Assembly (NCBI GenBank): GCA_043822305.1
Contig: JBDRBU010000085.1
Location: forward strand, 1 to 42,688
Source: Candidatus Firestoneibacteriota bacterium
GTDB taxonomy: Bacteria > Oederibacteriota > D2-FULL-39-29 > JBDRBU01
DNA length: 42,688 nucleotides
Direction: 5' to 3'
The position numbers were made by a program, and so were the translations under genes. The notes under the pieces were generated by a model. The model saw nothing but the letters and a program-made list of their open reading frames with translations, made no database searches and had not been told where the DNA came from. Shown piece by piece: positions 1 to 42,688 of this stretch; position 1 is the first letter of the stretch, and the number at the start of each line of letters is the position of its first letter.

Positions 1-2
1 CT

Positions 3-2441
3 GACCTTGATATTCTCGGGAAGACTACAATAGAAGTAAAAGGAAAACTGAATGAACTCGTTAATGCCGCCGGGGAAGTCGTGAGATTGGATGCCGAAAA
101 GATATTGAATGTTAAAAACAAACTGGAAGAATTCAACAAGACAGCGAATGCGGCCGAAGGCTTAAGCGTAGAAAAGATAGCGGAGATAAACGAAAAGATA
201 AACGAATTTGCCAAAGCAGCCGAGGGTGTGAACGAACTGAAAGTATTGGCAAATAGTATAGCGGAAGTAAGGAATAAGATAGATGAGTTAAGTGCGGCTG
301 AGAAAGGCGTGGAAACCTATAATGTGCAGAGGATAAACGAAGCCAGGGATGCTGTAGATAAATTCAGCAAGGTTGCGTATTCAATAGAAGGTCTGGATAT
401 CGGTAAGATAACTGATATAAGGAACAGGATAGAAGAATTTAACAAAGCTACAAAAAACATAGCGGATATAAGCATTCTTGGAAAGACCGCTATGGAAGTA
501 AAAGAAAAACTGGATGAATTTACCGTGACCGCAGGGGCAGTCGTGAGTTTAGATATAGAGAAGATAAACGTTATCAGGAACAAACTGGAGGAATTCAACA
601 AGACAACGGAGCATATCGCCGATTTTAATGTTCTCGGAAAGACAGCCATAGAAGTTAAAGAAAAGTTGAATGAATTTATCAATGTTACCGGAAAAATAGA
701 AAGTATAAATATAGATAAAATATCCAAGGCCGGAGACAAGATAAATGAATTCAACAAGGCCGTAAGGACCGTTGAAAGTTTGAATATAGAAAGAATAACT
801 GAAACAAACAATAAGATATCCGAGATTAAGAACAAGATTGAAGAATTCAAAAAGACCACGGAGAATGTGACCGACCTGAACATCCTGGGGAAAACAGTAA
901 TAGAAGTAAAAGAAAAATTAGATGAATTCATCAGGGCCGCCGGGGAAATAAGGATCCTTGATGTTGAAAAGATATCCATAATCAAGAATAAAATAGATGA
1001 ATTAAATAAGACGATAGAGAATATAACCGATTTGAATGTTTTGGGGGAAACCACGATAAAAGTAAAAGATAAACTTGATGAATTCATCAAGATAACCGGA
1101 AAGATAGAAGATATAAATATTAAAAAAATATTCAGCGTAAGAGAAAAGATAGAGGAATTTAACAAAACAGTAAATGCGGTCGAAAGTTTAAGTGTAGAAA
1201 AGATAACTGAAATAAACAACAAGATAAGTGAATTTAGTCAGGTAGCCGAAAATGTTAAAGAAGCCGTAAATAACCTTGGTAAATCTGTATATTCTATAGA
1301 AAACCTGGATATTTCCAAGATTGTGGAAATAAAAAATAGAATAGACGAATTTAACAGGGCAACAAAGGGCGTAACAGACTTGAATCTATTGAGCAGGTCC
1401 GCCATAGAGGCCAAAGAGAAATTGGGCGAGTTCATCACAACTGCGGACGAGATGGAGAAACTTGATATAGATAAAATAACAAGGACCGTGGATAAAATAA
1501 TGAAACTCAGCGGGACCGCAACAGCTATAGAAAAATTGAGTGCCGATCGTATATCCGAAATAAACGACAGTATAAATGAGTTCAATAGAGTAACAGAAAG
1601 CGTGAAAGATGTAAAGATATTAACTGATAAAATAACAAAAATTAAAAACAAAATAGAGGAATTAAACAATAGCACAAAAGATATTGAGGTTTTTGATCTT
1701 CAAAAAATAAATAAAATTAAAGAAGTTATGAATACTCTCAATAAAGAAGCAAATGCAGTGGAAAGTTTAAATGTCGGAAAAATAGTGGATATAAATAACA
1801 AGTTGAGAGAATTTAATAAGATTGGAATAATCGCAAATGGGGTAGATCTTAATAAAATCGAAGAAACAAAAGTTAAAATAAATGAATTATATAATGCTGC
1901 CTCAGCTATGGAAAAGCTGGATCATCAGAATATTTCTGATATAAAGAACAAGGTAAGTGAATTTGGCAAAATTACGAATTATGTAGAAAATTTTGATGTG
2001 AATAAGTTTGTAGAAATTAAGGATAAAGTAAATGAATTCAGCAAAACCATAGAAGATATTAAAGACATAAGTTCTTTGAAAGAAAAAATTAATGCACTTA
2101 GTCTAATAATGAATAATTTTAATAAAGAAGCGGAAAACCTTAATAAATTTGACATATTAAAATTAGTGAAATTAAATGAAGAAATAAGTAACTTAGGTAA
2201 AAACGTTAGTTTCATAGAAAATTTAAATACAGAAAAGATAGAAAAAATAAGCAAAAAAGTGGACGAATTTGGTAAAATAGCTGATATAATAAATAATTTA
2301 AGCGCTTATGAAAAAAGAATAACGGACATAGAAAAAAAGGAAGAAGAATTTAATAGCGTTATAGCCAATGTAAAAGAATTGAAAGATGCAACTGCGAAAA
2401 TTACAGGATTAGTAAACATATTAAAAGAAATTTCTAAATGA
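3..2441 (+). CDS. Long repetitive coiled-coil protein, 5'-truncated by the window edge
   Basis: The frame is open from position 3 (DLDILGKTTIEVKGKLNEL...) and continues into the tracked ORF 81..2441. Tandem 24-28 aa repeats have a K(I/L)xEF core. I saw no Pro, Cys or Trp. Confidence 0.85.
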   Translation, partial: DLDILGKTTIEVKGKLNELVNAAGEVVRLDAEKILNVKNKLEEFNKTANAAEGLSVEKIAEINEKINEFAKAAEGVNELKVLANSIAEVRNKIDELSAAEKGVETYNVQRINEARDAVDKFSKVAYSIEGLDIGKITDIRNRIEEFNKATKNIADISILGKTAMEVKEKLDEFTVTAGAVVSLDIEKINVIRNKLEEFNKTTEHIADFNVLGKTAIEVKEKLNEFINVTGKIESINIDKISKAGDKINEFNKAVRTVESLNIERITETNNKISEIKNKIEEFKKTTENVTDLNILGKTVIEVKEKLDEFIRAAGEIRILDVEKISIIKNKIDELNKTIENITDLNVLGETTIKVKDKLDEFIKITGKIEDINIKKIFSVREKIEEFNKTVNAVESLSVEKITEINNKISEFSQVAENVKEAVNNLGKSVYSIENLDISKIVEIKNRIDEFNRATKGVTDLNLLSRSAIEAKEKLGEFITTADEMEKLDIDKITRTVDKIMKLSGTATAIEKLSADRISEINDSINEFNRVTESVKDVKILTDKITKIKNKIEELNNSTKDIEVFDLQKINKIKEVMNTLNKEANAVESLNVGKIVDINNKLREFNKIGIIANGVDLNKIEETKVKINELYNAASAMEKLDHQNISDIKNKVSEFGKITNYVENFDVNKFVEIKDKVNEFSKTIEDIKDISSLKEKINALSLIMNNFNKEAENLNKFDILKLVKLNEEISNLGKNVSFIENLNTEKIEKISKKVDEFGKIADIINNLSAYEKRITDIEKKEEEFNSVIANVKELKDATAKITGLVNILKEISK

Positions 2442-2489
2442 AAGATTTATAAGTCGTTCTAAAGATTGGGCAAAAAGCCAAATAAATCA

Positions 2490-2564
2490 CGCAGGCTCAC
2501 ACCATCTTCGTGGTGCATTCCTAATTGTTTATTTTATATTAGTGAAAGTCAAGACTGCGGCTAC
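2490..2564 (-). repeat. GTAG-type REP hairpin interrupted by a ~52-bp insert
   Basis: CGCAGGC-TCA-[insert]-TCA-AGACTGCGGCTAC. Removing the insert gives CGCAGGCTCAAGACTGCGGCTAC, close to CGCAGGCTAAAGCCTGCGACTAC at 35989-36011. Confidence 0.55.
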
Positions 2565-2593
2565 AAAAAAGCTAATAATTGATGTGATTTTAT

Positions 2594-2735
2594 GTAAATC
2601 CTTACTGAAGTTAGTAATAGATTAGCAGTTGTAGTTGCCTGATTTATCAGGCAAAAGAAAAGTAACAAGAGCCCAATGAATTGGGCAACTACAAACATAT
2701 TGAATATACGGTAACGGGGTTCAGTGAATATTTAC
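2594..2735. mobile_element. MITE-like element with GTAA-ended (IS66-like) terminal inverted repeats
   Basis: Left end GTAAATCCTTACTGAA and reverse complement of the right end GTAAATATTCACTGAA match 13/16. Flanks are GATTTTAT and AATTTTAT (7/8 direct repeat). Confidence 0.65.
2629..2694. repeat. Inverted pair of GTAG-REPs (REPIN-like)
   Basis: GTAGTTGCCTGATTTATCAGGCAA ... GCCCAATGAATTGGGCAACTAC. Each unit is a hairpin, and the outer ends TTGTAGTTGCC/GGCAACTACAA are perfect inverted repeats. Confidence 0.8.
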
Positions 2736-2766
2736 AATTTTATTAGAGTAGTTTACTGGAGGAAAG

Positions 2767-3414
2767 ATGAGATTAATCATAATAGGTTTTCTGTTGTTAA
2801 ATAGTTTAAATTTACAAGCAGAAGAAGTAAAAACTTTTAAAGATTACAAGATAAAAACAGGAGATATTTTAAATATTATTGTTATTCCTCCTGTGGAATT
2901 AAGTAAAGAGGTAATAGTCCAAAAAGATGGGAATATAAATATACAACTGATAGGCAAAATAAAAGCTGAAGGTTTAAGTTTAAAAGAACTTGCAGAACTG
3001 ATAGAAAAAGAACTTATAAAATATGTTACCGGTCCCTTGGTTACTGTAACTCTTAAAGAATTCGGGACTAGAAAGGTTAGTATAATGGGTCAAGTTAAAA
3101 GTCCGGGTGGATATGATTTTCGCGATGGGTTAAGGATACTTGAACTTTTATCGATTTGCGGAGGTTTCACAAATGACGGTGATCTTACTGCTGTAAAGAT
3201 TTTCAGAGGGAAAGATCCTAAAACTGTTATTGAAGTGAACATGGAAGATGTAATAGATAGAGGGGATATGAAAAAGAACATTGAGATTGAAGTTGATGAT
3301 ATTGTTTATATTCCACAGAAAGCATTATCCGCGTTTAATTGGTTTTTAGGCAATATATTTCCTGTATTAACTTTGGTTTCAACTTTACTTACATTATATC
3401 TGGTGGTGAAATAA
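2767..3414 (+). CDS. wza: Polysaccharide export protein (Poly_export + SLBB)
   Basis: Signal peptide, YKIKTGDILNI...DGNINIQLIG, SLBB GQVKSPG...GGFT; GGAGG RBS. Confidence 0.85.
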   Translation: MRLIIIGFLLLNSLNLQAEEVKTFKDYKIKTGDILNIIVIPPVELSKEVIVQKDGNINIQLIGKIKAEGLSLKELAELIEKELIKYVTGPLVTVTLKEFGTRKVSIMGQVKSPGGYDFRDGLRILELLSICGGFTNDGDLTAVKIFRGKDPKTVIEVNMEDVIDRGDMKKNIEIEVDDIVYIPQKALSAFNWFLGNIFPVLTLVSTLLTLYLVVK

Positions 3415-3416
3415 AT

Positions 3417-5237
3417 ATGGCACATCAAGAGCTTACTTTATCCGATTACTGGAAAATTTTTAACAAAAGAAAATATGTAATAGTATTTTCTATTGTTTTA
3501 ATGCTTATGTCAACCTACATATTTACCATGGCGCAAAAAACAATTTATAAGGCTCAAACACTTATTAAAATTGATGTGACAAATGTTGTGCCAGGAACAG
3601 ATCCTATTGATACAGAGATAAGGATTGCAAAAAGCAGGGAGGTAGTAGAAATCGCTTTGGAGACGCTTAAGATTCCAGAAACTGTAAGTGAATTTCAGGA
3701 TGAAATTGAATGTGAACAGGTAGTCGCTAGCAATAGGATTCAAATAACCGCATATGCAAGCAATGCAAAAGACACTGTAAAAAAAACGAATGCTATTGCT
3801 AATGCTTATATAAAGAGAAGTATGGAACAAAGAAACAAAGCAGCCAATGATCAAAAACAATATATTGCCGTACAATTAGAACAACAAAAAATAGAACTTT
3901 CTAAAGCTGAAGAAAAATTAAGGGATTTTAAAGCAAAAGGCAATGCTTCCGGAATGGCTACTGCATATGCAAGTAAGCTTATAGATTTGAATTCAGACCT
4001 GGCAGGTCTTTTAAATTCTTATACCGAAGAACACCCTGAGGTTGTAAAAAGAAAAGCAGAAATTAAATATCTTGAAAATCAGGTAAAAACACTTTCACAA
4101 CAAGATTTGGAATTGATAAGAATGATGAGAGAAGTATCAATTATAGAAGTTCTATATAGTAATCTACGAAAAAAATATCAAGAAGCAGAAATAAACGAAG
4201 CTGGTAAGATTCAATCAGCGGTTATAGAAAGCGCCGCTCAAGAACCGAAAAACCCTGTTAAACCTAATAAAAAGTTAAATATGATTATTGGAGGATTTTT
4301 AGGTTTTATAATCGGAAGTATTATCATTTTTATACTTGAAAGTTTCGATACAAGTATAGCTAATGTTGAAGATCTTGAGGCGTTTATGGAGATACCAGTC
4401 TTGGGTCTGATACCTCATGCAGGTGAAAATTCAGAAAGGAGAGGGAGTATCTTTTCAAGGATGGTCAAGCGAGACGATATTAAATATTTTAGAGACAATT
4501 TTATTAGTTGGCATTCAAAAAAGTCTATTTTAGTTGAATCTTATCATACTTTAAGAACAAATGTTTATTTCAATATGGAAAAAGATGGCAGGAAATCATT
4601 ATTCTTTGCAAGTTCAGGTCCTGGCGAAGGTAAAACATTTAATGCTGTAAATTTTGCACTTTCGGTTGCAGAGAGCGGTAAACGAGTAGTTTTAATAGAA
4701 TCAGACTTAAGAAGGCCTATAATTCATAGATTATTAGGGTTGAAAAGAGAAGACGGCTTAACTGATATAATACTTGGTAATATTAATTGGTCAGAGGGTT
4801 TAAAAGGCACTCCAGATTTGCTTATGGGCGGTTTTAAGTTTGATGATATTATTAAAATACCCGGGATGGAGAATCTTAAGATAATTACTTGTGGAACTGT
4901 GTATTCAAATCCTATTGATTTGATAAATTCAGATAAAATTGAAAAACTTATTTCTGACTTGAAAAATAATTTTGATATTTTAGTTTTTGACTGCCCACCG
5001 GTGTTGCTGTTCGCCGACGCCACAATAATGGCTTCAAAAGTTGATGCAAGTATTTTGGTTTATCAGTCAGGAAAAACGTCCAAGATTGCATTAAAAAGGG
5101 CCAAGACGCAATTAGATAATGTAAATTCGAAAATATTAGGCATAGTCCTAAATGACGCGAACCTTCAACTGATACCGTATTATGGGAGCTACTATTATTC
5201 ATCGAGATATTATAAAGAAAAAGATAGAGACTCCTAA
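3417..5237 (+). CDS. wzc: Polysaccharide co-polymerase / BY tyrosine kinase
   Basis: Two TM segments and a coiled coil, Walker A GPGEGKT, A' ESDLRRP, B FDCPP, C-terminal Tyr cluster YYGSYYYSSRYY. Start moved to ATG 3417 just after the wza stop. Confidence 0.92.
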   Translation: MAHQELTLSDYWKIFNKRKYVIVFSIVLMLMSTYIFTMAQKTIYKAQTLIKIDVTNVVPGTDPIDTEIRIAKSREVVEIALETLKIPETVSEFQDEIECEQVVASNRIQITAYASNAKDTVKKTNAIANAYIKRSMEQRNKAANDQKQYIAVQLEQQKIELSKAEEKLRDFKAKGNASGMATAYASKLIDLNSDLAGLLNSYTEEHPEVVKRKAEIKYLENQVKTLSQQDLELIRMMREVSIIEVLYSNLRKKYQEAEINEAGKIQSAVIESAAQEPKNPVKPNKKLNMIIGGFLGFIIGSIIIFILESFDTSIANVEDLEAFMEIPVLGLIPHAGENSERRGSIFSRMVKRDDIKYFRDNFISWHSKKSILVESYHTLRTNVYFNMEKDGRKSLFFASSGPGEGKTFNAVNFALSVAESGKRVVLIESDLRRPIIHRLLGLKREDGLTDIILGNINWSEGLKGTPDLLMGGFKFDDIIKIPGMENLKIITCGTVYSNPIDLINSDKIEKLISDLKNNFDILVFDCPPVLLFADATIMASKVDASILVYQSGKTSKIALKRAKTQLDNVNSKILGIVLNDANLQLIPYYGSYYYSSRYYKEKDRDS

Positions 5238-6625
5238 TGCATAAAAACACAATCATCGCCTTATTCATGATTGTTATTATATCTATTTTGATTTCGTTTT
5301 TTATTCCTTTGGTAAAACCAGAGACATTGATAGGGCTTGTTCTATGTTTACTTATAGGATTAATTTCTTTTTTTAAAATAGAATTTGGAATATATATTTT
5401 GATTTTTTCTATGCTCCTTTCTCCGGAAATTAAGATTGGTGATGTTCCAGGTAGAGCCATAATAGTCAGGGCAGATGATTTAATTTTTATTGTAATTTTA
5501 TTTGTATGGTTTAGTCGTGTTGCAATTTCAAAAGAAATAAGGTTTTTAAAACATACACCTTTAAACCCCCCTCTTTTAATATATTCCGTTATCTGTGTTA
5601 TTTTTACTTTAAAAGGTGTTTTATTGGAAGATGTATATTACATTAAAGGATTCTTTTTTGTTTTAAAATATATTCAATATTTTCTTATTTTTTTTCTTGT
5701 GGTTAATATATGTAAGGATGAAAAAGATGTAAAAAAATATTTAATAGCGGGATTAATAACCTGTATAATTGTTGTTATCTACGGATACATCCAAATAATC
5801 GCTGGAGTGAGAGTATCTGCTCCTTTTGAAACTGCAATTGGAGAAAGAGTACAAAGCGGTGAACCGGGCACCATTGGTGTATATTTTGTGATAGTTTTTG
5901 GAATTTTATTAGGTTGTTTTCTTTACATTTCAAAAGTCACTACAAAAATACGGGTTTTATTATTTTTCCTTTCTATGTTACCGCCTTTTTTACAAACTTT
6001 ATCTAGAGCATCATACATATCTTTTGCTGTATTATTTTTAACGGCTTTTGTTCTTGCAAAAAAGCACAAATTACTGCTTTTAACCATTCTTTTTTTTAGT
6101 CTAATATTTTTACCAATTATTTTACCGGAAAATGTTATAAATAGAATTCAAGAGACTTTTAAAGGAAAAACAACAGTGGAGGAAACAAATGTTAAGCTTG
6201 ATGCATCTAGTATTGGTAGGATAGAAAGTTGGACTATGATATTAAAAGAAAAACTACCAAACCATTTTTTAACAGGCTACGGTATTACCGGGGTAGGTTT
6301 TGTAGATGGGCAGTATTTTAGAATCCTGGGGGAACTTGGTGTTATTGGTTTAGGCGTATTTATTTGGATGCTGGTTACAATATTTAAGATTGGTTGGAGA
6401 CTTTATAACATAGCTGATAATGAATTTACAAAGTCTTTAGCCTTTGGATATATAATTGGTTTTGTTGGTTTACTTGCAAATGCTATAACAACCAACACTT
6501 TTATGATTGTAAGGGTAATGGAGCCTTTTTGGTTTATGACTGCACTTATAATGGTGCTATATGAACAAAAATTAACAGTAAAAAAGGCGGCAGAAAAGAT
6601 ACCGCTTACTATGGAGAAAACATGA
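5237..6625 (+). CDS. O-antigen ligase / Wzy polymerase family membrane protein
   Basis: Multiple TM helices, TLSRASY, SSIGRIESW, GYG...ELGVIGL motifs. Confidence 0.8.
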   Translation: MHKNTIIALFMIVIISILISFFIPLVKPETLIGLVLCLLIGLISFFKIEFGIYILIFSMLLSPEIKIGDVPGRAIIVRADDLIFIVILFVWFSRVAISKEIRFLKHTPLNPPLLIYSVICVIFTLKGVLLEDVYYIKGFFFVLKYIQYFLIFFLVVNICKDEKDVKKYLIAGLITCIIVVIYGYIQIIAGVRVSAPFETAIGERVQSGEPGTIGVYFVIVFGILLGCFLYISKVTTKIRVLLFFLSMLPPFLQTLSRASYISFAVLFLTAFVLAKKHKLLLLTILFFSLIFLPIILPENVINRIQETFKGKTTVEETNVKLDASSIGRIESWTMILKEKLPNHFLTGYGITGVGFVDGQYFRILGELGVIGLGVFIWMLVTIFKIGWRLYNIADNEFTKSLAFGYIIGFVGLLANAITTNTFMIVRVMEPFWFMTALIMVLYEQKLTVKKAAEKIPLTMEKT

Positions 6626-7203
6626 AGATTTTAAAGAACATATTTAAGAAAGTACTCTGCTTTATAAGAGGGGTAAGATCCGGAAGAAATGTATTTCTTT
6701 CTCCCGCGGCAACAATTAAAGGCAGAGATATTTTTCTAGCCGATAATGTTGTAGTGGAAGGAAGAGCAAGGCTTATTACTAACAACGGAGGAAGCATTGA
6801 ATTGGGGGAGAATACCTATGTTGAGCCATATGTACTTTTAAAAGCAAATGGAGGGAAAATAAAAACCGGAAGAAACTGTACAATTAATGATTTTGTTGTT
6901 CTGTATGGGCATGGAGGGTTGACTATAGGCAACGATGTACACATATCTACAAGGGTTACAATAGTGCCGGCAAACCATATTTACGAAAATCCGGATATTT
7001 TAATTTCAAAACAAGGTGAAACAAAACTCGGAATTATAATTGAAGATGATGTTTGGATAGGTGCAGGAGCAATCATTCTTGATGGTGTAGTGATAGGCAA
7101 AGGAAGCGTGATAGGTGCGGGCGCGGTTGTAACAAAGAGTATTCCTCCGTTTTCCGTAGCAGCAGGCGTTCCTGCCAGAATTATAAAAAAAAGGGGTGTA
7201 TGA
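6622..7203 (+). CDS. Hexapeptide-repeat (LbH) O-acyltransferase
   Basis: IIIEDDVWIGAGAIILDGVVIGKGSVIGAGAVVTK...AGVPARII. Confidence 0.9.
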   Translation: MKILKNIFKKVLCFIRGVRSGRNVFLSPAATIKGRDIFLADNVVVEGRARLITNNGGSIELGENTYVEPYVLLKANGGKIKTGRNCTINDFVVLYGHGGLTIGNDVHISTRVTIVPANHIYENPDILISKQGETKLGIIIEDDVWIGAGAIILDGVVIGKGSVIGAGAVVTKSIPPFSVAAGVPARIIKKRGV

Positions 7204-7868
7204 ACATAAAAATAGTTTTATTTGCAGCGGCTAATTTAAAAAAAGATGAAATATTTAAGAAAAACATTCTAGAGATAGGTTCTTTTGATTTTAACGGAAG
7301 TATTAGGCCGGTAATAATGTCTTTAAAACCGAGAAAGTACATTGGTGTCGACATAGTAAAAGGCAGCGGAGTGGACAAAGTTTGCAGGGTCGAAGATCTG
7401 TTGCTGGAATTCGGCCAAGAGCGATTTGACATGGTAATCTCGACGGAATTGTTGGAGCATGTAAGGGATTGGCGGCTTGCTATTCACAATATAAAAAATA
7501 TCTGCAAGCCGAAGGGGATAATTTTTATCAGCACCAGGTCGTACGGTTTTCCTTTTCATGGTTATCCGGATGATTATTGGAGGTACGAAATAAAAGATTT
7601 GAAACATATTTTTGGCGACTGTGATATTTGTAAAATTGAATCTGACAATCTGGGTGGAGTTATGGTCAAGGTAAAAAAGCCCGTGAAGTTCATTGAAAAG
7701 GATCTGTCAAAGTATAATCTGTATTCGATTGTAACGGATAAAAGAGTCCTGAAAATTTGTGATAAAGACTTGAAATCCTTAAGATTTAGATTGTTTGTTT
7801 TGAAGTCAAAAATAAAGAACGCGGTTATAGGATCATTAAGGTCAGCGGGAAAGTTTATGGGGTTTTAA
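7200..7868 (+). CDS. Class I SAM-dependent methyltransferase
   Basis: ILEIGS, YIGVD, FDMVISTELLEHV, HGYPDDYWR. Confidence 0.8.
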   Translation: MNIKIVLFAAANLKKDEIFKKNILEIGSFDFNGSIRPVIMSLKPRKYIGVDIVKGSGVDKVCRVEDLLLEFGQERFDMVISTELLEHVRDWRLAIHNIKNICKPKGIIFISTRSYGFPFHGYPDDYWRYEIKDLKHIFGDCDICKIESDNLGGVMVKVKKPVKFIEKDLSKYNLYSIVTDKRVLKICDKDLKSLRFRLFVLKSKIKNAVIGSLRSAGKFMGF

Positions 7869-7891
7869 TATTGATAAGGGGTGAACTTTAA

Positions 7892-8863
7892 ATGGAATAC
7901 ATTGATTGTTCTGTTTGTCATTCGAAGACCACCAAACTACTATTGGTCACGAAAGATTACGACTGGGGTATACCCGGTGAATTTAATATTGTGCGCTGTG
8001 ATGAATGTGGTCTTGTTTATGTGAATCCGAGGCCTGATAAAAATGAAATACAAAAATATTACCCGGAAAATTATTTTTACACAGTAAATAAGGAGGACTT
8101 ATATAAGGAAGCAATAAAGTCAATAATCTTTAAAAGAAGAGTTAACTTTTTGGAAAAATTCGGCAAATCCGGGAAATTGCTTGATGTTGGAACAGGAGAC
8201 GGTTTGTTCCTGAAAATATTAACCGATAAAGGATGGGATGTCTCTGGAGTGGAACCTTCTATTACGGCAGCTAGTTTCGCAAAAAGCAAACTTAACCTGA
8301 AAATTTACAACAGTGGACTTAAAGAAGCAAATCTGAAAGAAAAAGAATTTGATTTTATAAGTATGTGGGAAGTGCTGGAGCATATATCCGATCCAAACGA
8401 GAATATAAAGGAAGTTTGCCGGCTTCTTAAAGATGATGGTGCTTTTATTTTTAGTGTACCGAATTTTAACAGCCTTCAAAGATTATTATTTAACAAATAC
8501 TGGTACGGGTTGAAAGCCCCGACCCACCTATATCATTATACATCTAAAACTGTTAGAAAATTGCTTTCAAATAATGGGTTTAAGGATGTGAAAATTTATA
8601 ACAGTTTGATTAATGTTAAGAATCCGCTTCCCGGATATTCTGACAGTTTAAGATATATGTTAAGCGACTTGAATTTGTATCCAAAAAGACAAAATCTTGT
8701 CAGAGTAGAAAATACTATAACCGTTAAGGGAAAGCCAAATATGAGAAAAATACCAGCAGCCATCTTGCATTTTATAGAATTTATAGTATTTGGAACCCTG
8801 GAGATAATCAGCTTTTGTTTTGGCCGGACAGCCACCTTATTTGTAGTGGCCAAAAAGGAATAA
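7892..8863 (+). CDS. Class I SAM-dependent methyltransferase with N-terminal CxxC/CxxC
   Basis: CSVC...CDEC, LLDVGTGDG, WEVLEHISDP, PTHLYHY. Confidence 0.85.
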   Translation: MEYIDCSVCHSKTTKLLLVTKDYDWGIPGEFNIVRCDECGLVYVNPRPDKNEIQKYYPENYFYTVNKEDLYKEAIKSIIFKRRVNFLEKFGKSGKLLDVGTGDGLFLKILTDKGWDVSGVEPSITAASFAKSKLNLKIYNSGLKEANLKEKEFDFISMWEVLEHISDPNENIKEVCRLLKDDGAFIFSVPNFNSLQRLLFNKYWYGLKAPTHLYHYTSKTVRKLLSNNGFKDVKIYNSLINVKNPLPGYSDSLRYMLSDLNLYPKRQNLVRVENTITVKGKPNMRKIPAAILHFIEFIVFGTLEIISFCFGRTATLFVVAKKE

Positions 8864-8930
8864 TATAAAATTAAAAAAGTTTAGAAAACCTGTAAATAGT
8901 CAGTAAAAGCCGTGAGGATTATATTTCCAT

Positions 8931-9035
8931 ATTCCCCCTTTGTTAAGGGGGATCAAGGGGGTTGTTGTATTGAAATTTCGTGTAAAAAGGCAAATTATTA
9001 AAACAACCCCCTAAACCCCTTTATTAAGGGGGAAT
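8931..9035. repeat. Inverted pair of CCCCCTT..AAGGGGG hairpin repeats
   Basis: ATTCCCCCTTTGTTAAGGGGGATCAAGGGGGTTGTT (8931-8966) and AACAACCCCCTAAACCCCTTTATTAAGGGGGAAT (9002-9035) are near reverse complements. Confidence 0.8.
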
Positions 9036-9060
9036 TATCAGGCATAAGGTTAAAAATGAT

Positions 9061-10107
9061 ATGAAAATATTGTTAGTTGCGCCTTCAGAAGGTATTTTAG
9101 GACATATAGCAGATTGGACAAAAGATGCTTTTATTTCGTATAATCATGATGTTAGATCTTTTGACTACAGAAAGAGTCCTCATTCTTTTTTAACAAGAAT
9201 AGCCGATAGATTGAGTATAATGAAAGACCTAAAAGCTAAAAAGATGAATTCAGATTTATTAAGGGAAATAAATAATTATAATCCGGATTATATACTTGTG
9301 TTTTTAGGTGAGAATATACACTCTTCAACATTAATGGACATAAAAGAAAAGAGTAATGCAACCTTGATTAATTGGTTTCATGATACTGTTGTTTCTAAAT
9401 ATAGGAATAAGTTTTTACAAGAATATCCCAAATACTATGATTTCTTTTTTATAATTGATTCCTTAAAAGCATTAAAAGAAATAAATATTACAGCTGATAA
9501 CTTCCAGACATTAGTAATGGCTTGTGATGAGAATGTTCATAAAAAAATCAATATTAACGAAGAAGATAAAACAAAATATAAAAGTAAAGTAAGTTTTATA
9601 GGAACAGTTGTACCTCAAAGGGTAAAAGTACTCGAACATATAGCAGATTTAGATCTATCAATATGGGGATCAAAATATAATATATTTGGTAATTGGATAA
9701 AAGAATTTCCTGTTTTAGCTAAATCTTACCGAAGAGGCCCTTTTAAAGAATATTCGGAAGTTGTTAAGATAATAAATAGTTCAGATATCATTGTAAATAT
9801 ACATGGTTTTACAGGAGAGAAACATTTTGATATGCCTTCAAGAACTTTTGAAGTAGCTGGATGTGGAACATTTCAATTAACGGAATATACAGAAAGCATT
9901 AGTGAATATTTTGAAATAGGAAAAGAAATAATTTGTTTTAAAACTAAAGAAGAATTAAGAGATCTAATTAAATATTATCTATCTCAGACTAAAGAACGGG
10001 AAGAGATAGCAAAGAATGCGCAAAAAAGGACGTATAAAGACCATACTTTTAAACAAAGAATTAAGAAGATGCTGGAAATAATTAAAAATGAAAAACAAAA
10101 AATGTGA
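9061..10107 (+). CDS. CgeB-like glycosyltransferase (GT-B)
   Basis: VSFIGT, RTFEVAGCGTFQLTE, KDHTFKQRI motifs. Confidence 0.85.
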   Translation: MKILLVAPSEGILGHIADWTKDAFISYNHDVRSFDYRKSPHSFLTRIADRLSIMKDLKAKKMNSDLLREINNYNPDYILVFLGENIHSSTLMDIKEKSNATLINWFHDTVVSKYRNKFLQEYPKYYDFFFIIDSLKALKEINITADNFQTLVMACDENVHKKININEEDKTKYKSKVSFIGTVVPQRVKVLEHIADLDLSIWGSKYNIFGNWIKEFPVLAKSYRRGPFKEYSEVVKIINSSDIIVNIHGFTGEKHFDMPSRTFEVAGCGTFQLTEYTESISEYFEIGKEIICFKTKEELRDLIKYYLSQTKEREEIAKNAQKRTYKDHTFKQRIKKMLEIIKNEKQKM

Positions 10108-11125
10108 AATTTGCGGGTCTAAAGATTTTAAGTTATTATATATTCTTGAAGATTGCAATCGAAGGAATAAAGGTGTTTTTAAAATAGTAAAATGCAAAAA
10201 ATGCAAATTCGTTTATTTGAATCCAGTCCTTAATAGAAAAGAATTAAATAAATTTTATTTATCAACATGTTACAAGATGGATTTAAATGAGAAAGAAAAA
10301 GAAGGTTTAAGCGAAAGATATGAGCTTATCAATCATTTTAAAAAAAAGGGTAAAATACTTGATATTGGGGCTGCACAAGGATTTTTTCTTAAGTTTATGA
10401 AAGATAAAGGTTGGGATGTTAAAGGGGTGGAATTGTCAAAAGAAGCATGTTCATTTGCAAAAAGAAAACTTAATCTGAATATTACAAACAAGGATTTTAT
10501 TAAAACTGATTTGAAAAACGAAAAATTTGATGTTATGACCATGTTTGAGGTAATGGAGCATATTCCGAATATAAATGAAAACCTGAAAAAAATATATAAT
10601 CACTTGAAAAATAAGGGTGTTTTAATAATCAGTGTTCCGAATTTTAATAGTTTGCAGAGATTTATTTTTGGGAGATATTGGTGTCATATAGATGTACCAA
10701 GGCACTTGTATCATTTCACCAGAAAAACAATAAAAAAATTACTTTTAAATAATGGATTTGTCATTGAAAAAACATTTGGTAGTTTAGTCCTGGCGAAGGG
10801 TAATATTTTATCCGGTCTTATAAAACGATTAAGGCAAAATATACCTTCAGGGAATAAGAAAGATAAAGACATTCAATCTTCTCTAAAAGGTAATCCATGT
10901 TTGTCATGCCCGAGTGTATTAATCGGGCATCCAGAGTCTTATCTTATCAGTGGTTTTAAGACACTGGATTCCCGCATTCGCGAGAATGACACAAAAAATG
11001 ACTTTTTCAACAGCTTGAATACATATAAAATACAATTTATTAAACCAATAAGTTTAATGATAAGATTATTATCTTTTGTAACTGGAACTACCGGGACAAT
11101 GCATATAGTTGCGAGGAAAAGGTGA
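10088..11125 (+). CDS. Class I SAM-dependent methyltransferase carrying an in-frame palindromic insertion
   Basis: CEIC...CKKC, ILDIGAAQG, FEVMEHI, VPRHLYHF. Paralog of 7892..8863 with an extra C-terminal segment. Confidence 0.85.
   Translation: MKNKKCEICGSKDFKLLYILEDCNRRNKGVFKIVKCKKCKFVYLNPVLNRKELNKFYLSTCYKMDLNEKEKEGLSERYELINHFKKKGKILDIGAAQGFFLKFMKDKGWDVKGVELSKEACSFAKRKLNLNITNKDFIKTDLKNEKFDVMTMFEVMEHIPNINENLKKIYNHLKNKGVLIISVPNFNSLQRFIFGRYWCHIDVPRHLYHFTRKTIKKLLLNNGFVIEKTFGSLVLAKGNILSGLIKRLRQNIPSGNKKDKDIQSSLKGNPCLSCPSVLIGHPESYLISGFKTLDSRIRENDTKNDFFNSLNTYKIQFIKPISLMIRLLSFVTGTTGTMHIVARKR
10902..10991. mobile_element. 90-bp palindromic miniature element inside a CDS
   Basis: TGTCATGCCCGA..TCGGGCATCCAGAGTCTTA ... 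TAAGACACTGGATTCCCGC..GCGAGAATGACA. The ends match those flanking the GIY-YIG gene, and the length is a multiple of 3. Confidence 0.85.
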
Positions 11126-12363
11126 CTCAATTTTTTTCTAAAAAAGTGATGAAAAACACATGGTGGCTTTTTATAACGCAGGCTATTACAAAAGTATTAT
11201 CATTGTTATTTATTGTTTACTTAGGTCGAAGTCTGTCAATAGGAGACTTTGGAAAATTCAACCTGGCAAATGCCATTAGTTTGATATTTGCTGTGTGTGT
11301 TGATTATGGTTTTAATATTTATCTTGTAAGGGAGATTGCTAAAGATAAAACAAAAATCGGTAGTTTATTGGGAAGTATTATTCCATTTAAAATAATATTG
11401 GGCGTATTAGTCTTTGCAAGCGTTTATTTTACTGTTGTTTTTATTAATTATGATCCTGTTACGGAAACAGTCATAATGTTAATGGCATTATATTACATCT
11501 TATTTTCATTCTCGATATTCTTTAGAACTATTTTCATAGCTTATGAAATGATGGAATACGAATCCATATTTAGTTTAATTGATAAGATATTAGTATTTGT
11601 CATGGTAATTTTTGTGGTCTTTAATAAAAAAGGAGTTGTAGAGATTGCACTGGTTTATGTATTTGTTGAAGCAATAATGCTGATATCCAGTGTGTATTTG
11701 TTATTAAAAAAGTTCCCTGATATTAAATATGTTTTTTCAAAGAGCATCTTAATTACGTCTATAAAAGAATCTTCTTACTTTTTTTTATCAAATATTTTAC
11801 TTATGCTTTATCTGTATTTGGATTCCATAATGTTATCAAAAATGAAAGGCGAGGAGGCAGTTGGTTTATACAATGCAAGTTATAATCTTGTTTATAATTT
11901 AAGATTTTTAATCTCACCCCTGATTACCTCATTATTTCCATCAATGGCTTTTAATGCGCAAAATGATAAGAACGAGCTTTTAATTACACATAAAAAAACA
12001 GGCCGTTTACTTTTAATATCTGGTATAATTGTTACAATAATTTGCTTTGTTTTAAGTAAACAAATAATTATTTTACTTTATGGATATAAATTTATTGATT
12101 CTGTATATGCGTTTGCAATATTGATCTGGGCTATACCGTTTATATTCGTAAATGGATTTTATAGTTATTTGTTAACTTCGTTAAACCATCAGAAAAATAT
12201 TTTATTATATTTAACTTTTGCGGTAATCCTTGATGTTTTGCTTAATATTTTGGTTATTCCAAAATATGGTTTTATTGGCGCATCTTTTGCCACCGTAATT
12301 TCTGAAATATTGTATTTTGTTTTATGTTTCAGAAAATTAATTAAACTGGGATTTAAACAATGA
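11122..12363 (+). CDS. wzx: Flippase (Wzx / MOP family)
   Basis: KNTWWL...DYGFNIYLVREIAK, YLDSIMLS...VGLYNASY, LNILVIPKYGFIGASFATVISE. Confidence 0.9.
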   Translation: MTQFFSKKVMKNTWWLFITQAITKVLSLLFIVYLGRSLSIGDFGKFNLANAISLIFAVCVDYGFNIYLVREIAKDKTKIGSLLGSIIPFKIILGVLVFASVYFTVVFINYDPVTETVIMLMALYYILFSFSIFFRTIFIAYEMMEYESIFSLIDKILVFVMVIFVVFNKKGVVEIALVYVFVEAIMLISSVYLLLKKFPDIKYVFSKSILITSIKESSYFFLSNILLMLYLYLDSIMLSKMKGEEAVGLYNASYNLVYNLRFLISPLITSLFPSMAFNAQNDKNELLITHKKTGRLLLISGIIVTIICFVLSKQIIILLYGYKFIDSVYAFAILIWAIPFIFVNGFYSYLLTSLNHQKNILLYLTFAVILDVLLNILVIPKYGFIGASFATVISEILYFVLCFRKLIKLGFKQ

Positions 12364-13271
12364 AAAATATTAGCATCATAATACCTAATTATAACGGCAG
12401 AGAATATTTATCAACAAATATTCCGTTCCTTTTAAAAACACTTAAAGATTTTAAAGCAAAGAATGAAATAATTATGGTGGATGACTGTTCTCGTGACGGA
12501 AGCATAGAATTTGTGCAAAAGAGATTCCCTTCCGTTAGAGTTTTTAAAACAAAAGAAAATAGCGGTTTTGGAAAAGCATGTAACCTCGGGATAAAAAAGA
12601 GCAATTATGATATTGTGTATCTTCTTAATACGGATGTTAAGGTAACAAAAGGATTCATGGATGATATACTTGTTAAGTTTCAAGAGCATGACTGTTTTGC
12701 TGTTGGTTCACTGGAAAATAACAGAAAAAAAATATTTATTCCCGTAATCGGTTTTAAATGGGGTATGTTTATTTATAATTATGAACAGTCTTTCTCAAAG
12801 GAAAAATATATTGAAGTAGTTTTTGTTTCAGCAGGACATTCGGCATTTGATAAGAAGAAATTCTTAAAATTAGGGGGTTTTAATGAGATTTATAGCCCTT
12901 TCCTTTGGGAAGATATGGATATTTGCTACTTGGCAGGCAAGCGCGGTTGGAAATCTTACTATTGTTCAAAAAGCTTGGTTTCCCATGATAAAGGCGGTAC
13001 TATAAAAAAAAGTTATGATTTAAAAAAAATAAGCACAATACATTGGAGAAACAGATTTTTGTTTTTATGGAGTGTTATCAGGGGAAGATTGCTTATTTAT
13101 CATATTATAATGTTGCCGTTTTTAGTTCTTGGATCACTGTTTTTCAAAAGAGAAATGTTTAATGGATTTATGGCTGCAATTCCAATGGCCAAACAAGCTT
13201 TTGCAACAAAAAGGAGTCCGGATAAGTGTAAAGATATTGATATGATAAAAAAATTTAGGCTGGTTATATAA
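12360..13271 (+). CDS. Glycosyltransferase family 2
   Basis: SIIIPNYNG, VDDCSRDGS, GFGKACNLG, LLNTD, WEDMDIC. Confidence 0.9.
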   Translation: MKNISIIIPNYNGREYLSTNIPFLLKTLKDFKAKNEIIMVDDCSRDGSIEFVQKRFPSVRVFKTKENSGFGKACNLGIKKSNYDIVYLLNTDVKVTKGFMDDILVKFQEHDCFAVGSLENNRKKIFIPVIGFKWGMFIYNYEQSFSKEKYIEVVFVSAGHSAFDKKKFLKLGGFNEIYSPFLWEDMDICYLAGKRGWKSYYCSKSLVSHDKGGTIKKSYDLKKISTIHWRNRFLFLWSVIRGRLLIYHIIMLPFLVLGSLFFKREMFNGFMAAIPMAKQAFATKRSPDKCKDIDMIKKFRLVI

Positions 13272-14396
13272 ATGGCAAAGTACAATATATTATATCTGCA
13301 TGATGCTCCTTATCTTGGTGGGGCAGAAAAGAGCTTGCTGACTATTGTTGATAATATAGATAAGAGTGTTTTTACTCCATTTTTTGCATGTGATACAAAA
13401 GGGGTTTTTGCTGAAGAATTAAGAAAGAGAAATATAATTTGCGAGCATATTGATTATGCAAAAATAAGGATTTTAAGGGGGGTAAGGGATACAAATAAAA
13501 GACTTGATGAGATTATAAATAAATATAATATAAATCTTTTACATGGAAATGTAATCAGGACAAATTTATATGCATCAATGGCCGGAAAAAGAAATAAAAT
13601 ACCAGTGGTTTGGCATATTAGAAATCTTATTTATAAGGAACTTATAGATACTGAAAAATGGCTGATATTTCTTGCTGACGCTGTTTTTTGTAATGGTGGT
13701 AAAATCGCAGAGAGGTTTAACTTGTTTGGAAAAAGATTTAAGAGAATTAAAGTTATATATACAGGAATAGATACAAAAAGATATAACCCTGTGTTAGATG
13801 CTAAGGATTTCAGAAGGGAGTTCGGTATAAATCCCGCTGAAATAGTCATAATGACGGTTGGCAGGTTTGGTGTGGGCAAGGGGCAAGAAATTTTTTTAAA
13901 CGTTGCGGCTATATTATCAAAAAAACATTTAAACTTGAAATTCATGATTGTTGGCGGTGCGGCTATGCCTTTAGATGCCTGGAGAGAAATTGAACTAAAA
14001 AAATTAGCTGAAAATCTTAATATAAAAGATAAAACAATCTTTACCGGGTTCAGAAAAGATATAGAAAATATGATGGCTTGTGCTGATCTGTTTATTCTCC
14101 CAAGTTATTTTGAGCCATTTGGAAGGGTTTTACTTGAAGCGATGGCTTCAGGAAAACCGGTAATTGCTACTTCTTCAGGTGGTACACCTGAAATTGTTAC
14201 TGATGGAGTAACTGGGTTATTGGTACCTCCGCGAGATTCGGAAAAACTTGCAGAAGCCATAGATAAGTTGATTACAGATCCGGATTTAATGAAGAAATTG
14301 TCTTTGGCCGGCAGGGAACGTGCTGAGAAAATATTTGATATCAAAATTTGTATTAAGACTCTAGAGAATGAATATATGAAGGTGCTTCAAAAATGA
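13272..14396 (+). CDS. Glycosyltransferase family 4
   Basis: GGAE, EPFGRVLLEAMASGKPVIAT. Confidence 0.92.
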   Translation: MAKYNILYLHDAPYLGGAEKSLLTIVDNIDKSVFTPFFACDTKGVFAEELRKRNIICEHIDYAKIRILRGVRDTNKRLDEIINKYNINLLHGNVIRTNLYASMAGKRNKIPVVWHIRNLIYKELIDTEKWLIFLADAVFCNGGKIAERFNLFGKRFKRIKVIYTGIDTKRYNPVLDAKDFRREFGINPAEIVIMTVGRFGVGKGQEIFLNVAAILSKKHLNLKFMIVGGAAMPLDAWREIELKKLAENLNIKDKTIFTGFRKDIENMMACADLFILPSYFEPFGRVLLEAMASGKPVIATSSGGTPEIVTDGVTGLLVPPRDSEKLAEAIDKLITDPDLMKKLSLAGRERAEKIFDIKICIKTLENEYMKVLQK

Positions 14397-16321
14397 AAGA
14401 TATTGCTGTATTAATAGTTAATTGGAACACAAAAGAATATTTAAAAAAATGCCTTGTTTCAATAATAACAAATTGCAAACAAGATAATTATGATATTTTT
14501 GTTATAGATAATAACTCATATGACGGAAGTCTGGAGATGATTAAGTCAGAATTTAAAAAAGTTAATTTAATTGAAAACAAGGAAAATGTTGGATATGGAA
14601 AAGCTCTTAATCAGGGTATAAAAATAGTTAAATCAAAATATCTATTAATTCTTAACAGCGATGTTGAACTAAAAAAAGATATAATGAGTGTATTTTTAAA
14701 TTTTATGGAAGTAAATAAAAATATTGGAGTAGTTGGACCGAAACTTTTAAATTCTGATGGAACCATTCAGGTTTCTTATAATATTTTCTTTCCGGGGATA
14801 TTTTCTTTCTTTTTTAATAGAATATTATTTCTATATTTTATGAAATTAAAACTAAGGAAAAACAAAGTATTTTTAAAACTATTTTATTCTAGTCATAAAA
14901 CCAGACAGGTAAAATGGATTGGCGGTTCTTGTATGTTTATAAGAAAAAGCGCCATAGAAAAGACTGGATACTTTGATGAAAACTTTTTTATGTATGGAGA
15001 GGAAACAGAATTGTGTCTGAGAATGAAAAAAGCAGGATATCTTGTATATTATTTACCAAAAGTTCAAATTATTCATCATGAAGCTCAAAGCAGTATTAAG
15101 AATTTTGACAAGGTATTTATTGAGATGTATAAAAGCGATATTTATTTTATTCAAAAATATTATAATCAAATTATAGTTGATTTAGCTAAAATTTTCATAC
15201 TAATAGGGTTATATATTAAATCAAAACAAACTAGAACAAATCTATGTCTTAAAACAATAAGTATTTTAAGATTAAAAGAACCACTATTAAAAATGTATTT
15301 TATATTTAGATTGCCATTTATTTTTTTAGTGAGGTTTTGTTTTAAACCAAGAAAAAAATTAGAGAAAGTAGAAAAAATAATTATATTTCGTTTAGATAGA
15401 ATGGGAGATTTTGTGTTAACCATACCCGTTATAGATAACTTAAAACTGGAATATCCTGCTGCAAAGATAACAGTTGTTGTCCGATCTTATTTAAAGGAAC
15501 TAACGACATTAGTAAAAAACATAGATGATACAATAATAGATGAAGGAATAATATCCATAATTAAGAAAATAAGAGAACAAAAATATGATATAGCTCTAGA
15601 CATGCTTTATGATTATAAATTAAAATCTGCGGTTTTAACTTTCTTAACAGGTGCGCCGGTTAGAATTGGCTTTTCAGGCGGGAAAAGGGAATATTTATTC
15701 AACTTAATGGTAAAAGAATCAGAATTTTTTAATAAAAGCATGAGAGAAATAAATCTGGAAATATTAAAAAAACTTAATGTTCCAATAAAAATAAATATAC
15801 CCAGAATAAATATTAAAGAAAAAAACACGGTGATAAAAACTTGTATATCGGTACACCCTGGGGGATATTATCCATCTCAAAGGTGGGATACAGATAAAAC
15901 AGTTGATTTATTAAAGGAAATACTTGTTTTGTATAAAGTGGACATAAAAGTCATTGGGGGAATAAATGATCAAAAACTAGTAGAAAGTATTATTGCAAAT
16001 GTAAAGGATGAAAAAGTGCAAGCGGTTTATTCCAGTATTAAAGAATTAGTTAATATTTTAAGTGAAAGCAAACTTTTAATTTGTAATAATTCCGGTCCAT
16101 TGCATTTAGCCTCGGCATTAGGGATACCCACTATATCTACTATGGGTCCTACGGATCCGGTGTTGTGGTGGCCTTATGGCGATAAAAATACTGTTATTAG
16201 AAAAAATCTGGATTGCAGCCCTTGTTCATTGGGAAAATGTGCTACGAATGAATGTATGCATTTAATTACAGTTGAAGAAATGTTTGATGCCGTAAAGAAG
16301 GTATTAGATGGAAATCAATAA
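14393..16321 (+). CDS. GT2-GT9 fusion glycosyltransferase
   Basis: N-terminal IVNWNT/DNNSYDGS/FMYGEETE (GT2); C-terminal RLDRMGD/HPGG/NNSGPLHLA/CSPC (GT9). Confidence 0.85.
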   Translation: MKDIAVLIVNWNTKEYLKKCLVSIITNCKQDNYDIFVIDNNSYDGSLEMIKSEFKKVNLIENKENVGYGKALNQGIKIVKSKYLLILNSDVELKKDIMSVFLNFMEVNKNIGVVGPKLLNSDGTIQVSYNIFFPGIFSFFFNRILFLYFMKLKLRKNKVFLKLFYSSHKTRQVKWIGGSCMFIRKSAIEKTGYFDENFFMYGEETELCLRMKKAGYLVYYLPKVQIIHHEAQSSIKNFDKVFIEMYKSDIYFIQKYYNQIIVDLAKIFILIGLYIKSKQTRTNLCLKTISILRLKEPLLKMYFIFRLPFIFLVRFCFKPRKKLEKVEKIIIFRLDRMGDFVLTIPVIDNLKLEYPAAKITVVVRSYLKELTTLVKNIDDTIIDEGIISIIKKIREQKYDIALDMLYDYKLKSAVLTFLTGAPVRIGFSGGKREYLFNLMVKESEFFNKSMREINLEILKKLNVPIKINIPRINIKEKNTVIKTCISVHPGGYYPSQRWDTDKTVDLLKEILVLYKVDIKVIGGINDQKLVESIIANVKDEKVQAVYSSIKELVNILSESKLLICNNSGPLHLASALGIPTISTMGPTDPVLWWPYGDKNTVIRKNLDCSPCSLGKCATNECMHLITVEEMFDAVKKVLDGNQ

Positions 16322-17384
16322 ACAAAGAATAAATAAAATATTAATTATAAATTTGGGTGGAATTGGAGATATGATAGTTTCAATCCCTTTTTTAAGAGGA
16401 TTAAGAAAAAAATATGATAAATCAAAAATTGTATTACTTACGATTTCAAATAGTTATCGAATAATAAATAATCTTGGATATATTGATAAGGCAATATTGA
16501 TGGATTATAAAACGCGGGATGCCAGAACCTTTAACATAAAAATAATAAAACAGCTTATGTTTGTTTTATCTCTTAGAAAAGAAAAATTCGATATGATAAT
16601 AAATCTAAGACCTTTAACTAATCATATGGCTGCTCTTAAAATGGCATTAATTTTTTATCTTATCGGTGGAAAATATTGGATTGGGAGAGATAGCGAGGGA
16701 CTGGGGTTTTTCTATAATATTAAAATACCGGAAAAAAGAAATTTTAAGAAACATGAAATAGATTATCACAAAGAATTAGCAGAAAGATTGGCGATAAATG
16801 TAAATGATGATGCAAGAATTAAATTCGAAAAGAAAAATATCATTTTCGCCAATAAGTTTTTAAAACGAAATAAAATTAGAAAAAAAGATAAACTGGTTAT
16901 GGTTAATGCGGAATCCGCTATGCCAATAAAAATATGGCCTGAATATATATATATGCAATTAATGAGGGAATTAAATAAAAAAATAAACTGGAAAATAATT
17001 GTCATTACATATAAAAATATTAAAACAGAAGAAAAGATAAAGGAACAATTTAAAAATATAATAATATTGAATGACAAAAACATAAAAAATGTAGCATCAG
17101 TCATAAAAAGAGCAAATGTGTTTATTACCATAGATTCCGGACCAATGCATATTGCTGCTTCTTTTAATATTCCAATAGTATCTATACACGGACCAATTGA
17201 TCCATATTTAACAGGACCTAATATTTCAAAAAATAAATATATTATTATATATAATAAAGTTGATTGTTCGCCTTGTAATAGAATAAAATGTAATTCTATG
17301 AAATGTATGAAAAATATTAAAACGAAGGAAATTATTTCTGCGGCAGAGGAGTTATTAAAATATGGAGTTAAGAAGACTAGGTAA
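16308..17384 (+). CDS. Glycosyltransferase family 9 (heptosyltransferase-like)
   Basis: NLGGIGDM, IDSGPMHIAA, HGP, CSPC...C...CM. Confidence 0.9.
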   Translation: MEINKQRINKILIINLGGIGDMIVSIPFLRGLRKKYDKSKIVLLTISNSYRIINNLGYIDKAILMDYKTRDARTFNIKIIKQLMFVLSLRKEKFDMIINLRPLTNHMAALKMALIFYLIGGKYWIGRDSEGLGFFYNIKIPEKRNFKKHEIDYHKELAERLAINVNDDARIKFEKKNIIFANKFLKRNKIRKKDKLVMVNAESAMPIKIWPEYIYMQLMRELNKKINWKIIVITYKNIKTEEKIKEQFKNIIILNDKNIKNVASVIKRANVFITIDSGPMHIAASFNIPIVSIHGPIDPYLTGPNISKNKYIIIYNKVDCSPCNRIKCNSMKCMKNIKTKEIISAAEELLKYGVKKTR

Positions 17385-17994
17385 ATTTCTAAGAAACATG
17401 GTAACAAAAGAAGAAGAAAAAGGGGAGTATTCTTCTGGGTATTGGCCGGCTAAAATCAGAAAAACGGTTTTGGATATTATCTCAAAAAAAGGAAAATTGC
17501 TTGAAGTTGGTTGCGGAGAAGGTTTGTTTTTGGATGCATTAAATAAGATTGCTCCAGATATGGAACTTTATGGGATTGACAATTGGGAAGAGATGTTAGG
17601 AAAAGCTGAAAAAAGACTGAAAGGAAAAAATGTAAAACTTACATTGGCTAATGGGACCAAACTTCCATTTTTAGATAATTCTTTTGATACTATAATATGC
17701 GTTAATGTGCTACTAAATTTGCCGGGATTAGAGGTTGCATCTAAAATGTTAAAGGAAATGTCAAGAGTATGCAATCTGGATGGATCAATAGTCTTTGAGA
17801 TAAGAAATAAGTTAAGTCCTTTATTTAAAATTCAATATAAGATGGCAAAATATCTTGACCCGGATTTGAAAGCACCCTTAAGCACTTATAATATACGGGA
17901 CATTAGATCTTTGGTGAAAATAAAAAAAATACATTATATTGGATTCCCAAGAAACAAGTTAGTACCTATTATGGTCATAGAGGCTGGAAAGTAA
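17362..17994 (+). CDS. Class I SAM-dependent methyltransferase
   Basis: LLEVGCGEG, LPFLDNSFD. Confidence 0.85.
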   Translation: MELRRLGKFLRNMVTKEEEKGEYSSGYWPAKIRKTVLDIISKKGKLLEVGCGEGLFLDALNKIAPDMELYGIDNWEEMLGKAEKRLKGKNVKLTLANGTKLPFLDNSFDTIICVNVLLNLPGLEVASKMLKEMSRVCNLDGSIVFEIRNKLSPLFKIQYKMAKYLDPDLKAPLSTYNIRDIRSLVKIKKIHYIGFPRNKLVPIMVIEAGK

Positions 17995-19164
17995 ATGAAA
18001 AGAATAAGATTGGTAACAACACATTTAAAAATATGGGAGCTTATTTATTATACAATTAAATCATTAAATCATAGAGATAAATATTATTTTCAATTAATTA
18101 ATCAATTGAAAGAAAAAACAAATAGTAAATATTGTTATTTGTTTAGTTCTGGGACAGCAGCATTTTCAATAGCATTAGAATCATTAAAAAGATTAAGCAA
18201 CAAACAGGAAGTAATTATTCCTGCTTATACTCCTTTAATTCTTATTGTCAAAATACAAGAAAACAATTTAAAACCTATACCATGTGATATTTCCCTAAAA
18301 ACACTATCTTTTGATGAAAGTGATTTTAATAAGAAAGTAAATTCTCAAAATACACTATGTGCAGCTTATGTTCGTTTATTTGGTATTTATACTCCGATAA
18401 GTACTTATTTGAAAATAGCAAAAGAAAATAAGTTTTTCTTGTTAGAAGATGATGCTCAGTCATTTATAGTAAACACGAAAGAACAAGGAGATATTATTTT
18501 ATTTAGTTTCAAGAGAGGTAAAAATTTTACTACATTTAGTGGCGGGGTATTACTTGGTAATGATGAAAAAATATTTGAAAGTATATATGAGAACTATAAT
18601 GAATTGAAAAATCAATCTACTCTAATAAAACTATACACATTTATTAAATTTCTTGCATTTATAATTATAAAAAATAAATATTTATATTCAATATTTAGTG
18701 CTGTAATAAAAAAATTTAAGGATATAGATGTTCCAAAAGATTTAAGAAAAAACAAGTATACTAATTGGCAAGCCTCAGTTGGATTGAGGTTATTAGAAAA
18801 GATAGATAAACTTAATAAAACAAGACATGAAAACACTGAAAGAATTTTGCAAAGTTTAAACAAATATGATGTATTCCAAATGCCAGAAATAGATCCATTA
18901 TCCAATTTGAACAGATTTCCATTAATTATTAAAGATGTGAAATTAAAAGAAAAAATTATTAAGAACTTAACAAAAAGCGGAATAGAAGTTTCTGATATGT
19001 ATAACAAAACATTACCTTACATATTTAATTTGGGATACAACAAAGAAGATTTTCCAAACGCTTATTATTTAGCTGACCGTATAATTACTTTACCGGTACA
19101 CCCATTAGCAACTTCTAACGATATTGATTTTATGATTGAGGAGATAAAAAAATGCTTCCAATGA
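17995..19164 (+). CDS. DegT/DnrJ/EryC1/StrS PLP aminotransferase
   Basis: SSGTAA, EVIIPAYT, EDDAQS, FSFKRGKN (PLP lysine), ITLPVHP. Confidence 0.85.
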   Translation: MKRIRLVTTHLKIWELIYYTIKSLNHRDKYYFQLINQLKEKTNSKYCYLFSSGTAAFSIALESLKRLSNKQEVIIPAYTPLILIVKIQENNLKPIPCDISLKTLSFDESDFNKKVNSQNTLCAAYVRLFGIYTPISTYLKIAKENKFFLLEDDAQSFIVNTKEQGDIILFSFKRGKNFTTFSGGVLLGNDEKIFESIYENYNELKNQSTLIKLYTFIKFLAFIIIKNKYLYSIFSAVIKKFKDIDVPKDLRKNKYTNWQASVGLRLLEKIDKLNKTRHENTERILQSLNKYDVFQMPEIDPLSNLNRFPLIIKDVKLKEKIIKNLTKSGIEVSDMYNKTLPYIFNLGYNKEDFPNAYYLADRIITLPVHPLATSNDIDFMIEEIKKCFQ

Positions 19165-20318
19165 AAAATATTAATAGAAATCTAAGAAAAGCAATGCTTG
19201 AACCTGCATATGCTTTTAAGGCGTTTTTAAAAAGAAGTAAAGCATATCTAAAATACTTGTTTAATGAACGAGGTGAAAGCATATATCCTGAAGCTGTAAC
19301 TTTTTTTCTTACTTTTAAATGTAATTTGCGTTGTTATATGTGCGGTCAATGGGGGGACAGCGGGTGCAATAAGAATTATGATTCCAAAAAGTTAAATGAT
19401 GAAATCCCACTTGAAAAATTAATTAGTTTTTTAGACGAAATAAAACTTTTTAATCCGCATATAACTTTGTTTGGCGGGGAACCGTTGTTGTTTGGCCATA
19501 TAGAAAAACTAATTAAAGAAATTAAGAACAGGAATTTACATTGCTGCATTATTACGAATGGTGTGCTTCTTGAAAGGTATGCAGAGACCATAGTAAATAG
19601 CCAGGTTGATGAATTATCAATATCAATTGATGGACCCGAATATATTCATGACCAAATAAGAAATGTAAAAGGTACATATGAAAGGATTAAAAAAGGTGTT
19701 GAGAAAATAAATCAATTAAAAAAAGAAAAATCGCAAAAATTTCCAATTATTAATATTGTGTGTACCATTTCCGAGAAAAATTATGGACATCTTGAAGAAA
19801 TGATAGATGTGACCAAACAAATAAATGCGAACACATTAAATTTTCATCATCTTATTTTTACAGAAGAAAGTACATTAAAAAGGCATAATAAATTATTTAA
19901 AGAGTGTTTTAATAAAGAATCGGATGATTGGGCTGGATATATTTTACCAGGGGTGAGTAAAATAAAAACGGATATTCTATGTGAAAATATTAAAAAAATT
20001 CAAAGGGAAAAACTTCCCTTTCTAATGAATTTTTATCCTAACTTTACGGATAGCGAAATAATTGAATATTATACAAAGGAAGACTTTGTTTCGAAGTCTT
20101 ATCCAAAAAGATGCTTAAGCCCTTGGGTAGTAGCATATATTTATCCCGATGGAAGTGTTTTACCATGTCATTCGTTAAGTTATACTGTTGGCAACATAAA
20201 AGAAGAATCCTTTCTAAATATTTGGAACGGTGAGAAGTTTAAGTATTTTAGAAAAAAGCTAAAAAAAGAAAAATATTTTCCAATTTGCCCTAAATGTACT
20301 GAAATGTACAGATACTAG
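19152..20318 (+). CDS. Radical SAM protein with SPASM/twitch domain
   Basis: CNLRCYMC, GGEP, C-terminal CLSPW...DGSVLPC...GNI...CPKC. Confidence 0.9.
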   Translation: MLPMKNINRNLRKAMLEPAYAFKAFLKRSKAYLKYLFNERGESIYPEAVTFFLTFKCNLRCYMCGQWGDSGCNKNYDSKKLNDEIPLEKLISFLDEIKLFNPHITLFGGEPLLFGHIEKLIKEIKNRNLHCCIITNGVLLERYAETIVNSQVDELSISIDGPEYIHDQIRNVKGTYERIKKGVEKINQLKKEKSQKFPIINIVCTISEKNYGHLEEMIDVTKQINANTLNFHHLIFTEESTLKRHNKLFKECFNKESDDWAGYILPGVSKIKTDILCENIKKIQREKLPFLMNFYPNFTDSEIIEYYTKEDFVSKSYPKRCLSPWVVAYIYPDGSVLPCHSLSYTVGNIKEESFLNIWNGEKFKYFRKKLKKEKYFPICPKCTEMYRY

Positions 20319-20413
20319 CAAAAGAAGTAAATGAAACAATTAAAGTAAAAAAAATAGTAAGTTCCTACTGAACATCGTCTGAAATGAAGTAATATCAATG
20401 GTTTTTGACTTTT

Positions 20414-20803
20414 TGTCATTCCCGAGTAACTTGTCCTCGTGAAAACGGGGATCGGGAATCCATAGTCTTTTAAATGTATCAAAAACATTATTATGTATAT
20501 ATTTTAGCAAGTAAAAGAAATGGGACGCTGTATATTGGCGTTACAAATGATTTATCAAGAAGAGTTTATGAACACAAAAATAATTTTATAGAAGGTTTTA
20601 CAAAAAGGTATAAAGTTCATAATTTAGTTCATTTTGAAGAAACAGATAGTATTGAAAGTGCTATTTTAAGAGAGAAACAACTGAAAAAATGGAACAGGCA
20701 ATGGAAAAAGGATTTAATCGAAAAAAGTAATCCTTATTGGAGCGATTTATATCAGGATATAATTGGGTAAGTCACTGGATTCCCAATCGAGTTGGGAATG
20801 ACA
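20414..20803 (+). mobile_element. Hairpin-flanked GIY-YIG element
   Basis: TGTCATTCCCGA...TCGGGAATCCATAGTCTT, then the ORF, then TAAGTCACTGGATTCCCAA..TTGGGAATGACA. Confidence 0.75.
20474..20770 (+). CDS. Stand-alone GIY-YIG nuclease
   Basis: YYVYILAS-RNGTLYIGVT-DL-RRVYEH...AILREKQLKKWNRQWK; catalytic Tyr/Arg/Glu appear intact. Confidence 0.95.
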   Translation: MYQKHYYVYILASKRNGTLYIGVTNDLSRRVYEHKNNFIEGFTKRYKVHNLVHFEETDSIESAILREKQLKKWNRQWKKDLIEKSNPYWSDLYQDIIG

Positions 20804-20868
20804 AGCAGAAATTGTTGAAATGTATGGTAACGGGGTTGAGTGAATATTTACGGTAAGATAAAAATATA

Positions 20869-22008
20869 ATGAAAAAAATATTACATATAGTTACAAGATT
20901 AGAATACGGCGGAACATTGGAAAATATACTAACACTTGTTAATGGTTTGTCCATTGATTATGAAAATATTCTGTTGCTTGGCCGTAAGAATACAGCCATG
21001 TTAAGGGTTAAGGAGTGTTCTAATAAGAATAATTTTAAGGTAATTTACATAAATGAACTGGTTCGAGAGATAAATCCATTTTATGATTTAAAGGCACTGT
21101 TAAAAATATATAAAATAGTAAAAAAAATAAGCCCTGATATTGTACACACACATACATCAAAATCCGGGTTTTTGGGTAGAATTGCGGCCAGGATGGCAGG
21201 ATGCAGGAAAGTAGTGCATACTCCACACGGGCATATCTTTTACGGGTATTTCGGTGAGTTTAAAACATTTATTTTTGTCTTGCTCGAAAGAATCATGGCA
21301 AAGGTTACAGACAAGATAGTAGTGTTTTCTAAATCGGAAATTAAAGACCATTTGAGACTGAAAATAGGCAAGAAAAAACAGTTTATAGTAATACCAAATG
21401 GAATAAATATAAATAAATTTGAAAAAGTAAAAATAAATGTGAACTTGAAAAAGAAAGAACTTGGAATAAATATGAATGATAAAGTAATTGGAGTTATAGG
21501 AAGACTTTCTGTCGTAAAAGGGCATATTTATTTTTTAAAAGCAATGAGAGATGTTATAAAAGCAATAAGATATGTGAAAGTAATAGTAGCTGGAAGCGGA
21601 GAACTCGAAAAAGAGTTAAAACAAAATGCAAATGATTTGAACCTTCAAGATAATGTACTTTTTATTGGTAATAGAAATGATGTGCCTGAGATTCTAAAAA
21701 TTTGTGATTTAGTTGTGTTACCATCATTAAATGAAGGGTTTGGACTTGCTATTGCAGAAGCAGGTGCCGCAGGAAAACCGGTTGTAGCCACTAGGGTTGG
21801 CGGTATTCCTGAAATAATCAAGGAGAATGAAACAGGATTACTCGTTAATCCCAAAAATGTCGTTAATCTTTCACGAAAGATTATATATTGTCTTAAAAAT
21901 CCTGCTATGGCAAATAAGATGGGATTTGCAGGTAGAAAACATATAAAAGACAATTTTACAACAAAAATAATGATTAAAAGGTATAGGAATTTGTATGAAA
22001 ATATTTAG
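20869..22008 (+). CDS. Glycosyltransferase family 4
   Basis: VHTHTSK, HTPHG, IPNGI, EGFGLAIAEAGAAGKPVV. Confidence 0.92.
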   Translation: MKKILHIVTRLEYGGTLENILTLVNGLSIDYENILLLGRKNTAMLRVKECSNKNNFKVIYINELVREINPFYDLKALLKIYKIVKKISPDIVHTHTSKSGFLGRIAARMAGCRKVVHTPHGHIFYGYFGEFKTFIFVLLERIMAKVTDKIVVFSKSEIKDHLRLKIGKKKQFIVIPNGININKFEKVKINVNLKKKELGINMNDKVIGVIGRLSVVKGHIYFLKAMRDVIKAIRYVKVIVAGSGELEKELKQNANDLNLQDNVLFIGNRNDVPEILKICDLVVLPSLNEGFGLAIAEAGAAGKPVVATRVGGIPEIIKENETGLLVNPKNVVNLSRKIIYCLKNPAMANKMGFAGRKHIKDNFTTKIMIKRYRNLYENI

Positions 22009-23391
22009 ATTAAAACTGTCACTTGTTTTTATATTGCTTTTTTTACTAAGAAGCGTTTGTTTTGGATTTGAACAAACAGATAAAAGAATAACAGCTATTT
22101 TTCATGTTCATTCAAATATTAGTTATAATTGTGAAGAAAGTATTGAAGAAATTACAAATAAAGCAAAATTAAAGAATATAGATGCAATATTTTTTACAGA
22201 TCATGATTTTATAAAACTTGAATATAAACCATTGTTTGGATCAATGAAAATAACAATAAGTAAACCTTCTGTTTTTAAATTTGGTGTTACAAGATATTAT
22301 GATTTAATTGAAGAAACAAATAAGAAATACCCGGAAATGTTTCTTTTCCCCGGTGTAGAAAGCAGCCCTTATTATTATTGGAAGAATGAAAGTAATACAA
22401 TTACCATTAAGGACTGGCACAAACATTTGATTGTGTTCGGGTTAAAACAAGAGGACTTAAAAAATATTCCTGTAATTCCGAATGGCAAAGTATTTCCTCT
22501 TAATTTGTTGTTGTTATGGCCGATTATTTTTATTATTGTTGGAGCATTTTTTATCAGAAGAATAGTTTTTAGAAGATTAGGAATTATTTTAGTTGTAATA
22601 GGAATATGGATATTGTATATAAACTATCCATTTACGCAAAAAAAGTATGATCAATACAGCAAAATAAATACTATTAAACCCTATCAGGATGTTATAGATT
22701 ATATACATAATAAGAATGGTTTTATTTTCTGGGCTCATCCGGAGGCGGAAAACAATAATGAAATAATAAATAATATTAGTTTAGGATTTAAATTCTTGCA
22801 CCTTAAAATAAAAATGGAGACAAAACCGTATTATGATGATCTTTTAAATACATATGGATATACGGGTTTTGCGTATTTTTGGGAAGGCGAAAAAAAATAG
22901 GCATTTGCGGAGGAATATGGGACAAAGTTTTGCTGGAATATTGTGAAAATAAAAGAAGTAATCCTACATGGGCAATCGGAGAATTGGATTATAGAAAAGA
23001 AGGTGAAGTTGGCACTTACATTAACAGCGTAGAGAATATTATTTTTGTAAAGAAAAAAGATAAGGAGACAATACTTGATTCGATAAGATTAGGAAATCTT
23101 TATGTGCTGCTGAACGGAAGATTAAATCATTATCCTGTATTAAATGAATTTTTTGTCAAAAAAGAAATTAAAATTAATATATCTCATAACGATAAGATAA
23201 GCAGAAAGGTTATAATTAATTTAATTAAAAATGGTAGACTTTTTCAGAGATATGAACAATTTACGCCTATAGATTTAAGCATACAAGACAAAATGAAAGA
23301 AGCAAAAGGTTATTATCGTTTGGAAATAATTTCAGTAGAAGATAGTAGCACAATAATAACCAATCCGATTTTTGTGGAGGGGAAAAAATGA
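21995..23391 (+). pseudogene. Membrane-anchored PHP-family metallohydrolase split by a -1 frameshift (ORFs 21995..22900 and 22879..23391)
   Basis: HVHS, TDHD, GVE and AHPE motifs in ORF1; AIGELDY in ORF2. The frames join at the A8 run 22890-22897. Confidence 0.75.
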
Positions 23392-24083
23392 TTATCTCGG
23401 TGCACCAGCCACAATATTTACCATGGATAGGTTATATAAATAAAATTGTAAAAAGTGATGCATTTGTTTTTCTTGATAATGTGCAATATAAAAAGAGGGA
23501 GTTTCAAAACAAAAATAAAATAAGAACAAAAGAAGGCTTTATCTGGCTTACTGTTCCCGTATCAACAAAAAACAAATATATTCAAAAAATAAAAGATGTT
23601 GAAATAGATAACACAGTTGACTGGAAAAAAAAACATTGGAAGAGCATTGAAATAAATTATTCCAAAGCAAAATATTTTCGTGAACATGAAAATTACCTAA
23701 GAGCATTGTACAGTCGAGAATGGAATAAACTGAGTGAACTTAATATTGAAATAATAAAATATATTTTAAAGTACCTTGAAATTAAAATACCTTTATATTA
23801 TGAGTCAGAGTTAGATATTCATGGAGAGAAAACCGAAAGAATTATTAATATCTGTAAAAAATTAAACTCGGACATATATTTATCGGGAATAGGAGCTAAT
23901 GATTATTTAATTGAAGAGGAGTTTCAAAGGGCTAATGTAAAGTTAATATATCAGGATTTTAAACACCCAGAATATAAGCAAATATACCCGAATTTTGTTT
24001 CACATCTGACTGTTTTCGATTTATTGTTTAATTATGGAAAAGAAAGTAAAGAGATTATCTTAAAAAAATTGGAATCATTTTGA
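23388..24083 (+). CDS. WbqC family protein
   Basis: HQPQYLPW, FVFLDNVQY, WLTVPV, YLSG, HPEYKQ, DLLFNYG. Confidence 0.92.
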   Translation: MIISVHQPQYLPWIGYINKIVKSDAFVFLDNVQYKKREFQNKNKIRTKEGFIWLTVPVSTKNKYIQKIKDVEIDNTVDWKKKHWKSIEINYSKAKYFREHENYLRALYSREWNKLSELNIEIIKYILKYLEIKIPLYYESELDIHGEKTERIINICKKLNSDIYLSGIGANDYLIEEEFQRANVKLIYQDFKHPEYKQIYPNFVSHLTVFDLLFNYGKESKEIILKKLESF

Positions 24084-24106
24084 TTTTATCAGGTTGTGAT
24101 AAGAAA

Positions 24107-24135
24107 ACTCCATAGCTTGCTGTGGGGTAATTCAC
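24107..24135 (+). mobile_element. Possible solo IS200/IS605 right end
   Basis: Imperfect hairpin ACTCCATAGC-TT-GCTGTGGGGT followed by AATTCAC. Confidence 0.45.
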
Positions 24136-24163
24136 TTGTATTTTTGTCTTAGTTTAATATAAT
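24136..24163 (+). promoter_or_regulatory. Candidate sigma70 promoter
   Basis: TTGTAT-16 nt-TATAAT upstream of GAGGT RBS and ATG 24210. Confidence 0.45.
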
Positions 24164-24209
24164 TAACGGAATAAATTTTATATCAGTATTTACAAGAGGT
24201 ACTAATATA

Positions 24210-25580
24210 ATGAGGAAGAAAATATTATTTATAAATGCAATAAATACTATTAATGAAGTAGAGCAAAGATATCCAAACTTAGGTTTGGGATATTTAGTAA
24301 GTTCATTAAGAAAGCATTTTGGAGAGGATACATTTGAGTTTAAGATAATAGATAAAAATGTAGAAAGGATAATAGTAAATTTTAAACCAGATTTGATAGC
24401 AATTACGGCTGTTAGTCAAAATTTTAATCTTGCAAAAAAATATGCAAAGATATCCAAAATATTCAATACTCCTATTATTGTTGGGGGAATACATATTTCG
24501 TTATTACCTAATTCTTTATCTGAGCATATGGATATTGGATGTATTGGTGAAGGAGAAAAAACTATTATTGAGTTGGTTGAATTATTTCTTAAGAGAGGCC
24601 ATTTTCCGAAAAGCGAACTAAAAAATATAGATGGAATATGTTATGAATTAAATAATAATATTATTTTAACAAAACCTCGTCAATTGATAGAAGATATGGA
24701 TAATATACCATTTCCAGCAAGAGATTTATTAAAAATAGATAAACATTCTTATATTTTCTCATCAAGGGGATGTCCGTATCGATGTATTTTTTGTGCTTCC
24801 TCTAGATATTGGAAAAAGGTGAGATTGTTTTCTGCGGAATATGTTGTAAACGAAATAAAGGAATTAGTTGAAAAGTATAATGTAAATTTAATAAGTTTTT
24901 TTGATGATTTATTTATTGTTAATATAGAAAGAATAAAAAAGATATTATCGTTATTAAAAGAAAATAATATTTATGGAAAAGTTAAATTTACTTGTTCTTG
25001 TAGAGCAAATCTTATAAATGATGAGATTGCTAAATTATTAAAGGAAATAGGGGTAGTTTCCGTAGGAATGGGATTAGAATCAGGATGCGAAAGAATTTTA
25101 AAATATTTAAAGGGAGAAAACATATCTATTGAAGATAATAAAAATGCGATTAGAATTTTAAAAAAACATGGATTATCTGCAAATGCCTCTTTTGTAATAG
25201 GCTCTCCTGATGAAACAGAAAAGGAAATAATGGAAACATATAATTTTATTAAAAATAATCCATTAGACCTTATAGATGTTTATACTCTAACCCCGCTCCC
25301 TGGTACTCCAATTTGGATATATGCAAAAAAAAGAGGACTAGTATCGAATGATATGGATTGGGATAAGTTAAATGTTAATTTCATTCAGAATTACAAGAAT
25401 GTTATTATCTTGTCGGAAGTATTAAGTAGAAAAGAGATTTATAAAATATATAAAAAATTTCAACGTCAACGATTAATACGAAATATAAAAGGTGTTTGGA
25501 TGCATCCTTATTGGCAAGATGTTCCCAAATATGCCATTAGAATATTTATTCAAAAAATAAATAGTCTTATAAAAAAATAA
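24210..25580 (+). CDS. B12-binding radical SAM protein
   Basis: PNLGLGYL, VGGIHIS, GEGE, SRGCPYRCIFC, DDLF, GLESG. Confidence 0.92.
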   Translation: MRKKILFINAINTINEVEQRYPNLGLGYLVSSLRKHFGEDTFEFKIIDKNVERIIVNFKPDLIAITAVSQNFNLAKKYAKISKIFNTPIIVGGIHISLLPNSLSEHMDIGCIGEGEKTIIELVELFLKRGHFPKSELKNIDGICYELNNNIILTKPRQLIEDMDNIPFPARDLLKIDKHSYIFSSRGCPYRCIFCASSRYWKKVRLFSAEYVVNEIKELVEKYNVNLISFFDDLFIVNIERIKKILSLLKENNIYGKVKFTCSCRANLINDEIAKLLKEIGVVSVGMGLESGCERILKYLKGENISIEDNKNAIRILKKHGLSANASFVIGSPDETEKEIMETYNFIKNNPLDLIDVYTLTPLPGTPIWIYAKKRGLVSNDMDWDKLNVNFIQNYKNVIILSEVLSRKEIYKIYKKFQRQRLIRNIKGVWMHPYWQDVPKYAIRIFIQKINSLIKK

Positions 25581-26614
25581 TGAATAATAACTATATTGAA
25601 GATCTTGTTTCCATAATAATACCAAATTATAACGGTGAAAAATATTTAAGTGATTGTTTGGCTTCTTTAAGAATGCAAAACTACAAAGAACGTGAAATTA
25701 TCATCGTAGATGATTGTTCTATTGATGATTCAGTTGAAATTATAAAAAAATATTTTCCGGAAGTAAAAATATTGAGAAATGACAAAAACTATGGATTTGC
25801 TAAAACGGTCAATAATGGTATTCAATTTGCAAGAGGGAAGTATATAGCATTATTAAATAATGATACAAAAGTTGTAAGCAATTGGCTTTCTGATTTAGTA
25901 AGAGAGATAAAAAGAAATGATAATATAGGAATGTGCGCTTCAAAAATATTATTTCTTAACAATACAAATTTAATTGATTCCGTTGGTGTTGTTTTATATC
26001 CTGATGGCATGTCTAGAACCAGAGGTCACCAGGAAAAAGATATTGGACAATACGATCAAGTCGAAGAAGTTTTACTTCCAAGTGGATGCTCTGCATTATA
26101 TCGCAGAGATGCGTTAGATTATGTTGGATTATTAGATGAGGATTTTATTTCATATTGTGAAGATACAGATTTAGGTCTTCGGGTTCGTTTGGCTGGTTGG
26201 AAAGCAGTCTTAGTTCCAACTGCTATTACTTATCATTCTTATTCACGTGCAAGTAATAAATATTCCGAATACAAAGCTTTTTTGGTTGAAAGGAATCATC
26301 TTTGGATAGCAATTAAGTATTTCCCGTTAAAAATGTTGATACTAGTACCATTTTATAAAATATGGCGTTATATTATACAAATTTATGCTATATTGCTTAA
26401 TAAGGGTAGTGGTTTTAGGTTCTTAGAAGATAATACTAAATTAAAGTTAGTCATCATTTTAATAAAAAGCAATATTGCTTCTATAAAAGGAATACCAAAT
26501 ATGATAATAAAAAGGAAAGAATTTTTTAAGAAAAAGAAAATATTGAACAAGGAATTTATTAAAATAGTTAATAAATATAAAATAAGTGCAAAAGAATTAA
26601 TTTTTAAAGATTAG
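25580..26614 (+). CDS. Glycosyltransferase family 2
   Basis: VSIIIPNYNG, VDDCSIDDS, LLNND, YCEDTDLG. Confidence 0.9.
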   Translation: MNNNYIEDLVSIIIPNYNGEKYLSDCLASLRMQNYKEREIIIVDDCSIDDSVEIIKKYFPEVKILRNDKNYGFAKTVNNGIQFARGKYIALLNNDTKVVSNWLSDLVREIKRNDNIGMCASKILFLNNTNLIDSVGVVLYPDGMSRTRGHQEKDIGQYDQVEEVLLPSGCSALYRRDALDYVGLLDEDFISYCEDTDLGLRVRLAGWKAVLVPTAITYHSYSRASNKYSEYKAFLVERNHLWIAIKYFPLKMLILVPFYKIWRYIIQIYAILLNKGSGFRFLEDNTKLKLVIILIKSNIASIKGIPNMIIKRKEFFKKKKILNKEFIKIVNKYKISAKELIFKD

Positions 26615-26635
26615 TGAAAAATAAAGGATAAAAAT

Positions 26636-27205
26636 GTGGATAAACCCGATACGCAAAGAAATACAAAAATAAGAGAATTTATTAGGATTAAATTTTTAAG
26701 TAAACCACTTCAACAAACTAGAATTTATAAAGATTTGGTTTTAGATATAGGTTGTGGATGGGGATTTTATTTTAAGATAAATCCATATGCGTCCGGGATA
26801 GATCTTGATGATAAATGTGTTAATTATTTGGAAGAAAAGGGATATAAAGTTATAAAAGCAGATATCCTCAATAAATTTCCTTTTGATGGAGGTACTTTTG
26901 AATGGGTAATAGCGCATGACATTTTTGAACATTTTGAGCTAAACGAAGTTAAGAATATATTTACAGAAACCCATCGTATATTAAAAGACAAAGGAAAGTT
27001 CTTAATTGTAATACCAAATCAAAAAGGATATAATTATGGATGCAGAATAAATGCCGGACACAAACATTTTATAACACCGGAAGAAATTGCTAAGATAAGC
27101 AAAGAAACATTTATAGTTAAAAAAAGTTATTCCTATCCTTTAAATAGGTTTTTAGGAGAACATTTTACTCACAATAAAGAAGTTTTAATATTGGAAAAAA
27201 AATAA
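26636..27205 (+). CDS. Class I SAM-dependent methyltransferase
   Basis: VLDIGCGWG, HDIFEHF. Confidence 0.85.
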   Translation: MDKPDTQRNTKIREFIRIKFLSKPLQQTRIYKDLVLDIGCGWGFYFKINPYASGIDLDDKCVNYLEEKGYKVIKADILNKFPFDGGTFEWVIAHDIFEHFELNEVKNIFTETHRILKDKGKFLIVIPNQKGYNYGCRINAGHKHFITPEEIAKISKETFIVKKSYSYPLNRFLGEHFTHNKEVLILEKK

Positions 27206-27209
27206 TACA

Positions 27210-27848
27210 ATGAAATTAAAAAAAGTAGTTTTACTAAGTATTTTAATTACGGCCATATTAATCTCTACTTCATTTGCAGTTAATGTAAAGGGTAAAACTT
27301 ATGTTAGTTTTGGTTTTGGATATTTTATTTCTAATTTTGATTTTGTAAAAATTACATCTACTCCAACGTTGGGATTTACAACAGGAAAATATTCCGGATT
27401 ACAAGTTGTGGCGGAATATTCCTATGGCATTGATAAAAACATTGAAATAGGAATATATTTTGCTAGTTGGATTTTAGGTGTTGAAACAAAATATTCAACG
27501 AGTTCTAGTGATGGTTCTATATTGAGGGAATGGGCTAAGACAATACCAATCCTTGCATTTGGAAAATATAATTTCGAGTTAAGTCCAAATTTTACTTTAT
27601 ATGCAAAATTTGGAATAGGTTATTCTTTTAATAGTATTAAAACTCAATTTTCAAGTACAATACCAGATCTTTCATTTATAGATATAGATGATCATCCAAA
27701 CGGTATAGCTTACGAACCCGCTTTAGGCATAGATACTTTCTTTTATGGTAAAACAGGATTTATTTTTTTAGAATGCGGATATTATAAAACAAATGTACAG
27801 AATTTAAATGGAATTATTATTAATTTAGGTGCTAAATTTATTTTGTAG
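27210..27848 (+). CDS. Small outer-membrane beta-barrel protein
   Basis: Signal peptide ending SFA, alternating aromatic/Gly strands, C-terminal NLGAKFIL. Confidence 0.65.
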   Translation: MKLKKVVLLSILITAILISTSFAVNVKGKTYVSFGFGYFISNFDFVKITSTPTLGFTTGKYSGLQVVAEYSYGIDKNIEIGIYFASWILGVETKYSTSSSDGSILREWAKTIPILAFGKYNFELSPNFTLYAKFGIGYSFNSIKTQFSSTIPDLSFIDIDDHPNGIAYEPALGIDTFFYGKTGFIFLECGYYKTNVQNLNGIIINLGAKFIL

Positions 27849-27916
27849 TATATTCAATAATAAATTCTACTCAATGAGAGAAAAAATTACTATAAACTCA
27901 TTAAACTGGATGTATT

Positions 27917-29344
27917 ATGACTAATAAAAAAAAGAAAGTTGTTTTACTCTCACCCATATATAACATTAAGGAAAGAGGCGGAAAATTAGCCGTGGCTGGA
28001 GCAATGCTTCCGACAATGTCACTATTATATTTAGCCTCATATGTTAGAAAATATGGGCATGAAGTATTAATATGTGACGGGAGTTCAAATAATCAAACGT
28101 TATTGGAAATAATTGAAAAAGTAAAAATATTTAATCCAGACTTAATTGGAATTACAAGTACAACATCTTCGATATCCAGAGCGGCTTTTTTGGCTAAATC
28201 CCTTAAAGAGGTTCTTGCTGATATTCCCATATTAATCGGGGGCCCGCATGCTACTGCCATACCTGAAGAAACATTAAAGCGATATTATTTTTTTGACGCA
28301 GCTGTAGTTGGCGAAGGGGAGAATACTTTGTTGGATGTTTTAAATGCACTTCCGGATAATGAGTGGCGTAAAGTTTCCGGGCTTGTATACTATAAGAATA
28401 ATGAAATCTCTTGTAATTCTTCCAGGATGCTTATCGATAATCTTGATAATCTTTCTTTCCCGGCATGGGATCTAATTTCAGGTTTTCCTGGGTCTTTTAG
28501 GCCTGCTGCGTTTAGATATCGGTCTTTTCCATCTGCGCATATTTTAACAGCTAGAGGATGTCCTCATCGTTGTATTTTTTGTGATACTTCAGTTTTTAGT
28601 AGAAAAATCAGGTTTCATAGTGCAGAGTATATTAATGAGGTGATTGAATACCTTTATAATCATTATGGTGTGAGAGAGATTAGTTTTGAAGATGACACTT
28701 TTACAATCAAAAATGAAAGAGTTTTCAAAATATGCGAAAATATGAAGAGAAAAAAGATGAAGATTACATGGACATGCAATGGTAGAATAGATAATATAAA
28801 TCAACCCTTATTAAAAGTAATGAAAGAATCTGGTTGTTGGCAGATCTCTTATGGGGTAGAAAGTGGATGCCAGGAGATTTTGGATTTTTCACGAAAAGGA
28901 ATAAATTTAGAACAAATTAAAAAAACATTATTTATTACTAATAAGGCTGGCATAAGAACGAAAGGATATTTTATTTTTGGTTTTCCTAATGAAACAGAAG
29001 AAACAATGAATAAAACTATAAAATTCGCAAAATCATTACCATTAAATGATATTAGTGTAATGTTAATGACTCCTTTCCCTGGCTCAGAAATGTTTAGAAT
29101 AGCCAAAAATTATGGTACATTAAATGATAATTGGGACGAGATGAATTTATTACAACCAGTTTTCATTCCTAAAAATTTAACTGCTCAAGAGTTGATTGAA
29201 ATGCAAAACAAATTTTTAAAAGATTTTTATTTCAGGGCTAAGATAATTTTTTCTTATTTAGTGCAGTCTTTGTTGTATCCAAGAGCCGGTCTTAGCTACA
29301 TAAAAGCAGGATTAGTGTTGTTAAGCAATCAAAATAAGAAGTAA
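27917..29344 (+). CDS. B12-binding radical SAM protein
   Basis: LLYLASY, GGPHAT, GEGE, ARGCPHRCIFC, EDDTF, GVESG. Confidence 0.92.
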   Translation: MTNKKKKVVLLSPIYNIKERGGKLAVAGAMLPTMSLLYLASYVRKYGHEVLICDGSSNNQTLLEIIEKVKIFNPDLIGITSTTSSISRAAFLAKSLKEVLADIPILIGGPHATAIPEETLKRYYFFDAAVVGEGENTLLDVLNALPDNEWRKVSGLVYYKNNEISCNSSRMLIDNLDNLSFPAWDLISGFPGSFRPAAFRYRSFPSAHILTARGCPHRCIFCDTSVFSRKIRFHSAEYINEVIEYLYNHYGVREISFEDDTFTIKNERVFKICENMKRKKMKITWTCNGRIDNINQPLLKVMKESGCWQISYGVESGCQEILDFSRKGINLEQIKKTLFITNKAGIRTKGYFIFGFPNETEETMNKTIKFAKSLPLNDISVMLMTPFPGSEMFRIAKNYGTLNDNWDEMNLLQPVFIPKNLTAQELIEMQNKFLKDFYFRAKIIFSYLVQSLLYPRAGLSYIKAGLVLLSNQNKK

Positions 29345-29375
29345 ATCATTAATAAAGAAAACAGGATGGTTTTGG

Positions 29376-30110
29376 ATGAAAATAAATACAATTTTTACGA
29401 AAAAAAGGAAGCCAAAAATATTGGCGATTATTCCTGCTTTCAAAGAAGAAAAGAATATTGCAGTTGTAATATCAAAATTGATAAAAACAGGATATGATGT
29501 TATTGTTGTTGACGATGGTTCGCCGGACAAAACTAAAGAAATAGCATTAAAAGAAGGAGCAATAGTTATAAAACATTGTATTAACATGGGATATGGTGTT
29601 TCGCTTCAAACAGGTTATATATATGCCAACGAAAAAGGGTATGATTATGTAATCCAGTTAGATGCTGATGGACAGCATGATCCTAAGGATACAACTTCTA
29701 TCCTTGCTCCGATATTAAATAATGAAGCAGATCTGGTTATTGGCAGTCGTTTTTTAGGCAACAGTTATAAAGTTCCATTTACAAGGAAAATGGGAATAAA
29801 ATTTTTCGATTTCATTATGTTTTTGTGTACAGGTAATAAGTTTACCGATTGTACTTCTGGTTATCAAGCAATGAATTCCAAGGTTGTAAAGCTATTTTGT
29901 ACGGAATCATTCCCGCCAGATTTTCCTGATGCCGATGTATTAATATTATTATATCGTCTTGGCTTTCATATGAAAGAAGTCCCAACATCCATGAAATCAA
30001 GTGTAGAGGGAAAATCAATGCACAGTGGAGTATTAAAACCATTATGGTATATTGTTAAATTGTTATTATCAATTATGATCGTTATTTTAAGAAAGAGGAG
30101 GCAGTTATGA
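29376..30110 (+). CDS. GT2, polyprenol-phosphate sugar synthase (DPM1-like)
   Basis: IIPAFKEE, VVDDGSPD, QLDADGQHDP, VIGSRF, TDCTSGY. Confidence 0.88.
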   Translation: MKINTIFTKKRKPKILAIIPAFKEEKNIAVVISKLIKTGYDVIVVDDGSPDKTKEIALKEGAIVIKHCINMGYGVSLQTGYIYANEKGYDYVIQLDADGQHDPKDTTSILAPILNNEADLVIGSRFLGNSYKVPFTRKMGIKFFDFIMFLCTGNKFTDCTSGYQAMNSKVVKLFCTESFPPDFPDADVLILLYRLGFHMKEVPTSMKSSVEGKSMHSGVLKPLWYIVKLLLSIMIVILRKRRQL

Positions 30111-30463
30111 GTATTAAATTCTTAATTTTTAGTTTTATCGGATTAAGTTTTTTTATTTTTATTATAGAACTTTTAAGAAGTCATAAAATGCGAGAAAAGT
30201 ATTCTATAGTTTGGTTAATAATAGGGATACTTGTATTTATAATGCCTTTATCTTATAATTTATGGTCAAGGTTTGCTAGATTTATTGGGCTTGCTGATCC
30301 TAATGCTTTAATGTTCATTTTAGGATTTTTAGGATTAGGCCTTTTGGCTTTACAGTTTAGTTTAGCATTAAGTTCAAGTTCTTCAGTGATAAAAGAAATT
30401 GTCCAACATATTGCCTTACTTGAGCATAAAATAGAAGAATTAGAGAAAAAAATAGATAAGTAA
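30107..30463 (+). CDS. DUF2304-like small membrane protein
   Basis: Three TM segments, REKYSIVW, C-terminal IKEIVQHIALL; typical partner of DPM1-like GT2. Confidence 0.8.
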   Translation: MSIKFLIFSFIGLSFFIFIIELLRSHKMREKYSIVWLIIGILVFIMPLSYNLWSRFARFIGLADPNALMFILGFLGLGLLALQFSLALSSSSSVIKEIVQHIALLEHKIEELEKKIDK

Positions 30464-30477
30464 AAAAAGTCGGATAA

Positions 30478-31869
30478 ATGAATCAATCTAGTAAATATTT
30501 GAAAATATTTAAGGAAAAATACTTATTTATTACAGTTATACTTATTGTTAGTCTGATTAAAGGATTAATATGGATAAGCATAATTCCGATATTTCAGACA
30601 CCGGATGAACCTGGGCATTTTTGTTATGTGCAAAAGATTGCTGAGAAAAATAAATTATTTTTAAATAAAACAGATAACTATCTGACGCAAGAAATTATAC
30701 TTGGATTTATGTATAGCGATGCTTTAAAAATGTCTAAGTCAAGAATAAATGAGTATAAGTTTATTGATGGAGAAGTTGGTAAATACGAAGATAAATTTAA
30801 TGAAATAAATACTGAGGCAAGGAATAAAACATCAATATTTAAAGAGCAATATGTCCCTGTAATATATCCTCCTTTATACTATATATACTCGTCTATACCT
30901 TATTATATGTTTTATTCAAATAGTCTTATTGTAAGAATCTTTGCTGTCCGCATATTTTCATTATTGCTCGGATTGCTGACTATTTTTGTAATTTATAAAA
31001 TTGCAGAATTAGTATTTGTAGGTAATAAATATATTGCTGGTTTGTTGGCTATATTAATAAGCTTTCAACCTATGTTTACATTTATCTCGTCAGCAGTTAA
31101 TAGTGATAGTTTGCATATATTGTTTTTTACAATATTTCTTTATTATTATATTAAAATTAATATCCTTAAATACACTGCAAGAGATATCATATTTTTAATA
31201 TTAGTAATAGGCCTCGGTGTTTTTACTAAACAACATTTCATATTAAGTTTGATGATATTGTTAATTTCAGCAGTATTTTTCATTAAAGTCAAAGCAAAAA
31301 AGAAGATTATTGTTATAGCAAGTGTTCTTTTACTGTTTATTTTAACTTTTATATTTATAACGCGTAATTATCCATATCATATATTTGAAAAACCTATAAA
31401 AGACTTTTGGAAATATTTATTTACTCAATTATTTCCTTTCTTGTACTCTCGTTTTCCAAGTACGTTTTTTGGTAATTTTGGATGGACAAATGTTCCCGTG
31501 CCTGATTTTTATTTAAAAATATTGATATGTTTATTTCTCTTTTTTTTATTTCTTTATATTATAGACATTGGAAAATCTATATTTAACAAAAAATCATTTT
31601 TAACCTTGAGAACTCATATTGTTTTATTAGTACCAATTATTATTTATTCAGCAAGTTTAATTTATCTTGATTTTAATATTAATGTTGGTCTTCAGGGACG
31701 GTATTTCTTTCCTGTGATATCATTAATTTATATCTGTTTAGTTAGTGGTTTTTTAAGTATTGTCCCGAAAAAGGTTCGTTTAAATATAATTTTTATTACA
31801 GCAATTATAGCCGTAAGTTTTAATATTATATGTTTAATCACAGTTATTATCCCGAGGTATTACCAATGA
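30478..31869 (+). CDS. GT-C membrane glycosyltransferase (DUF2142-like)
   Basis: PIFQTPDEPGH, YPPLYY, VNSD, QGRYFFP. Confidence 0.75.
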   Translation: MNQSSKYLKIFKEKYLFITVILIVSLIKGLIWISIIPIFQTPDEPGHFCYVQKIAEKNKLFLNKTDNYLTQEIILGFMYSDALKMSKSRINEYKFIDGEVGKYEDKFNEINTEARNKTSIFKEQYVPVIYPPLYYIYSSIPYYMFYSNSLIVRIFAVRIFSLLLGLLTIFVIYKIAELVFVGNKYIAGLLAILISFQPMFTFISSAVNSDSLHILFFTIFLYYYIKINILKYTARDIIFLILVIGLGVFTKQHFILSLMILLISAVFFIKVKAKKKIIVIASVLLLFILTFIFITRNYPYHIFEKPIKDFWKYLFTQLFPFLYSRFPSTFFGNFGWTNVPVPDFYLKILICLFLFFLFLYIIDIGKSIFNKKSFLTLRTHIVLLVPIIIYSASLIYLDFNINVGLQGRYFFPVISLIYICLVSGFLSIVPKKVRLNIIFITAIIAVSFNIICLITVIIPRYYQ

Positions 31870-32606
31870 TAAAAATATTGATTAAAAGTATTCTGATTTC
31901 ACTTTTATTGTATATATCTTTAATATCTTTACTTAAAGTAAAAATATCCAACATCGATATTCCTGAACCATATAATTATGTTGATCGTTTGCCAATTAAC
32001 AAAACAAACGTAAAATTAACCATTAAACAGACTTTTGTTGCAAATGAAAATAATTTTAGCAGGATTGACATTTCATTTGTTAATGATTGGAGAAAGAACG
32101 ATGATGAAATTTCTTTCAAATTACTTTTAGATGTGTTATTGTCTAATTTTAAAGGGAAAAACAAAATACCTGTATTGTTTAGTTTATATAATTATAAAGA
32201 AAATAAATTATTATATAAAGAGATATTTTATGATTTAACGACAAAACGTTTTAAAAGTAAGTCTTTTTATTTCAGACCAATAGCTGACTCAAAAAACAAA
32301 ATATATTGTTATGAAATATCATTCTTCAAGTCAAATGCTTTTGATAATATGAAATTGCTGATAGGAGATACTGTTGATGTTAATAATAAATTATATATTA
32401 ATGATAACTTGTTGAAAAAGAAAAGCATGGTTTTTTCAACATATACTTCGTCTGAATTGATAGGTTTTAATACATTATTAGATAGATTAAGCCAATACAA
32501 GCCATGGTTTTTTAAGAAAAAATACCTTTACATCTTGATTTTTTTGTATATATTAAGCAACATATATTTAATGTATTATCTCCGTATGTATTTTAGAAAA
32601 ATATAA
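31866..32606 (+). CDS. Membrane-anchored hypothetical protein
   Basis: N- and C-terminal TM segments; IKQTFVANENNFSRIDI soluble domain; ATGA overlap with the upstream stop. Confidence 0.7.
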   Translation: MIKILIKSILISLLLYISLISLLKVKISNIDIPEPYNYVDRLPINKTNVKLTIKQTFVANENNFSRIDISFVNDWRKNDDEISFKLLLDVLLSNFKGKNKIPVLFSLYNYKENKLLYKEIFYDLTTKRFKSKSFYFRPIADSKNKIYCYEISFFKSNAFDNMKLLIGDTVDVNNKLYINDNLLKKKSMVFSTYTSSELIGFNTLLDRLSQYKPWFFKKKYLYILIFLYILSNIYLMYYLRMYFRKI

Positions 32607-32628
32607 AAATATATTTTTTAGAGGTTTT

Positions 32629-34215
32629 ATGAATGTAAAGTTAATTAAAAACAAAAAAGTTCTTTTTATATTACTTGTATTAATAATATTATGTGGTGTG
32701 ATTTTACGATTTTTCATTATCAGGCACGATATTGCGGGCGACGAAGCAGTTTTTGGGCTTATGGCTAAGCATATAATGGAAGGCAGGGAGTATCCTCTTT
32801 ATATGTGGGAAGCACACTATAGCGGTACTTTAAGCGCATATATTATTGCAATATCTTTTAAGATATTTGGTGTTTCTTCTTTCTCGTATAAAATAGCGGG
32901 ATTGCTACTTTTCATTCCTTATATCATCTTTATTTATATGTTGGCGAAAAAGATTTTTGATAGTAATGTCGGTCTTCTTTCAACTCTTTTTGTTGCAGTA
33001 TCACCGGTTTTTGTCTCCATTTATTTAGCAACTATTTTAGGTGTTTATATTGAAGGTCTAATTTGTGGTACGATAATATTATTATTATGTTGTTATATAG
33101 TTTCTTCTGAAATTAATCTGAGTATTTTTATGTTGTTAGGGTTTGTTTCCGGATTGGGATTATGGCTTTCTCCGCATGTAGTGCCATTTTTTATTACAGC
33201 TCTGATAGTTATTGTTTTGAAATTCAAAAAAGATATATTCTCAAAATATACTATTTTACTTTTGATATTTTTTATTGTTGGTTATCTACCGGCTATTATT
33301 TACAATTTTTATCATCCCACATCCTCTTTTTATCATTTTGCCGGAAGAGTACTTGAATTGAACCGTTCTGTTTTGTTAGCCCCAGATTTTAATAGAATTG
33401 TGTTTTCAAAAATTATTTGGAGAATAAGTACTGTCCCTGGCTCTTTAATTAATATGTATACATTAATTTTGCCATTAATAGGATTACAAAAATACATCAC
33501 TAACAGTTTTATAATATGGAGTTTAATCATAATAATTTATTTAAGTTCATTCGTATATATAATATATTTAAGAAAAAAGTTGCTATCGTCAAAAGTGTTA
33601 CCTCTAGATGTGTTGTTTATTTTTGTTATAATATTTGTTTTATTTTACTGTTTTTTTGTTGGCGAGTTCCGTTCTCGATATTTACTGCCTTTAAGTATTG
33701 TTTTGCCTATTATTTTGTCCGTTTTGTTTTTAAATATCAAGAAAATATCAAACATGTTGTTTTATGTATTATTAGTATTCGTTTTGAGTGTGAATTTTGC
33801 CGGAGTATTAAATAATATTAAATTAAAAAGTATTTCATATGATAATTTAGTATCTTTTTTAGAAGAAAACAAATTATTATATGGTTATTCTGAATATTTT
33901 ACTTCCTATCCAATAGTGTTTAAAAGTTCTGAAAAAATCATTGTTTCTCCTTGTGCAGTTGATTCGATTAGTGAAAGATACCCTTTATATACTAATGCTG
34001 TCCACTCGGCCAGCGATATTTTTTATGTTTTCAATTTAAATACTCATCCACAGGTAATTGCATTGATTGAACAGAGGCTGAAGATTCTTAATATTAGTTA
34101 TAAAAGAAAATATATTTATCCTTTTATAGTGTATTATAAATTTTCTCGAATTATTTCTCCTAATGAATTAAAATTAGAACTTAAATCGCCATGTTCAGGC
34201 ATAATTACTGATTAA
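32629..34215 (+). CDS. GT-C membrane glycosyltransferase (ArnT/PMT-like)
   Basis: GDEAVFGLMAKHI after the first TM, many TM helices, RYLLP. Confidence 0.75.
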   Translation: MNVKLIKNKKVLFILLVLIILCGVILRFFIIRHDIAGDEAVFGLMAKHIMEGREYPLYMWEAHYSGTLSAYIIAISFKIFGVSSFSYKIAGLLLFIPYIIFIYMLAKKIFDSNVGLLSTLFVAVSPVFVSIYLATILGVYIEGLICGTIILLLCCYIVSSEINLSIFMLLGFVSGLGLWLSPHVVPFFITALIVIVLKFKKDIFSKYTILLLIFFIVGYLPAIIYNFYHPTSSFYHFAGRVLELNRSVLLAPDFNRIVFSKIIWRISTVPGSLINMYTLILPLIGLQKYITNSFIIWSLIIIIYLSSFVYIIYLRKKLLSSKVLPLDVLFIFVIIFVLFYCFFVGEFRSRYLLPLSIVLPIILSVLFLNIKKISNMLFYVLLVFVLSVNFAGVLNNIKLKSISYDNLVSFLEENKLLYGYSEYFTSYPIVFKSSEKIIVSPCAVDSISERYPLYTNAVHSASDIFYVFNLNTHPQVIALIEQRLKILNISYKRKYIYPFIVYYKFSRIISPNELKLELKSPCSGIITD

Positions 34216-34240
34216 AAATAAATAAATCAAGGAGGGGATT

Positions 34241-34660
34241 ATGAAAAAAATAATAGTATTGCTGCTTATTGTATTGCCTTTTTTGGTGGTGGCTCAGGAA
34301 AAGGCAGAAGATTGTTTTAAAAGGGGGGTAGAGTTTTCAAACAAGGGGAAGTATAGTGAAGCTATAGCCGAGATAAAAAAAGCTCTTGAACTGGCTCCGA
34401 GTTATGCTGAGTATCATTTTAACCTTGGCGTTGTCTTAGCCAATAAAAAGGAATATGACGAAGCAATAAAAGAGATAGAAATATCAATAAGTATAAATCC
34501 TGATAATGTAATGACACATTATGTTTTAGCTATGCTTTATGATAAAAGGAAAATGAAAGATAAGGCACTTGCTGAATGGAACAAAGTGTTAAGTTTAAAT
34601 CCCGATGAAGAACTAAAAAAATTGGCCGAAAAGCATATAAAAAGGCTAAAGGGAGAATAA
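34241..34660 (+). CDS. Exported TPR protein
   Basis: Signal peptide, three TPR-like units, GGAGG RBS. Confidence 0.85.
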   Translation: MKKIIVLLLIVLPFLVVAQEKAEDCFKRGVEFSNKGKYSEAIAEIKKALELAPSYAEYHFNLGVVLANKKEYDEAIKEIEISISINPDNVMTHYVLAMLYDKRKMKDKALAEWNKVLSLNPDEELKKLAEKHIKRLKGE

Positions 34661-34664
34661 ACCA

Positions 34665-35225
34665 ATGAAAAAAATAATATTATTAATATTAATAATCAGT
34701 ATATTGTCAGGATGCGGTTTATATAGTGTAGCAACTAAAAAAGATTATGACTTTTCAAAAATAAAAAGAGTTGCTGTTGTAGGTTTTTCAAGTAACAGAA
34801 CCTATAAGAACTCAGGAGAAGTTGTTTCTGATGAGTTTGTTTTACATCTTATGAAGGAAGGATACAGTGTAATTGAAAGAAGTAAGATTGATGCAATCTT
34901 AAGAGAACAGAATCTTGGAGAGTCAAATCGTCTTGAATCAAGTACAGTAAAGAAGATAGGAAAGATTTTAGGTGTAGATGCAGTTATTACTGGAACAGTA
35001 ATAAAATACCATGAAGACGAAAATACTTCTGTTTATACAACCGACAAAGATGGAAAAGTAACCTCACAGATAATTTTACAACAAGCAGAAGTGGAAGTAT
35101 CGGCCAGAATGTTTGATGTGGAGACAGGGGAGATAATATGGACAGCAAAGGATAGCGATCGGGGATTTGATATTTCTGATGCTGTAACTTATGTGGTAGC
35201 ATCGCTGATAAGATCGATAAAATGA
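34665..35225 (+). CDS. CsgG/HfaB-like lipoprotein
   Basis: Lipobox LSGC, VIERSKIDAILREQ, IGKILGVDAVITGTV, DVETGEIIW. Confidence 0.8.
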   Translation: MKKIILLILIISILSGCGLYSVATKKDYDFSKIKRVAVVGFSSNRTYKNSGEVVSDEFVLHLMKEGYSVIERSKIDAILREQNLGESNRLESSTVKKIGKILGVDAVITGTVIKYHEDENTSVYTTDKDGKVTSQIILQQAEVEVSARMFDVETGEIIWTAKDSDRGFDISDAVTYVVASLIRSIK

Positions 35226-35683
35226 TTATGAAAAATAATCATATCAAATTTATGCGAGTTGCCCTGAAAGAAGCCATCAAGGGGTATAAAAAAGACGAAG
35301 TTCCTGTAGGTGCCGTAATCGTTAAAGACGGGAAGATATTGTCAAAGGCTTATAGTCAAGTTAGAAAATTAAAGGACCCTACAGCACATGCTGAGATTTT
35401 GGCGATAAAAAAAGCCTGTAAAAATCTAAAAAATGAGAGATTGTTAGATATGACTGTGTATGTTACTTTAGAACCGTGTGCTATGTGTGCTGGTGCATTA
35501 GTCTTGGCCAGAATAAAAAGATTAGTTTATGGTGTTGATGAACCTAAGACAGGTGCTATTAAAAGTGTGTTTAAAATTGGGGATAATAAAAGGTTAAATC
35601 ATATGTTTGAAGTTAAAACAGGTATTTTATCATTAGAATGTAGTAGGTTGCTTAAACATTTTTTTAAGAATAAGAGAAGGTAA
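35222..35683 (+). CDS. tadA: tRNA adenosine(34) deaminase
   Basis: EVPVGAVIV, DPTAHAE, TLEPCAMCAGA, LNH, FFK. Confidence 0.92.
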   Translation: MIMKNNHIKFMRVALKEAIKGYKKDEVPVGAVIVKDGKILSKAYSQVRKLKDPTAHAEILAIKKACKNLKNERLLDMTVYVTLEPCAMCAGALVLARIKRLVYGVDEPKTGAIKSVFKIGDNKRLNHMFEVKTGILSLECSRLLKHFFKNKRR

Positions 35684-35693
35684 ATCCTTATTG

Positions 35694-38183
35694 ATGATTA
35701 AAAAATATTTTTCTGTATTAATATTTATAATAACTTTTTTTGTTTATTTATTAACCGCCAGCCCTACTGTATATGTAGGAGATAGCGGTGAACTAATATC
35801 TGCTGCATATGTTTCAGGGATTCCTCATCCACCTGGTTATCCATTGTTTTGTATGCTTGGTAAATTATTCACTTATTTTCCATTAGGAACAATCGCATTT
35901 AGAGTAAATTTAGTTGCTGCATTTTTTGGCAGTTTAACGATATTGATATTATTTTTATCATTATCTGCTTTTTTTACTTTCCATTATTCGCAGGCTAAAG
36001 CCTGCGACTACCAAACTTCGTCCCCAATAAACCCTGCACCATATTGGTACAGGGTAAATTGGTACGCTTTTTTTGCTTCTTTATTTTTTGCTTTTTCAAG
36101 GGCGTTTTGGTCACAATGTTTAATGGCTAAGGGTGCTTTATATATTATAAATGTATTTTTTTTAATACTTATAATATATTTTTTAGTATATTGGTCTTTT
36201 GATAGAAAAAAGAGATATTTATGTCTTGCTTCTTTTTTTTATGGACTATGTCTTACTAACCATCATATATCTTTAGGTTTTTTCCCTGCATTTATAATTT
36301 TTATTTTTTTAAAAGATAAGAGTGTTTTTAAAAATTATAAATTGCTTTTTAAAATGTTTTTTTTGTTTTTGCTGGGATTAAGTTTATATTTATATCTCCC
36401 TCTAATGGCGTCTTATTATCCACTGATTAATAATGGCAATCCTGTTAGTTTAAATGGAATGTTAGAACATATCCTAAGGAAACAGTATGGGAGTTTAAGT
36501 AAAAATCCACATTCTTTAGAATTGGCTTTTAATCAGGTAAAATATAGTTTACTTTTAATCATTGAGCAATTTCCGTTATGGATTATTTGTCTTCCGATTT
36601 TAGGTTTAATAGGAATTTTTAAAAAATTTAAAGAGTTATTTGTTTTAACTATTATTTTGTTTTTTACTATTATATTTGGAATCGTTTTTGGTATGAATTT
36701 TGATATCACACCTGTAGTCTTAGAAGTTAATAAATTGTTTTACATTCCCTTATATCTAATTATTGCAATCTGGTTGTTTTTTGGTGTATGTAAATTATGT
36801 GAACTTATAAAATTAAAATTTTTTAATTATGCATTGTTGGTATTTTTAATTCTTGGAGTAATTATATTAATTTGTAATAACTATAAATTTAATGACAAGA
36901 GTAAAAATTATTTAGCATATGAATATGGAGTAAATACTCTTAAAGTATGTAAAGAAAATGCAGTTATTTTTGCATCAGAGGATACACCACTTTATCAACT
37001 TGCTTATCTGCAATTTGTTGAAAAGGTTAGACCAGATGTTGCTGTTTGTGATGAAAATGGGACCGCCTTTAGAACTATATTAACGGAAGATGACATAGGT
37101 ATAGTTTATAAACAAACATTAAGAAAGAGAGTAAATGATTATCTAATTAGAGTGTTAAATGAAGGTAAATCTGTTTATCATACTATGGAAAGTAGTTTGA
37201 GTATTAATCCAAATATTCGCTCGACACCTTCTGGAATTCTTTATAAAGTTGTGAAAGCACAGGAAGTTAGTGAGACTTTTTGGAAAACATTTAAGATTCC
37301 AGAGAACCGGAGAGATTATGATATTTTCAATAGAGATATGATAGCCAGGTACCATTTATTTCTGGGTGAGTATTATTTTTCTTTAAATAAAAAAGAACAG
37401 GCAATAAAGGAATGTAATTTAGCAGGTGAAATAGGCTTTGATATGGACTGGTTGCACCACGAAATTGGAATAGTTTACAGCCGGAATGGATTAAAAGAAG
37501 AGTATTTAAAAGAAATGGAGATTTCTACAAAACTTTACAGGTTTTCTTTTGAACGAAGAAATAATCTGGGAAATGCATATCTTTCTTTTGGTAGAATTAA
37601 TGAGGCAATTAAAGAGTTTGAGATGGCTATAAAACTTTCTCCTGAAATTCCAGCACCACATCATAATCTTGCTAATGCATATTTATCAATAGGCAGAAGA
37701 AAAGATGCAAAAAAAGAATATTTATATGCAGCAGGATGTGGACAAATAGAAAGTTTTGGTTCATTAGCTCAACTTTATATCGAAGATAAAGAATTTGACA
37801 AGGCATTAAATATTTATACAGAATTATATAAAGTAAATCCGGAAAATTTTGATGCCTGTAATGGCATAGGTTTAGTTTATGAAAAGCAAGGAAAGATTAA
37901 CGAAGCGCTGCAAATTTACAAAAATATTGTTTCATTAAAACCAGATTATATTTTTGCTTATATAAACATGGGAAATATTTACCTGAATAATGGTAAGTTT
38001 GATGATGCAATTTTGGAATATAAAAAAGTATGGAAGTATAATCCTGATTTTCCTGAGGCATATTATAATATTGGTGTTGCGTACCATAGAAAAGGAAATT
38101 TAATTGAAGCAGGTAGTATGTGGAAGAAAACATTAGAACTTAATCCCAATCATACTGGTGCAAGAAATGCTATTAAAAAATAG
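35694..38183 (+). CDS. DUF2723/TMEM260-like membrane protein with C-terminal TPRs
   Basis: GDSGELI, GIPHPPGYPL, TNHH, YLYLPL, followed by TPRs. Confidence 0.88.
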   Translation: MIKKYFSVLIFIITFFVYLLTASPTVYVGDSGELISAAYVSGIPHPPGYPLFCMLGKLFTYFPLGTIAFRVNLVAAFFGSLTILILFLSLSAFFTFHYSQAKACDYQTSSPINPAPYWYRVNWYAFFASLFFAFSRAFWSQCLMAKGALYIINVFFLILIIYFLVYWSFDRKKRYLCLASFFYGLCLTNHHISLGFFPAFIIFIFLKDKSVFKNYKLLFKMFFLFLLGLSLYLYLPLMASYYPLINNGNPVSLNGMLEHILRKQYGSLSKNPHSLELAFNQVKYSLLLIIEQFPLWIICLPILGLIGIFKKFKELFVLTIILFFTIIFGIVFGMNFDITPVVLEVNKLFYIPLYLIIAIWLFFGVCKLCELIKLKFFNYALLVFLILGVIILICNNYKFNDKSKNYLAYEYGVNTLKVCKENAVIFASEDTPLYQLAYLQFVEKVRPDVAVCDENGTAFRTILTEDDIGIVYKQTLRKRVNDYLIRVLNEGKSVYHTMESSLSINPNIRSTPSGILYKVVKAQEVSETFWKTFKIPENRRDYDIFNRDMIARYHLFLGEYYFSLNKKEQAIKECNLAGEIGFDMDWLHHEIGIVYSRNGLKEEYLKEMEISTKLYRFSFERRNNLGNAYLSFGRINEAIKEFEMAIKLSPEIPAPHHNLANAYLSIGRRKDAKKEYLYAAGCGQIESFGSLAQLYIEDKEFDKALNIYTELYKVNPENFDACNGIGLVYEKQGKINEALQIYKNIVSLKPDYIFAYINMGNIYLNNGKFDDAILEYKKVWKYNPDFPEAYYNIGVAYHRKGNLIEAGSMWKKTLELNPNHTGARNAIKK
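35988..36068 (-). repeat. Two GTAG-type REPs, one with a nested 27-bp insert, inside a CDS
   Basis: TCGCAGGCTAAAGCCTGCGACTAC, then CGTCCCCAA-TAAA-CCCTGCACCATATTGGTACAGGG-TAAA-TTGGTACGCT. Confidence 0.75.
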
Positions 38184-38195
38184 ACCTGACCCCAT

Positions 38196-40514
38196 TTATT
38201 TTTTGTATTTTTCTGCTGATTTTATATCACCTTTTTGAATATAAGCATTTATTAGATTTCCTCTTGCTTCAAGGTAATCTGGATTTATCTCTAATGCTTT
38301 TAGATAGAATTCAACTGCTTTGTCAAAGTTTCCCATTCCGTGCAATGAAGCTCCAATAGCATTCCAGCCGATACAGTAAGATGGATTAATCTCTATGGTT
38401 TTTGTATAATATTTTAATGCCTCATTATAATTTTGTCTCAGGAAATTTGAATTACCAAGGGCATAATAAGCATCAGTATAAGTTGGATTAAGATTTAAGG
38501 ATTGAACAAAACTTTCATCAGCGTTTTTATAATCGCCTTTGGCCAGATAGGCGGCACCTATGTTGAAATAAGATTTAAAATATTTTGGGTTAATTTCTAA
38601 TGCTTTTTTATAAGATAAGATGGCCTCATCAAATTTTCCGATTTTATGATATGCAGTTCCAAGATTGTTGTATATTTCCGCTGATTTTGAGTTTTTATTT
38701 ATCTCATTTTGATATACATTTAAAGCAAGTTCAGGTGAAAATTTTGCAGAGATTTGACCTAACATTGATTTTACTGAAGTACTGTCTTTACCAATTTCCT
38801 CTGCTTTTTTCATTACCTGCATTGCAATTTCAAATTTTTTTTCATCTATATATTTATTAGAATGTAAGATATGATAGTAAGCAATAATTTCTCTGCAAAA
38901 GTAATCCAGATATATAGTATTATCCTCGATACCTCTCATTGGATAATTAAATTCTCTTTTTATCTTTTTACTTCCAGTTTTGTAAAGTATTCCATCCTGA
39001 ACTCGTGTTATATCATCCATATTATCAATACTTCCGCCAATTATAAAATATACAGGTTTGGCTAAAGAATTTATAATTTCTCTTTGAACTTTAGTTACTC
39101 TTGTATGATAAACATCTGCTCCCATTCTCAGAAAATCTTCACCATAAATATTTTTAAATACCCTCCCAAAGTCATCATAAATTTCAAGGTCAGTTCTGAT
39201 TTTTTCAACCATATGTAAGTATGCTGATGGGAATATATCATTATCTGCTGATAAAAATAGTATAGAATTGATTTCAGGAGTTTTAAGTATATTCAGACAA
39301 TAATCACATGCAATAAAATTTCTACTCCTGTCGTTTTCAAAATAATTTGAAGTCAAGGGGAACAAAAAAGTGAAAGAAGTAAAAAAAGTGAATAAAGTGG
39401 CTAAGGTTCTTTTTTTGAATAACATTGTTAGATAATAAAATCCAAAAAATATCCAGATGGAAACTATTAGATACGATGGGATAAAAAATACTTCATATAC
39501 ATATGTATCGTAAACGGTTACAGGGGGATTTGTCATGAGTATTAAACCAAAACTTGTACATACAAATATTAAAGTAAACAGTAAGAATATTTTTTTATTC
39601 CACTTGTAAGATAAATATATACCTGGTAACGATATCCAGATTAAAAAAGGAGTAAACTGGCTAATTAGCAAAGAAAAGTAGTTGGAAGTTTGTTTAATAA
39701 ATAATTCTATACTTCGTGTTGAAGAACTAATTGTTAAATACTGTTTTCTAAATATGTGGTTTAAAAAATTCCAAAAATTAGCAGGATGTCCCCAATCAAT
39801 TGGTGGATTTGTAGCAGAACGGATAGGAAGATATAGATAAGTAAAGAAAGCAACAAAAGTAACTAAAGTAAGAAAAGTAAAAAAAACAGTAAAAATTTTT
39901 TTTTTGTTTGATAAATATGCTTGCCATAATATAAATATAAAAAACAAAATTATAAGTGGTGCAATAGTATTATGATTGGCAAGACTAAACCCACAAATTA
40001 CGGATATTATGATTATTTTATTTTTTGTAAATTTTGAATTTAATGAATAAAGTAGATTTATTATTAAGATAATAAAAAATGCGTTTAAAGTATAAAGTCC
40101 ACCTTTGGCTATTAAACTTTGCGACCAAAAGGTTTTTGAAAAAGCAAAAAGTAATGAAGCAGAAAAAGCGATAAAAGTAGCGTCCCAATTTATTTGGGAC
40201 GGAGTGGAGAAAGCCGTGTTTACCATACGCACAGTGAATAAAGTGAGAAATAATATCAAGACTGTTAAACTACCGAAAAATGCAGCCACAAGATTCACTC
40301 TAAAGGCGATTGTTCCTAATGGTAGATATGTGAATAATTTACCAATCATACAAAACAAGGGGTAGCCGGGAGGATGGGCTATGCCGAGGTGATATACGGC
40401 TGTTATCATTTCACCACTATCTCCAACATATACTGTAGGACAGATTGTTAAAAGGTAAATAAAGAGAGATATAGTCAAGGCTAAAATTCCCAGTAATAAA
40501 TGTGATTTTCTCAT
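38196..40514 (-). CDS. DUF2723/TMEM260-like membrane protein with C-terminal TPRs (paralog)
   Basis: GDSGEMI, GIAHPPGYPL, ANHN, YLYLPIRS, followed by TPRs. Confidence 0.88.
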   Translation of the reverse strand: MRKSHLLLGILALTISLFIYLLTICPTVYVGDSGEMITAVYHLGIAHPPGYPLFCMIGKLFTYLPLGTIAFRVNLVAAFFGSLTVLILFLTLFTVRMVNTAFSTPSQINWDATFIAFSASLLFAFSKTFWSQSLIAKGGLYTLNAFFIILIINLLYSLNSKFTKNKIIIISVICGFSLANHNTIAPLIILFFIFILWQAYLSNKKKIFTVFFTFLTLVTFVAFFTYLYLPIRSATNPPIDWGHPANFWNFLNHIFRKQYLTISSSTRSIELFIKQTSNYFSLLISQFTPFLIWISLPGIYLSYKWNKKIFLLFTLIFVCTSFGLILMTNPPVTVYDTYVYEVFFIPSYLIVSIWIFFGFYYLTMLFKKRTLATLFTFFTSFTFLFPLTSNYFENDRSRNFIACDYCLNILKTPEINSILFLSADNDIFPSAYLHMVEKIRTDLEIYDDFGRVFKNIYGEDFLRMGADVYHTRVTKVQREIINSLAKPVYFIIGGSIDNMDDITRVQDGILYKTGSKKIKREFNYPMRGIEDNTIYLDYFCREIIAYYHILHSNKYIDEKKFEIAMQVMKKAEEIGKDSTSVKSMLGQISAKFSPELALNVYQNEINKNSKSAEIYNNLGTAYHKIGKFDEAILSYKKALEINPKYFKSYFNIGAAYLAKGDYKNADESFVQSLNLNPTYTDAYYALGNSNFLRQNYNEALKYYTKTIEINPSYCIGWNAIGASLHGMGNFDKAVEFYLKALEINPDYLEARGNLINAYIQKGDIKSAEKYKK
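40177..40201 (+). repeat. GTAG-REP inside a CDS
   Basis: GTAG-CGTCCCAA-TTTAT-TTGGGACG, perfect 8-bp stem. Confidence 0.75.
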
Positions 40515-40568
40515 ATATTTAAATTACCATAAAAATTTGAAAAATTCCACAAATAAAAAAAATTTTGC

Positions 40569-40596
40569 TTGAATTATTTTAAAAATTGATTATAAT
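40569..40596 (+). promoter_or_regulatory. Candidate ssrA promoter
   Basis: TTGAAT-16 nt-TATAAT, 38 nt before the mature tmRNA 5' end. Confidence 0.45.
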
Positions 40597-40634
40597 AGAT
40601 TTTATATTAGTGTAACAGAAGAATAATGAATAAA

Positions 40635-40982
40635 GGGGGTGCACGGATTCGACGGGGGTATTGAAATATAGATTGCCTGTAGAGGTGCCACTAACCTCTT
40701 GAAACAGGTGGCAAAATTTTAACTGCTGACTACAAGTTAGCACTGGCTGCTTAAGGCAGTCACGCTTTGCTAGTTTTACCTGCGGGATTAGTAAAGTGTC
40801 AAATAGCAGGATAGCATAATTTGTTTCACCTAAGGACAAATGATGCGAATCTTTACTTAGGTTAGTAATATCAAATCCTGCCTTTGGGAGTTGGTATTGC
40901 AAATCTAAAACAAAGGAAATACAGGTAGTAATCTATACGGATGTACTTTCGGACGTGGGTTCGATTCCCACCACCTCCACCA
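40635..40982 (+). ncRNA. ssrA: tmRNA; tag (A)ADYKLALAA* at 40725-40754
   Basis: 5' GGGGGTG..GGATTCGAC and 3' GGGTTCGATTCCCACCACCTCCACCA; G3-U acceptor wobble; TAACT-GCT resume context. Confidence 0.97.
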
Positions 40983-41031
40983 ATAAAAAGGGGACGGCCA
41001 CCATTATTTATAGAAAAACCAAAAAATTGTA

Positions 41032-41060
41032 TTGCTTTTGAAAGGGTTTTTTGATAATAT
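41032..41060 (+). promoter_or_regulatory. Candidate tRNA operon promoter
   Basis: TTGCTT-17 nt-TAATAT with a TGn extension. Confidence 0.35.
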
Positions 41061-41162
41061 ATTAAAAAGTAAAACTTTTTGAAAGAAAAACTGTTGCTGT
41101 GTAGAAGGTCACACCGATCATATTTATGCCAAATCGATTCTGGCAATTTTAAAGTAAAAAAT

Positions 41163-41239
41163 GCGCCCGTAGCTCATCTGGATAGAGCAACTGCCTTCTA
41201 AGCAGTAGGCTGGAGGTTCGAGTCCTCTCGGGCGCGCCA
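41163..41239 (+). tRNA. tRNA-Arg(TCT)
   Basis: Acceptor GCGCCCG/CGGGCGC, anticodon arm ACTGC-CTTCTAA-GCAGT, encoded CCA. Confidence 0.97.
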
Positions 41240-41252
41240 TTAAAAAATTTAA

Positions 41253-41326
41253 GCGCCATTAGCTCAGCCTGGTAGAGCAGCCGACTCTTAATCGGGAGAC
41301 CGGGGGTTCGAATCCCTCATGGCGCA
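41253..41326 (+). tRNA. tRNA-Lys(CTT), CCA not encoded
   Basis: Acceptor GCGCCAT/ATGGCGC, anticodon loop CTCTTAA, GGTTCGAATCC T arm. Confidence 0.93.
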
Positions 41327-41328
41327 TA

Positions 41329-41478
41329 AATATATACAGAGCAGAAATAGAATCATTTTCAGCAGCAATAGAAAAAGATAAAAAACCTGAAATTAGTGGC
41401 GAAGATGGTTTATGGAATCAGAAAATTATTTTAGAATGTTATAAATCAGCAAAACAAAGAAAAAGTATTAAGTTGTAG
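41329..41478 (+). pseudogene. C-terminal remnant of a Gfo/Idh/MocA-like oxidoreductase
   Basis: Start-less frame NIYRAEIESFSAAIEKDKKPEISGEDGLWNQKIILECYKSAKQRKSIKL*. Confidence 0.65.
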
Positions 41479-41502
41479 ATAAAACAGATATACTCTGACA
41501 CA

Positions 41503-41871
41503 TTAAGGGGCTGGATATAATAGATTATAACTGTCTTTATTTAGCATTAGCAGGAGACAGTATAATGTTGGAAGTTTTTGTTTTATACTGTTTAAAGAAT
41601 CTTTTTTTTGAAAAATAGATATATATTGTTCAGCTAATACATCTCTGAATCTTAACAATTCTTTTAACAAATTCTTTCTCATTTTTATGCTGATGGTTAA
41701 ATCTATAAGTTCGAACGCCCTCTCATAACAGTTTTTAACTTCTTCCAAATCGTTCTTATTTATCCAATTTTTTGCCCTATTTAACTCATTAGCGATCATA
41801 ATAATTTGTTTAGAAAATGGAAATAGCATCCACTTTTCACTATTCAATGTCTTATGGTGTTTAAGGTTCAT
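41503..41871 (-). CDS. Hypothetical helical protein coupled to the DUF5674 gene
   Basis: 122 aa; W..F...QI.MIANEL.RA...YERAFELIDLTI...ELLRFR; overlaps the upstream gene by 11 nt. Confidence 0.8.
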   Translation of the reverse strand: MNLKHHKTLNSEKWMLFPFSKQIIMIANELNRAKNWINKNDLEEVKNCYERAFELIDLTISIKMRKNLLKELLRFRDVLAEQYISIFQKKDSLNSIKQKLPTLYCLLLMLNKDSYNLLYPAP

Positions 41872-42208
41872 AGTTTATGAGGTTATCAATTATCTTTTTA
41901 ATTTTTTCTACGATTTTTTTATCTTCAATTTCCATGGAGTAATTATCTTGATGAGGCCTAATATTTATTAATGAAGTATATTCTATAAGATCATCTTTAT
42001 TTTTAAACGGATATAAATTTATACCCCAAAGATTTTCTTGTTTTGACCCATTTTCTAAGAGATATGTCTCTAAATCTGAATGGAGTTCTGCATCTACGAC
42101 CATTATCTCTTTTTCTATATCAACAACTCCTTTGATCAGAGTCTTAAAAAAATTAGAAAACTTCTGTGAAAGTTGATTTCTATTTATTTTTTCTTTTATA
42201 ATTTCCAT
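41861..42208 (-). CDS. DUF5674-like protein
   Basis: IKGVVDIEK...ELHSDLE..LLENGS.QENLWGINLYP...SLINIRP; start moved to MEIIK. Confidence 0.8.
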   Translation of the reverse strand: MEIIKEKINRNQLSQKFSNFFKTLIKGVVDIEKEIMVVDAELHSDLETYLLENGSKQENLWGINLYPFKNKDDLIEYTSLINIRPHQDNYSMEIEDKKIVEKIKKIIDNLINYEP

Positions 42209-42266
42209 TATTTTAATTATACAAAATCTTTTAGAGAAATGCAATAAAAATATAGAAAATTACCCC

Positions 42267-42295
42267 TTGTCTTTTATGTTAAAAAGTTGTATAAT
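42267..42295 (+). promoter_or_regulatory. Candidate tRNA-Leu promoter
   Basis: TTGTCT-17 nt-TATAAT. Confidence 0.55.
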
Positions 42296-42323
42296 TAAGT
42301 TAGATATTGCTGTCGAATATGTC

Positions 42324-42405
42324 GCGAGGGTGGCGGAATTGGCATACGCGTTGGACTTAGGATCCAATCCCGAAAGGGTTGCGGGTTCAACTCCCGCTCC
42401 TCGCA
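42324..42405 (+). tRNA. tRNA-Leu(TAG), CCA not encoded
   Basis: Acceptor GCGAGGG/TCCTCGC, TTGGA-CTTAGGA-TCCAA, variable arm CCCGAAAGGG. Confidence 0.96.
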
Positions 42406-42429
42406 TTTTCTGAAAGACTATATAATGTC

Positions 42430-42567
42430 ATGAAAAATAAAATTTTGTCGATAACATTATTATTTGTTTTTCTTGCGCCTTTTTTATCTTTTTCTCAGGT
42501 TCAGCCTGAAGATAGAAAGGTAACTATAGACCCTGAAGGCAAGACTCCGAAACTTCCTCAAGTTTAA
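42430..42567 (+). CDS. 45-aa exported peptide or truncated secreted-protein gene
   Basis: MKNKILSITLLFVFLAPFLSFS-QVQPED... reads as a signal peptide. Confidence 0.4.
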   Translation: MKNKILSITLLFVFLAPFLSFSQVQPEDRKVTIDPEGKTPKLPQV

Positions 42568-42688
42568 TGCAGAGAAATGATGTAAGTCTAAATATATGAG
42601 AGAGTTTTTTGAATTTGACTCGTTTAAGGCTATTTTGGGGATAAGTAATGAATAATTTGATAGAGTTTGAGATGATCAAGTCTGCCTT

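What the first reader, a model, noticed from the sequence alone, without database searches (positions are those of the whole stretch)
20414..20803. Candidate GIY-YIG-driven mobile element: a nuclease gene between hairpin arms, with a matching gene-less copy in the same window
Seen: the 390-bp unit is a left arm (TGTCATTCCCGAGT..ATCGGGAATCCATAGTCTT), a 98-aa GIY-YIG ORF and a right arm (TAAGTCACTGGATTCCC..GGGAATGACA) whose first TAA is the ORF stop. The 90-bp element at 10902-10991 has the same two arms (TGTCATGCCCGAGT..ATCGGGCATCCAGAGTCTT and TAAGACACTGGATTCCC..GAGAATGACA), including the inner non-hairpin segments, but no gene. The left stems co-vary: ATTCCCGA/TCGGGAAT versus ATGCCCGA/TCGGGCAT. 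Known: REP/REPIN families are mobilised by RAYT HUH nucleases, and GTC-tagged palindromes and Rickettsia palindromic elements exist without an established mobiliser that I know of. Inference: this small GIY-YIG subfamily plays the RAYT-like role, cutting and spreading its own hairpins without an obvious target duplication.
Basis: partly seen in the sequence, partly recalled or inferred. Interest (0 to 1): 0.88.

Follow-up and report, generated by a model that had tools for sequence, protein, structure and literature searches.

The report
Ssn nuclease gene with hairpin repeats
A tiny DNA-cutting enzyme gene bracketed by two DNA hairpins, with gene-less hairpin pairs nearby, is real, but it belongs to the Ssn nuclease and hairpin-repeat system described in Neisseria in 2025, so it is a new example and not a new kind of element.

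Summary
Window 20414-20803 is left hairpin arm + 98-aa GIY-YIG ORF + inverted right arm. 10902-10991 is a gene-less pair of the same arms.

It is not new. The protein is 63% identical, without gaps, to the Neisseria gonorrhoeae SsnA orthologue. Window Y9/Y20/E67 align with the published catalytic Y6/Y17/E64. The arms are NTS/SRM-type "CGTC-tagged" hairpins (Chenal 2025, PMC11893778; Di Nocera 2013, PMC3733652). In 80 homologous loci, 68 have the upstream arm, 60 the downstream arm and 53 both; shuffles give about 0.2 per side.

That paper already shows that Ssn cuts single-stranded DNA beside its hairpin, and already raises the IS/RAYT analogy. The scan met such units before on other DNA.

Added here:
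- Five of five analysed related genomes keep the flanking operon without the unit.
- The gene-less copy sits in frame inside a methyltransferase gene.
- One Bradyrhizobium site holds the gene-bearing, gene-less, other-repeat or empty state.

So the unit arrived by insertion. That Ssn itself mobilises it remains unproven. Verdict: new member of a known kind; interest about 0.25.

The parts
20414..20469 (+). Left arm of the gene-bearing unit. It is an NTS/SRM-like hairpin read on the top strand: TGTC tag, 8-bp stem ATTCCCGA/TCGGGAAT, a 26-nt loop holding a nested small hairpin, CCA tail, and inner segment AGTCTT.
   Evidence: fold -11.1 kcal/mol, z -3.2. Upstream arms of the same build occur in 68 of 80 homologous loci.
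20474..20770 (+). ssn gene: a 98-aa single-domain GIY-YIG nuclease of the Ssn family.
   Evidence: ORF. (PF01541, E 1.6e-16, residues 6-79). (57/90 identical, no gaps, E 1e-40 to the N. gonorrhoeae SsnA orthologue; Y9/Y20/E67 align with Y6/Y17/E64). (all 40 columns that are at least 90% conserved are kept).
20768..20803 (-). Right arm, an NTS/SRM-like hairpin read on the bottom strand: TGTC tag, stem ATTCCCAA/TTGGGAAT, 5-nt loop, CCAG tail, inner segment TGACTTA. It overlaps the ssn stop codon.
   Evidence: z -3.5. Downstream inverted arms occur in 60 of 80 loci, with a median of 9 nt after the stop.
10902..10940 (+). Left arm of the gene-less head-to-head pair: stem ATGCCCGA/TCGGGCAT, CCAG tail, AGTCTT.
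   Evidence: z -5.2. The same arm is found at C106:2345 and in 14 of the 16 fetched G012 copies.
10941..10956 (.). A 16-nt spacer in the place of the gene. It resembles the last codons of ssn (TATCAG..TGG..), which suggests an internal deletion.
   Evidence: Read. The spacer is conserved in the G012 copies. The derivation is inference.
10957..10991 (-). Right arm of the gene-less pair: stem ATTCTCGC/GCGGGAAT with one mismatch, 4-nt loop, CCAG tail. It is the only one of the four arms that fits the published SRM search string.
   Evidence: z -2.0.
10992..11025 (.). Right-hand extension (CAAAAAATGACTTTTTCAACAGCTTGAAT...). It is shared with the C106 copy and with one G012 copy. It could be part of a longer variant of the element or a preferred target; this is unexplained.
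   Evidence: (G012:C36 match runs over query 397-526).
10088..11125 (+). Host ORF (a methyltransferase by likeness of sequence; no family scan was run on it) that carries the gene-less pair in frame, at residues about 272-301 (..CLSCPSVLIGHPESYLISGFKTLDSRIRENDT..).
   Evidence: Three homologues show a 31- to 34-column gap there. Searches of relatives align only residues 1 to about 250.
19152..20318 (+). Upstream neighbour, a 388-aa protein labelled rSAM in my scripts (no family scan was run on it). It is part of a conserved three-gene order.
20869..22008 (+). Downstream neighbour, a 379-aa protein labelled GT in my scripts (no family scan was run on it). In 5 of 5 analysed related genomes it follows the rSAM-labelled gene after 140-226 bp with no ssn unit. 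Here the gap is 550 bp, which is 390 bp of unit plus 160 bp.

Best explanation
This is an Ssn/SRM unit. It is a 98-aa single-domain GIY-YIG nuclease of the Ssn family (SsnA of Neisseria), flanked by its own recognition hairpins in inverted orientation. The arms are NTS-like, CGTC/TGTC-tagged REPs. Gene-less head-to-head pairs of the same hairpins lie elsewhere in the genome.

By homology (inferred, not assayed here), the protein binds the folded hairpin only when the DNA is single-stranded. It needs the 5' (C/T)GTCAT tag and the 3' CCA tail, and it cuts that strand a few nucleotides 5' of the tag. At this unit that predicts one nick just left of 20414 on the top strand and one just right of 20803 on the bottom strand.

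The unit is an insertion into a conserved three-gene order. The gene-less pair is an in-frame insertion in a methyltransferase-like gene. Both statements rest on comparison with related genomes.

What Ssn does for the cell here is not shown. It could trim incoming or exposed single strands at the repeats, as in Neisseria transformation, or it could supply the cleavage step of its own spread.
For: Homology to characterised Ssn:
- 63% gapless identity to the N. gonorrhoeae orthologue. That ORF has Y6, Y17 and E64, as mutated in PMC11893778, and lies among 12 NTS matches in 1470 bp.
- Desulfosarcina widdelii is scored ssnA-positive on all four criteria of Supp Data 4, including more than 60% identity to Nm SsnA. 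Its two homologues are 69% and 58% identical to the window protein.

Protein: a single GIY-YIG domain, with all 40 highly conserved columns kept.

Arms:
- They have the published build of tag, AT-started 8-bp stem and CCA tail. CCA is the tail in 111 of 128 arms.
- In 80 loci, 68 have the upstream arm, 60 the downstream arm, 53 both and 5 neither. Shuffles give 0.18, 0.22 and 0.
- Median unit size is 384 bp (n=53); the window unit is 388 bp.

Insertion. Presence and absence states at one Bradyrhizobium site.
Against: - Only 1 of the 4 window arms fits the published degenerate SRM string. The stems close with G-A/T-C or A-A/T-T instead of G-C, and one loop is 26 nt. Across the 80 loci the string fits both sides in only 20 and either side in 46.
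- Copy number in this genome is low: 3 units and 1 solo arm. Neisseria has hundreds.
- No assay of this protein exists. CDD cd10448 could not be run.
- The nearest genomes available are in another family, so the exact insertion point and any target duplication could not be mapped.
- The 80 loci are the best of 587 confirmed matches and so are a biased sample.
Confidence: 0.85

Rival explanations
1. One reading: an active autonomous mobile element. Ssn itself is the mobiliser (a RAYT-like role), and the gene-less pairs are its MITE/REPIN-like non-autonomous derivatives, copied to new sites through Ssn nicks.
For: - The unit is bounded by inverted repeats and is compact (median 384 bp).
- It is absent from the same gene order in 5 of 5 analysed related genomes.
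- A gene-less pair is inserted in frame in a gene.
- G012 holds 16 to at least 37 dispersed gene-less copies with unrelated flanks.
- Homologues are 70-78% identical across many phyla, and many sit on very short contigs.
- The gene-less spacer resembles the 3' end of ssn.
- The analogy is voiced in the Discussion of PMC11893778.
Against: - No target duplication is seen.
- There is one gene copy per genome here.
- Published Ssn cuts only 5' of the hairpin and not the reverse strand. That gives one nick per strand, and no joining activity is known for a 98-aa GIY-YIG domain.
- G012 has many copies, but its two good ssn genes carry other arm types.
- The gene-less state at the Bradyrhizobium site can arise by recombination between the two flanking pairs, without any transposition.
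- Stem class tracks protein similarity only weakly.
Confidence: 0.35
2. A domesticated host function. Ssn and its few hairpins serve the cell, for example by trimming single-stranded DNA at marked sites during uptake, repair or replication. The repeats were spread in the past, or by other agents such as recombination or the tyrosine transposases present in this genome.
For: - Neisseria SsnA modulates transformation through NTS repeats (PMC11893778, sections 9 and 12).
- There is a single intact gene with all conserved residues.
- Copy number is low.
- Earlier notes of this scan, not tested here, report a TIR-flanked tyrosine transposase cassette and GTAG-tagged REPs in this genome.
Against: - The unit is lineage-specific inside a conserved operon.
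- The family's scattered distribution at high identity across phyla looks like horizontal spread rather than an old host gene.
- Di Nocera 2013 found no link between CGTC repeats and tyrosine transposases.
Confidence: 0.3
3. The hairpins act at the RNA or transcription level, as terminators, attenuators or mRNA stabilisers, and flank the gene only because they regulate it.
For: REP-type hairpins can stabilise or terminate transcripts (background in PMC3733652). Regulation was also Chenal et al.'s first working hypothesis.
Against: - No terminator-like site and no excess of promoter-like sites in 20250-20900.
- No Rfam family matches there.
- SsnA does not bind RNA.
- One copy lies inside a coding frame.
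Confidence: 0.05
4. A free-standing GIY-YIG homing endonuclease that cuts empty alleles and is copied in by repair.
For: It has a GIY-YIG domain. There is a weak match to the group I intron endonuclease model TIGR01453.
Against: - That match scores 21.7 bits against a cut-off of 56.05.
- The protein has no DNA-binding domain; it is 98 aa and a single domain.
- Characterised relatives cut single-stranded DNA beside their own hairpins, not double-stranded empty sites.
- There are no phage matches.
Confidence: 0.04

Closest known systems
Ssn nuclease family with NTS/SRM hairpin repeats (SsnA of Neisseria meningitidis; CDD cd10448 GIY-YIG_unchar_3; Chenal et al., Nat Commun 2025, PMC11893778)
   Same: - A small single-domain GIY-YIG protein, 63% identical to the gonococcal orthologue.
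- The same catalytic Tyr/Tyr/Glu positions.
- The gene sits between inverted hairpins with a (C/T)GTCAT tag, an AT-started stem and a CCA(G) tail.
- Gene-less copies of the hairpins lie elsewhere in the genome.
   Different: - The stems end in GA/TC or AA/TT, so 3 of the 4 arms miss the published SRM search string.
- One arm has a 26-nt loop with a nested hairpin.
- There are only 3 units and 1 solo arm in the genome, against hundreds in pathogenic Neisseria.
- The host is an AT-rich uncultivated bacterium (31.6% G+C).
- One gene-less pair sits in frame inside a gene.
CGTC-tagged REPs (families CGTC-1 to -4; include Neisseria dRS3 and Rickettsia RPE-4/RPE-6; Di Nocera et al., BMC Genomics 2013, PMC3733652)
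   Same: - A CGTC/TGTC tag, an 8-9-bp stem beginning with AT, a 4-5-nt loop and a CCA tail.
- Mostly head-to-head dimers, often heterodimers.
- Some copies lie inside genes.
   Different: That paper found no dedicated enzyme for them. Here, and in Chenal 2025, they flank an ssn gene. Copy number here is low.
REPIN/RAYT systems (HUH Y1 transposase with GTAG-tagged REP dimers)
   Same: A single-copy nuclease gene flanked by the hairpins that it recognises as single-stranded DNA. Dispersed inverted hairpin dimers.
   Different: The enzyme fold differs (GIY-YIG, not HUH). The tag differs (GTC..CCA, not GTAG). No covalent tyrosine-DNA chemistry is known for GIY-YIG enzymes (recalled, from no call). 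Ssn makes one cut per strand.
Insertion sequences with MITE derivatives
   Same: Terminal inverted repeats around one gene. Short gene-less versions keep both ends. Presence and absence differ between related genomes.
   Different: No target-site duplication is seen. No transposase-type (DDE, HUH or serine) enzyme is present. Transposition has not been demonstrated.

Membership tests
Ssn nuclease family (Chenal 2025) | Sequence homology to Neisseria SsnA | tested here: met
   BLASTP gives 57/90 identical, 0 gaps, E 1e-40 against the 94-aa ORF of N. gonorrhoeae (L190). That ORF carries Y6, Y17 and E64, as named in the paper.
Ssn nuclease family (Chenal 2025) | Small protein made of one GIY-YIG domain, with no separate DNA-binding domain | tested here: met
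   98 aa; PF01541 covers residues 6-79. The only other Pfam match, T5orf172 (PF10544), covers the same stretch.
Ssn nuclease family (Chenal 2025) | Catalytic residues equivalent to Y6, Y17 and E64 | tested here: met
   Window Y9, Y20 and E67 align with them. All three lie in columns that are at least 90% conserved across 81 sequences.
Ssn nuclease family (Chenal 2025) | Gene flanked on both sides by inverted hairpin repeats (NTS-ssn-NTS) | tested here: met
   The same holds in 53 of 80 homologous loci.
Ssn nuclease family (Chenal 2025) | Arms fit the published SRM search string HGTCWYN(0-2)YYVSBRHN(0-5)WNVSBRGN(0-2)RNCYNB | tested here: inconclusive
   1 of 4 window arms fits. Among the 80 loci, 20 fit on both sides and 46 on either side. 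The string was drawn by hand from 29 genomes and misses stems that close with A-T and loops that are long.
Ssn nuclease family (Chenal 2025) | Assignment to CDD cd10448 | not testable with these tools
   No CDD library is on hand. NCBIfam has no model for it; only sub-threshold matches came back.
Ssn nuclease family (Chenal 2025) | Site-specific cleavage of single-stranded DNA only, next to the hairpin | not testable with these tools
   This needs a biochemical assay.
CGTC-tagged REPs (Di Nocera 2013) | CGTC/TGTC tag, 8-9-bp stem starting with AT, CCA tail | tested here: met
   All four window arms have TGTC. The stems are ATTCCCGA, ATTCCCAA, ATGCCCGA and ATTCTCGC. The tails are CCAT or CCAG.
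CGTC-tagged REPs (Di Nocera 2013) | Loop of 4-5 nt | tested here: inconclusive
   Two arms have 4- or 5-nt loops. The gene-less left arm has 5 nt by the extended stem, or 9 nt with the 8-bp stem. The left arm of the gene unit has 26 nt with a nested hairpin.
CGTC-tagged REPs (Di Nocera 2013) | Head-to-head dimers | tested here: met
   Units at 10902-10991 and at C106:2345-2455.
CGTC-tagged REPs (Di Nocera 2013) | Abundant repeat family in the genome | tested here: not met
   3 units and 1 solo arm in 2.15 Mb. My generic arm finder does not separate signal from noise genome-wide: 62 hits against 59 in the backwards control.
REPIN/RAYT | HUH tyrosine transposase and GTAG tag | tested here: not met
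   The enzyme is GIY-YIG. The tag is TGTC..CCA.
Insertion sequence / MITE | Target-site duplication | tested here: not met
   No direct repeat is seen at the borders of the two window copies, the C106 copy or the 16 G012 copies.
Insertion sequence / MITE | Presence/absence between related genomes | tested here: met
   5 of 5 analysed genomes of the sister family lack the unit in the same gene order. States vary at one Bradyrhizobium site.
GIY-YIG homing endonucleases (I-TevI type) | Match to the family model, and a DNA-binding domain | tested here: not met
   TIGR01453 scores 21.7 bits against a cut-off of 56.05. The protein is 98 aa and has no second domain.

The most novel reading that the evidence does not exclude
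Ssn units are true autonomous mobile elements, and the CGTC-type hairpin pairs (including dRS3/NTS and some Rickettsia palindromic elements) are their non-autonomous derivatives. A 98-aa GIY-YIG nuclease would nick each strand once at the 5' border of the element, and host replication or repair would do the rest. That would be a transposition route unlike the DDE, HUH or serine pathways. It can place elements in frame inside genes and inside operons without breaking them.
Probability: 0.35. Interest if true: 0.6.

Novelty: new member of a known kind. Interest (0 to 1): 0.25.

Why it matters
The finding therefore confirms that system; it does not discover it.

What this instance adds:
- It extends the system to an AT-rich uncultivated lineage with very few repeats.
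- It supplies comparative evidence that the paper lacks. The unit sits as an insertion in a conserved three-gene order. A gene-less pair sits in frame inside a gene. One Bradyrhizobium site is found in gene-bearing, gene-less, other-repeat and empty states.

This bears on an open question: who moves the CGTC-tagged repeats (dRS3, some RPEs), which were reported in 2013 to lack a dedicated enzyme?

Tried and rejected
- Rfam at gathering threshold: only a tmRNA and three tRNAs far from the finding.
- NCBIfam: no family; only sub-threshold matches.
- PDB by sequence: only distant UPF0213 proteins 1zg2 and 1ywl, E 3e-05 and 7e-04; no Ssn structure.
- Empty sites by DNA similarity: the nearest genomes are in the same order but another family, and no flank matched. 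I therefore used protein synteny instead.
- Congeners of G012: none are held.
- A palindromic frame in G012 (GTAATGGGTCAGT...ACTGACCCATTAC) that encloses some gene-less pairs was tried as a source of empty copies. Its copies hold various other repeats, so no clean empty site was obtained.
- Sequencing runs for read-level presence/absence: none was listed.
- Phage records: no match.
- Terminator and promoter scan of 20250-20900: 0 terminator-like sites, and promoter-like sites below the shuffle mean.
- Genome-wide count with my generic arm finder: uninformative in this AT-rich genome, 62 hits against 59 in the backwards control. True arms were picked by GC-rich stem and CCA tail.
- Co-variation of stem class with protein identity: only weak, 0.653 against 0.629, with 2 of 1000 label shuffles reaching it; related sequences inflate such a test.
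- Literature for later work on Ssn mobility: searches found none beyond PMC11893778. Subscription journals are not searched.
- Structure prediction, complex prediction, the protein atlas and the metagenome scan were not used.

Full report
**1. What is there**

The window belongs to a 2.15-Mb draft genome of 125 contigs and 31.6% G+C.

- TGTCAT, then an 8-bp stem ATTCCCGA/TCGGGAAT around a 26-nt loop that holds a second small hairpin.
- Tail CCAT and the segment AGTCTT.
- A 98-aa ORF at 20474-20770.
- TAAGTCACTGG, whose TAA is the stop codon.
- A second hairpin ATTCCCAA/TTGGGAAT and ATGACA.

The ORF is a GIY-YIG domain (PF01541, E 1.6e-16).

At 10902-10991 the same two arms and inner segments enclose a 16-nt spacer instead of a gene. 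The left stems differ by a compensated T:A to G:C change.

The arm motif occurs 3 times in the window against 0.27 expected, and 0 of 100 shuffles reach 3. As single-stranded DNA the gene-less unit folds into an outer stem, two hairpins and an inner stem (-18.8 kcal/mol, z -5.19).

The whole genome holds one more gene-less unit (C106:2345-2455) and a solo arm 243 bp from a contig end (C122:25436). It has one ssn gene of this type. A second small GIY-YIG gene of another subfamily lies on C78, and a third GIY-YIG match lies in a long open frame on C39, not examined further.

**2. It is general**

The protein has more than 8000 relatives among the candidates scored. The best 120 are 69-78% identical and come from many phyla, and many sit on contigs under 2 kb.

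In the genome collection, 587 stretches encode a relative, and the best 80 loci were kept. I defined an arm strictly: GTCAT, a stem of at least 7 bp starting with AT with at most one mismatch, then C. The counts are:

| Arm position | Loci of 80 | Mean per 80 in shuffles |
|---|---|---|
| Upstream, forward | 68 | 0.18 |
| Downstream, inverted | 60 | 0.22 |
| Both | 53 | 0 |
| Neither | 5 | - |

 Three loci have downstream flanks cut short by a contig end; they were not dropped.

Further points:
- The stems vary widely (ATTCCCGC, ATTGCCCGG, ATCCCCGC, ATCGTCCGC, ATTCTGGC and others). The GTCAT tag and the CCA tail stay; CCA is the tail in 111 of 128 arms.
- The arms hug the gene: a median of 22.5 nt before the start and 9 nt after the stop. 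Median unit size is 384 bp (n=53), and the window unit is 388 bp.

**3. It is known**

A literature search for the repeat's own letters led to Chenal et al. 2025, Nat Commun 16:2388 (PMC11893778). I read the abstract, sections 4, 6-8, 10 and 12, Methods passages, rows of Supp Data 4, and Supp Data 5. They report the following:
- SsnA of N. meningitidis is a small single-domain GIY-YIG protein (CDD cd10448).
- It binds the 28-nt hairpin repeat NTS (CGTCATTCCCGCGMAVGCGGGAATCYRG) only as single-stranded DNA.
- It cuts a few nucleotides upstream. It does not cut the reverse strand, duplex DNA or RNA.
- Y6A, Y17A and E64A abolish cutting.
- 71% of regions around ssnA homologues hold at least one related motif (SRM), and 42% hold one on both sides.
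- Homologues from three other species cut next to their own repeats.
- The Discussion calls the NTS-ssnA-NTS architecture IS-like, compares it with RAYT/REP, and proposes domestication.

Di Nocera et al. 2013 (PMC3733652; passages) had catalogued the same hairpins as "CGTC-tagged REPs". These have a CGTC/TGTC tag, an 8-9-bp stem starting with AT, a 4-5-nt loop and a CCA tail. They are mostly head-to-head dimers and include dRS3 and RPE-4/RPE-6, and the paper found no dedicated transposase for them.

**4. Membership tested here**

- PLSDB holds two N. gonorrhoeae chromosomes filed as plasmids. The window protein hits one at 63% identity.
- The ORF there is 94 aa with Y6, Y17 and E64, and it lies among 12 NTS matches in 1470 bp.
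- BLASTP gives 57/90 identities, no gap and E 1e-40. Window Y9, Y20 and E67 align with the three catalytic residues.
- All 40 alignment columns that are at least 90% conserved in 81 sequences are kept in the window protein.
- D. widdelii scores "YES" on all four homologue criteria of Supp Data 4, including more than 60% identity to Nm SsnA. Its two copies are 69% and 58% identical to the window protein.

Against this, only one of the four window arms fits the published SRM search string. Among the 80 loci, only 20 fit on both sides and 46 on either side. That hand-made string excludes stems that close with A-T and long loops. CDD itself could not be run.

**5. Is it an insertion?**

No genome of the same family is held, and DNA flanks match nothing. 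By protein synteny, five genomes of the sister family (G002, G004, G008, G010, G011) keep the order of three neighbour genes, which I labelled aminotransferase, rSAM and GT by likeness only. The spacer before the GT-labelled gene is 140-226 bp, with no Ssn match (tblastn, E 1e-5) and no GTCAT arm. G006 was dropped because its locus is cut by a contig end. In the window that spacer is 550 bp, which is the 390-bp unit plus 160 bp. The spacers are not alignable, so the exact point of insertion is not mapped.

The gene-less pair lies inside ORF 10088-11125, in frame. A paralogue in the window and homologues in G011 and G002 show a 31- to 34-column gap at that place. Searches of relatives align only residues 1 to about 250. 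The tail of this protein is poorly conserved, so the borders are approximate.

In Bradyrhizobium, one intergenic site between two conserved genes was compared across the genus. By the listed rows, at least 16 of 80 other genomes carry the gene there (221 rows were not listed). The query locus L066 reads pair-ssn-pair. Of the 12 stretches fetched:

| State at the site | Stretches |
|---|---|
| Single gene-less pair | 3 |
| Different CGTC-type pair (one truncated) | 5 |
| Other repeats | 2 |
| Different ssn unit | 1 |
| No repeat of this kind (53-bp spacer) | 1 |

The gene-less state there could arise by recombination between the two flanking pairs, so it does not by itself show transposition.

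G012, in the same class but another family, has 16 matches to the window's gene-less pair at 79-91% identity. With one of its own copies as query it gives 37 further matches, with unrelated flanks. Its two good ssn genes carry other arm types, and the genome is 90% complete.

**6. How it most likely works**

By homology, Ssn binds the folded arm when the DNA is single-stranded and cuts 5' of the tag. Because the arms are inverted, each strand carries one cuttable arm, at its own 5' border of the unit. This differs from IS200/IS605 and RAYT, which I recall (no call) cut both ends on one strand.

Shown here:
- homology to SsnA;
- the architecture of the unit;
- the insertion status;
- the existence of gene-less pairs.

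Inferred:
- the cutting itself;
- any role in spread;
- the derivation of gene-less pairs by loss of the gene. The spacer resembles the last codons of ssn.

The arms are not terminator-like, and no Rfam family matches them.

**7. Verdict**

No later paper on Ssn mobility was found, which do not cover subscription journals. Earlier notes of this scan reached the same family on other DNA. This is a new member of a known kind.

Noticed in passing
G000 contig C78:39107-39373 (L002 1489-1755), outside the window: A second small GIY-YIG gene (88 aa) of another subfamily starts about 130 bp after a tRNA gene. Two GC-rich hairpins lie in between. Earlier notes of this scan describe tRNA-adjacent mini GIY-YIG units on other DNA.
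   Followed up: partly
G000 contigs C12:4163, C51:15409, C93:10753, C121:2853, C96:12428: A second GTCAT-tagged hairpin family (GTCATTGCGAG..variable nested hairpin..GGCAATC, with CGCAATGAC partners). No ssn gene carrying such arms was found in this genome. A G002 paralogue (L099, 49% identical) is flanked by this type.
   Followed up: partly
window 20433-20451; C106 right arm; G012 L119: A small hairpin (CCTCGTGAAAACGGGG and variants) recurs nested inside the loops of SRM arms. Several of the 80 loci also have long loops with nested hairpins. The loops may be insertion spots for other mini-hairpins.
   Followed up: no
window 10992-11025; C106:2456-2485; G012:C36: A roughly 30-base extension (CAAAAAAYGACTWTTTCAACAGYCTGA) follows the right arm in three gene-less copies only. 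It is either part of a longer variant or a preferred target.
   Followed up: no
G012 loci L135-L150: A palindromic frame, GTAATGGGTCAGT ... ACTGACCCATTAC, has 16 exact matches to its core 11-mer, counting both strands. It encloses different cargo: Ssn-type pairs, other REP-like hairpins, or none clearly.
   Followed up: partly
window 7892-8863 and 10088-11125: Two paralogous methyltransferase-like genes about 46% identical (42% over the full alignment), 2 kb apart. Only the second carries the hairpin pair.
   Followed up: partly
G002 locus L094, downstream of its ssn gene: The 68%-identical ssn gene of G002 is followed directly by a complete gene-less pair with the same inner segments (CCAGAGTCTT ... 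AAAGACACTGG) as the window's copies, but with other stems.
   Followed up: no
window 40635-42405: A tmRNA gene (40635-40982) and three tRNA genes.
   Followed up: no
PLSDB records NZ_CP119140.1 and NZ_CP119142.1: Two 2.17-Mb Neisseria gonorrhoeae chromosomes are filed as plasmids in the plasmid collection.
   Followed up: no
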